Positions 1 through 37,417 of a stretch of 37,417 nucleotides of DNA are shown one piece after another. Where the stretch lies: the UHGV virus genome UHGV-0367149; one strand, 5' to 3'. The DNA is from a virus. The stretch's first letter is position 1; every line of letters starts with the position of its first letter. The notes under the pieces were generated by a model. The model was not told where the DNA came from, did no database searches, and was given only the letters and a program-made list of their open reading frames with translations. The translations under genes and the position numbers were made by a program.

Positions 1-57
1 TACCAATAACGGCGAGTAAGTAGTACGCATCTTACCTCTTTTTTAGAGATAACCATT

Positions 58-168
58 ATGACAATAGAAAAACATGAAAGAAGCACTAAGGATTTGGTGA
101 AAGCAGCAGTATCGGGATGGCTGGGCACTGCGCTTGAATTTATGGATTTCAAGAGTCATACGTGTTAA
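58..168 (+). pseudogene. 5' fragment of a host MFS-type transporter gene (ydfJ-like), cut off at the prophage junction
   Basis: ATG at 58, 36 codons, TAA at 166-168 (MTIEKHERSTKDLVKAAVSGWLGTALEFMDFKSHTC). The N-terminus resembles MFS transporters; the frame ends where AT-rich phage arm DNA begins. Below the ORF-track length cut-off. Confidence 0.3.
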
Positions 169-187
169 CTATTTGATAAATATTAAA

Positions 188-1483
188 TTAATTTTTCATT
201 GCTTCGTTATGGGGCATGGTTGGGGCAAACTCGCTTAACTGTGTATTTAACAAAGCTACCTGTGCATTATTGTTTTCAGACATCCATTTTCCGTATACCT
301 GAAATACCATTTGCGCATCTGCATGGCCCATCTGGTTTGCTATAAATGCCGGGTTAGCACCAGCTGTCAGCGACCAGCAGGCATAAGTATGTCTCGACTG
401 ATATGATTTTCGATGGCGGAGTCCGGCACGTTTTATCGCTGCGTCCCACATCTGCCTTATTGAGTCAACGGTAAAATGGTCACCATAATTTTTTACTCTC
501 GCTGACACTTCAGGTTGAAAAACAAAGGTGCATTTTTGTTTTTCTGTTCTGCCATACTCTCTGAGGTGAACATCAATGATATGCTCTTTGCTCAGTCTCG
601 TTAATGTCATCTGACTCCGGAGAGCGTCGATTGCTGGCTTAATAAGATGAATGACCCGATTGGTTCCCGCCTGTGTTTTTGGTACCGTGAAACGGTCTTT
701 TGCTAAATTTCTCCTGATCATCATTGTTCCATTTTTCAGATCTATGTCCTCCCATCCAAGTGCACACAGCTCACCAGGGCGAACGCCAGTATAAACAGAA
801 ACACACCATAAATTTTTGGCTTGCTGATTTCTGCACGCATCGATAAGACGGATGAATTCCTCCCGCGAAAGAGGATCCGGAATGGTTCTTGATTCCTTTA
901 ATGGCGAGATCCCCTTAAACGGGTTATCTGCCAAGTAACCGTTATCAACACCAAACTGGAACACGGCGTTAAGATTTGTCATGTAATTATTTACAGTTAC
1001 AGCCGATCTCCCTGGTTGTGTAACAATATAGTTACTTTTGGGGATCTGGTATCCAGTCAGTAGCTCTTTACGAACCTCCAGTAATTTTTCTTTATTAATC
1101 GATGAGGCAAGATTTTTTTCACCGATTATGCTCAGGATATTTTTGATGACGGCACGGTATGTGTTGAGTGATGTTTTTGCGACTTCAGTTTCTTTCAGTG
1201 CCAGAAATTTTTCAGCCAGTTCTTTTATGGTTAAATCTTGTCGGGCCTCACCAAATTTTTCCAGATTGCGTGAGGAGGGAAACTGTTTTGCATAGTCGAA
1301 AACACCAGTTTTTATTGCGTAACAAACAGAGGCGCGTAGTTCACCTGCAACGCGCCTGTTTTTTGCTGTGTCAGGAACCCCCAGATTTTCCCTGACTCTT
1401 ACGCCTTTATAAACAAACCAGATACGTAATTTCCCTCCATGGTTTTCCACGCCTGTCGGATATTTCATTTCAACTTCTCTCAT
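188..1483 (-). CDS. int: phage integrase (tyrosine recombinase)
   Basis: 431-aa ORF at the prophage end. C-terminal region has a tyrosine-recombinase-like signature (...RHTYACWSL...GHADAQMVFQVYGKW). Start could instead be Met6 (1468). Confidence 0.88.
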   Translation of the reverse strand: MREVEMKYPTGVENHGGKLRIWFVYKGVRVRENLGVPDTAKNRRVAGELRASVCYAIKTGVFDYAKQFPSSRNLEKFGEARQDLTIKELAEKFLALKETEVAKTSLNTYRAVIKNILSIIGEKNLASSINKEKLLEVRKELLTGYQIPKSNYIVTQPGRSAVTVNNYMTNLNAVFQFGVDNGYLADNPFKGISPLKESRTIPDPLSREEFIRLIDACRNQQAKNLWCVSVYTGVRPGELCALGWEDIDLKNGTMMIRRNLAKDRFTVPKTQAGTNRVIHLIKPAIDALRSQMTLTRLSKEHIIDVHLREYGRTEKQKCTFVFQPEVSARVKNYGDHFTVDSIRQMWDAAIKRAGLRHRKSYQSRHTYACWSLTAGANPAFIANQMGHADAQMVFQVYGKWMSENNNAQVALLNTQLSEFAPTMPHNEAMKN

Positions 1484-1502
1484 TAGTTAGTGTGGCTTTT
1501 AG

Positions 1503-1754
1503 TCAAGTAAGATGACGTCTTGGTCTCGCTGATGCCTGGCGCTCAATCCAGCGATCAATTTCTTCCAGGTTGTAAAAGCATGGGCTGTTATCCCATGGCA
1601 TACCGTCATGAGCGACATGCTTATATTCCCTTCCTTCCATAAACGATTTTTCCCGGGCCTTTTTTAACGTACCTTTTTTTATTCCTTTCAGCGCAATTAA
1701 CTGCTCTTCGGATACCCATTTGCCGGGAGAGACAATCATGATTACTTCGCTCAT
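1503..1754 (-). CDS. excisionase-like / AlpA-type small DNA-binding protein
   Basis: 83-aa ORF immediately upstream of int on the same strand, the usual xis position. Small basic protein. Assignment is by position and composition only. Confidence 0.5.
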   Translation of the reverse strand: MSEVIMIVSPGKWVSEEQLIALKGIKKGTLKKAREKSFMEGREYKHVAHDGMPWDNSPCFYNLEEIDRWIERQASARPRRHLT

Positions 1755-1826
1755 CGATTTCTTTATCTCTTACATTAGACGAGCGCCGGTTGCAGAATAC
1801 CAGTCACAACCGGCGACAGTTGAACA

Positions 1827-4298
1827 TTAAGAATCAGCCTGACTCGGGATCAGTTTTTGCCAGATAACTGAAACGTATTTTGCCTGGTAACGGGCGTCAT
1901 CAAGTGCATTATGGCGCTCACCTTCGAATGGAATAGCCGTTCTGGCATCGAAGTCTATGGCTTTCCCCAGCTCAACGATTGTGCGTACATCGCGATCGTT
2001 GTAGTAACGCCACGGGCAGGGGATCCCCTGCCGTTCGTATGAACGGCGCAAAATCGTGTTGTCGAAGTTGGCTCCATTTCCCCAGACCTGAACAAAAAAT
2101 TCACCGGAGTTTTCGTCGATAAATTCCCGCAATTGTAACAGTGCATCATCTAACGGGATTTCATCGGTCATAATGGCAGATTGCGCTTCGCGTGATTGCT
2201 TAAGCCACCATTTAATGGTGTCCCGATCAATGACTCCGCCAGCAGTTTCCAGATCGATAGTCTTACTAAATTCCGGTCCCATATCTCCGGTTTGCGGATC
2301 GAAAAATATTGCACCTATTGAGATGATCGGGGCATCAGGATTTTTTCCCATGGTTTCAAGGTCTATCATTAGATGGTCACACGTCCTGCTGGTGGATGTG
2401 ATTTCGTGATGACCGTTCACCTTAATTGAGTGATCTGCCGTCTCGCCAGTTTCATTATCGCTATCGTGATGCTGATTGCCGCCAGCATTCTCCTTGTGTG
2501 GATGTTCAGCGCCTTCCATTTTCTCCGGATCATCTTCCTGAACTTCAACCTGATACTCTTCATCGAATGTTTCTTGGTATGTTGCGTCGCCCATCACCGC
2601 GCCACAATCAGGGCAGTTGCCACCGCCGGTCTGACCGCAGGCGGTGCAGACTTTTTCCACTTCCTGATGCGCCACTGGCTCAGGCTGTTTCGTTTCTGGC
2701 TCGTTTTGTAACGCATTTGGGCTGTTTTGTTCCGCTTTTTGGTAGTTCCGTTCCGATTCATGCTGGTTCTGGTTCACAGAATCGCGGGTCTGGATCCCCT
2801 TAACCCATTTCGGATCATTCGGGTCACTAATCCCTTCAACAAATTCACCACGTGATGCAGCAAGCAACTTATCGGCGTCAGGCTGGCTGATATTGGCTGC
2901 CTGCATAATTTTGTTTACTTCGTCAGCGGTAACTTTTATCGGCTCTGGTTGTTCTGAATCTTCAGCGGTATCTACATTTTGCGGTAAGCCCGTGTATGTG
3001 CCATTTTTTCGGGCAAAATATTCTTCTTTTGTGATTTCAGTGGCGCCAGCAGCCAGTGCCTTATCCAGACCAGAAAGTTTGTTTGCGCGACCGTATTTTT
3101 CTCCGTCCTTATCTGCGAAGAGGAAATAGAACGGCCCCTCACGCTCTACAGATGGTTCAGCTTCCGGCGCGGTTTCATTTTTTGGGATATCAGATACCTC
3201 AGTTTCCACTGCATCAGTTTGTGTTTCTGATGACTGGAGAACATCAACAGTGCCCAGGTCTGTTTCTTCATTCTCAAACACGCCCTTTGTCGTCAGGTAT
3301 TCGCAGATATATTTGTTCAGTGCTATGGGATCTTTGTGAATGTCGATCGGACGCTCACGGACAAGGCCAAAAATAGTTTGGCGGTCGTAGCGAAGGGCAT
3401 CAGGCTGTTTGCGCATTGATGCCGAGATACGCTTCCAGTCTTCGCGGTCGTTGTCGATAACTTCATTTTTTGCCCAGCGATGGATGCTGCCATCAATGTT
3501 TCCGGCATCCACATCACCAGGCCAGAGAGCGTAGGCCAGTTCGTCATCCAGTGTTTTCCATGTCTGCTTGTATTCGCGATGGATGGCAGCAATGACCGGG
3601 CTGATTTTTCCTGTTGAATTTTCAGTGTACTGTTGATTGGCTCTGGCGCGGGCGAGATCAACAACAGACGTGTATTTTCCGGTTTCCTTGCGTTCACCTT
3701 CGCGACGTTTTTTCCAGATGCGCATCTCTGCCTGAATTTCGGGCCATTTAGCACCAGGAATACATTTATGCTTAACCCACCCAATGGCGTGCAACTTAAG
3801 CTCCGGATACATGGCGTTAACTTCTGGCATTTTCATCAACGCTTCAACGATATGTCCGTCGAATGTTGCCATGTCTTCCTGCAACAATTCCTGTGCGCTA
3901 ATAACCATATCAACGGTGATGTTTTCACATGTGTCGAACTTAACCATGACAGCGTTCTGTACTTCAGGGGCCAGCTTGTCAAAAGTGACGTTCATCGGAT
4001 CGGATTCAGTCTCAACCGGGACAAAAGAAGCAGACTCCTCATCCCAGCGGTTTTCCTGCATATATTCAGCATCCCATGAATCGAGGGCAGGGCGGGGTAT
4101 GCCAGGTTTATCCTCGCAGACAATAAATTTATAAGCGCAGTCCTGAGCAGCCGGATAATGTTCCAGGAATTGCCAGTGAAATTTTGCGCGGGCGCGACGT
4201 TCATCACCGGCTTCAATGGCAGTGGCTACAGCGACGGCACCTTCTTCCTTTATTGCCTGTTCGCCCGGAATGGCGGCGCAAATAAAGACTTTACTCAT
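1827..4298 (-). CDS. exodeoxyribonuclease VIII-like protein (RecE/YdfE family) with C-terminal DnaQ-like 3'-5' exonuclease domain
   Basis: 823-aa ORF. Central segment ...PDADKLLAASRGEFVEGISDPNDPKWVKGIQTRD... recalled as RecE-like. C-terminus has DEDDh-type motifs (MIDLETMG..., ...WGNGANFD..., ...HNALDDARY). A CxxC...CxxC zinc ribbon (CTACGQTGGGNCPDCG) lies between them. Confidence 0.75.
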   Translation of the reverse strand: MSKVFICAAIPGEQAIKEEGAVAVATAIEAGDERRARAKFHWQFLEHYPAAQDCAYKFIVCEDKPGIPRPALDSWDAEYMQENRWDEESASFVPVETESDPMNVTFDKLAPEVQNAVMVKFDTCENITVDMVISAQELLQEDMATFDGHIVEALMKMPEVNAMYPELKLHAIGWVKHKCIPGAKWPEIQAEMRIWKKRREGERKETGKYTSVVDLARARANQQYTENSTGKISPVIAAIHREYKQTWKTLDDELAYALWPGDVDAGNIDGSIHRWAKNEVIDNDREDWKRISASMRKQPDALRYDRQTIFGLVRERPIDIHKDPIALNKYICEYLTTKGVFENEETDLGTVDVLQSSETQTDAVETEVSDIPKNETAPEAEPSVEREGPFYFLFADKDGEKYGRANKLSGLDKALAAGATEITKEEYFARKNGTYTGLPQNVDTAEDSEQPEPIKVTADEVNKIMQAANISQPDADKLLAASRGEFVEGISDPNDPKWVKGIQTRDSVNQNQHESERNYQKAEQNSPNALQNEPETKQPEPVAHQEVEKVCTACGQTGGGNCPDCGAVMGDATYQETFDEEYQVEVQEDDPEKMEGAEHPHKENAGGNQHHDSDNETGETADHSIKVNGHHEITSTSRTCDHLMIDLETMGKNPDAPIISIGAIFFDPQTGDMGPEFSKTIDLETAGGVIDRDTIKWWLKQSREAQSAIMTDEIPLDDALLQLREFIDENSGEFFVQVWGNGANFDNTILRRSYERQGIPCPWRYYNDRDVRTIVELGKAIDFDARTAIPFEGERHNALDDARYQAKYVSVIWQKLIPSQADS

Positions 4299-4391
4299 TT
4301 TGTTTTAACCTCATGACAGATTTAAGGATGAACAAATCCCTGCCATTGCTGGCATATAAGAATGAAACCGGATATTTATTACGGAACTGTT

Positions 4392-4583
4392 TTAAAGACC
4401 TGCCGGGATTTCGATATTATCCTGGTGAATAACTTTATCGACCGGGTAACAGTTACCGGGAATTTTCTGTTCGGTTGCTGCAGTCATACACTCCTGCATT
4501 GTCCTGTGAACACTGACTGCAATATCAACTGGCACTCCGGAAACAAGAAAAACTGTCAGAACAAGCGCAAATGCTGAATTCAT
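4392..4583 (-). CDS. ydfD: Qin-prophage small protein YdfD
   Basis: 63-aa product from the internal ATG at 4583 (MNSAFALVLTVFLVSGVPVDIAVSVHRTMQECMTAATEQKIPGNCYPVDKVIHQDNIEIPAGL), recalled as K-12 YdfD. Start overlaps the dicB stop (ATGA). Confidence 0.7.
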   Translation of the reverse strand: MNSAFALVLTVFLVSGVPVDIAVSVHRTMQECMTAATEQKIPGNCYPVDKVIHQDNIEIPAGL

Positions 4584-4768
4584 TGTGCACATCCTTTTGG
4601 CATCAGACGTAAACGAGCCAGCATTGAAACAATGCATATTTTATTTAATAGCTCCCGTTCTTGTTTTCTCTTGTTAATGGCATCTTCAGTAAATACAGGG
4701 TTACTGATAGTGACACCAATTTCAAAACAACCTTCAGACGTATTAACGTTTGGTAATAACGTTTTCAT
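4580..4768 (-). CDS. dicB: cell-division inhibitor DicB
   Basis: 62-aa product from the ATG at 4768 (MKTLLPNVNTSEGCFEIGVTISNPVFTEDAINKRKQERELLNKICIVSMLARLRLMPKGCAQ), matching DicB as recalled. GAGGA Shine-Dalgarno 7 nt upstream. The ORF track gives a longer GTG-initiated frame. Confidence 0.85.
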   Translation of the reverse strand: MKTLLPNVNTSEGCFEIGVTISNPVFTEDAINKRKQERELLNKICIVSMLARLRLMPKGCAQ

Positions 4769-4937
4769 TATCGCGTCCTCAACAATGAATTTTGTGATGC
4801 AGTGCCTGGTGCCTCCAGGTGACGTTAACCAGTTAACAATTAACGTCGGATACAGAGAATCCACCCATAACACTGTTTTTGGTTTTAACTGTTCCGCGTG
4901 CGCTTAGCCGTATTCACCGCATCACAAAATTCACTTT

Positions 4938-4995
4938 AAAAAGGGCGGCAGAGCAGTCACGGAGTAAAACTGATACCGCCAAACGTCACCAGAAA
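4938..4995 (-). ncRNA. dicF: DicF small regulatory RNA (ftsZ-targeting), including its intrinsic terminator
   Basis: Minus-strand sequence UUUCUGGUGACGUUUGGCGGUAUCAGUUUUACUCCGUGACUGCUCUGCCGCCCUUUUU matches DicF as recalled. GC stem plus U-tract at the 3' end. Lies between the ydfB-like gene and dicB, as in Qin. Confidence 0.8.
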
Positions 4996-5254
4996 ATTGA
5001 TAACAGAGGGCGTTGCAGCGGGGTTGTCACTTAAGCGTATGGTCAACCTGACAACCCGGTGTCCTCAACGGGGAAGGAATAACCCCGCCATACTTACCGC
5101 CGCGCCATTTTGCGGGTTGCCACAACCGGAAGCGCACGGTCGAATTAAATTTAACGACACCGTACAGTGAGACGAACTTCGCCGTGCGCTTTCGTGTTGT
5201 GTGCCTGCTTTTAACCACGTCAGGCGAGGTGGTATCCTTAAAATCACCACAGTT

Positions 5255-5830
5255 TTAAGGATTCATTAAGCAATGTCGCAACCACCAATAAATCCGCTTA
5301 AGAACATGAAAATTGATTACTGGTATAAAGCTCTTACAGTTGTTGGCGCAGCGTTGTTTGTCTTTAATGGAACGTCTTTTTTTGACAGATATCCCGTTGT
5401 TCCATTGGGTTTTTTGTCCTCCGGCATCTTTTTTATTGGTTTGGGGGAGTGGATTAATCACCCTCTCATAGTGAGATTTATTGGTCCTGGAGTTTGGACT
5501 CGTGGATATAATCGTTCTTCGTGCGCACTCGGTATCATCTTCGACATACTTGGTTGTTTCCTGATTGTTACAGGAGTCGTCAAGTTCTTCTGATGTAAAA
5601 CCGCAAATGGGGCACGTAACGGGAATTTTGAAAAGCGTTTCTCCGGGTTCCAGAACAAAATTTTCTGCGGTCTGATTTTGCTTCTCATATTTGTGCTCCG
5701 CGTCATTGTGAGAGCACATTCTTATTCTGAGTGCCTGTTTAAACTCACTGAAGCTGAGAGCTTCTTCGCCTTCGGCAAGGCCTTCGAAGTATTCTTCGTA
5801 AGCCTTTTCCATGATTGTGTCGAAATCCAT
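5255..5830 (-). CDS. hypothetical protein at the ydfB/ydfC position of the dicB operon (extended ORF with a CPICG motif)
   Basis: ATG at 5830 lies 1 nt after the ydfA stop with an AGGTGAG Shine-Dalgarno. N-terminus MDFDTIMEKAYEEYFEGLAEGEEALSFSEFKQAL... is acidic and protein-like. The 3' two-thirds is low-complexity and overlaps an antisense ORF, so the true 3' end is uncertain. Confidence 0.4.
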   Translation of the reverse strand: MDFDTIMEKAYEEYFEGLAEGEEALSFSEFKQALRIRMCSHNDAEHKYEKQNQTAENFVLEPGETLFKIPVTCPICGFTSEELDDSCNNQETTKYVEDDTECARRTIISTSPNSRTNKSHYERVINPLPQTNKKDAGGQKTQWNNGISVKKRRSIKDKQRCANNCKSFIPVINFHVLKRIYWWLRHCLMNP

Positions 5831-5831
5831 A

Positions 5832-5987
5832 TCACTCACCTGAGTTTCTTTCCAGCCAGCGACGGGCACCATTTTCGGTTTTAAACGTTTTGCTTTTGGT
5901 ATACGTCATCGCGGTGAACGTGCCGTCCTGGTTGGGGAACACGCCACATACCAGAGATTCGCTGTTGCCAAGATCGATAGTATCCAT
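5832..5987 (-). CDS. ydfA: Qin-prophage small protein YdfA
   Basis: 51-aa product from the ATG at 5987 (MDTIDLGNSESLVCGVFPNQDGTFTAMTYTKSKTFKTENGARRWLERNSGE), recalled as near-identical to K-12 YdfA. Immediately downstream of the DicA-like gene. Confidence 0.72.
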   Translation of the reverse strand: MDTIDLGNSESLVCGVFPNQDGTFTAMTYTKSKTFKTENGARRWLERNSGE

Positions 5988-6179
5988 GCTGACCTCATTT
6001 CCCCTTAACGCCGGGGTAGCGGAACTGTTTGCTGAGAACACCGTGCGGTGTCTTGATGGAGGTAATTTAGTTTTCTCATTATTTTTCGTCAAGGTTTTTT
6101 GATGAGAAAACTCAAGTGTTGGCGCAAGATAAAGCCAATACATTGAAATGTAAGGCTTTAAAATTTTGTGAAGGGATGA

Positions 6180-6587
6180 TTATTGATGCTTGTTGCGTTT
6201 GCGAGCCTCTAATAGCTCGGTGAACAGGCGATTAAAATTCTCAACGCGGGCGCGGAGTTCGCTGAGTTGTGCTTGTTGCTCTGATTTAGGAAGTGCGCGA
6301 TACAAACGCAGCATCTCTAACTCATCTTCCGATAAGTCTAAGGCACTATCGAGTGAAACAGGGGGAGCTGGTGTTTTGTCCTCGTCGCCAAACAGTATCC
6401 AAGTTGGTGAACATTGCAATACCTCGGCGAGGCGATGCAAATTTTGCCCGCGCGGGGCTGTATGGTCACTTTCCCATAATGAAATTGATGAGCCAGATAC
6501 GCCAGCAGCTTTGCTTAAACCGTTTTGACTTAAGCCTACCTGCTTACGTCTTTCTCTAATGCGTTGACCTAAAGTTTTCTCGTTCAT
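6180..6587 (-). CDS. DicA-like HTH (XRE-family) prophage repressor
   Basis: Product from the ATG at 6587 (MNEKTLGQRIRERRKQVGLSQNGLSKAAG...LQCSPTWILFGDEDK...) is colinear with K-12 DicA as recalled, roughly half identical. Divergent from the Cro-like gene. Confidence 0.85.
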   Translation of the reverse strand: MNEKTLGQRIRERRKQVGLSQNGLSKAAGVSGSSISLWESDHTAPRGQNLHRLAEVLQCSPTWILFGDEDKTPAPPVSLDSALDLSEDELEMLRLYRALPKSEQQAQLSELRARVENFNRLFTELLEARKRNKHQ

Positions 6588-6664
6588 ATTTAGATATCTT
6601 AATAACCCTTGACTTGAGATTCCTTGAGTGATTAGCATTGAGAAAACTCAATATTGGAGGTGCG
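6588..6664. promoter_or_regulatory. divergent promoter/operator region between the DicA-like repressor and DicC-like Cro genes
   Basis: 77-bp AT-rich intergenic region between divergently oriented repressor and Cro-like genes. Contains TTGACTTGAGATTCCTTGAGTGATTAGCATTGAGAAAACTCAATATTG with repeated TTGAG/CTCAA half-site-like elements. Operator positions not resolved. Confidence 0.45.
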
Positions 6665-6892
6665 ATGTTTAAATCAGACGTAATTAATTTTTACGGTACG
6701 AAAGCCAAAGTAGCGAAAGCTGCTGGCGTTGACCCATCTGCTGTTTCTCAATGGCAAGAGCTGGTTCCTGAAGGTCGCGCGATGCGTCTACAGGAGGCAT
6801 CTGGCGGCGAGCTTCTGTATGATCCCAAGGTTTATGACGAATATCGTAAGACGAAGCGGGCGGGGCGGTTGAACAATGAAAATCACTCCTGA
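6665..6892 (+). CDS. DicC-like Cro-type small regulator
   Basis: ATG at 6665 with GGAGG Shine-Dalgarno (6656-6660). 75-aa product MFKSDVINFYGTKAKVAKAAGVDPSAVSQWQ...; its C-terminal half resembles DicC as I recall it, but I am unsure of that recollection. Confidence 0.7.
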   Translation: MFKSDVINFYGTKAKVAKAAGVDPSAVSQWQELVPEGRAMRLQEASGGELLYDPKVYDEYRKTKRAGRLNNENHS

Positions 6893-7397
6893 ACAGGCTC
6901 GTGAGGCTCTGGATGCCTGGATATGTCGACCAGGAATGACACAGGAGCAGGCGACGATATTAATCACTGAAGCATTCTGGGCTTTGAAAGAGCGCCCGAA
7001 CATCGATGTTCAGCGTGTCACAGATGAAGGTGGCGCGGTTGATCAGCGAGCACTTGGCGTTAATCGAGTGAAGATATTCGAACGCTGGAAGGCTATCGAC
7101 ACCAGGGATAAGCGTGAAAAGTTCACGGCGCTAGTGCCTGCAATTATGGAGGCTATTCGGATTAATGATTTCAGGTTGTATCGTGAAATTAGTGACGGAA
7201 AAAGCATCACGTACATGATCGCCGGGTTAAACAAAGAATATGGCGATGTGGTGGAGTCCGGACTGCTTTTTGCTGATCCTGCCGTAGTGGATCGTGAAAC
7301 TGACGAACTTATAGAAAAAGCAATTGCTTTCAAACTTGCGTATCGACAGCAATACCAACAAAAAGCTGGATGGAATTATGAGCCTTCTTTTTGCTGA
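6876..7397 (+). CDS. YdaT-family protein (CII-like / putative toxin family)
   Basis: 173-aa ORF whose start overlaps the Cro-like stop. The segment ...VKIFERWKAIDTRDKREKFTALVPAIMEAI... parallels Rac YdaT (...NIYHRWLKGETKTAREKIQKLIPAILAIL...) as recalled. Confidence 0.55.
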   Translation: MKITPEQAREALDAWICRPGMTQEQATILITEAFWALKERPNIDVQRVTDEGGAVDQRALGVNRVKIFERWKAIDTRDKREKFTALVPAIMEAIRINDFRLYREISDGKSITYMIAGLNKEYGDVVESGLLFADPAVVDRETDELIEKAIAFKLAYRQQYQQKAGWNYEPSFC

Positions 7398-8343
7398 ACG
7401 CCCACTGGTTATAAACACACAGCTTGCGATGAAGATTGGCTTAAATGAAGCCATTGTGTTGCAGCAGTTGCATTACTGGTTGAGAGATACCAATTCCGGC
7501 ATGGAATGTGATGGTGTTCGCTGGATTTACAACACAACGGAACAATGGCTGGAACAGTTCCCATTCTGGTCAGAGTCAACGTTAAAGCGCGCGTTTGCAA
7601 GTCTGAAAACGCTGGGGCTTTTGCGTTGTGAAAAGCTCAATAAATCAAAGCGCGATATGACCAATTTCTACACGATCAACTACGGGAGCGAGCTTTTAGA
7701 TGGTGGCAAATTGAGCGAATCCATCGGTTTAAAATGCGCCGCTCCATCAGGTCAAAATGACACGATGGAAGAGGTCAAAATGAAACGCTCCATTGGTTCA
7801 AAACGACCCAATGTCATCGGGTCAAAATGGCCTGATGATCTTACAGAGAATACAACAGAGATTACTACAGAGAATAAAAACACTTTTCGTCCGGAAGCTT
7901 CGCAACCGGACCCGCAGACCGCTGAACAGGATTTTTTAACCCGGAACCCCGACGCGGTTGTGTTTAGTGCGAAAAAACGCCAGTGGGGTAGCAGGGAGGA
8001 TTTGGCGTGTGCGCAGTGGATTTGGGGGCGGATCGTGAACCTTTACGAACAGGCTGCCAGCGACGATGGAGAGATCATGCGACCAAAAGAGCCTAACTGG
8101 ACAGCCTGGGCCAATGACGTGCGCACAATGCGGATGCTGGATGGCAGAAGCCACAGACAAATTTGCGAAATGTTTGGTCGGGTACAGCGAGATCAATTCT
8201 GGGTAAAAAACATCATGAGCCCGTCAAAACTCCGCGAAAAATGGGACGAACTGGTCATCCGCCTGGGACGTTCACCTGTAAAGCGTTGTGTGAATCATAT
8301 TTCTGAACCGGATACAGAAATTCCGCCTGGTTTCAGGGGATAA
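7378..8343 (+). CDS. phage replication initiation (O-like / replisome-organizer) protein
   Basis: ATG at 7378 (the ORF track begins at an upstream TTG at 7324). N-terminal HTH-like region MSLLFAERPLVINTQLAMKIGLNEAIVLQQLHYWL... Sits after the Cro/YdaT genes, as YdaU does in Rac. Confidence 0.5.
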   Translation: MSLLFAERPLVINTQLAMKIGLNEAIVLQQLHYWLRDTNSGMECDGVRWIYNTTEQWLEQFPFWSESTLKRAFASLKTLGLLRCEKLNKSKRDMTNFYTINYGSELLDGGKLSESIGLKCAAPSGQNDTMEEVKMKRSIGSKRPNVIGSKWPDDLTENTTEITTENKNTFRPEASQPDPQTAEQDFLTRNPDAVVFSAKKRQWGSREDLACAQWIWGRIVNLYEQAASDDGEIMRPKEPNWTAWANDVRTMRMLDGRSHRQICEMFGRVQRDQFWVKNIMSPSKLREKWDELVIRLGRSPVKRCVNHISEPDTEIPPGFRG

Positions 8344-8383
8344 GTGTTGATTTTAGGGTATAAAGTAATGTTCAGGAGGACTT

Positions 8384-8803
8384 GTGGCAAAAGTTTTTAC
8401 ACAAGAAGAGCGGGAAAAAATTAAAGGGCAGGTGGTGGAACTCGTACGCCAGAGTGGGCGCGAGACGTTACGACAACTGGAAGCTAAAACTGGGGCAACA
8501 AGATATCTGATGAGCGTTCTGGCCAGAGAGCTGGTTGCCAGTGGCGATGTATACAGCTCTGGTTACGGGTTATTCCCGTCTGAACAGGCGCGTAAGGACT
8601 GGCAAAACGCCCGCAAAAAACTCTCGAGGGCAAAGGTGAAGAAACCTGCTGTGGTTGATCCGGACCTTATCTGGTCATTACCTGACGGAGAAATACGTCG
8701 CTACGACAGTCGTCTAAACATAATCTGTCGCGAGTGCCGGAAGGCAAGGAGAAGCAGGCTATTGTTAACACCAAGCTGTAATGTCCCCTTTGAACCATTC
8801 TAA
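8384..8803 (+). CDS. hypothetical protein; 3' end abuts or enters the IS left end
   Basis: GTG start with AGGAGGA Shine-Dalgarno. 139-aa product with no recognised family. Stop lies only 33 nt before the transposase ATG, so the C-terminus may be IS-derived. Confidence 0.4.
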   Translation: MAKVFTQEEREKIKGQVVELVRQSGRETLRQLEAKTGATRYLMSVLARELVASGDVYSSGYGLFPSEQARKDWQNARKKLSRAKVKKPAVVDPDLIWSLPDGEIRRYDSRLNIICRECRKARRSRLLLTPSCNVPFEPF

Positions 8804-10540
8804 AATGTCCCCAGACAATTCTCTGGGGGATTTTTCATGATCAAAGAGACTGTTACGATGAGTCATAAGGAACTCCACCGACTTCAGATTATTCAGGAGT
8901 CAATTAATCGACATATTACTCAGGAACAAGCTGCGGCACGCATTGGCATTTCTATTCGGCAGGTTAAACGTCTGGTGCAACGGTATAGAAATGAAGGGCC
9001 TTCTGGTCTGGTTTCCCACCGACGTGGAAAGCGTCCTAATAATTCCTTTTCTACTGAATTCAGAGCAACAGTAATTTCACTCCTCAAAGGCCGTTACGCT
9101 GATTTTGGACCTACGTTTGCGTGCGAAAAATTGCGCGAGATACACGGTTTATCTTTATCCGTTGAAACTCTCAGAAAGTGGATGATAGAAGAGGGGTTAT
9201 GGCGTGAACGCCGTCGTAAAATTGCCCGTATATATCAACGCCGCATGCGACGACCATCTTACGGTGAACTGATCCAGATTGATGGCTCACCTCATGACTG
9301 GTTTGAAAATCGAGGCCCCAGATGTACACTGATCGTTTTCATTGATGATGCCACCAGTGCGTTGATGGCGTTGCGTTTTGTGCCTGCTGAAACAACCCGG
9401 GCTTACATGGAAACCCTCCGGGGTTACCTTAATGATCATGGCGTACCGCTCGCTCTCTACTCTGATAGACACAGTATATTCAGGGTAAATAACCCAGAGC
9501 GGGAAGGTGAGCTGACCCAGTTCACTCGTGCGATAAAGACACTGGGCATCGAGCCAATCCATGCCAACAGCCCGCAGGCAAAAGGGCGGGTAGAGCGCGC
9601 CAATCAGACACTACAGGACAGGCTGGTCAAAGAAATGCGGCTTCAGAATATCAGTGATATTGAAACAGCAAATGCATGGTTGCCGACCTTTATTGAAGCC
9701 TATAACAACCGGTTCGCTACGTCGCCTCATACTACTGATAATGCTCATCTTGATGTGCACCATTCTGAAGAGGAACTGGGTTATATCTTCAGCCTACAGG
9801 CGAAGCGCGTTCTGTCTAAAAATCTCACTTTCCAGTACAAAAGCAGTGCGTTTCAGGTACGCAGTGAGGGCCGGGGATATCGACTTAGGCATTCGGTTGT
9901 TACTGTATGTGAGAACTTTGACGGTGAAATTAACGTTCTGTATGACGGGAAAGCGCTGGGCTGGGAAAAGTATGTTGATGGCCCGGAGCCTATACCACTG
10001 GATGATGAAAAGAGTGTCCATGAACGAGTGGATAATGCCCGTATTGATTTACGCTCAAAATACTATGTTAAATCTAAAGCTGACCATCCCTGGCTTACGC
10101 GCCGAACGCAAAGTCATCAGCAAGTTAAGCCCCCGAAGTTACCTAAAAAGAAGCCTGATCCCGATAAAATAGATTGAAACCAAGATCGATTCGGTTGAGT
10201 GCATATCCATTCATAGGGTAGATTCTTAAGTCGCGTTTCTGGTGTTCATTTTCGGGTGGTTTGTTACTTGTTTTACCGGGGATATGCCAGAAACGCGCTG
10301 AGTCAGTCTGGGCGGTGCGCGTAATGAGGCGTTATGGTAAATAGCCTATGCTAATGTCCGCTAAGAGCAAGAAGCGGAAGTTGGCAGTTTTGTGGACTGT
10401 CCCCACAAAAGTGACTACAGAAATAGTTGCAATTCATAATTGATCATGGGTTGTCAGTTAAACTCGTGGCGATTTAAATAGACTAATTGGGAGGGCGTCC
10501 ATTACTTATATCTTGTAATGTTAACTATCAGAAATGATAC
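8780..10540 (+). mobile_element. insertion sequence (single-ORF DDE transposase, IS481/ISNCY-like); ends not resolved
   Basis: Transposase ORF 8837-10177 plus about 350 bp of non-phage-like flank. I could not identify terminal inverted repeats or a target-site duplication by eye, so the boundaries are approximate. Confidence 0.4.
8837..10177 (+). CDS. IS transposase (N-terminal HTH, rve/DDE integrase core)
   Basis: 446-aa ORF. N-terminal HTH (...AAARIGISIRQVKRLVQRY...). Candidate DDE triad in ...LIQIDGSPHDW..., ...ALYSDRHSIF..., ...AKGRVERANQTLQ... Confidence 0.85.
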   Translation: MIKETVTMSHKELHRLQIIQESINRHITQEQAAARIGISIRQVKRLVQRYRNEGPSGLVSHRRGKRPNNSFSTEFRATVISLLKGRYADFGPTFACEKLREIHGLSLSVETLRKWMIEEGLWRERRRKIARIYQRRMRRPSYGELIQIDGSPHDWFENRGPRCTLIVFIDDATSALMALRFVPAETTRAYMETLRGYLNDHGVPLALYSDRHSIFRVNNPEREGELTQFTRAIKTLGIEPIHANSPQAKGRVERANQTLQDRLVKEMRLQNISDIETANAWLPTFIEAYNNRFATSPHTTDNAHLDVHHSEEELGYIFSLQAKRVLSKNLTFQYKSSAFQVRSEGRGYRLRHSVVTVCENFDGEINVLYDGKALGWEKYVDGPEPIPLDDEKSVHERVDNARIDLRSKYYVKSKADHPWLTRRTQSHQQVKPPKLPKKKPDPDKID

Positions 10541-10613
10541 AAAGATAATATGTCTTTAAAGAAAAGGCTGATGGCGAAAAGTGGCCCGATGAGGGCCACA
10601 ATACGGCTGTCAC

Positions 10614-10946
10614 TTAGACGTAAATATCAATGGTGCCAGCGGTATTTGTATCGTCTTTTTTCTCTTCTTTTTTATCAGGCTGAACTGTCGCGTCTTTATT
10701 CTTTTTCTCTGCCTGCTGCCTTAACAACTGCTCCAGTTGAGCCCTGAGGCTTTCAATTTGCTTCTGTACCAATGCAGCCATTTCTTTTTTCTGCTGTGTC
10801 GTCATCCCCTCTTCCGATGAGATTTTCCCAAGCTTTTCAGTCAACACCTGAATTTGTCTTGTGATTTTGGCTATTTCTGATGTTCCTTCCGGGGCGGAGT
10901 TGTTTGAAATAACGGTTGAGGTATTTCCCTGAATTGTGACAGACAT
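10614..10946 (-). CDS. flxA: FlxA (FliA-dependent Qin-prophage protein)
   Basis: 110-aa ORF MSVTIQGNTSTVISNNSAPEGTSEIAKITRQIQVLTEKLGK... matching K-12 FlxA as recalled. AAGGAG Shine-Dalgarno. Preceded by a sigma28-type promoter. Confidence 0.85.
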   Translation of the reverse strand: MSVTIQGNTSTVISNNSAPEGTSEIAKITRQIQVLTEKLGKISSEEGMTTQQKKEMAALVQKQIESLRAQLEQLLRQQAEKKNKDATVQPDKKEEKKDDTNTAGTIDIYV

Positions 10947-10969
10947 AGATTTCTCCTTTTAAAAAAGCA

Positions 10970-10996
10970 CTATCGGCATGCACAAAAAAATCTTTA
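10970..10996 (-). promoter_or_regulatory. sigma28 (FliA) promoter of flxA
   Basis: On the minus strand: TAAAGATT, an 11-nt spacer, then GCCGATAG, against the sigma28 consensus TAAAGTTT-N11-GCCGATAA. Positioned about 25 nt upstream of the flxA ATG. Confidence 0.65.
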
Positions 10997-11148
10997 ATCG
11001 TATTTCTTGTGTCATTAATTGTTTGATGTTCAGATTGTTTTCCTCGCGGGCTGGCGCGCCTCAGAAAGTAAAGCTTGTTGACAGGGGTAAACGTTCGGCA
11101 ATAATTTTCTGCCGCATGCGGGTGTTGCATAAAACGTGCTACGTTCCT

Positions 11149-11454
11149 TTATCGACAGGTCAGGTCACCGCTCACCCGCCGACGAGAAAGCAACACTGAC
11201 ATGCTAAAGCAAAAAATAGATGAATAAGTTGAGTTGTGCATATGTAGCCTGACCGTCACAAAGTATATGGTGTCTGTACCAGTAAGATGATGGCCGGACT
11301 CTTTAAAAGCGAGCTGACCTGCACAATACAGGATGGACTTAGCAATGGCTGCTCCTGGCACAAAGCGGACAGTGATCACCGTTCTTACGACTACTTTCTG
11401 ACTTCCTTCGTGACTTGCCCTAAGCATGTTGTAGTGCGATACTTGTAATGACAT
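11149..11454 (-). CDS. YdfV-like hypothetical protein
   Basis: 101-aa ORF between flxA and relB, the position and length of K-12 ydfV. Sequence is not strongly protein-like. Confidence 0.4.
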   Translation of the reverse strand: MSLQVSHYNMLRASHEGSQKVVVRTVITVRFVPGAAIAKSILYCAGQLAFKESGHHLTGTDTIYFVTVRLHMHNSTYSSIFCFSMSVLLSRRRVSGDLTCR

Positions 11455-11478
11455 TTGTAATTACAAGAGGTGTAAGAC

Positions 11479-11718
11479 ATGGGTAGCATTAACCTGCGTA
11501 TTGACGATGAACTTAAAGCGCGTTCTTACGCCGCGCTTGAAAAAATGGGTGTAACTCCTTCTGAAGCGCTTCGTCTCATGCTCGAGTATATCGCTGACAA
11601 TGAACGCTTGCCGTTCAAACAGACACTCCTGAGTGATGAAGATGCTGAACTTGTGGAGATAGTGAAAGAACGGCTTCGTAATCCTAAGCCAGTACGTGTG
11701 ACGCTGGATGAACTCTGA
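11479..11718 (+). CDS. relB: RelB antitoxin
   Basis: 79-aa ORF MGSINLRIDDELKARSYAALEKMGVTPSEALRLMLEYIADNERLPFKQTLLSDEDAELVEIVKERLRNPKPVRVTLDEL, matching K-12 RelB as recalled. Confidence 0.92.
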   Translation: MGSINLRIDDELKARSYAALEKMGVTPSEALRLMLEYIADNERLPFKQTLLSDEDAELVEIVKERLRNPKPVRVTLDEL

Positions 11719-12005
11719 TGGCGTATTTTCTGGATTTTGACGAGCGGGCACTAAAGGAATGGCGAAAGCTGGGCTCGACGGTACGTGAACAGTTGAAAAA
11801 GAAGCTGGTTGAAGTACTTGAGTCACCCCGGATTGAAGCAAACAAGCTCCGTGGTATGCCTGATTGTTACAAGATTAAGCTCCGGTCTTCAGGCTATCGC
11901 CTTGTATACCAGGTTATAGACGAGAAAGTTGTCGTTTTCGTGATTTCTGTTGGGAAAAGAGAACGCTCGGAAGTATATAGCGAGGCGGTCAAACGCATTC
12001 TCTGA
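11718..12005 (+). CDS. relE: RelE mRNA-interferase toxin
   Basis: 95-aa ORF MAYFLDFDERALKEWRKLGSTVREQLKKKLVEVLESPRIEANKLRGMPDCYKIKLRSSGYRLVYQVIDEKVVVFVISVGKRERSEVYSEAVKRIL. Start overlaps the relB stop. Confidence 0.92.
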   Translation: MAYFLDFDERALKEWRKLGSTVREQLKKKLVEVLESPRIEANKLRGMPDCYKIKLRSSGYRLVYQVIDEKVVVFVISVGKRERSEVYSEAVKRIL

Positions 12006-12076
12006 ACCAAAGCATGACATCTCTGTTTCGCACCGAAGGTGACACTTCTGCTTTGCGTTGACAGGAGAAGCAGGCT

Positions 12077-12232
12077 ATGAAGCAGCAAAAGGCGATGTTA
12101 ATCGCCCTGATCGTCATCTGTTTAACCGTCATAGTGACGGCACTGGTAACGAGGAAAGACCTCTGCGAGGTACGAATCCGAACCGGCCAGACGGAGGTCG
12201 CTGTCTTCACAGCTTACGAACCTGAGGAGTAA
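12077..12232 (+). CDS. hokD: HokD (RelF) Hok-family membrane toxin
   Basis: Not in the ORF track (51 aa). ATG at 12077 to TAA at 12230-12232 encodes MKQQKAMLIALIVICLTVIVTALVTRKDLCEVRIRTGQTEVAVFTAYEPEE, matching HokD as recalled. Directly downstream of relE. Confidence 0.88.
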   Translation: MKQQKAMLIALIVICLTVIVTALVTRKDLCEVRIRTGQTEVAVFTAYEPEE

Positions 12233-12299
12233 GAGACCCGGCGGGGGAGAAATCCCTCGCCACCTCTGATGTGGCAGGCATCCTCAACGCACCCGCACT

Positions 12300-12330
12300 T
12301 AACCCGCTTCGGCGGGTTTTTGTTTTTATT
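12300..12330 (+). terminator. intrinsic terminator after relB-relE-hokD
   Basis: AACCCGCTTCGGCGGGTTTTTGTTTTTATT: GC-rich hairpin followed by a T-tract. Confidence 0.65.
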
Positions 12331-12448
12331 TTCAACGCGTTTGAAGTTCTGGACGGTGCCGGAATAGAATCAAAAATACTTAAGTAGCGCGCAGGGATAA
12401 GAGGGATGGTCCCTTAAAGGGGAGAGCTAATTATCCGGAAGGATTCTG

Positions 12449-12700
12449 ATGATGAACATCGAAGAACTGCGTAAAATTTTTTGTGAAGATGGCCTCTATG
12501 CTGTGTGCGTTGAAAATGGAAATCTTGTTAGTCATTACCGCATTATGTGTTTGCGAAAGAATGGGGCTGCGTTAATTAATTTTGTGGATGCTCGGGTCAC
12601 GGACGGATTTATCTTGCGCGAAGGTGAGTTTGTCACTTCATTACAGGCATTGAAAGAGATCGGAATAAAAGCTGGCTTTTCTGCTTTTTCAGGAGAATAA
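12449..12700 (+). CDS. rem: Rem (Qin-prophage small protein)
   Basis: 83-aa ORF downstream of hokD, the position and length of K-12 rem. Sequence identity is recalled only weakly. Confidence 0.6.
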   Translation: MMNIEELRKIFCEDGLYAVCVENGNLVSHYRIMCLRKNGAALINFVDARVTDGFILREGEFVTSLQALKEIGIKAGFSAFSGE

Positions 12701-12766
12701 ACTCATCTACAATCTTGCGCGGGGCTGAACTCCCGCTGAGTAACACCGTGCCACCGGAGAAAACCG

Positions 12767-13045
12767 ATGGCACGCAACGCAAAATATTACAATTCTGATA
12801 ATTCGCCCGTTCTTGCCTGCACGCACGGGCGGTATTCTCACGCATTCAAGTCTGAATGGTTCCAGCACCCTCCATGCACTGCAGAACAGGCCGAATGGCT
12901 GATTCATTCTTACCGCAGGCGCGGGTTCGAGGTTAAGAAAGCTCTCAGTCTCGACTATCGGCACTGGATAATCTCTGTCAGGCTGCCTTATTCCGAACGC
13001 CCACCACGTGCGTCCCGCACTTTCCAGCAACGGATCTGGAGGTAA
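12767..13045 (+). CDS. hypothetical 92-aa protein, translationally coupled to ydfU
   Basis: ATG at 12767 preceded by GGAG. Its TAA stop (13043-13045) sits inside the GGAGG Shine-Dalgarno of the downstream GTG start. No recognised family. Confidence 0.4.
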   Translation: MARNAKYYNSDNSPVLACTHGRYSHAFKSEWFQHPPCTAEQAEWLIHSYRRRGFEVKKALSLDYRHWIISVRLPYSERPPRASRTFQQRIWR

Positions 13046-13046
13046 C

Positions 13047-14096
13047 GTGCGGGTATTACTTAGACCTGTTCTGGTGCCTGAGCTTGGGCTGGTGGTCCTT
13101 AAGCCGGGCCGTGAATCCATACAGATATTTCATAATCCTCGAGTGCTGGTGGAACCGGAACCAAAAAGCATGCGTAATCTGCCATCCGGAGTCGTTCCTG
13201 CCGTTCGCCAGCCGCTGGCGGAAGACAAAACATTGCTGCCGTTTTTTAGTAACGAACGGGTGATTCGTGCTGCTGGCGACGTTGGCGCATTGTCCGACTG
13301 GCTATTACGTCATGTTACATCCTGCCAGTGGCCTAATGGCGATTACCATCACACTGAAACAGTCATTCACCGTTATGGTACCGGCGCAATGGTGTTGTGC
13401 TGGCACTGCGACAACCAACTGCGTGACCAGACATCGGAATCACTGGAGCTGCTTGCTCAACAAAATCTGACAGCATGGGTGATTGACGTCATCCGTCACG
13501 CAATAAGCGGTACGCAGGAGCGGGAATTATCTTTGGCTGAATTATCCTGGTGGGCGGTCTGCAATCAGGTGGTGGATGCACTACCTGAGGCTGTATCGCG
13601 TCGTTCGCTGGGATTACCAGCGGAAAAAATCTGCTCGGTGTACCGCGAAAGCGACATCGTACCGGGAGAGCAGACCGCCACCAGCATATTGAAACAACGC
13701 ACAAAAAATCTTGCACCGTTGCCTTACGCCCACCAGCAACAAAAATCACCACAGGAAAAGACGGTGGTAAGCATCACCGTTGATCCAGAGTCTCCGGAAT
13801 CTTTCATGAAGCTGCCTAAACGTCGCCGCTGGGTTAAGGAGAAATACACACGTTGGGTTAAGACACAGCCGTGTGCTTGCTGCGGTATGCCAGCCGACGA
13901 TCCGCATCATCTGATTGGTCACGGGCAGGGCGGAATGGGAACAAAAGCACATGATCTCTTTGTGTTGCCTTTGTGCAGAAAGCATCACAACGAGCTGCAT
14001 ACGGATACAGTGGCATTTGAAGATAAGTATGGCTCCCAACTGGAGCTGATATTTCGTTTTATCGATCGCGCGCTGGCAATTGGCGTACTGGCGTAA
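13047..14096 (+). CDS. ydfU: YdfU (DUF968) protein with HNH-like Cys/His motif
   Basis: GTG at 13047 with GGAGG 5 nt upstream gives 349 aa, the K-12 YdfU length as recalled. C-terminus ...CACCGMPADDPHHLIGHGQGG...CRKHHNELH is an HNH/zinc-finger-like signature. The ORF-track ATG at 13008 is the alternative start. Confidence 0.75.
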   Translation: MRVLLRPVLVPELGLVVLKPGRESIQIFHNPRVLVEPEPKSMRNLPSGVVPAVRQPLAEDKTLLPFFSNERVIRAAGDVGALSDWLLRHVTSCQWPNGDYHHTETVIHRYGTGAMVLCWHCDNQLRDQTSESLELLAQQNLTAWVIDVIRHAISGTQERELSLAELSWWAVCNQVVDALPEAVSRRSLGLPAEKICSVYRESDIVPGEQTATSILKQRTKNLAPLPYAHQQQKSPQEKTVVSITVDPESPESFMKLPKRRRWVKEKYTRWVKTQPCACCGMPADDPHHLIGHGQGGMGTKAHDLFVLPLCRKHHNELHTDTVAFEDKYGSQLELIFRFIDRALAIGVLA

Positions 14097-14109
14097 GTGG
14101 AGAACGAGC

Positions 14110-14862
14110 ATGAACCTTGAAGCCTTACCAAAATATTACTCCCCAAAATCTCCAAAATTGAGCGATGACGCTCCAGCGACAGGCACCGGTTGTTTAACAA
14201 TTACGGATGTAATGGCAGCGCAGGGGATGGTGCAGTCGAAAGCACCACTTGGGTTGGCCTTATTTCTGGCAAAAGTTGGTGTTCAGGACCCTCAGTTTGC
14301 GATTGAAGGCCTGCTAAATTACGCGATGGCACTGGATAACCCGACATTGAACAAATTGAGTGAAGAAATCCGGTTACAGATTATTCCTTACCTCGTGAGT
14401 TTTGCCTTTGCTGATTACTCCAGGTCTGCGGCAAGTAAGGCTCGCTGTGAGCATTGTTCAGGTACGGGATTTTATAATGTATTGCGCGAAGTGGTGAAAC
14501 ACTACAGACGCGGGGAATCTGTAATCAAGGAAGAATGGGTGAAGGAACTATGTCAGCATTGCCATGGTAAGGGCGAAGCCAGCACAGCGTGCAGAGGGTG
14601 TAAGGGTAAAGGGATTGTTCTGGATGAAAAAAGAACCCGGTTTCATGGCGTACCGGTATATAAGATTTGTGGGCGTTGTAATGGAAACCGGTTTAGTCGT
14701 TTACCGACCACGCTGGCACGACGTCATGTCCAGAAGCTGGTACCAGACCTGACCGATTATCAGTGGTATAAGGGGTATGCGGACGTCATTGGTAAACTGG
14801 TAACAAAGTGCTGGCAGGAAGAAGCATACGCGGAAGCGCAATTGAGGAAGGTGACGAGATAA
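14110..14862 (+). CDS. quuQ: late-gene antiterminator Q
   Basis: ATG at 14110 gives 250 aa (MNLEALPKYY...). Cys-rich region CEHCSGTGF...CQHCHGKGE...CRGCKGKG...CGRCNG typical of Q-family antiterminators. Upstream of the lysis genes. Confidence 0.8.
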   Translation: MNLEALPKYYSPKSPKLSDDAPATGTGCLTITDVMAAQGMVQSKAPLGLALFLAKVGVQDPQFAIEGLLNYAMALDNPTLNKLSEEIRLQIIPYLVSFAFADYSRSAASKARCEHCSGTGFYNVLREVVKHYRRGESVIKEEWVKELCQHCHGKGEASTACRGCKGKGIVLDEKRTRFHGVPVYKICGRCNGNRFSRLPTTLARRHVQKLVPDLTDYQWYKGYADVIGKLVTKCWQEEAYAEAQLRKVTR

Positions 14863-14893
14863 ATGATTTTTGCTGAAGATGGCGACATGATGT

Positions 14894-14922
14894 TTGCATT
14901 TTTCAAAAAATATGGATAAAAT
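14894..14922 (+). promoter_or_regulatory. candidate late promoter (PR'-like) downstream of Q
   Basis: TTGCAT (14894-14899), a 17-nt spacer, then TAAAAT (14917-14922), about 30 nt after the Q stop. Followed about 50 nt later by an intrinsic terminator, the classic PR'/qut/tR' arrangement. Confidence 0.4.
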
Positions 14923-14968
14923 TTTTTCAACGATGGGCTTTGTATACCCGACGTTAAGAAAAAGTAGA

Positions 14969-14996
14969 AAACCCGCTGATGAGCGGGTTTTGTGCT
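14969..14996 (+). terminator. intrinsic terminator (tR'-like) downstream of the candidate late promoter
   Basis: AAAACCCGCTGATGAGCGGGTTTTGTGCTTT: hairpin plus T-tract. Confidence 0.5.
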
Positions 14997-15283
14997 TTAA
15001 ATGGGGCAATGGTAATGTTGAATCTCATCCCGGGACTCATGTCTGTTAACTTATTATTTAGCTGGTGACTTGGTTATTTGCCTGATGTTTAAAATGTTTT
15101 CTTCCAGTACAATGTCCCTAAACACAATGAGTCTGCTTATTATATTATTAGCAGAGCTATTACGGCCAAAGTACAGCATAAGCTTTTAAAGCCAATCAAC
15201 CAGTCATCAAGACAGACGGGGTTATTCATAAAAACTCTCCATGTGTGATCCGATGGGGCCTGAAATTAAAGCTTTAATATAGC

Positions 15284-15496
15284 TCATGAAAGGTAAACAT
15301 TGGCAGCTGAAGGGCCACGCAGACCATTTATCCGGCAAAATTCCACGCGTAATCCGGTGGTAATTTCTTCTGCATCGCGGAGATTGAGCGCTGAAACATG
15401 AAGCTGGACATCGATACGACCATCGGATGGGGTGATAAGACCCTTGCCGCTTTTGCCGTCAAAGGTTTTGACAATTCCTGTCATTTTACGGGACAA
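15284..15496 (-). CDS. cspF: cold-shock-domain protein CspF
   Basis: 70-aa [44 protein letters not shown]...; Csp fold with divergent RNP motifs, typical of CspF. Confidence 0.85.
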
Positions 15497-15796
15497 AAAA
15501 ATTCCTTAATACTGATAACTTGGCGCACTATACACACGTTCCTGAAGAAAGCTATAGTTTTTTGATGGGGTTGAAGATGGCTGGATGTCTAAAATAAACA
15601 TTGCTTCATATGTTCAACTATGCGTTAATGATTGCGTCGGTTTGAAGAACAGACGATATACGAAGTAGTTTACTAAAGCAGTTCTCATTTCAGGTGTTAT
15701 TCACTTATTCCTTCTTTGAGTCTCTCCAATTAAGTACGAAGTCGTTTCTGTTATGCAAACCATTTATGCCGAAAGGCTCAAGTTAAGGAATGTAGA

Positions 15797-16012
15797 ATGT
15801 CAAATAAAATGACTGGTTTAGTAAAATGGTTTAACGCTGATAAAGGTTTCGGCTTTATTTCTCCTGTTGATGGTAGTAAAGATGTGTTTGTGCATTTTTC
15901 TGCGATTCAGAATGATAATTATCGAACCTTATTTGAAGGTCAAAAGGTTACCTTCTCTATAGAGAGTGGTGCTAAAGGTCCTGCAGCAGCAAATGTCATC
16001 ATTACTGATTAA
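15797..16012 (+). CDS. cspB: cold-shock protein CspB
   Basis: 71-aa [74 protein letters not shown] with canonical RNP1/RNP2 motifs. Divergent from cspF, as in Qin. Confidence 0.85.
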
Positions 16013-16294
16013 AATTCATCGCTCGTCTGTATACGATAACGAAGAAGGCTGATGCCTGAGTAGAGATACGGACAGAGTAGTGAATATTGGATCTCTTTAA
16101 TAAAAAGTAAGGAGGTCCAATACATGAAACAATGGCTAGCATATTTGGCAAAATCTTAATCAGGAAAAGTATGCTAACCATTGTGGTGAAGTGCAGGTTT
16201 GCTGCATGAATAGTTTTACAGCAGAAGCTAACTGCTGGCATGGCAAAACAAAGTGCGTAAGTGGATGACTCCCACAAAAAGCACCACAATCTCA

Positions 16295-16316
16295 AACCCG
16301 CTCAGGCGGGTTTTTT
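16295..16316 (+). terminator. intrinsic terminator downstream of cspB
   Basis: AAACCCGCTCAGGCGGGTTTTTTATT: hairpin plus T-tract. Confidence 0.55.
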
Positions 16317-16375
16317 ATTATCTGCTTTAAATATATTATTAAAATATAAAAAATACTTGTTACTAATAAAATCAA

Positions 16376-16546
16376 TCAGGCTACAGCTTTAAGATTTGTC
16401 TGGAATACTTTGTTGCAATGAGGGCAGATCAAAAGGGCACCTTTTTGTACTCTTGAAAAACTGTGTTGTGACTCTTGGGTGCAGTTTGGGCAGGAACATT
16501 TAACGAGATAATTACGGCGTGATTTTGAGTTTTTACGTTCTGACAT
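16376..16546 (-). CDS. small zinc-ribbon protein (YnfU-like)
   Basis: 56-aa product from the ATG at 16546 (MSERKNSKSRRNYLVKCSCPNCTQESQHSFSRVQKGALLICPHCNKVFQTNLKAVA) with two CxxC pairs. The ORF track gives a longer upstream-extended frame. Confidence 0.5.
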   Translation of the reverse strand: MSERKNSKSRRNYLVKCSCPNCTQESQHSFSRVQKGALLICPHCNKVFQTNLKAVA

Positions 16547-16765
16547 AGGCTTTTCCTGTATAAATGGCCGTATACAGTACACTAAATATGAAAACATTTC
16601 TCGTATTATTATTTTATATATGACTTTCTTTCAAAATAATTACCCACATTTTTAATGTGTATGTTTTTTTAGCGCCGTTGAGAACAACGTGTGCTGTCAA
16701 AACTACCCCGTAGACTCCGATCTTTTCAAACATATTGCACCATCCATGTACATCGGGGTGAGGAT

Positions 16766-16981
16766 ATGAAATCAATGGATAAGTTAACAACAGGTGTTGC
16801 CTATGGCACATCGGCGGGTAATGCTGGTTTCTGGGCATTGCAGTTACTCGATAAAGTAACTCCGTCACAGTGGGCTGCAATCGGTGTGCTGGGTAGCCTG
16901 GTTTTTGGCCTGCTGACGTATCTGACAAATCTTTATTTCAAGATTAAAGAAGACAGGCGTAAGGCTGCGAGAGGAGAGTAA
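16766..16981 (+). CDS. essQ: holin, phage-21 S-type pinholin with dual-start motif
   Basis: ATG at 16766 with GGGGTGAGGA Shine-Dalgarno. 71 aa [71 protein letters not shown], closely resembling phage 21 S. Two transmembrane segments. Confidence 0.85.
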
Positions 16982-16985
16982 TCCA

Positions 16986-17293
16986 ATGACTCAAGACTAT
17001 GAACTGGTTGTGAAAGGAGTCCGTAATTTTGAGAATAAAGTTACGGTAACTGTAGCCTTACAGGACAAAGAACGCTTTGACGGTGAAATTTTTGACCTGG
17101 ATGTCGCCATGGACCGTGTTGAAGGAGCTGCGCTGGAGTTTTATGAGGCAGCAGCCAGAAGGAGCGTCCGGCAAGTCTTCCTGGAAGTAGCAGAAAAATT
17201 GTCAGAAAAAGTTGAGTCTTATCTGCAGCATCAGTACTCCTTTAAGATTGAAAATCCTGCCAATAAGCACGAGCGTCCTCATCATAAATATCT

Positions 17294-17297
<4 letters not shown>
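16986..17297 (+). CDS. ydfR: YdfR (protein of unknown function between holin and endolysin)
   Basis: 103-aa ORF MTQDYELVVKGVRNFENKVTVTVALQDKERFDGEIFDLDVAMDRVEGAALEFYEAAARRSVRQVF..., recalled as K-12 YdfR. Confidence 0.7.
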
Positions 17298-18321
<1,024 letters not shown>

Positions 18322-18683
18322 GGTAATATTAAATCGGAACATTTACATCGCGGAATGTAAAATTTAAATAAAAAGGACTCTTCCATGAGCCAAAATTCCT
18401 GAAATCTTAAGGGTAAGATAAAAGGTCTTAATCAGAATGACACGTTTTATTAATAAATAAAGCTATTCTTTCATTGCTGTGTTTTTCTTTACAAAAGTAA
18501 TCCTTGCCATGGGTGGTTAATCATGCGTTAATGGTGTTCTGGTTTGTTACAAATTTATCTGAAGCAGTCATTGTTATAATTTTATTATTTGTACCTCTTG
18601 AGATTTCCTTGTTGGTTTTTCTCTCTGATATTTTTTTTCGGACCATTCTGCCCAAGGGCTAATTTCTTCAAAAGGTAATAATT

Positions 18684-18896
18684 ATGTCTAACAAAATGAC
18701 TGGTTTAGTGAAATGGTTTAACCCTGAAAAAGGTTTTGGTTTCATCACGCCGAAAGATGGCAGCAAAGATGTGTTTGTCCATTTCTCAGCAATTCAGAGC
18801 AACGATTTCAAAACATTAACTGAGAATCAGGAAGTTGAATTTGGTATTGAGAACGGACCTAAAGGTCCTGCCGCTGTTCATGTAGTGGCGCTTTGA
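18684..18896 (+). CDS. cspI: cold-shock protein CspI
   Basis: 70-aa [73 protein letters not shown]. Long upstream untranslated region (18322-18683), typical of cold-shock genes. Confidence 0.85.
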
Positions 18897-19102
18897 GGTA
18901 GACAATATTACAAACCATATTCACTTTAGATGCCCGTGTTGTCATGGTTCCCAGTATAGAACATCATCTTTTGATGTTTCTGACATGAATCCTTTCGGGG
19001 CAAAATGTATCTTTTGTAAATCAATGATGATTACATTTGATAATATTTCACAATACTTAAATGCCAGCCGTCTGTCGTTGGATTTAAAAAAGTGAAAATG
19101 AA

Positions 19103-19124
19103 GGCTCCTTCGGGAGCTTTTTTG
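19103..19124 (+). terminator. intrinsic terminator downstream of cspI
   Basis: GGCTCCTTCGGGAGCTTTTTTGC: hairpin plus T-tract. Confidence 0.5.
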
Positions 19125-19167
19125 CTTGGTGTCTATTCGATGGATACTCACATACTACGGTAACATC

Positions 19168-19398
19168 ATGAAAAAAATCATAGTTTTTTTTAACTCTGAA
19201 CCAGCAGTGGTAGTGCCAGCGATGACTGGAGTTAACACCATCATGCGTGAATATCCAAATGGCGAAAAAACACACCTTACTGTAATGGCCGCAGGGTTTC
19301 CATCTCTGACCGGAGATCATAAAGTCATTTATGTAGCCGCGGATCGACATGTTACTTCAGAAGAAATTCTGGAAGCAGCAATAAGGCTCTTGAGTTGA
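19168..19398 (+). CDS. hypothetical small protein (ynfN position)
   Basis: ATG at 19168 (MKKIIVFFNSEPAVVVPAMTGVNTIMREYPNGEKTHLTVMAAGF...), 76 aa. Lies between cspI and gnsB. The ORF track begins at an upstream TTG (19126). Confidence 0.4.
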   Translation: MKKIIVFFNSEPAVVVPAMTGVNTIMREYPNGEKTHLTVMAAGFPSLTGDHKVIYVAADRHVTSEEILEAAIRLLS

Positions 19399-19566
19399 TT
19401 TGATGCTATTGCATTGATAATTCAGGAAAATTCTCTTTGTCTGTTTGTGTAAAATTTAGACTATCGTATGTTGATTATTGCGATGTTTCATCTTATCTTT
19501 TACACGTTTGCACCATATAATCGACTTACTGTGTAACTGGAAAGTCATAACAGACTAAAAGAGGAA

Positions 19567-19743
19567 ATGATGAATATTGAAAACTTAAAAACAAAAGCAG
19601 AAGCAGATATTTCTGAATATATAACAAAAAAAATTATTGAACTTAAGAAAAAGACCGGGAAAGAAGTTACCAGTATTCAGTTTACCGCACGGGAAAAAAT
19701 GACGGGTCTTGAAAGCTATGATGTCAAGATTAATTTAATCTGA
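19567..19743 (+). CDS. gnsB: GnsB (GnsA/GnsB family small protein)
   Basis: Not in the ORF track. ATG at 19567 (or 19570) to TGA at 19741-19743: MMNIENLKTKAEADISEYITKKIIELKKKTGKEVTSIQFTAREKMTGLESYDVKINLI, recalled as GnsB-like. GAGGAAA upstream. Confidence 0.72.
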   Translation: MMNIENLKTKAEADISEYITKKIIELKKKTGKEVTSIQFTAREKMTGLESYDVKINLI

Positions 19744-19894
19744 TGTATTCAATAATAAAATTTATCCATAAACCTCGTTTTTACGGGGTTTTGTTATATT
19801 TGAATGGTTCCGAATATCTAAATCACAATTGTTGATGGTTTTTATTAAACCAATGCAGTCCGGCTCAGGAGTGAGAGAAGCCGGACGTTATGGT

Positions 19895-20305
19895 TTAGCG
19901 TGGTAAGATCTGTGTAGTTTTCTGGATGCTTTCAGTAAATAGTAATGAATTATCAAAGGTATAGTAATATCTTTTTTGTTCGTGGATATTTGTAACCCAC
20001 CGAAAAACTCCTGCTTTAGCAAGGTTTCTTCTGTATTCCTGAAATGTGATCTCTCTGGATTTCAGCTTATTAGAGGTCGTTTCTATAAGATGCCTATCCT
20101 TTGAAAATTTGACAGACACAATGTTTTTTAGGCCCTTTAATAACACTGTATTATCATTTTTTAATACAATATGAACATTCTCTGTGGCTAAATAGTAAAT
20201 GTAATGTGAGACATTGTGACGTTTTAGCTCAGAATAAAACCATTGATAGTTTAAATCGTTTCGAACTTTATCAAATATTTGTTTAAAAATGACTACCTGA
20301 TCCAT
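19895..20305 (-). CDS. ydfO: YdfO (DUF1398) protein
   Basis: 136-aa product from the ATG at 20305 ([59 protein letters not shown]...), recalled as K-12 YdfO. Confidence 0.75.
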
Positions 20306-20362
20306 AGATAAACCTTCCATGTGATATGATGGGGCGTAGTCTGCACGATTATCTAAATTGCT

Positions 20363-20596
20363 TCAATCTGGTCTGACCTGTTTTCTGAGCAATTCAGTAA
20401 TGTCACTCTTTTCTTTGTTTGCTTCAGGCGAAACTCTTTTTTCTGAGCACAGTCTCCGGCGGCAGGCTTCAATGACCCAGGCTGAGAAATTCCCAGACCC
20501 TTTTTGCTCAAGAGCGATGTTAATTTGTTCAATCATTTGGTTAGGAAAGCGGATGTTGCGGGTTGTTGTTCTGCGGGTTCTGTTCTTCGTTGACAT
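20363..20596 (-). CDS. ynfO: YnfO, small basic protein with ribbon-helix-helix-like N-terminal region
   Basis: 77-aa ORF. The segment TRNIRFPNQMIEQINIALEQKGSGNFSAWVIEACRRRL fits a beta-strand, helix, helix RHH pattern (Arc/CopG-like). Lies 57 nt upstream of ydfO on the same strand. Confidence 0.6.
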   Translation of the reverse strand: MSTKNRTRRTTTRNIRFPNQMIEQINIALEQKGSGNFSAWVIEACRRRLCSEKRVSPEANKEKSDITELLRKQVRPD

Positions 20597-20795
20597 GAGG
20601 TTGTCCCGTATTCAGTGTCGCTGATTTGTATTGTCTGAAGTTGTTTTTACGTTAAGTTGATGCAGATCAATTAATACGATACCTGCGTCATAATTGATTA
20701 TTTGACGTGGTTTGATGGAGTAGATGCACGTTGTGACATGTAGATGATAATTATTATCATTTTGCGGGTCCTTTCCGGCGATCCGACAGGTTACG

Positions 20796-20807
20796 GGGCG
20801 GCGACCT
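20796..20807 (+). other. cosN cohesive-end site (lambda-type 12-nt GGGCGGCGACCT), with cosQ/cosB flanks at about 20740-20984
   Basis: ...ATCCGACAGGTTACG|GGGCGGCGACCTCGCGGGTTTTCGCTATTTATGAAAATTTTCCGG... matches the lambda right-end/left-end junction as recalled. The nu1 start lies 189 nt downstream, as in lambda. Confidence 0.85.
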
Positions 20808-20984
20808 CGCGGGTTTTCGCTATTTATGAAAATTTTCCGGTTTAAGGCGTTTCCGTTCTTCTTCGTTGTAACTTAATGTTTTTATTTAAAATACCCCCTG
20901 AAAAGAAAGGAAACGACAGGTGCTGAAAACGAGCTTTTGGGCCTCTGTCGTTTCCTTTCTCTGTTTTTGGCCGTGGAATGAACA

Positions 20985-21504
20985 ATGGAAGTCAACAAAA
21001 AGCAGCTGGCTGACATTTTCGGTGCGAGTATCCGTACCATTCAGAACTGGCAGGAACAGGGAATGCCCGTTCTGCGAGGCGGTGGCAAGGGTAATGAGGT
21101 GCTTTATGACTCTGCCGCCGTTATAAGATGGTATGCCGAAAGGGATGCTGAAATTGAGAACGAAAAGCTGCGCCGGGAAGTTGAAGAACTGCGGCAGGCC
21201 AGCGAGGCAGATCTCCAGCCAGGGACTATTGAGTACGAACGCCATCGACTTACGCGTGCGCAGGCCGACGCACAGGAACTGAAGAATGCCAGAGACTCCG
21301 CTGAAGTGGTGGAAACCGCATTCTGTACTTTCGTGCTGTCGCGGATCGCAGGTGAAATTGCCAGTATTCTCGACGGGATCCCCCTGTCGGTGCAGCGGCG
21401 TTTTCCGGAACTGGAAAACCGACATGTTGATTTCCTGAAACGGGATATCATCAAAGCCATGAACAAAGCAGCCGCGCTGGATGAACTGATACCGGGGTTG
21501 CTGA

Positions 21505-21530
<26 letters not shown>
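20985..21530 (+). CDS. nu1: terminase small subunit Nu1
   Basis: 181 aa MEVNKKQLADIFGASIRTIQNWQEQGMPVLRGGGKGNEVLYDSAAV..., near-identical to lambda gpNu1 as recalled. Confidence 0.95.
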
Positions 21531-25211
<3,681 letters not shown>

Positions 25212-25231
<20 letters not shown>

Positions 25232-26531
25232 TCTCCCGCATATTGCCAGCATGGCCTTTAATGAGCCGCTGATGCTTGAACCCGCCTATGCGCGGGTTTT
25301 CTTTTGTGCGCTTGCAGGCCAGCTTGGGATCAGCCGCCTGACGGATGCGGTGTCCGGCGACAGCCTGACTGCCCAGGAGGCACCCGCGACGCTGGCATTA
25401 TCCGGTGATGATGACGGACCACGACAGGCCCGCAGTTATCAGGTCATGAACGGCATCGCCGTGCTGCCGGTGTCCGGCACGCTGGTCAGCCGGACGCGGG
25501 CGCTGCAGCCGTACTCGGGGATGACCGGTTACAACGGCATTATCGCCCGTCTGCAACAGGCTGCCAGCGACCCGATGGTGGACGGCATTCTGCTCGATAT
25601 GGACACACCGGGCGGAATGGTGGCGGGAGCATTTGACTGCGCTGACATCATCGCCCGTGTGCGTGACATAAAGCCGGTATGGGCGCTGGCCAACGACATG
25701 AACTGCAGTGCAGGTCAGCTGCTTGCCAGTGCCGCCTCCCGACGTCTGGTCACGCAGACCGCCCGGACAGGCTCCATCGGCGTCATGATGGCTCACAGTA
25801 ATTACGGCGCTGCGCTGGAGAAACAGGGCGTGGAAATCACGCTGATTTACAGCGGCAGCCATAAGGTGGATGGCAACCCCTACAGCCATCTTCCGGATGA
25901 CGTCCGGGAGACACTGCAGTCCCGGATGGATGCAACCCGCCGGATGTTTGCGCAGAAGGTGTCGGCATATACCGGCCTGTCCGTGCAGGCTGTGCTGGAT
26001 ACCGAGGCTGCAGTGTACAGCGGTCAGGAGGCCATTGATGCCGGACTGGCTGATGAACTTGTCAACAGCACCGATGCGATCACCGTTATGCGTGATGCAC
26101 TGGATGCACGTAAATCCCGTCTCTCAGGAGGGCGAATGACCAAAGAGACTCAATCAACAACTGTTTCAGCCACTGCTTCGCAGGCTGACGTTACTGACGT
26201 GGTGCCAGCGACGGAGGGCGAAAACGCCAGCGCGGCGCAGCCGGACGTGAACGCGCAGATCACCGCTGCGGTTGCGGCAGAAAACAGCCGCATTATGGGG
26301 ATCCTCAACTGTGAGGAGGCTCACGGACGCGAAGAACAGGCCCGCGTGCTGGCAGAAACCCCCGGTATGACCGTGGAAACGGCCCGCCGCATTCTGGCCG
26401 CAGCACCACAGAGTGCACAGGCGCGCAGTGACACTGCGCTGGATCGTCTGATGCAGGGGGCACCGGCACCGCTGGCTGCAGGTAACCCGGCATCTGATGC
26501 CGTTAACGATTTGCTGAACACACCAGTGTAA
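25212..26531 (+). CDS. C: head maturation protease / scaffold C
   Basis: GTG at 25212 after GGAGGAGAAGA gives 439 aa (VTAELRNLPHIASMAFNEPLMLEP...), lambda gpC-like. 20-nt overlap with B, as in lambda. The ORF track shows a longer upstream-extended frame. Confidence 0.9.
25926..26531 (+). CDS. nu3: scaffolding protein Nu3 (in-frame internal start within C)
   Basis: ATG at 25926, in the C frame 714 nt from the C start, the lambda Nu3 offset as recalled (MDATRRMFAQKVSAYTGL...). Inferred from lambda gene organisation. Confidence 0.6.
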   Translation: MDATRRMFAQKVSAYTGLSVQAVLDTEAAVYSGQEAIDAGLADELVNSTDAITVMRDALDARKSRLSGGRMTKETQSTTVSATASQADVTDVVPATEGENASAAQPDVNAQITAAVAAENSRIMGILNCEEAHGREEQARVLAETPGMTVETARRILAAAPQSAQARSDTALDRLMQGAPAPLAAGNPASDAVNDLLNTPV

Positions 26532-26540
26532 GGGATGTTT

Positions 26541-26873
26541 ATGACGAGCAAAGAAACCTTTACCCATTACCAGCCGCTGGGCAACAGTGACCCGGCTCAT
26601 ACCGCAACCGCGCCCGGCGGATTGAGTGCGAAAGCGCCTGCAATGACCCCGCTGATGCTGGACACCTCCACCCGTAAGCTGGTTGCGTGGGATGGCACCA
26701 CCGACGGTGCTGCCGTTGGCATTCTGGCGGTTGCTGCTGACCAGACCAGCACCACACTGATGTTCTACAAGTCCGGCACGTTCCGTTATGAGGATGTGCT
26801 CTGGCCGGAGGCTGCCAGCGACGAGACGAAAAAACGGACCGCGTTTGCCGGAACGGCAATCAGCATCGTTTAA
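26541..26873 (+). CDS. D: head decoration protein D
   Basis: 110 aa [43 protein letters not shown]..., lambda gpD-like. Confidence 0.92.
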
Positions 26874-26928
26874 CCTTACCCTTCATCACTAAAGGCCGCC
26901 TGTGCGGCTTTTTTTATGGGATTTTTTT

Positions 26929-27954
26929 ATGTCGATGTACACAACCGCCCAGCTGCTGGCGGCAAATGAGAAGAAATTTAAGTTTGATCCGCTGTTTCTG
27001 CGTCTCTTTTTCCGTGAGAGCTATCCCTTCACCACGGAGAAAGTCTATCTCTCACAAATTCCGGGACTGGTAAACATGGCGCTGTACGTTTCGCCGATTG
27101 TTTCCGGTGAGGTTATCCGCTCCCGTGGCGGCTCCACCTCTGAATTTACACCGGGATATGTCAAGCCGAAGCATGAGGTGAATCCGCAGATGACCCTGCG
27201 TCGCCTGCCGGATGAAGATCCGCAGAATCTGGCGGACCCGGCTTACCGCCGCCGTCGCATCATCATGCAGAACATGCGAGACGAAGAGCTGGCCATTGCT
27301 CAGGTCGAAGAGATGCAGGCAGTTTCTGCTGTGCTTAAGGGCAAATACACCATGACCGGTGAAGCCTTCGATCCGGTTGAGGTGGATATGGGCCGCAGTG
27401 CGGCGAACAACATCACACAGTCCGGTGGTACGGAGTGGAGCAAGCGTGACAAGTCCACGTATGACCCGACCGACGATATCGAAGCCTATGCGCTGAACGC
27501 CAGCGGAGTGGTGAATATCATCGTGTTTGATCCGAAAGGCTGGGCGCTGTTCCGTTCCTTCAAAGCCGTCAGGGAGAAGCTGGATACCCGTCGCGGCTCT
27601 AATTCCGAGCTGGAGACAGCGGTAAAAGACCTGGGCGAAGCGGTGTCCTATAAGGGGATGTATGGCGATACGGCGATCGTCGTGTATTCCGGACAGTACG
27701 TGGAAAACGACGTCAAAAAGAACTTCCTTCCGGACAACACGATGGTGCTGGGGAACACTCAGGCACGCGGTCTGCGCACCTATGGCTGCATTCAGGATGC
27801 GGACGCACAGCGCGAAGGTATTAACGCCTCTGCCCGCTACCCGAAAAACTGGGTGACCACCGGCGATCCGGCGCGTGAGTTCACCATGATTCAGTCAGCA
27901 CCGCTGATGCTGCTGGCTGATCCTGATGCGTTCGTGTCCGTACAACTGGCGTAA
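26929..27954 (+). CDS. E: major capsid protein E
   Basis: ATG at 26929 gives 341 aa (MSMYTTAQLLAANEKKFKFDPLFLRLFFRESYPFTTEKVYLSQIPGLVNMALYVSP...), lambda gpE-like. Confidence 0.95.
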   Translation: MSMYTTAQLLAANEKKFKFDPLFLRLFFRESYPFTTEKVYLSQIPGLVNMALYVSPIVSGEVIRSRGGSTSEFTPGYVKPKHEVNPQMTLRRLPDEDPQNLADPAYRRRRIIMQNMRDEELAIAQVEEMQAVSAVLKGKYTMTGEAFDPVEVDMGRSAANNITQSGGTEWSKRDKSTYDPTDDIEAYALNASGVVNIIVFDPKGWALFRSFKAVREKLDTRRGSNSELETAVKDLGEAVSYKGMYGDTAIVVYSGQYVENDVKKNFLPDNTMVLGNTQARGLRTYGCIQDADAQREGINASARYPKNWVTTGDPAREFTMIQSAPLMLLADPDAFVSVQLA

Positions 27955-27995
27955 TCATGGCCCTTCGGGGCCATTTTCTCTCTGTGGAGGAGTCC

Positions 27996-28391
27996 ATGAC
28001 GAAAGATGAACTGATTGCCCGTCTTCAGGTGCTGGGTGAGCAACTGAACCGTGATGTCAGCCTGACGGGGACGAAAGAAGAACTGGTGCTCCGTGTGGCA
28101 GAGCTGGAAGAGGAGCTTGATGACACGGATGACGCTGCCGGTCAGGACACATCTGTCAGCCCGGAAAATGCGCTGACCGGACATGAAAATGAGGTGGTAT
28201 CAGCGCAGCCGGATACCGTGACTGATACGGCTGATCTGGTCACGGTTGTGGCACTGGTGACGCTGCATACTGATGCACTTCACGCCACGCGGGATGAGGC
28301 TGTGGCATTTGTGCTGCCGGGAACGGCGTTCCGTGTCTCTGCCGGTGTGTCAGCTGAAATGACAGACCGCGGCCTGGCCAGAATGCAATAA
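27996..28391 (+). CDS. FI: DNA-packaging protein FI
   Basis: ATG at 27996 with GGAGG upstream (MTKDELIARLQVLGEQLNRDVSLTGTKEEL...), lambda gpFI-like. Confidence 0.85.
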   Translation: MTKDELIARLQVLGEQLNRDVSLTGTKEELVLRVAELEEELDDTDDAAGQDTSVSPENALTGHENEVVSAQPDTVTDTADLVTVVALVTLHTDALHATRDEAVAFVLPGTAFRVSAGVSAEMTDRGLARMQ

Positions 28392-28402
28392 CGGGAGGCG
28401 CT

Positions 28403-28756
28403 GTGGCTGATTTCGATAACCTGTTCGATGCTGCCATTGCCCGCGCCGATGAAACGATACGCGGGTACATGGGAACGTCAGCCACCATGACATCCGGTGA
28501 GCAGTCCGGTGCTGTGATACGTGGTGTTTTTGATGACCCTGAAAATATCAGCTATGCCGGACAGGGCGTGCGCGTTGAAGGCTCCAGCCCGTCCCTGTTT
28601 GTCCGGACTGATGATGTGCGGCAGCTGCGGCGCGGCGACACGCTGACCATCGGTGAGGAAAACTTCTGGATAGACCGGATTTCGCCAGATGATGGCGGAA
28701 GCTGTCATCTCTGGCTTGGGCGGGGCGTACCGCCTGCCGTTAACCGTCGCCGCTGA
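28403..28756 (+). CDS. FII: head completion protein FII
   Basis: 117 aa MADFDNLFDAAIARADETIRGYMGTSATMTSGEQSGAVIRGVFDDPENISYAG..., lambda gpFII-like. Confidence 0.92.
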   Translation: MADFDNLFDAAIARADETIRGYMGTSATMTSGEQSGAVIRGVFDDPENISYAGQGVRVEGSSPSLFVRTDDVRQLRRGDTLTIGEENFWIDRISPDDGGSCHLWLGRGVPPAVNRRR

Positions 28757-28767
28757 AAGGGGGATGT

Positions 28768-29346
28768 ATGGCCATAAAAGGTCTTGAGCAGGCCGTTGAA
28801 AACCTCAGCCGTATCAGCAGAACGGCGGTGCCCGGTGCCGCCGCAATGGCCATTAACCGCGTTGCTTCATCCGCGATATCGCAGTCGGCGTCACAGGTTG
28901 CCCGTGAGACAAAGGTACGCCGGAAACTGGTAAAGGAAAGGGCCAGGCTGAAAAGGGCCACGGTCAAAAATCCGCAGGCCAGAATCAAGGTTAACCGGGG
29001 GGATTTGCCCGTAATAAAGCTGGGTAACGCGCGGATTGTCCTGTCCCGACGCAGGCGTCGTAAAAAGGGGCAGCGTTCAGCCCTGAAAGGTGGCGGCAGC
29101 GTGCTTGTGGTGGGAAACCGTCGTATTCCCGGCGCGTTTATTCAGCAACTGAAAAATGGCCGCTGGCATGTCATGCAGCGTGTGGCCGGGAAAAATCGTT
29201 ACCCCATTGATGTGGTGAAAATCCCGATGGCGGTGCCGCTGACCACGGCGTTTAAACAGAATATTGAGCGGATACGGCGTGAGCGTCTTCCGAAAGAGCT
29301 GGGCTATGCGCTGCAGCATCAACTGAGGATGGTAATAAAGCGATGA
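28768..29346 (+). CDS. Z: tail completion protein Z
   Basis: 192 aa, lambda gpZ-like in position and length. Confidence 0.9.
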   Translation: MAIKGLEQAVENLSRISRTAVPGAAAMAINRVASSAISQSASQVARETKVRRKLVKERARLKRATVKNPQARIKVNRGDLPVIKLGNARIVLSRRRRRKKGQRSALKGGGSVLVVGNRRIPGAFIQQLKNGRWHVMQRVAGKNRYPIDVVKIPMAVPLTTAFKQNIERIRRERLPKELGYALQHQLRMVIKR

Positions 29347-29738
29347 AACATACTGAACTCCGAGCAGCCGTACTGGATGCACTGGAGAAGCATGACACCG
29401 GGGCGACGCTTTTTGATGGTCGCCCCGCTGTTTTTGATGAGGCGGATTTTCCGGCAATTGCCGTTTATCTCACCGGCGCTGAATACACGGGCGAAGAGCT
29501 GGACAGCGATACCTGGCAGGCGGAGCTGCATATTGAAGTTTTCCTGCCTGCTCAGGTGCCGGATTCAGAGCTGGATGCGTGGATGGAGTCCCGGATTTAT
29601 CCGGTGATGAGTGATATCCCGGCACTGTCAGATTTGATCACCAGTATGGTGACCAGCGGCTATGACTATCGGCGCGACGATGATGCGGGCCTGTGGAGTT
29701 CAGCCGATCTGACTTATGTCATTACCTATGAAATGTGA
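29343..29738 (+). CDS. U: tail terminator protein U
   Basis: 131 aa [54 protein letters not shown]..., lambda gpU-like. Confidence 0.9.
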
Positions 29739-29745
29739 GGACGCT

Positions 29746-30486
29746 ATGCCTGTACCAAATCCTGTAATGCCGGTGAAAGGGGCCGGGACCACCCTGTGGG
29801 TTTATAAGGGGAGTGGTGACCCTTATGCGAATCCGCTTTCAGACGTTGACTGGTCGCGTCTGGCAAAAGTTAAAGACCTGACGCCCGGCGAACTGACCGC
29901 TGAGTCTTATGACGACAGCTATCTCGATGATGAAGATGCAGACTGGACTGCGACCGGGCAGGGGCAGAAATCTGCCGGAGATACCAGCTTCACGCTGGCG
30001 TGGATGCCCGGAGAGCAGGGGCAGCAGGCGCTGCTGGCGTGGTTTAATGAAGGCGATACCCGTGCCTATAAAATCCGCTTCCCGAACGGCACGGTCGATG
30101 TGTTCCGTGGCTGGGTCAGCAGTATCGGTAAGGCGGTGACGGCGAAGGAAGTGATTACCCGCACGGTGAAGGTCACCAATGTGGGACGTCCGTCGATGGC
30201 AGAAGATCGCAGCACGGTGACGGCGACAACCGGCATGACGGTGACACCCGCCAGTGCTTCCGTAGTGAAAGGGCAGAGCACCACGCTGACCGTGGCATTC
30301 CAGCCGGATGGCGCAACCGACAAGAGCTTCCGTGCGGTGTCTGCGGATAAAACAAAAGCCACCGTGTCGGTCAGTGGTATGACCATCACCGTGAAAGGTG
30401 TTGCTGCAGGCAAGGTCAACATTCCGGTCGTATCCGGTAATGGTGAGTTTGCTGCGGTTGCAGAAATTACCGTCACCGCCAGTTAA
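29746..30486 (+). CDS. V: major tail tube protein V
   Basis: ATG at 29746 gives 246 aa ([36 protein letters not shown]...), lambda gpV-like. Confidence 0.92.
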
Positions 30487-30501
30487 TCCGGAGAGTCAGC
30501 G

Positions 30502-30924
30502 ATGTTCCTGAAAACCGAATCATTTGAACATAACGGTGTGACCGTCACGCTTTCTGAACTGTCAGCCCTGCAGCGCATTGAGCATCTCGCCCTGATGAAA
30601 CGGCAGGCAGAACAGGCGGAGTCAGACAGCAACCGGAAGTTTACTGTGGAAGACGCCATCAGAACCGGCGCGTTTCTGGTGGCGATGTCCCTGTGGCATA
30701 ACCATCCGCAGAAGACGCAGATGCCGTCCATGAATGAAGCCGTTAAACAGATTGAGCAGGAAGTGCTTACCACCTGGCCCACGGAGGCAATTTCTCATGC
30801 TGAAAACGTGGTGTACCGGCTGTCCGGTATGTATGAGTTTGTTGTGAATGATGCTCCTGAACAGGCAGAGGACGCCGGGCCTGCAGAGCCTGTTTCTGCG
30901 GGAAAGTGTTCGACGGTGAGCTGA
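30502..30924 (+). CDS. G: tail assembly chaperone G
   Basis: 140 aa MFLKTESFEHNGVTVTLSELSALQRIEHLALMKRQAEQAESDSNRKFTVEDAIRTG..., lambda gpG-like. Slippery heptamer near the 3' end. Confidence 0.92.
   Translation: MFLKTESFEHNGVTVTLSELSALQRIEHLALMKRQAEQAESDSNRKFTVEDAIRTGAFLVAMSLWHNHPQKTQMPSMNEAVKQIEQEVLTTWPTEAISHAENVVYRLSGMYEFVVNDAPEQAEDAGPAEPVSAGKCSTVS
30900..30906 (+). other. programmed -1 ribosomal frameshift site (slippery heptamer GGGAAAG) producing the G-T fusion
   Basis: G GGA AAG in the G frame, 6 codons before the G stop. The T frame opens at 30906 in the -1 frame, identical to the lambda G/GT arrangement. Confidence 0.8.
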
Positions 30925-31340
30925 GTTTTGCCCTGAAACTGGCGCGTGAGATGGGGCGACCCGACTGGCGCGCCATGCTTGCCGGGATGTCATCCACGGA
31001 GTATGCCGACTGGCACCGCTTTTACAGTACCCATTATTTTCATGATGTTCTGCTGGATATGCACTTTTCCGGGCTGACGTACACCGTGCTCAGCCTGTTT
31101 TTCAGCGATCCGGAGATGCATCCGCTGGATTTCAGTCTGCTGAACCGGCGCGAGGCTGACGAAGAGCCTGAAGATGATGTGCTGATGCAGAAAGCGGCAG
31201 GGCTTGCCGGAGGCGTTCGTTTTGGCCCGGACGGGAATGAAGTTATCCCCGCTTCCCCGGATGTGGCGGACATGACGGAGGATGACGTAATGCTGATGAC
31301 AGTATCAGAAGGGATCGCAGGAGGAGTCCGGTATGGCTGA
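30906..31340 (+). CDS. T: T frame of tail assembly chaperone (expressed as G-T fusion via -1 frameshift)
   Basis: 144-codon frame (VFDGELSFALKLAREMGRPDWRAMLAGMSSTEYADWHRFY...) with no independent Shine-Dalgarno/ATG, lambda gpT-like. Confidence 0.82.
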   Translation: MFDGELSFALKLAREMGRPDWRAMLAGMSSTEYADWHRFYSTHYFHDVLLDMHFSGLTYTVLSLFFSDPEMHPLDFSLLNRREADEEPEDDVLMQKAAGLAGGVRFGPDGNEVIPASPDVADMTEDDVMLMTVSEGIAGGVRYG

Positions 31341-33912
31341 ACCGGTAGGCGATCTGGTCGTTGATTTAAGTCTGGATGCGGCCAGATTTGACGAGCAGAT
31401 GGCCAGAGTCAGGCGTCATTTTTCCGGTACGGAAACTGATGCGAAAAAAACAGCGGCAGTCGTTGAACAGTCGCTGAGCCGACAGGCGCTGGCTGCACAG
31501 AAAGCGGGGATTTCCGTCGGGCAGTATAAAGCCGCCATGCGTATGCTGCCTGCACAGTTCACCGACGTGGCCACGCAGCTTGCAGGCGGGCAAAGCCCGT
31601 GGCTGATCCTGCTGCAACAGGGTGGTCAGGTTAAGGACTCCTTCGGCGGGATGATCCCCATGTTCAGGGGGCTTGCCGGTGCGATCACCCTGCCGATGGT
31701 GGGGGCCACCTCGCTGGCGGTGGCGACCGGTGCGCTGGCGTATGCCTGGTATCAGGGCAACTCAACCCTGTCCGATTTCAACAAAACGTTGGTCCTTTCC
31801 GGCAATCAGGCGGGACTGACGGCAGATCGTATGCTGGTCCTGTCCAGAGCCGGGCAGGCGGCAGGGCTGACGTTTAACCAGACCAGCGAGTCACTGACGG
31901 CGCTGGTGAATGCCGGTGTGCGTGGTGGTGAGCAGTTTGAGGCGATCAGCCAGAGTGTGGCGCGTTTCTCCTCTGCATCCGGCGTGGAGGTGGACAAGGT
32001 CGCTGAAGCCTTCGGGAAGCTGACCACAGACCCGACGTCGGGACTGACAGCGATGGCACGTCAGTTCCATAACGTGACGGCGGAGCAGATTGCGTATGTT
32101 GCTCAGTTGCAGCGTTCCGGAGATGAAGCCGGGGCATTGCAGGCGGCGAACGAGGCCGCAACGAAAGGGTTTGATGACCAGACCCGCCGCCTGAAAGAGA
32201 ACATGGGCACGCTGGAGACCTGGGCAGACAGGACAGCACGGGCATTCAAATCCATGTGGGATTCGGTGCTGGATATTGGTCGCCCGGACACTGCCCAGGG
32301 AATGCTGGAGAAAGCAGAAAAGGCTTTTGATGAGGCGGACAAAAAATGGCAGTGGTATCAGAGCCGGAGCCACCGGCGCGGTAAAACCTCAGCATTTCTT
32401 GCCAATCTCCGGGGAGCATGGGAGGACAGAGCGAATGCGCAACTTGGGCTTTCAGCCGCCACGTTGCAGGCCGATCTTGAAAAGGCCAGAGAGATGGCAG
32501 CAAAGGACTGGGCCGAGTCTGAGGCATCACGGCTGAAATATACCGAAGAGGCGCAGAAGGCTTACGAACGCCTGCAGACGCCGCTGGAGAAATATACCGC
32601 CCGTCAGGAAGAACTGAACAAGGCACTGAAGGACGGGAAAATTCTGCAGGCAGATTACAACACGCTGATGGCGGCGGCGAAAAAGGACTATGAAGCGACG
32701 CTGAAAAAGCCGAAACAGTCCGGCGTGAAGGTGTCTGCGGGCGATCGTCAGGAAGACAGTGCTCATGCTGCCCTGCTGACGCTTCAGGCAGAACTCCGGA
32801 CGCTGGAGAAGCATGCCGGAGCAAATGAGAAAATCAGCCAGCAGCGCCGGGATTTGTGGAAGGCGGAGAGTCAGTTCGCGGTACTGGAGGAGGCGGCGCA
32901 ACGTCGCCAGCTGTCTGCACAGGAGAAATCCCTGCTGGCGCATAAAGATGAGACGCTGGAGTACAAACGCCAGCTGGCTGCACTTGGCGACAAGGTTACG
33001 TATCAGGAGCGCCTGAACGCGCTGGCGCAGCAGGCGGATAAATTCGCACAGCAGCAACGGGCAAAACGGGCCGCTATTGATGCGAAAAGCCGGGGGCTGA
33101 CTGACCGGCAGGCAGAACGGGAAGCCACGGAACAGCGCCTGAAGGAACAGTATGGCGATAATCCTCTGGCGCTGAATAACGTCATGTCAGAGCAGAAAAA
33201 GACCTGGGCGGCTGAAGACCTGCTTCGCGGGAACTGGATGGCAGGCCTCAGGTCCGGCTGGAGCGAGTGGAAAGAGAGTGCCACGGACAGTATGTCGCAG
33301 GTTAAAAGTGCAGCCACGCAGACCTTTGATGGTATTGCGCAGAATATGGCGGCGATGCTGACCGGCAGTGAACAGAACTGGCGCAGCTTCACCCGCTCCG
33401 TGCTGTCCATGATGACAGAAATTCTGCTTAAGCAGGCAATGGTGGGGATTGTCGGGAGTATCGGCAGCGCCATTGGCGGGGCTGTTGGTGGCGGCGCATC
33501 CGCGTCAGGCGGTACAGCCATTCAGGCCGCTGCGGCGAAATTCCATTTTGCGACCGGGGGATTTACGGGAACCGGCGGCAAATATGAGCCAGCGGGGATT
33601 GTTCACCGTGGTGAATTTGTCTTCACGAAGGAGGCAACCAGCCGGATTGGTGTCGGCAACCTGTACCGCCTGATGCGGGGCTATGCGGAAGGTGGTTATG
33701 TGGGCGGTGCCGGAAGTCCGGCGCAGATGCGGCGGGCTGAAGGCATTAATTTTAATCAGAACAATCACGTGGTGATTCAGAACGACGGTACGAATGGTCT
33801 GCCAGGTCCACAGATGATGAAGGCGGTGTATGACATGGCCCGCAAGGGTGCCCGTGATGAAATCCAGGCACAGATGCGCGATGGTGGTCTGTTCTCCGGA
33901 GGTGGACGATGA
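31333..33912 (+). CDS. H: tail tape-measure protein H
   Basis: 859 aa (lambda H is 853 aa as recalled). Coiled-coil-rich with a Gly-rich C-terminal segment, lambda gpH-like. Confidence 0.92.
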   Translation: MAEPVGDLVVDLSLDAARFDEQMARVRRHFSGTETDAKKTAAVVEQSLSRQALAAQKAGISVGQYKAAMRMLPAQFTDVATQLAGGQSPWLILLQQGGQVKDSFGGMIPMFRGLAGAITLPMVGATSLAVATGALAYAWYQGNSTLSDFNKTLVLSGNQAGLTADRMLVLSRAGQAAGLTFNQTSESLTALVNAGVRGGEQFEAISQSVARFSSASGVEVDKVAEAFGKLTTDPTSGLTAMARQFHNVTAEQIAYVAQLQRSGDEAGALQAANEAATKGFDDQTRRLKENMGTLETWADRTARAFKSMWDSVLDIGRPDTAQGMLEKAEKAFDEADKKWQWYQSRSHRRGKTSAFLANLRGAWEDRANAQLGLSAATLQADLEKAREMAAKDWAESEASRLKYTEEAQKAYERLQTPLEKYTARQEELNKALKDGKILQADYNTLMAAAKKDYEATLKKPKQSGVKVSAGDRQEDSAHAALLTLQAELRTLEKHAGANEKISQQRRDLWKAESQFAVLEEAAQRRQLSAQEKSLLAHKDETLEYKRQLAALGDKVTYQERLNALAQQADKFAQQQRAKRAAIDAKSRGLTDRQAEREATEQRLKEQYGDNPLALNNVMSEQKKTWAAEDLLRGNWMAGLRSGWSEWKESATDSMSQVKSAATQTFDGIAQNMAAMLTGSEQNWRSFTRSVLSMMTEILLKQAMVGIVGSIGSAIGGAVGGGASASGGTAIQAAAAKFHFATGGFTGTGGKYEPAGIVHRGEFVFTKEATSRIGVGNLYRLMRGYAEGGYVGGAGSPAQMRRAEGINFNQNNHVVIQNDGTNGLPGPQMMKAVYDMARKGARDEIQAQMRDGGLFSGGGR

Positions 33913-34238
33913 AAACCTTCCGCTGGAAAGTGAAACCCGGTATGGATGTGGCTTCGGCCCCTTCTGTAAGAAAGGTGCGCTTTGGTGATGGCTATTCCCA
34001 GCGAGCGCCTGCCGGGCTGAATGCCAACCTGAAAACGTACAGCGTGACGCTTTCTGTCCCCCGTGAGGAGGCCACGGTACTGGAGTCGTTTCTGGAAGAG
34101 CACGGGGGCTGGAAAGCCTTTCTGTGGACGCCGCCTTATGAGTGGCGGCAGATAAAGGTGACCTGCGCAAAATGGTCGTCGCGGGTCAGTATGCTGCGTG
34201 TTGAGTTCAGCGCAGAGTTTGAACAGGTGGTGAACTGA
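33909..34238 (+). CDS. M: tail tip protein M
   Basis: 109 aa MKTFRWKVKPGMDVASAPSVRKVRFGDGYSQRAPAGLNANLKTYSVTL..., lambda gpM-like. Confidence 0.92.
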   Translation: MKTFRWKVKPGMDVASAPSVRKVRFGDGYSQRAPAGLNANLKTYSVTLSVPREEATVLESFLEEHGGWKAFLWTPPYEWRQIKVTCAKWSSRVSMLRVEFSAEFEQVVN

Positions 34239-34936
34239 TGCAGGATATCCGGCAGGAAACACTGAATGAATGCACCCGTGCGGAGCAGTCGGCCAGCGTG
34301 GTGCTCTGGGAAATCGACCTGACAGAGGTCGGTGGAGAACGTTATTTTTTCTGTAATGAGCAGAACGAAAAAGGTGAGCCGGTCACCTGGCAGGGGCGAC
34401 AGTATCAGCCGTATCCCATTCAGGGGAGTGGTTTTGAACTGAATGGCAAAGGCACCAGTACGCGCCCCACGCTGACGGTTTCTAACCTGTACGGTATGGT
34501 CACCGAGATGGCGGAAGATCTGCAGAGTCTGGTCGGCGGAACGGTGGTCCGGCGTAAGGTTTACGCCCGTTTTCTGGATGCGGTGAACTTCGTCAACGGA
34601 AACAGCGACGCCGATCCGGAGCAGGAGGTGATCAGCCGCTGGCGCATCGAGCAGTGCAGCGAACTGAGCGCGGTCAGTGCTTCCTTTGTGCTCTCCACAC
34701 CGACGGAAACGGATGGTGCCGTTTTTCCGGGCCGCATCATGCTGGCTAATACCTGCACCTGGACCTATCGCGGTGATGAGTGCGGTTATCACGGTCCGGC
34801 TGTCGCGGATGAATATGACCAGCCGACGTCCGATATCACGAAGGATAAATGCAGCAAATGCCTGAGCGGTTGTAAGTTTCGCAATAACGTCGGCAACTTT
34901 GGCGGCTTCCTTTCCATTAACAAACTTTCGCAGTAA
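34238..34936 (+). CDS. L: tail tip protein L
   Basis: 232 aa with a C-terminal Cys cluster (CTWTYRGDECGYHGP...DKCSKCLSGCKF), lambda gpL-like. Confidence 0.92.
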   Translation: MQDIRQETLNECTRAEQSASVVLWEIDLTEVGGERYFFCNEQNEKGEPVTWQGRQYQPYPIQGSGFELNGKGTSTRPTLTVSNLYGMVTEMAEDLQSLVGGTVVRRKVYARFLDAVNFVNGNSDADPEQEVISRWRIEQCSELSAVSASFVLSTPTETDGAVFPGRIMLANTCTWTYRGDECGYHGPAVADEYDQPTSDITKDKCSKCLSGCKFRNNVGNFGGFLSINKLSQ

Positions 34937-34941
34937 ATCCC

Positions 34942-35685
34942 ATGACAGAGACAGAATCAGCGATTCTGGCGCACGCCCGGCGATGTGCGCCAGCGGAGTC
35001 GTGCGGCTTCGTGGTAAGCACGCCGGAAGGGGAAAGATATTTTCCCTGCGTGAATATCTCCGGTGAGCCGGAGGCGTATTTCCGGATGGCTCCGGAGGAC
35101 TGGCTGCGGGCAGAAATGCAGGGTGAGATTGTGGCGCTGGTCCACAGTCACCCCGGTGCTCTGCCCTGGCTGAGTGAGGCCGACCGGCGGCTGCAGGTGC
35201 AGAGTGATTTGCCGTGGTGGCTGGTCTGCCGGGGGGCGATTCACAAGTTCCGCTGTGTGCCACATCTTACCGGGCGGCGCTTTGAGCACGGGGTGACGGA
35301 CTGTTACACGCTGTTCCGGGATGCTTACCATCTGGCGGGAATTGAGATGCCTGATTTTCATCGTGAGGATGACTGGTGGCGTCACGGTCAGAATCTCTAT
35401 CTGGATAATCTGGAGGCCACAGGGCTGTATCAGGTGCCGTTGTCAGCGGCGCAGCCGGGCGATGTGCTGCTGTGCTGTTTTGGTTCATCGGTGCCGAATC
35501 ATGCCGCCATTTACTGCGGCGACGGCGAGCTGTTGCACCATATTCCTGAACAACTGAGCAAACGAGAGAGGTACACCGACAAATGGCAGCGACGCACACA
35601 CTCCCTCTGGCGTCACCGGGCATGGCACGCATCTGCCTTTACGGGGATTTACAACGATTTGGCCGCCGCATCGACCTTCGTGTGA
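34942..35685 (+). CDS. K: tail tip assembly protein K (JAMM/MPN plus NlpC/P60-like)
   Basis: 247-aa ORF. The classical lambda K (199 aa as recalled) would begin at the internal Met at 35086. The JAMM-like motif HSHPGALPWLSEAD lies near that start and the upstream extension is protein-like, so the long form is preferred. Confidence 0.8.
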   Translation: MTETESAILAHARRCAPAESCGFVVSTPEGERYFPCVNISGEPEAYFRMAPEDWLRAEMQGEIVALVHSHPGALPWLSEADRRLQVQSDLPWWLVCRGAIHKFRCVPHLTGRRFEHGVTDCYTLFRDAYHLAGIEMPDFHREDDWWRHGQNLYLDNLEATGLYQVPLSAAQPGDVLLCCFGSSVPNHAAIYCGDGELLHHIPEQLSKRERYTDKWQRRTHSLWRHRAWHASAFTGIYNDLAAASTFV

Positions 35686-36224
35686 AAACGGGGGCCGAAG
35701 CCATCCGGGCGCTGGCCACGCAGCTTCCGTCGTTTCGCCAGAAACTGAATGAGGGCTGGTATCAGGTGCGCATTGCCGGGCGTGATGCAGGCGAAAATGA
35801 ATTATCAGCCCGTCTTAATGAACCGCTGGCAAATGGTGCTGTGATCCATATCGTGCCGCGTCTGGCAGGAGCCAAAAGTGGCGGTGTGTTTCAGGCTGTG
35901 CTGGGGGCGGCTGTTATGGCGGTTGCTATATGGATGCCGGGGGTAGGAATTATGGCGAGTAATCTGCTGTTTTCTCTCGGTGCCAGTATGGTGCTCGGTG
36001 GTGTGGCGCAGATGCTGGCACCGAAAGCCAGAACTCCCCGCACACAGACAACGGATAACGGCAAACAGAACACCTATTTTTCTTCACTGGATAATATGGT
36101 TGCCCAGGGCAATGTCCTGCCCGTTCTGTACGGTGAAATGCGTGTGGGGTCGCGGGTGGTATCTCAGGAGATCAGCACAGCAGATGAAGGGGATGGTGGT
36201 CAGGTTGTGGTGATTGGTCGCTGA
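35583..36224 (+). CDS. I: tail tip assembly protein I
   Basis: 213 aa MAATHTLPLASPGMARICLYGDLQRFGRRIDLRVKTGAEAIRALATQLP..., lambda gpI-like. 103-nt overlap with K, as in lambda. About 10 aa shorter than lambda I as recalled. Confidence 0.88.
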   Translation: MAATHTLPLASPGMARICLYGDLQRFGRRIDLRVKTGAEAIRALATQLPSFRQKLNEGWYQVRIAGRDAGENELSARLNEPLANGAVIHIVPRLAGAKSGGVFQAVLGAAVMAVAIWMPGVGIMASNLLFSLGASMVLGGVAQMLAPKARTPRTQTTDNGKQNTYFSSLDNMVAQGNVLPVLYGEMRVGSRVVSQEISTADEGDGGQVVVIGR

Positions 36225-36284
36225 TGCAAAATGTTTTATGTGAAACCGCCTGCGGGCGGTTTTGTCGTTTATGGAGCGTGAGGA

Positions 36285-37329
36285 ATGGGTAAAGGAAGCA
36301 GTAAGGGGCATACTCCGCGCGAAGCGAAGGACAACCTGAAGACCACGCAGTTGCTGAGTGTGATCGATGCCATCAGCGAAGGGCCGATTGAAGGTCCGGT
36401 GGAGGGATTAAAAAGCGTGCTGCTGAACAGTACGCCGGTGCTGGACAGTGAGGGGAATACCAATATCTCCGGCGTCACGGTGGTGTTCCGGGCCGGTGAG
36501 CAGGAGCAGACTCCGCCGGAGGGATTTGAATCCTCCGGCTCCGAGACGGTGTTGGGTACGGAAGTGAAATACGACACGCCGATCACCCGCGCCATCACGT
36601 CGGCAAACATCGACCGACTGCGCTTTACCTTCGGTGTGCAGGCACTGGTGGAAACCACCTCAAAGGGGGACCGGAATCCGTCGGAAGTTCGCCTGCTGGT
36701 TCAGATACAGCGTAATGGTGGCTGGGTGACGGAAAAAGACATCACCATTAAGGGCAAAACCACCTCGCAGTATCTGGCCTCGGTGGTGGTGGATAACCTG
36801 CCGCCGCGCCCGTTTAATATCCGGATGCGCAGAATGACGCCGGACAGTACCACAGACCAGCTGCAGAACAAAACGCTCTGGTCGTCATACACCGAAATCA
36901 TCGATGTGAAACAGTGCTACCCGAACACGGCACTGGTCGGCGTACAGGTGGATTCGGAGCAGTTCGGCAGCCAGCAGGTGAGCCGTAATTATCATCTGCG
37001 CGGGCGTATTCTGCAGGTGCCGTCGAATTATAACCCGCAGACGCGGCAATACAGCGGTATCTGGGACGGAACGTTTAAACCGGCATACAGCAACAACATG
37101 GCCTGGTGTCTGTGGGATATGCTGACCCACCCGCGCTACGGCATGGGGAAACGTCTTGGTGCGGCAGATGTGGATAAATGGGCGCTGTATGTCATCGGCC
37201 AGTACTGCGACCAGTCGGTGCCGGACGGCTTTGGCAGCACGGAGCCGCGCATCACCTGTAATGCCTGGCTGACCACACAGCGCAAGGCGTGGGATGTGCT
37301 CAGTGATTTCTGCTCGGCGATGCGCTGTA
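36285..37329 (+). CDS. J: tail tip/host-specificity protein J, N-terminal portion only (disrupted by foldback at 37330)
   Basis: MGKGSSKGHTPREAKDNLKTTQLLSVIDAISEGPIEGPVEGLKSVLLNSTPVLD..., lambda gpJ-like. Colinearity with lambda J ends after ...DFCSAMRC; from 37330 the sequence is the reverse complement of upstream J sequence. The ORF-track stop at 37352 is created by the rearrangement. Confidence 0.85.
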
Positions 37330-37417
37330 GGTCAGCCAGGCATTACAGGTGATGCGCGGCTCCGTGCTGCCAAAGCCGTCCGGCACCGACTGGTCGCAGT
37401 ACTGGCCGATGACATAC
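37187..37417. repeat. perfect 88-bp inverted (foldback) duplication: arm 37187-37274, 55-bp spacer, inverted arm 37330-37417 reaching the window end
   Basis: The last 88 nt of the window are the exact reverse complement of 37187-37274. The junction at 37329/37330 coincides with loss of the J reading frame. Confidence 0.85.

Follow-up and report, generated by a model that had tools for sequence, protein, structure and literature searches.

The Arc and Mnt proteins of P22 are small and basic, about 50-80 aa in length, and are built from an N-[IL]-R-[FW]-P strand motif, a helix A, a glycine turn and a helix B. The YnfO protein considered here is predicted to be of the same general build, and its gene lies antisense within a late-gene region, as does mnt in P22. 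Unlike P22, lambda and Qin possess no ant gene to control, and the sequence similarity of YnfO to Arc and Mnt is marginal (P about 0.003-0.006). Ribbon-helix-helix (RHH) proteins are also represented among the antitoxins, for instance M. tuberculosis MazE4, MazE6 and MazE7, TacA, ParD and the C-terminal domain of HicB; in comparison with these, YnfO has neither a conserved toxin-binding tail nor a partner and is mostly solitary. For the neighbouring gene, ydfO, the lambda morons bor and lom provide the closest parallel. They are low in GC, carry their own leader and 3' hairpin, lie antisense between backbone genes, are expressed from the prophage and are non-essential lytically, and ydfO resembles them in its sequence features and placement and probably also in its expression and dispensability; however, bor and lom encode outer-membrane or lipoprotein virulence factors, whereas YdfO is a soluble cytoplasmic protein.

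[quoted passage not shown] Further counterparts are ylcI and ybcV of DLP12 and, in lambda, p78 (a ybcV homolog) together with a ylcI-like ORF for which the classical lambda record has no annotation. Compared with lambda and DLP12, the copy studied here lacks the ybcW insertion, and the prophage that carries it keeps the full set of morphogenesis genes. Both genes are already known and named members of the y-ome, with the paralogs ylcI, ybcV and ycgX and a lambda counterpart. The 2024 y-ome review still lists ynfO and ydfO as uncharacterised (PMC11551758), which bears out the statement in the original prediction that neither gene had a defined function. The results of the current analysis allow us to propose, with a probability of roughly three in four, that the locus consists of two independent accessory units, an Arc-like regulator and a DUF1398 moron, which abut in a Qin/lambda-like prophage, in the interval from the lysis genes to cos.

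Position and gene content of the locus

The window, by which we mean the whole stretch of 37,417 nucleotides that was analysed (UHGV virus genome UHGV-0367149), is a Qin/lambda-like prophage with an integrase, a repressor, Q, a lysis cassette and cold-shock cargo that includes a cspA-type thermoregulator. After the cold-shock cargo the order is gnsB, ydfO, ynfO, cos, terminase and the head and tail genes, and the RefSeq labels for the matching region are ynfO/ydfO in a Qin-like prophage. The features that define the locus are:

20363-20596, minus strand: ynfO coding sequence; 77 aa, pI 10.6, DUF3950, YlcI/YnfO family
19895-20305, minus strand: ydfO coding sequence; 136 aa, pI 9.75, DUF1398, a soluble basic protein with no hydrophobic segment
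20796-20807, plus strand: cosN core GGGCGGCGACCT, identical to lambda cosN in the alignment with the lambda right end; border between the accessory region and the packaging genes
20985-21530, plus strand: nohA/nu1, small terminase subunit gene (Phage_Nu1, E 5.6e-101); first packaging gene, divergent from ynfO

The upstream gene of the two is ynfO, which lies about 200 bp from cosN and is separated from ydfO by 57 nt. The positions and sizes of both reading frames, their minus-strand orientation and the 57-nt gap are exactly as first described. A second in-frame ATG at 20320 would give a YdfO of 141 aa; the start at 20305 is favoured, since in lambda the ATG at 20320 is out of frame. With cosN at 20796-20807 and nu1/nohA beginning at 20985, the two genes are close to cos and run antisense to the late operon. 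The GC content is 0.32-0.43 across the ynfO/ydfO stretch and 0.32-0.35 over ydfO, against 0.52-0.56 in the terminase genes nu1 and A, so that the base composition of ydfO is unlike that of the flanking backbone genes, as is typical of a moron. The earlier description of the pair as accessory cargo transcribed against the late operon next to cos is upheld. Rfam and tRNA scans of the region detected nothing beyond the cspA thermoregulator belonging to cspI.

The assignment of both proteins to their families is clear. YnfO matches Pfam DUF3950 (PF13132) with 75.6 bits (E 2.8e-21; cut-off 25) and the NCBIfam family YlcI_YnfO_N (NF041551) with 36.7 bits (cut-off 30), and YdfO matches DUF1398 (PF07166) with 157.7 bits (E 1.5e-46; cut-off 22). 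YdfO is also identical at 135 of 136 positions (99%) to the E. coli K-12 YdfO whose NMR structure was deposited as PDB 2HH8. Between lambda-type and Stx-type copies of the RHH core, pS is 0.47-0.67 and pN is 0.05-0.09 (pN/pS about 0.09-0.17), and for ydfO compared with lambda ybcV pN/pS is about 0.24. These substitution ratios indicate that ynfO and ydfO are real genes under purifying selection.

The N-terminus of YnfO, its tail and the upstream spacer

Two parts can be distinguished in YnfO:

20441-20596, minus strand: conserved, putatively Arc-like RHH core, codons 1 to about 52; the first ~50 residues are near-invariant among homologs
within ynfO, minus strand: lineage-specific tail, codons 55-77, which arises at a mosaic junction

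In an RHH fold about 45 residues accommodate a beta-strand and two helices, A and B, joined by a turn of the G-x-(S/T/N) type, and the N-terminal part of YnfO shows this layout. In the AF2 model residues 1-18 are extended and residues 19-32 and 34-54 form helices, with a pLDDT of about 82-85. The segment N14-I-R-F-P...G33 aligns without gaps and in register with N11-L-R-W-P...G30 of Arc (Arc residues 10-30; the Arc probe sequence was confirmed from the PDB), and the same segment aligns without gaps to residues 8-28 of Mnt, with a shared N-x-R-x-P motif and turn glycine. The similarity to Arc and Mnt reaches a z of about 4 over shuffles and a local P of 0.006 in hhalign, which is a marginal level (P about 0.003-0.006). 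Sequence and profile searches of the PDB with YnfO gave no match. A Foldseek search of the AF2 model against the PDB and BFVD gave no significant match either, a result that is uninformative because a domain of about 45 residues must dimerise and the tail is floppy. The ribbon-helix-helix character of the YnfO N-terminus, part of the original prediction, is moderately supported by the predicted helices together with the Arc/Mnt alignment.

Two observations on the N-terminal region bear on the proposal, contained in the same prediction, that the pair forms a type II toxin-antitoxin module. Most of the closest structural neighbours of the YnfO model belong to the RHH antitoxins, and YnfO has a weak HicB-like match in PHROGs (E 0.009); both lean towards that proposal. 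The predominance of antitoxins among the neighbours is, however, largely an effect of which RHH proteins have been solved, and it is no evidence that YnfO belongs with them. Against the proposal stands the variability of the C-terminus, as YnfO homologs diverge beyond residue ~50 into at least six unrelated tail classes and so present no conserved toxin-binding region. In the window the tail is encoded by a 54-nt junction segment and by part of the leader of ydfO. Since homology to lambda stops after codon 54, and in agreement with the at least six tail classes, the tail is a by-product of the junction, made of whatever the ORF reads into.

Lambda-type and HNH-type phages were compared upstream of the start codon of the RHH gene in search of a common operator, and no shared sequence was found. 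The spacer between ynfO and nohA contains the following site:

20745-20759, divergent ynfO-nohA spacer: perfect 7-1-7 Fur box TGATAATtATTATCA; one match in the window, 0 expected by chance

The Fur box lies just to the left of cosQ/cosN and upstream of both genes, at a distance of 156 nt from the ATG of ynfO and of 233 nt from that of nohA. It is found at the equivalent position in 145 of 151 loci of the lambda-cos type and is absent from the HNH-type phages. It is the published K-12 'nohA' site at -233, for which binding of Fur was demonstrated in vivo, in a titration assay, as well as by gel shift (PMC2189734). At the time of its assignment to nohA, ynfO had not yet been annotated, and the site could equally serve the leftward ynfO transcript. 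The better promoter-like match in the spacer, GTGACA-16-TATCAT, points towards nohA.

The ydfO unit and its product

The comparison with lambda delimits two blocks of homology. The first, at 95%, extends from cos to codon 54 of YnfO (window 20830 to 20434), and the second, at 84%, starts 74 nt upstream of the ydfO ATG (20379 to 19876) and reaches past the ydfO stop, to about +60 by alignment of the trailer. The segment that lies between them is unique to the Qin-type arrangement, and its counterpart in lambda is a stretch of 613 nt holding the ylcI tail and ybcW. The elements recognised in this part of the locus are:

20380-20433, minus strand: 54-nt segment unique to the Qin-type arrangement, between the two lambda-homologous blocks
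20378-20391 and 20436-20449: 14-nt direct repeat TGCTCAGAAAA(A/C)AG, which brackets the 54-nt junction segment
20306-20379, minus strand: conserved 74-nt ydfO leader, which moves with the DUF1398 ORF
20370-20378: palindrome GGTCAGACC in the ydfO leader, reported in K-12 as a PdhR-box-like site
20361-20366 and 20338-20343, minus strand: candidate ydfO promoter, TTGAAG and CAGACT with a 17-nt spacer, read by eye
20313-20318, minus strand: ydfO Shine-Dalgarno sequence GGAAGG, in the leader
19846-19897, minus strand: stable stem-loop directly 3' of the ydfO stop, between the convergent ydfO and gnsB

As the homology to lambda breaks at codon 54 and resumes 74 nt before ydfO, ydfO brings its own leader and its own 3' hairpin. 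The leader is kept in lambda and in phage Tritos, where ybcW and not ynfO is the upstream gene, and in the window the ynfO stop codon (20363-20365) falls inside the leader block. The hairpin has a predicted energy of -21.9 kcal/mol (z = -4.65), an equally good fold occurred in 0 of 200 shuffles, and its stem is kept in lambda with a different loop; it is likely to be the 3' end of the ydfO unit. A 5' leader with a predicted promoter and a 3' hairpin, both moving with the ORF, are features of a moron, and ydfO has them.

Several observations count against a division of the locus into two units. The two genes are neighbours in the same orientation with 57 nt between them, no terminator-like structure was found between ynfO and ydfO in the Qin-type arrangement, and this arrangement recurs in hundreds of near-identical copies. 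In addition, a sigma-70 promoter scan of the minus strand upstream of ynfO and of ydfO returned nothing above threshold, the hexamers proposed for ydfO being weaker than that. It is therefore possible that, in the Qin-type arrangement, ynfO and ydfO are co-transcribed and that YnfO regulates ydfO. An IS1 element in the best E. coli match was considered as a natural ynfO knockout and set aside, as it sits between gnsB and ydfO.

The sequence of YdfO gives no sign of an enzyme. In DUF1398 the residues L27, T41 and G99 are invariant and Y35, N43, A96, W103 and Y114 are nearly so, and the alignment contains no invariant acidic, His, Lys or Cys residue. Searches with YdfO in Pfam, NCBIfam, PHROGs and PADLOC returned only DUF1398 or 'unknown' and no toxin family, and a search of the PDB with the DUF1398 profile returned 2HH8 only. 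The toxin-like character that had been envisaged for YdfO finds no footing in these results, as neither a known toxin fold or family nor catalytic-type residues were detected by sequence searches and conservation. The absence of catalytic-type conservation suggests a binding protein, and the most likely role of YdfO would be to modulate the stress physiology of the host by binding and not by catalysis. DUF1398 also goes under the labels 'head protein' (PHROG) and 'putative envelope protein' (legacy); both were rejected, the protein being soluble with no signal or transmembrane segment and lambda p78 being non-essential. The AF2 model of YdfO (pLDDT 47, from a shallow alignment of homologs all at least 71% identical) was judged unusable.

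In K-12 the family is transcribed from defective prophages, and previous work on its expression is consistent with host control. PdhR binds near ybcV and ydfO, and deletion of pdhR lowers ybcV mRNA 10-fold, i.e. PdhR acts as an activator (PMC7660256). Expression of ydfO is induced by ionic liquid (PMC4077768), a response of ydfO/ybcV transcripts to DicC induction has been reported, and ybcV has been reported to be strongly down-regulated under copper stress. Overexpression of ydfO is reported to raise resistance to oxidative stress (Wang et al. 2010, as cited in PMC4077768). Lambda p78, the DUF1398/ybcV homolog, was non-essential in a CRISPRi screen (PMC10695390). On the side of the RHH gene, K-12 ylcI is transcribed, convergent with ybcW (PMC12288877).

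Separate distribution of the two families and its consequences

If YnfO and YdfO acted as a pair, the two families would be expected to occur together. By tblastn, the RHH core was found in 153 phage records and DUF1398 in 43, and among the 5,426 complete E. coli genomes the RHH core is present in 4,184 (77%) and DUF1398 in 5,248 (97%). In BP-4795, Stx2a_WGPS2, Lys8385Vzw and two further tail variants, the DUF3950 gene stands alone on its strand, with no DUF1398 and no same-strand gene downstream. In this Stx-type context it is convergent with the lysis genes and 41 nt away, divergently, from an HNH endonuclease gene, which is followed by a non-Nu1 terminase. A divergent RHH homolog of 59 aa is likewise solitary in the 10.7-kb Pasteurella element/satellite Pmp7, and a 2026 paper lists YlcI/YnfO proteins in cf-PICIs and does not mention DUF1398.

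The separation is also apparent from the side of DUF1398. A narrower DUF1398 alignment was used to retrieve 20 distant loci from Kluyvera, Pseudocitrobacter, Klebsiella, Salmonella and Raoultella, whose flanks are varied and mostly non-phage; neither a YnfO-like ORF (E<=10) nor a small upstream gene on the same strand was present at any of the 20. In E. coli, ycgX is a solitary DUF1398 paralog with bluR as its neighbour. The IMG/VR contig L177 has, in addition to ybcW and a different small terminase, an allele of ydfO that is 96% identical to the present one; neither the RHH gene nor a lambda cos lies within 3.5 kb of it. Lambda, phage 4W, Tritos and DLP12 have both families, and there ybcV and the ylcI-like gene are kept apart by ybcW, a gene of the opposite strand. 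The Qin-type adjacency is found in hundreds of IMG/VR contigs, and the best 80 loci there are all near-identical Qin-type copies, a sample that serves for a census of arrangements and not for co-occurrence. Each gene thus occurs without the other across phages and genomes, which argues that ynfO and ydfO are neighbouring accessory genes, uncoupled in both directions, and not a toxin-antitoxin or defence pair.

These observations, taken from sequence comparison, form the basis of a model in which the two units act separately. The product of ynfO, which is small and very basic, would bind DNA, and its first ~50 residues may adopt an Arc/Mnt-like RHH fold. It would be encoded by a solitary gene, antisense in the late operon just before the packaging genes, in many cos-type phages and in some satellites. 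YnfO is probably a dimeric transcriptional regulator that is expressed in the lysogen, and its gene would probably be silenced once late transcription crosses it from the opposite direction. As for ydfO, we envisage a self-contained, low-GC moron with a leader of ~74 nt, which presumably includes its promoter, and a 3' hairpin. It would be expressed from the repressed prophage under the control of the host (PdhR and stress signals), would be dispensable for lytic growth, and may serve to modulate host stress physiology.

Of the other readings, the one that survives best is a looser unit of regulator and target, with no toxin-antitoxin logic, in which YnfO autoregulates and also controls ydfO, for example through the GGTCAGACC palindrome. 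The adjacency of the genes on one strand with no terminator between them is in keeping with such a unit, as is the conservation of the palindrome in the ydfO leader, and an RHH gene is nearby in every DUF1398 phage neighbourhood examined except that of L177 (a subset of the 43 records). However, most RHH-bearing phages have neither DUF1398 nor the ydfO leader, so that the RHH protein must have its primary target at another site; experiments already support PdhR as a host ligand of the palindrome (PMC7660256); and other DUF1398 genes have no RHH gene nearby. We consider this reading unlikely.

Appreciably less probable is a role in anti-phage defence or superinfection exclusion, whereby one or both genes would shield the lysogen from other phages. 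Such a role would suit low-GC genes that lie antisense to the late genes in a moron hotspot and are probably expressed in the lysogen, and the loss of ydfO was, anecdotally, among the changes in one spontaneous phage-resistant APEC mutant (PMC8711792). Neither protein matched any family in PADLOC at E<=10, i.e. no known defence system was recognised, DUF1398 carries no enzymatic signature, no defence island surrounds ycgX or the distant homologs, which are ordinary genes of the chromosome, and no experimental report of defence activity was found in the literature.

The least credible reading, to which we attach hardly any weight, is the type II toxin-antitoxin module of the original prediction, in which YdfO would be a growth-inhibiting toxin and YnfO the RHH antitoxin, which would both neutralise YdfO and autoregulate the operon: a gene for a small basic RHH protein is indeed followed on its strand, after 57 nt with no terminator, by a ~130-aa gene, yet the 74-nt ydfO leader is also present where ynfO is not upstream, DUF1398 persists alone (ycgX, the 20 enterobacterial loci, the 96%-identical allele of L177), in most of the phages that carry it the RHH gene stands alone, lambda places ybcW between the two genes, the YnfO tail is non-conserved and draws part of its coding sequence from the ydfO leader block, no acidic, His, Lys or Cys residue is invariant in DUF1398, neither PADLOC nor any toxin family gave a match, and YdfO was overproduced in E. 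coli for 2HH8, from which we infer that it is not toxic, its overexpression being reported as protective in the work cited in PMC4077768. The uncoupled families, the ybcW gene between them in lambda, the leader and hairpin that belong to ydfO itself, the non-conserved tail and the lack of a PADLOC match speak against any two-gene toxin-antitoxin or defence module, and follow-up effort on an idea that came from gene layout can be spared.

The two-unit reading, an Arc-like regulator beside a DUF1398 moron, gives both genes a different significance. They are widespread, the RHH core being present in 77% and DUF1398 in 97% of the 5,426 complete E. coli genomes, and are maintained under purifying selection. 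At its most far-reaching, and here we offer a long shot, YnfO/YlcI could be an overlooked, conserved, Arc-like lysogen regulator of lambda- and HNH-type cos phages, placed antisense at the lysis/packaging junction and gated by a Fur box in the lambda-type phages, that controls something central, for instance leaky expression of terminase or late genes at the cos site of the prophage, or what becomes of related phages that enter the cell; independently of this, DUF1398 could represent a new class of host-physiology modulators under the control of PdhR, i.e. of pyruvate sensing. As working hypotheses, ydfO/ybcV/ycgX may be regarded as a family of autonomous, host-regulated morons, and ynfO/ylcI as a solitary regulator of the Arc type that belongs with the packaging end of cos phages, among them lambda. 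The interest that the locus retains lies in a conserved and largely unannotated gene, with an RHH-like product, beside cos in the lambda-type phages.

RHH genes in lambda and related phages

The genome of lambda itself codes for a YlcI/YnfO-type RHH protein, approximately 200 bp from the right cos end, and homologs lie in phage 4W and in the Pasteurella phage Pmp7.

Lambda J02459, about 48110-48304, minus strand: YlcI/YnfO-type RHH gene, 64 aa
L001 (phage 4W locus), 2587-2781: YlcI/YnfO-type RHH gene, 64 aa
L006 (Pmp7, OR544138.1), 3001-3180, plus strand: YnfO homolog, 59 aa, antisense to a 224-aa ORF

The 64-aa gene of lambda is under purifying selection. At the place of the match, several RefSeq phage records show no annotated feature, and neither does the classical lambda entry J02459. 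This gap in annotation suggests that the gene was left out of the CRISPRi screen by which gene essentiality in lambda was mapped. In Pmp7, the 224-aa ORF opposite the homolog is annotated as a 'transcriptional repressor'; its sequence resembles antisense junk, which argues that this annotation was probably placed on the wrong strand.

In the HNH-terminase-type phages, antirepressor-type genes (Ant, Rha) set inside the lysis region lie within 1-2 kb of the solitary RHH gene.

L003 (HNH-terminase-type phage), 3712-4281: solitary-RHH neighbourhood with antirepressor-type gene
L005 (HNH-terminase-type phage), 1471-2022: solitary-RHH neighbourhood with antirepressor-type gene

This proximity of an RHH gene and an antirepressor-type gene resembles the immI region of P22 (mnt/arc/ant). 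Lambda and the window lack an antirepressor-type gene of this kind.

DUF1398 labels and neighbouring cargo

DUF1398 proteins, including p78 of lambda (NC_001416), are labelled 'head protein' in PHROGs (PHROG 413) and RefSeq phage records, and 'putative envelope protein' in older records. Both labels were rejected, as the sequence supports neither: the protein has no signal segment and no transmembrane segment, its gene is oriented antisense to the late operon, and in lambda this gene is non-essential (p78; PMC10695390).

Window 18538-19398 and 19567-19743, plus strand: cargo block of cspI, ymcF, ynfR, ynfN and gnsB

Within this block, cspI carries a complete cspA-type RNA thermoregulator (Rfam RF01766, 112.8 bits). 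The GnsA/GnsB family is labelled in Pfam and NCBI as the toxin of a toxin-antitoxin system, and gnsB is convergent with ydfO, the two sharing a hairpin region (19770-19897). Should the surrounding genes include a toxin-antitoxin-like one at all, it would be gnsB and not ydfO.

Prophage state, the ynfO-ydfO junction and a Fur box

Window 8837-10177, plus strand: transposase-like ORF (HTH_28/HTH_29/rve_3 domains)
Window 20378-20391 and 20436-20449, minus strand: 14-nt direct repeat TGCTCAGAAAA(A/C)AG
Window 20745-20759, between cosQ/cosN and ynfO: perfect 7-1-7 Fur box TGATAATtATTATCA

The transposase-like ORF splits the early region between the repressor and Q regions, and the prophage may therefore be defective, though its late genes look complete. 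The repeat copies flank the segment that stands in for the 613 nt of lambda containing ybcW; their position at both segment edges suggests that the Qin-type ynfO-ydfO junction is a product of microhomology recombination. The Fur box, only 156 nt upstream of ynfO, is the counterpart of the published 'nohA' site at -233, where Fur binding was observed experimentally (PMC2189734) and which was assigned when ynfO had no annotation. Regulation by the box may run rightward, towards cos/nohA, or leftward, towards ynfO.

What the first reader, a model, noticed from the sequence alone, without database searches (positions are those of the whole stretch)
37187..37417. 88-bp perfect foldback inverted duplication truncates the tail-tip gene J at the window edge
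Positions 37330-37417 are the exact reverse complement of 37187-37274, separated by a 55-bp loop. The switch occurs in mid-codon of J, just after a short GCGCTGTA motif that also precedes the forward arm (37182-37189). This geometry is typical of a template-switch or hairpin event: either a genuine inversion or inverted-duplication breakpoint that inactivates J (so the prophage cannot make infective tails), or a chimeric or contig-end assembly artefact. Either way the J annotation beyond 37329 is unreliable.
Basis: seen in the sequence. Interest (0 to 1): 0.6.

Follow-up and report, generated by a model that had tools for sequence, protein, structure and literature searches.

The report
Foldback artefact at a contig end
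The last 88 bases of this record are a perfect reverse-complement copy of sequence just upstream in the phage tail-tip gene J; this is most likely a strand-switch chimera left at the end of a draft contig, not a real rearrangement of the prophage.

Summary
Bases 37330-37417 are the exact reverse complement of 37187-37274, with a 55-nt spacer, and this is the only inverted repeat of 30 nt or more in the window. Gene J of a Qin-like lambdoid prophage is collinear with thousands of complete E. coli genomes up to base 37329 and then turns back on itself. None of 5,426 complete E. coli genomes holds the junction. It is also absent from IMG/VR, from the GTDB species representatives and from JGI metagenomes. 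The turn sits beside a native 8-bp inverted repeat in J (ACAGCGCA 37277-84 / TGCGCTGT 37321-28). That repeat forms the predicted stem of the single-stranded DNA. Such adjacency occurs in 0.03% of random geometries. This is the published signature of chimeras nucleated at an inverted repeat during library preparation, but genuine snap-back junctions share it. What tips the balance is position. The inverted arm runs to the last base of the record. The left end of the window is a gene boundary and the right end is not. J is a multi-copy gene inside which draft contigs routinely break. My verdict is a terminal chimeric artefact, probability about 0.8. A real foldback duplication remains possible at about 0.12 and needs reads to exclude. 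J past 37329 should be treated as missing, not mutated.

The parts
36285..37329 (+). Genuine 5' part of tail-tip gene J (codons 1-348 plus the first base of codon 349)
   Evidence: 100% identical and collinear with annotated gpJ in many complete E. coli genomes over query 1-1045 only. Collinear with L002 up to 37329.
37187..37274 (+). Forward arm of the foldback (native J sequence)
   Evidence: It carries this J copy's own minority alleles: 37236A in 9/81, 37265C/67G/68G in about 26/81, 37217G in 32/81.
37275..37329 (+). 55-nt spacer ('loop'), native J sequence
37277..37284 (+). Left half of the native 8-bp inverted repeat (ACAGCGCA) that nucleates the turn. The imperfect 11-nt version spans 37274-37284.
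   Evidence: Alignment of the window end with its own reverse complement and with native J. The stem is present in the MFE and centroid folds of native single-stranded DNA. Control 0.03%.
37321..37328 (+). Right half of the native 8-bp inverted repeat (TGCGCTGT), ending 1 nt before the junction
37330..37417 (-). Inverted arm: antisense copy of 37187-37274, running to the last base of the record. Judged non-genomic (chimeric).
   Evidence: No complete E. coli genome spans the junction. The junction 33-mer is absent from IMG/VR, GTDB representatives and JGI metagenomes.
37330..37352 (+). Spurious 7-codon tail (RSARHYR) and stop codon that appear to truncate J
   Evidence: Translation through the junction; ORF 36285-37352.
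37182..37189 (+). Direct copy of GCGCTGTA, also at 37322-37329. Native J has a 10-nt direct repeat GCGCTGTATG at both sites. The record end (the complement of 37187) falls inside this copy.
   Evidence: Such a coincidence occurs in 0.08% of random trials. Unexplained.

Best explanation
The foldback is not part of the bacterial genome. It is a strand-switch (foldback) chimera that an assembler attached to the end of a draft contig.

Inferred sequence of events:
- During library preparation or amplification, a single-stranded stretch of the J sense strand ending near 37329 folded back on itself through the native 8-bp inverted repeat (TGCGCTGT 37321-28 pairing with ACAGCGCA 37277-84).
- A polymerase then copied the same strand backwards from 37274 towards the 5' end of the fragment.
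- The resulting molecule reads sense J, then a 55-nt turn, then antisense J.
- J exists in several near-identical copies per E. coli genome, so the short-read assembly broke here anyway. The chimeric read or path supplied the last 88 bases of the contig.
- The window was later cut out as a prophage, from the gene boundary after rspB to the contig end.

Shown here: the geometry; the native inverted repeat and its predicted stem; the absence of the junction elsewhere; the frequent breakage of contigs in J; and that the inverted arm was copied from this same J copy.

Inferred: that 37417 is a contig end, that the molecule arose in vitro, and the exact enzymatic steps.
For: (1) J is collinear with 4,384 complete E. 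coli records only up to 37329. No place in 5,426 complete genomes (about 23,600 J copies) covers 80% or more of the 71-nt stretch spanning the junction. The exact junction 33-mer has 0 hits in IMG/VR, the GTDB representative genomes and JGI metagenomes.

(2) The inverted arm reaches the very last base of the record. The left window end is the first base after the rspB stop codon. The right end is not a gene boundary: if the arm continued, a minus-strand ORF would span 37417. A contig end is therefore the simplest reading.

(3) J is a multi-copy repeat, with a median of 4 places per genome and up to 17. At least 11 of 80 IMG/VR contigs that carry this J end inside the gene.

(4) The turn lies beside a native 8-bp inverted repeat. 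Random junction geometries in this window show such adjacency in 0.03% of trials. The stem appears in the MFE and centroid folds of the native single strand.

(5) Published in-vitro artefacts match this. Library molecules joining nearby DNA from opposite strands form at natural perfect or near-perfect inverted repeats, with mismatches or indels at imperfect positions (PMC7531576; PMC10908179). In amplification of E. coli DNA, 85% of chimeras are inverted, mostly intramolecular, and primed on 2-21 nt of complementarity (PMC1855051).

(6) None of 80 related J loci contains any inverted repeat of 25 nt or more.

(7) The arms are 100% identical and carry this copy's own alleles. The inverted arm is therefore a very recent self-copy.
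Against: There are no reads, so support for the junction cannot be measured. Genuine in-vivo snap-back or template-switch junctions have the same geometry. The junction is not the clean product of simple fold-back priming: the best models differ from the observed sequence by a 1-nt deletion, and only a blunt join 37329|rc37274 fits exactly. None of the 11 IMG/VR contigs that end in J has a terminal foldback, so this artefact is not common at this locus. That the window end is a contig end is inferred, not shown. The source assembly could not be traced.
Confidence: 0.8

Rival explanations
1. A genuine foldback (snap-back) inverted duplication in the prophage. After a break or a stalled fork, a 3' single strand of J folded back on the native 8-bp inverted repeat and primed synthesis in vivo. 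This would give a real inverted duplication junction of the tandem-inversion-duplication or ODIRA type. It would truncate J at residue 348 and leave the prophage unable to make infective tails.
For: The junction lies beside a native short inverted repeat, as in real inverted-amplification junctions (PMC4689423) and in quasi-palindrome template switching in E. coli (PMC7202029, listed). A graph assembler would also stop shortly after re-entering the reverse complement of its own contig if the duplication were real (inference).
Against: The junction is absent from about 23,600 J copies in 5,426 complete genomes and from three contig collections. A circular chromosome needs a second junction, and none is seen: the 37 kb upstream are uninterrupted and collinear with relatives. 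The arms have zero divergence. The structure ends exactly at the record end.
Confidence: 0.12
2. A long-read foldback chimera (the template and complement strands of one molecule read as a single read) at the end of a long-read assembly, with the window cut arbitrarily 88 nt into a much longer inverted arm.
For: Foldback artefacts are documented in long-read data (PMC12870357 and PMC13141652, abstracts).
Against: Such foldbacks turn at the physical end of a molecule with essentially no spacer, not at an internal 8-bp inverted repeat with a 55-nt loop. A prophage-cutting tool would not stop in the middle of a minus-strand ORF. This would still be an artefact.
Confidence: 0.04
3. An assembly mis-join between this J and a second, oppositely oriented J paralogue from another prophage, or a real homologous inversion between two prophages.
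For: J occurs in several copies per genome.
Against: Recombination or repeat collapse between paralogues joins sense J to sense J in register. Here sense J joins antisense J out of register (37329 to the complement of 37274). The arm also carries this copy's own minority alleles at five polymorphic sites.
Confidence: 0.01
4. A programmed element: a site-specific invertible tail-fibre segment (Gin/Cin/Pin type) or a hairpin telomere of a linear N15-type prophage.
For: Both classes involve inverted repeats in or near phage tail genes or at genome ends (established knowledge).
Against: Native J loci have no second arm: 80 loci lack any inverted repeat of 25 nt or more. The arms are J coding sequence, not crossover sites. 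The prophage is integrated next to rspB with a lambda-type integrase. The turn has a 55-nt asymmetric loop inside a gene, unlike a telomere palindrome.
Confidence: 0.01

Closest known systems
Dual-strand / foldback chimeric library molecules nucleated at natural inverted repeats (fragmentation and end-repair artefacts; the 'PDSM' model), PMC7531576 and PMC10908179
   Same: The second part of the read is the reverse complement of sequence within 300 nt on the same locus. [quoted passage not shown] There is a small mismatch or indel at the imperfect position of the repeat.
   Different: Those artefacts are described at read level, at low allele fraction. Here the chimera has been incorporated into a consensus contig end. 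The library type of the source is unknown.
Inverted chimeras of multiple displacement amplification (Lasken and Stockwell 2007, PMC1855051)
   Same: E. coli DNA; 85% of chimeras are inverted and intramolecular, between nearby segments, primed on 2-21 nt of complementarity.
   Different: There is no evidence that the source DNA was amplified by MDA. An isolate genome normally is not.
Genuine snap-back / inverted-repeat amplification junctions (ODIRA, PMC4689423; tandem inversion duplications of Salmonella, Kugelberg et al. 2010, cited from memory; quasi-palindrome template switching in E. coli, PMC7202029)
   Same: A short native inverted repeat with a small spacer sits at the centre of a larger inverted duplication.
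   Different: Real cases have a second junction, raised copy number and full read support. None of these can be seen here, and the structure stops at the record end.

Membership tests
Strand-switch chimera nucleated at an inverted repeat (in-vitro artefact) at a contig end | The distal segment is the reverse complement of nearby sequence (within about 300 nt) from the same locus | tested here: met
   Arms are 55 nt apart and 100% complementary. The arm carries the same copy's alleles.
Strand-switch chimera nucleated at an inverted repeat (in-vitro artefact) at a contig end | The switch point overlaps a natural perfect or near-perfect short inverted repeat of the reference | tested here: met
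   ACAGCGCA 37277-84 / TGCGCTGT 37321-28 are present in native J. The stem appears in the MFE and centroid folds. Random control 0.03%.
Strand-switch chimera nucleated at an inverted repeat (in-vitro artefact) at a contig end | The junction sequence equals the product of fold-back priming, allowing changes at imperfect repeat positions | tested here: inconclusive
   The best priming models differ from the observed junction by a 1-nt deletion. Only a blunt join fits exactly.
Strand-switch chimera nucleated at an inverted repeat (in-vitro artefact) at a contig end | The junction is not present in the real genome: minority read support, and native continuation present in the reads | not testable with these tools
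   No reads are available, and the source assembly was not found. Indirect evidence: the junction is absent from all other genomes searched.
Strand-switch chimera nucleated at an inverted repeat (in-vitro artefact) at a contig end | It lies at the physical end of a contig | tested here: inconclusive
   The arm reaches the last base. The left window end is a gene boundary and the right end is not. Contig coordinates are unknown.
Genuine foldback / tandem inversion duplication junction | A short quasi-palindrome at the inversion junction | tested here: met
Genuine foldback / tandem inversion duplication junction | A second junction that closes the duplication, and doubled copy number of the duplicated segment | not testable with these tools
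   The record ends 88 nt into the arm and there are no coverage data. The 37 kb upstream show no other breakpoint relative to relatives.
Site-specific invertible segment (Gin/Cin/Pin DNA invertase systems) | A pair of inverted crossover sites that flank the segment in the native state in relatives | tested here: not met
   No inverted repeat of 25 nt or more in 80 related J loci. Native J continues colinearly.
Hairpin telomere of a linear (N15-type) prophage | A perfect palindrome with no spacer at the genome end, in a non-integrated linear prophage | tested here: not met
   A 55-nt asymmetric spacer inside gene J. The prophage is integrated next to rspB with an integrase and excisionase.

The most novel reading that the evidence does not exclude
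The foldback is real. A natural E. coli isolate carries a snap-back inverted duplication, nucleated at an 8-bp inverted repeat inside the tail-tip gene J of a Qin-like prophage. This would capture, in the wild, the unstable precursor junction of tandem inversion duplications that has so far been characterised mainly under laboratory selection. It would also kill the prophage's tail.
Probability: 0.12. Interest if true: 0.35.

Novelty: not a real feature. Interest (0 to 1): 0.1.

Why it matters
The main consequence is for data hygiene. The apparent premature stop in J (355 aa instead of about 1,159) should not be scored as a pseudogene or as evidence of a defective prophage. The last 88 bases should be trimmed. 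The case is also a clean worked example of how a native 8-bp inverted repeat can seed a sense-to-antisense chimera that survives into a consensus contig. Such a chimera could be misread as a structural variant. If it were real it would be a modestly interesting natural foldback-duplication junction of a known mechanistic kind.

Tried and rejected
1. Tracing the source contig failed. The truncated 355-aa J product is not on record.

2. I looked for the same junction elsewhere. The exact 33-mer gave 0 hits in three collections. A looser pattern, GCGATGCGCTGT-N0-4-GGTCAG, returned only chance hits in unrelated taxa with no J homology.

3. I looked for terminal foldbacks in other contigs that end in J. 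There were none among 80 IMG/VR loci, so no base rate could be estimated.

4. I tested whether the arm end (37187) coincides with a common polymorphism between J paralogues, which would explain it as a de Bruijn graph branch. It does not: the nearest common polymorphism is 37175, 12 nt away.

5. A paralogue mis-join, a homologous inversion, an invertase segment and a hairpin telomere were each considered and rejected.

6. Clean fold-back priming models do not reproduce the junction exactly.

7. An arm length of 88 would equal k-1 for k = 89 in a node-centric graph, or the end of a 231-nt hairpin-derived insert. Both are speculation and were not tested.

Full report
**Observation.** Bases 37330-37417 are the exact reverse complement of 37187-37274 (88 nt, 100%), separated by 55 nt. 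This is the only inverted repeat of 30 nt or more in the 37,417-bp window. The J reading frame starts at 36285. It is left after the first base of codon 349, then reads seven spurious codons (RSARHYR) and a stop at 37350-37352. GCGCTGTA occurs at 37182-89 and 37322-29. The first copy overlaps the first three bases of the forward arm.

**Context.** The window is a morphogenesis-complete relative of the K-12 cryptic prophage Qin. Position 1 is the first base after the stop codon of rspB in E. coli DSM 103246 (NZ_CP019944.1). The integrase, excisionase, dicB, relBE, hokD, csp genes, terminase, portal, capsid and tail genes follow, and J is the last gene. The first 1,045 nt of J are 100% identical to annotated gpJ in many complete genomes.

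- In 4,384 complete E. coli records the match covers at least 80% of the query. In every listed hit it runs from query position 1 to 1045, that is, to window 37329.
- Native J continues ...GCGCTGTA|TGCCGGTATGG, whereas the window reads ...GCGCTGTA|GGTCAGCCAGG.

**Is the junction found anywhere else?** No.

- A 71-nt query spanning the junction finds about 23,600 J places in 4,461 of 5,426 complete E. coli genomes. None covers 80% or more of it.
- The exact 33-mer across the junction has no match in IMG/VR, in one genome for each of 185,579 GTDB species, or in JGI metagenome contigs.
- Eighty related J loci from IMG/VR contain no inverted repeat of 25 nt or more.

**Anatomy of the turn.** I aligned the window end with its own reverse complement. 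Just before the junction the sense strand reads TGCGCTGT (37321-28). The antisense strand, just before the point where the inverted arm begins, reads the same TGCGCTGT, which is the complement of ACAGCGCA at 37277-84.

- Native J therefore contains an 8-bp inverted repeat with a 36-nt spacer. Allowing one mismatch it extends to 11 nt (37274-84 against 37321-31).
- In 300,000 random junction geometries drawn from this window, such adjacency occurred in 0.03%. The turn was therefore nucleated by this repeat.
- Folding the native single strand that ends at 37329 or 37331 puts this stem in both the minimum-energy and the centroid structures, although the region as a whole is not unusually structured.
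- The inverted arm carries this J copy's own minority alleles at polymorphic sites: 37217, 37236 and 37265/67/68. It was therefore copied from the same gene copy, not from another prophage.

**Mechanism.** These features define a fold-back strand switch. A 3' end near 37329 pairs back through the 8-bp repeat, and synthesis then copies the same strand backwards from 37274. The same geometry can arise in vitro or in vivo.

- In vitro it is well documented. Enzymatic or acoustic fragmentation followed by end repair produces library molecules that join nearby DNA from opposite strands at natural perfect or near-perfect inverted repeats, with mismatches or indels where the repeat is imperfect (PMC7531576; PMC10908179).
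- In amplified E. coli DNA, 85% of chimeras are inverted, mostly intramolecular, and primed on 2-21 nt of complementarity (PMC1855051).
- In vivo counterparts are quasi-palindrome template switching (PMC7202029, listed) and inverted-repeat amplification or snap-back junctions (PMC4689423). The tandem inversion duplications of Salmonella are a further example (Kugelberg et al. 2010, cited from memory).

**Why I favour the artefact.**

1. The inverted arm runs to the very last base of the record. The left end of the window is a gene boundary. The right end is not: if the arm continued, a minus-strand ORF would span 37417. A contig end is the simplest reading.
2. J is a multi-copy near-identical repeat, with a median of 4 and up to 17 places per complete genome. 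Draft contigs commonly break inside it: at least 11 of 80 IMG/VR contigs end within J, at nt 1089-2301. A dead-end chimeric read or path is easily retained at such a break.
3. A real foldback in a circular chromosome requires a second junction. None is visible in 37 kb of otherwise collinear sequence.
4. The arms show no divergence, and the junction is unique among all the sequences searched.

A paralogue mis-join or a homologous inversion is excluded because the join is sense-to-antisense and out of register. Invertase segments and hairpin telomeres fail their defining features.

**What does not fit neatly.**

- The junction equals a blunt join of 37329 to the complement of 37274. Priming from the 11-nt imperfect repeat, or from a mismatched terminal A, predicts one extra T (GCGCTGTATGGTCAGCC). 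Priming from the perfect 8-bp stem predicts GCGCTGTGTGGTCAGCC. Small indels at imperfect repeats are reported for these artefacts, but this is a loose fit.
- The record ends three bases inside a second direct copy of GCGCTGTA. This occurs in 0.08% of random trials. It was noticed post hoc and I cannot explain it.
- An arm length of 88 would equal k-1 for k = 89 in a node-centric de Bruijn graph. It would also fit the end of a 231-nt hairpin-derived insert read in full. I could test neither.
- None of the other contigs that end in J shows a terminal foldback, so this is not a routine artefact at this locus.

| Explanation | Probability |
|---|---|
| Terminal chimeric artefact at a contig end | about 0.8 |
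| Real foldback duplication | about 0.12 |
| Long-read foldback with an arbitrary window cut | 0.04 |
| Paralogue mis-join or homologous inversion | 0.01 |
| Programmed element (invertible segment or hairpin telomere) | 0.01 |

Only reads or PCR from the source isolate can decide. In practice, J is incomplete in this record, not mutated, and bases 37330-37417 should be trimmed.

Noticed in passing
L002 about 28175-38893 (NZ_CP019944.1, E. coli DSM 103246); corresponds to window about 27164-27173: In the closest complete genome the prophage's major capsid gene is split by an insert of about 10.7 kb. The insert encodes an integrase, an Icd-like protein, a DNA primase, SSB, its own major capsid and head-decoration proteins, and a TIR-domain protein. 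It looks like a capsid-encoding phage satellite sitting inside its helper's capsid gene. The window has the uninterrupted capsid gene.
   Followed up: no
window 8837-10177 (+): A full-length 446-aa ISNCY/ISEsa1-family transposase lies inside the prophage early region. The same element is annotated as a truncated pseudogene in DSM 103246. This exact protein is seen on 241 contigs.
   Followed up: partly
window 58-171 (+): A short ORF (MTIEKHERSTKDLVKAAVSGWLGTALEFMDF...) lies between rspB and the integrase. It is probably the 5' stump of the host transporter gene split by prophage integration (ydfJ in K-12, from memory).
   Followed up: no
window 37182-37191 and native J equivalent of 37322-37331: Native J carries a 10-nt direct repeat GCGCTGTATG 140 nt apart, plus the inverted copy at 37277-84. 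The record end falls inside the complement of the first copy (0.08% in a random control). Unexplained.
   Followed up: partly
L072 3602-3805 (IMGVR_UViG_2563366964_000001, contig end): The last 204 nt of this contig, after J nt 2101, have no similarity to the reference J or to the rest of the locus. This is either a divergent or recombinant J segment or another contig-end oddity.
   Followed up: partly
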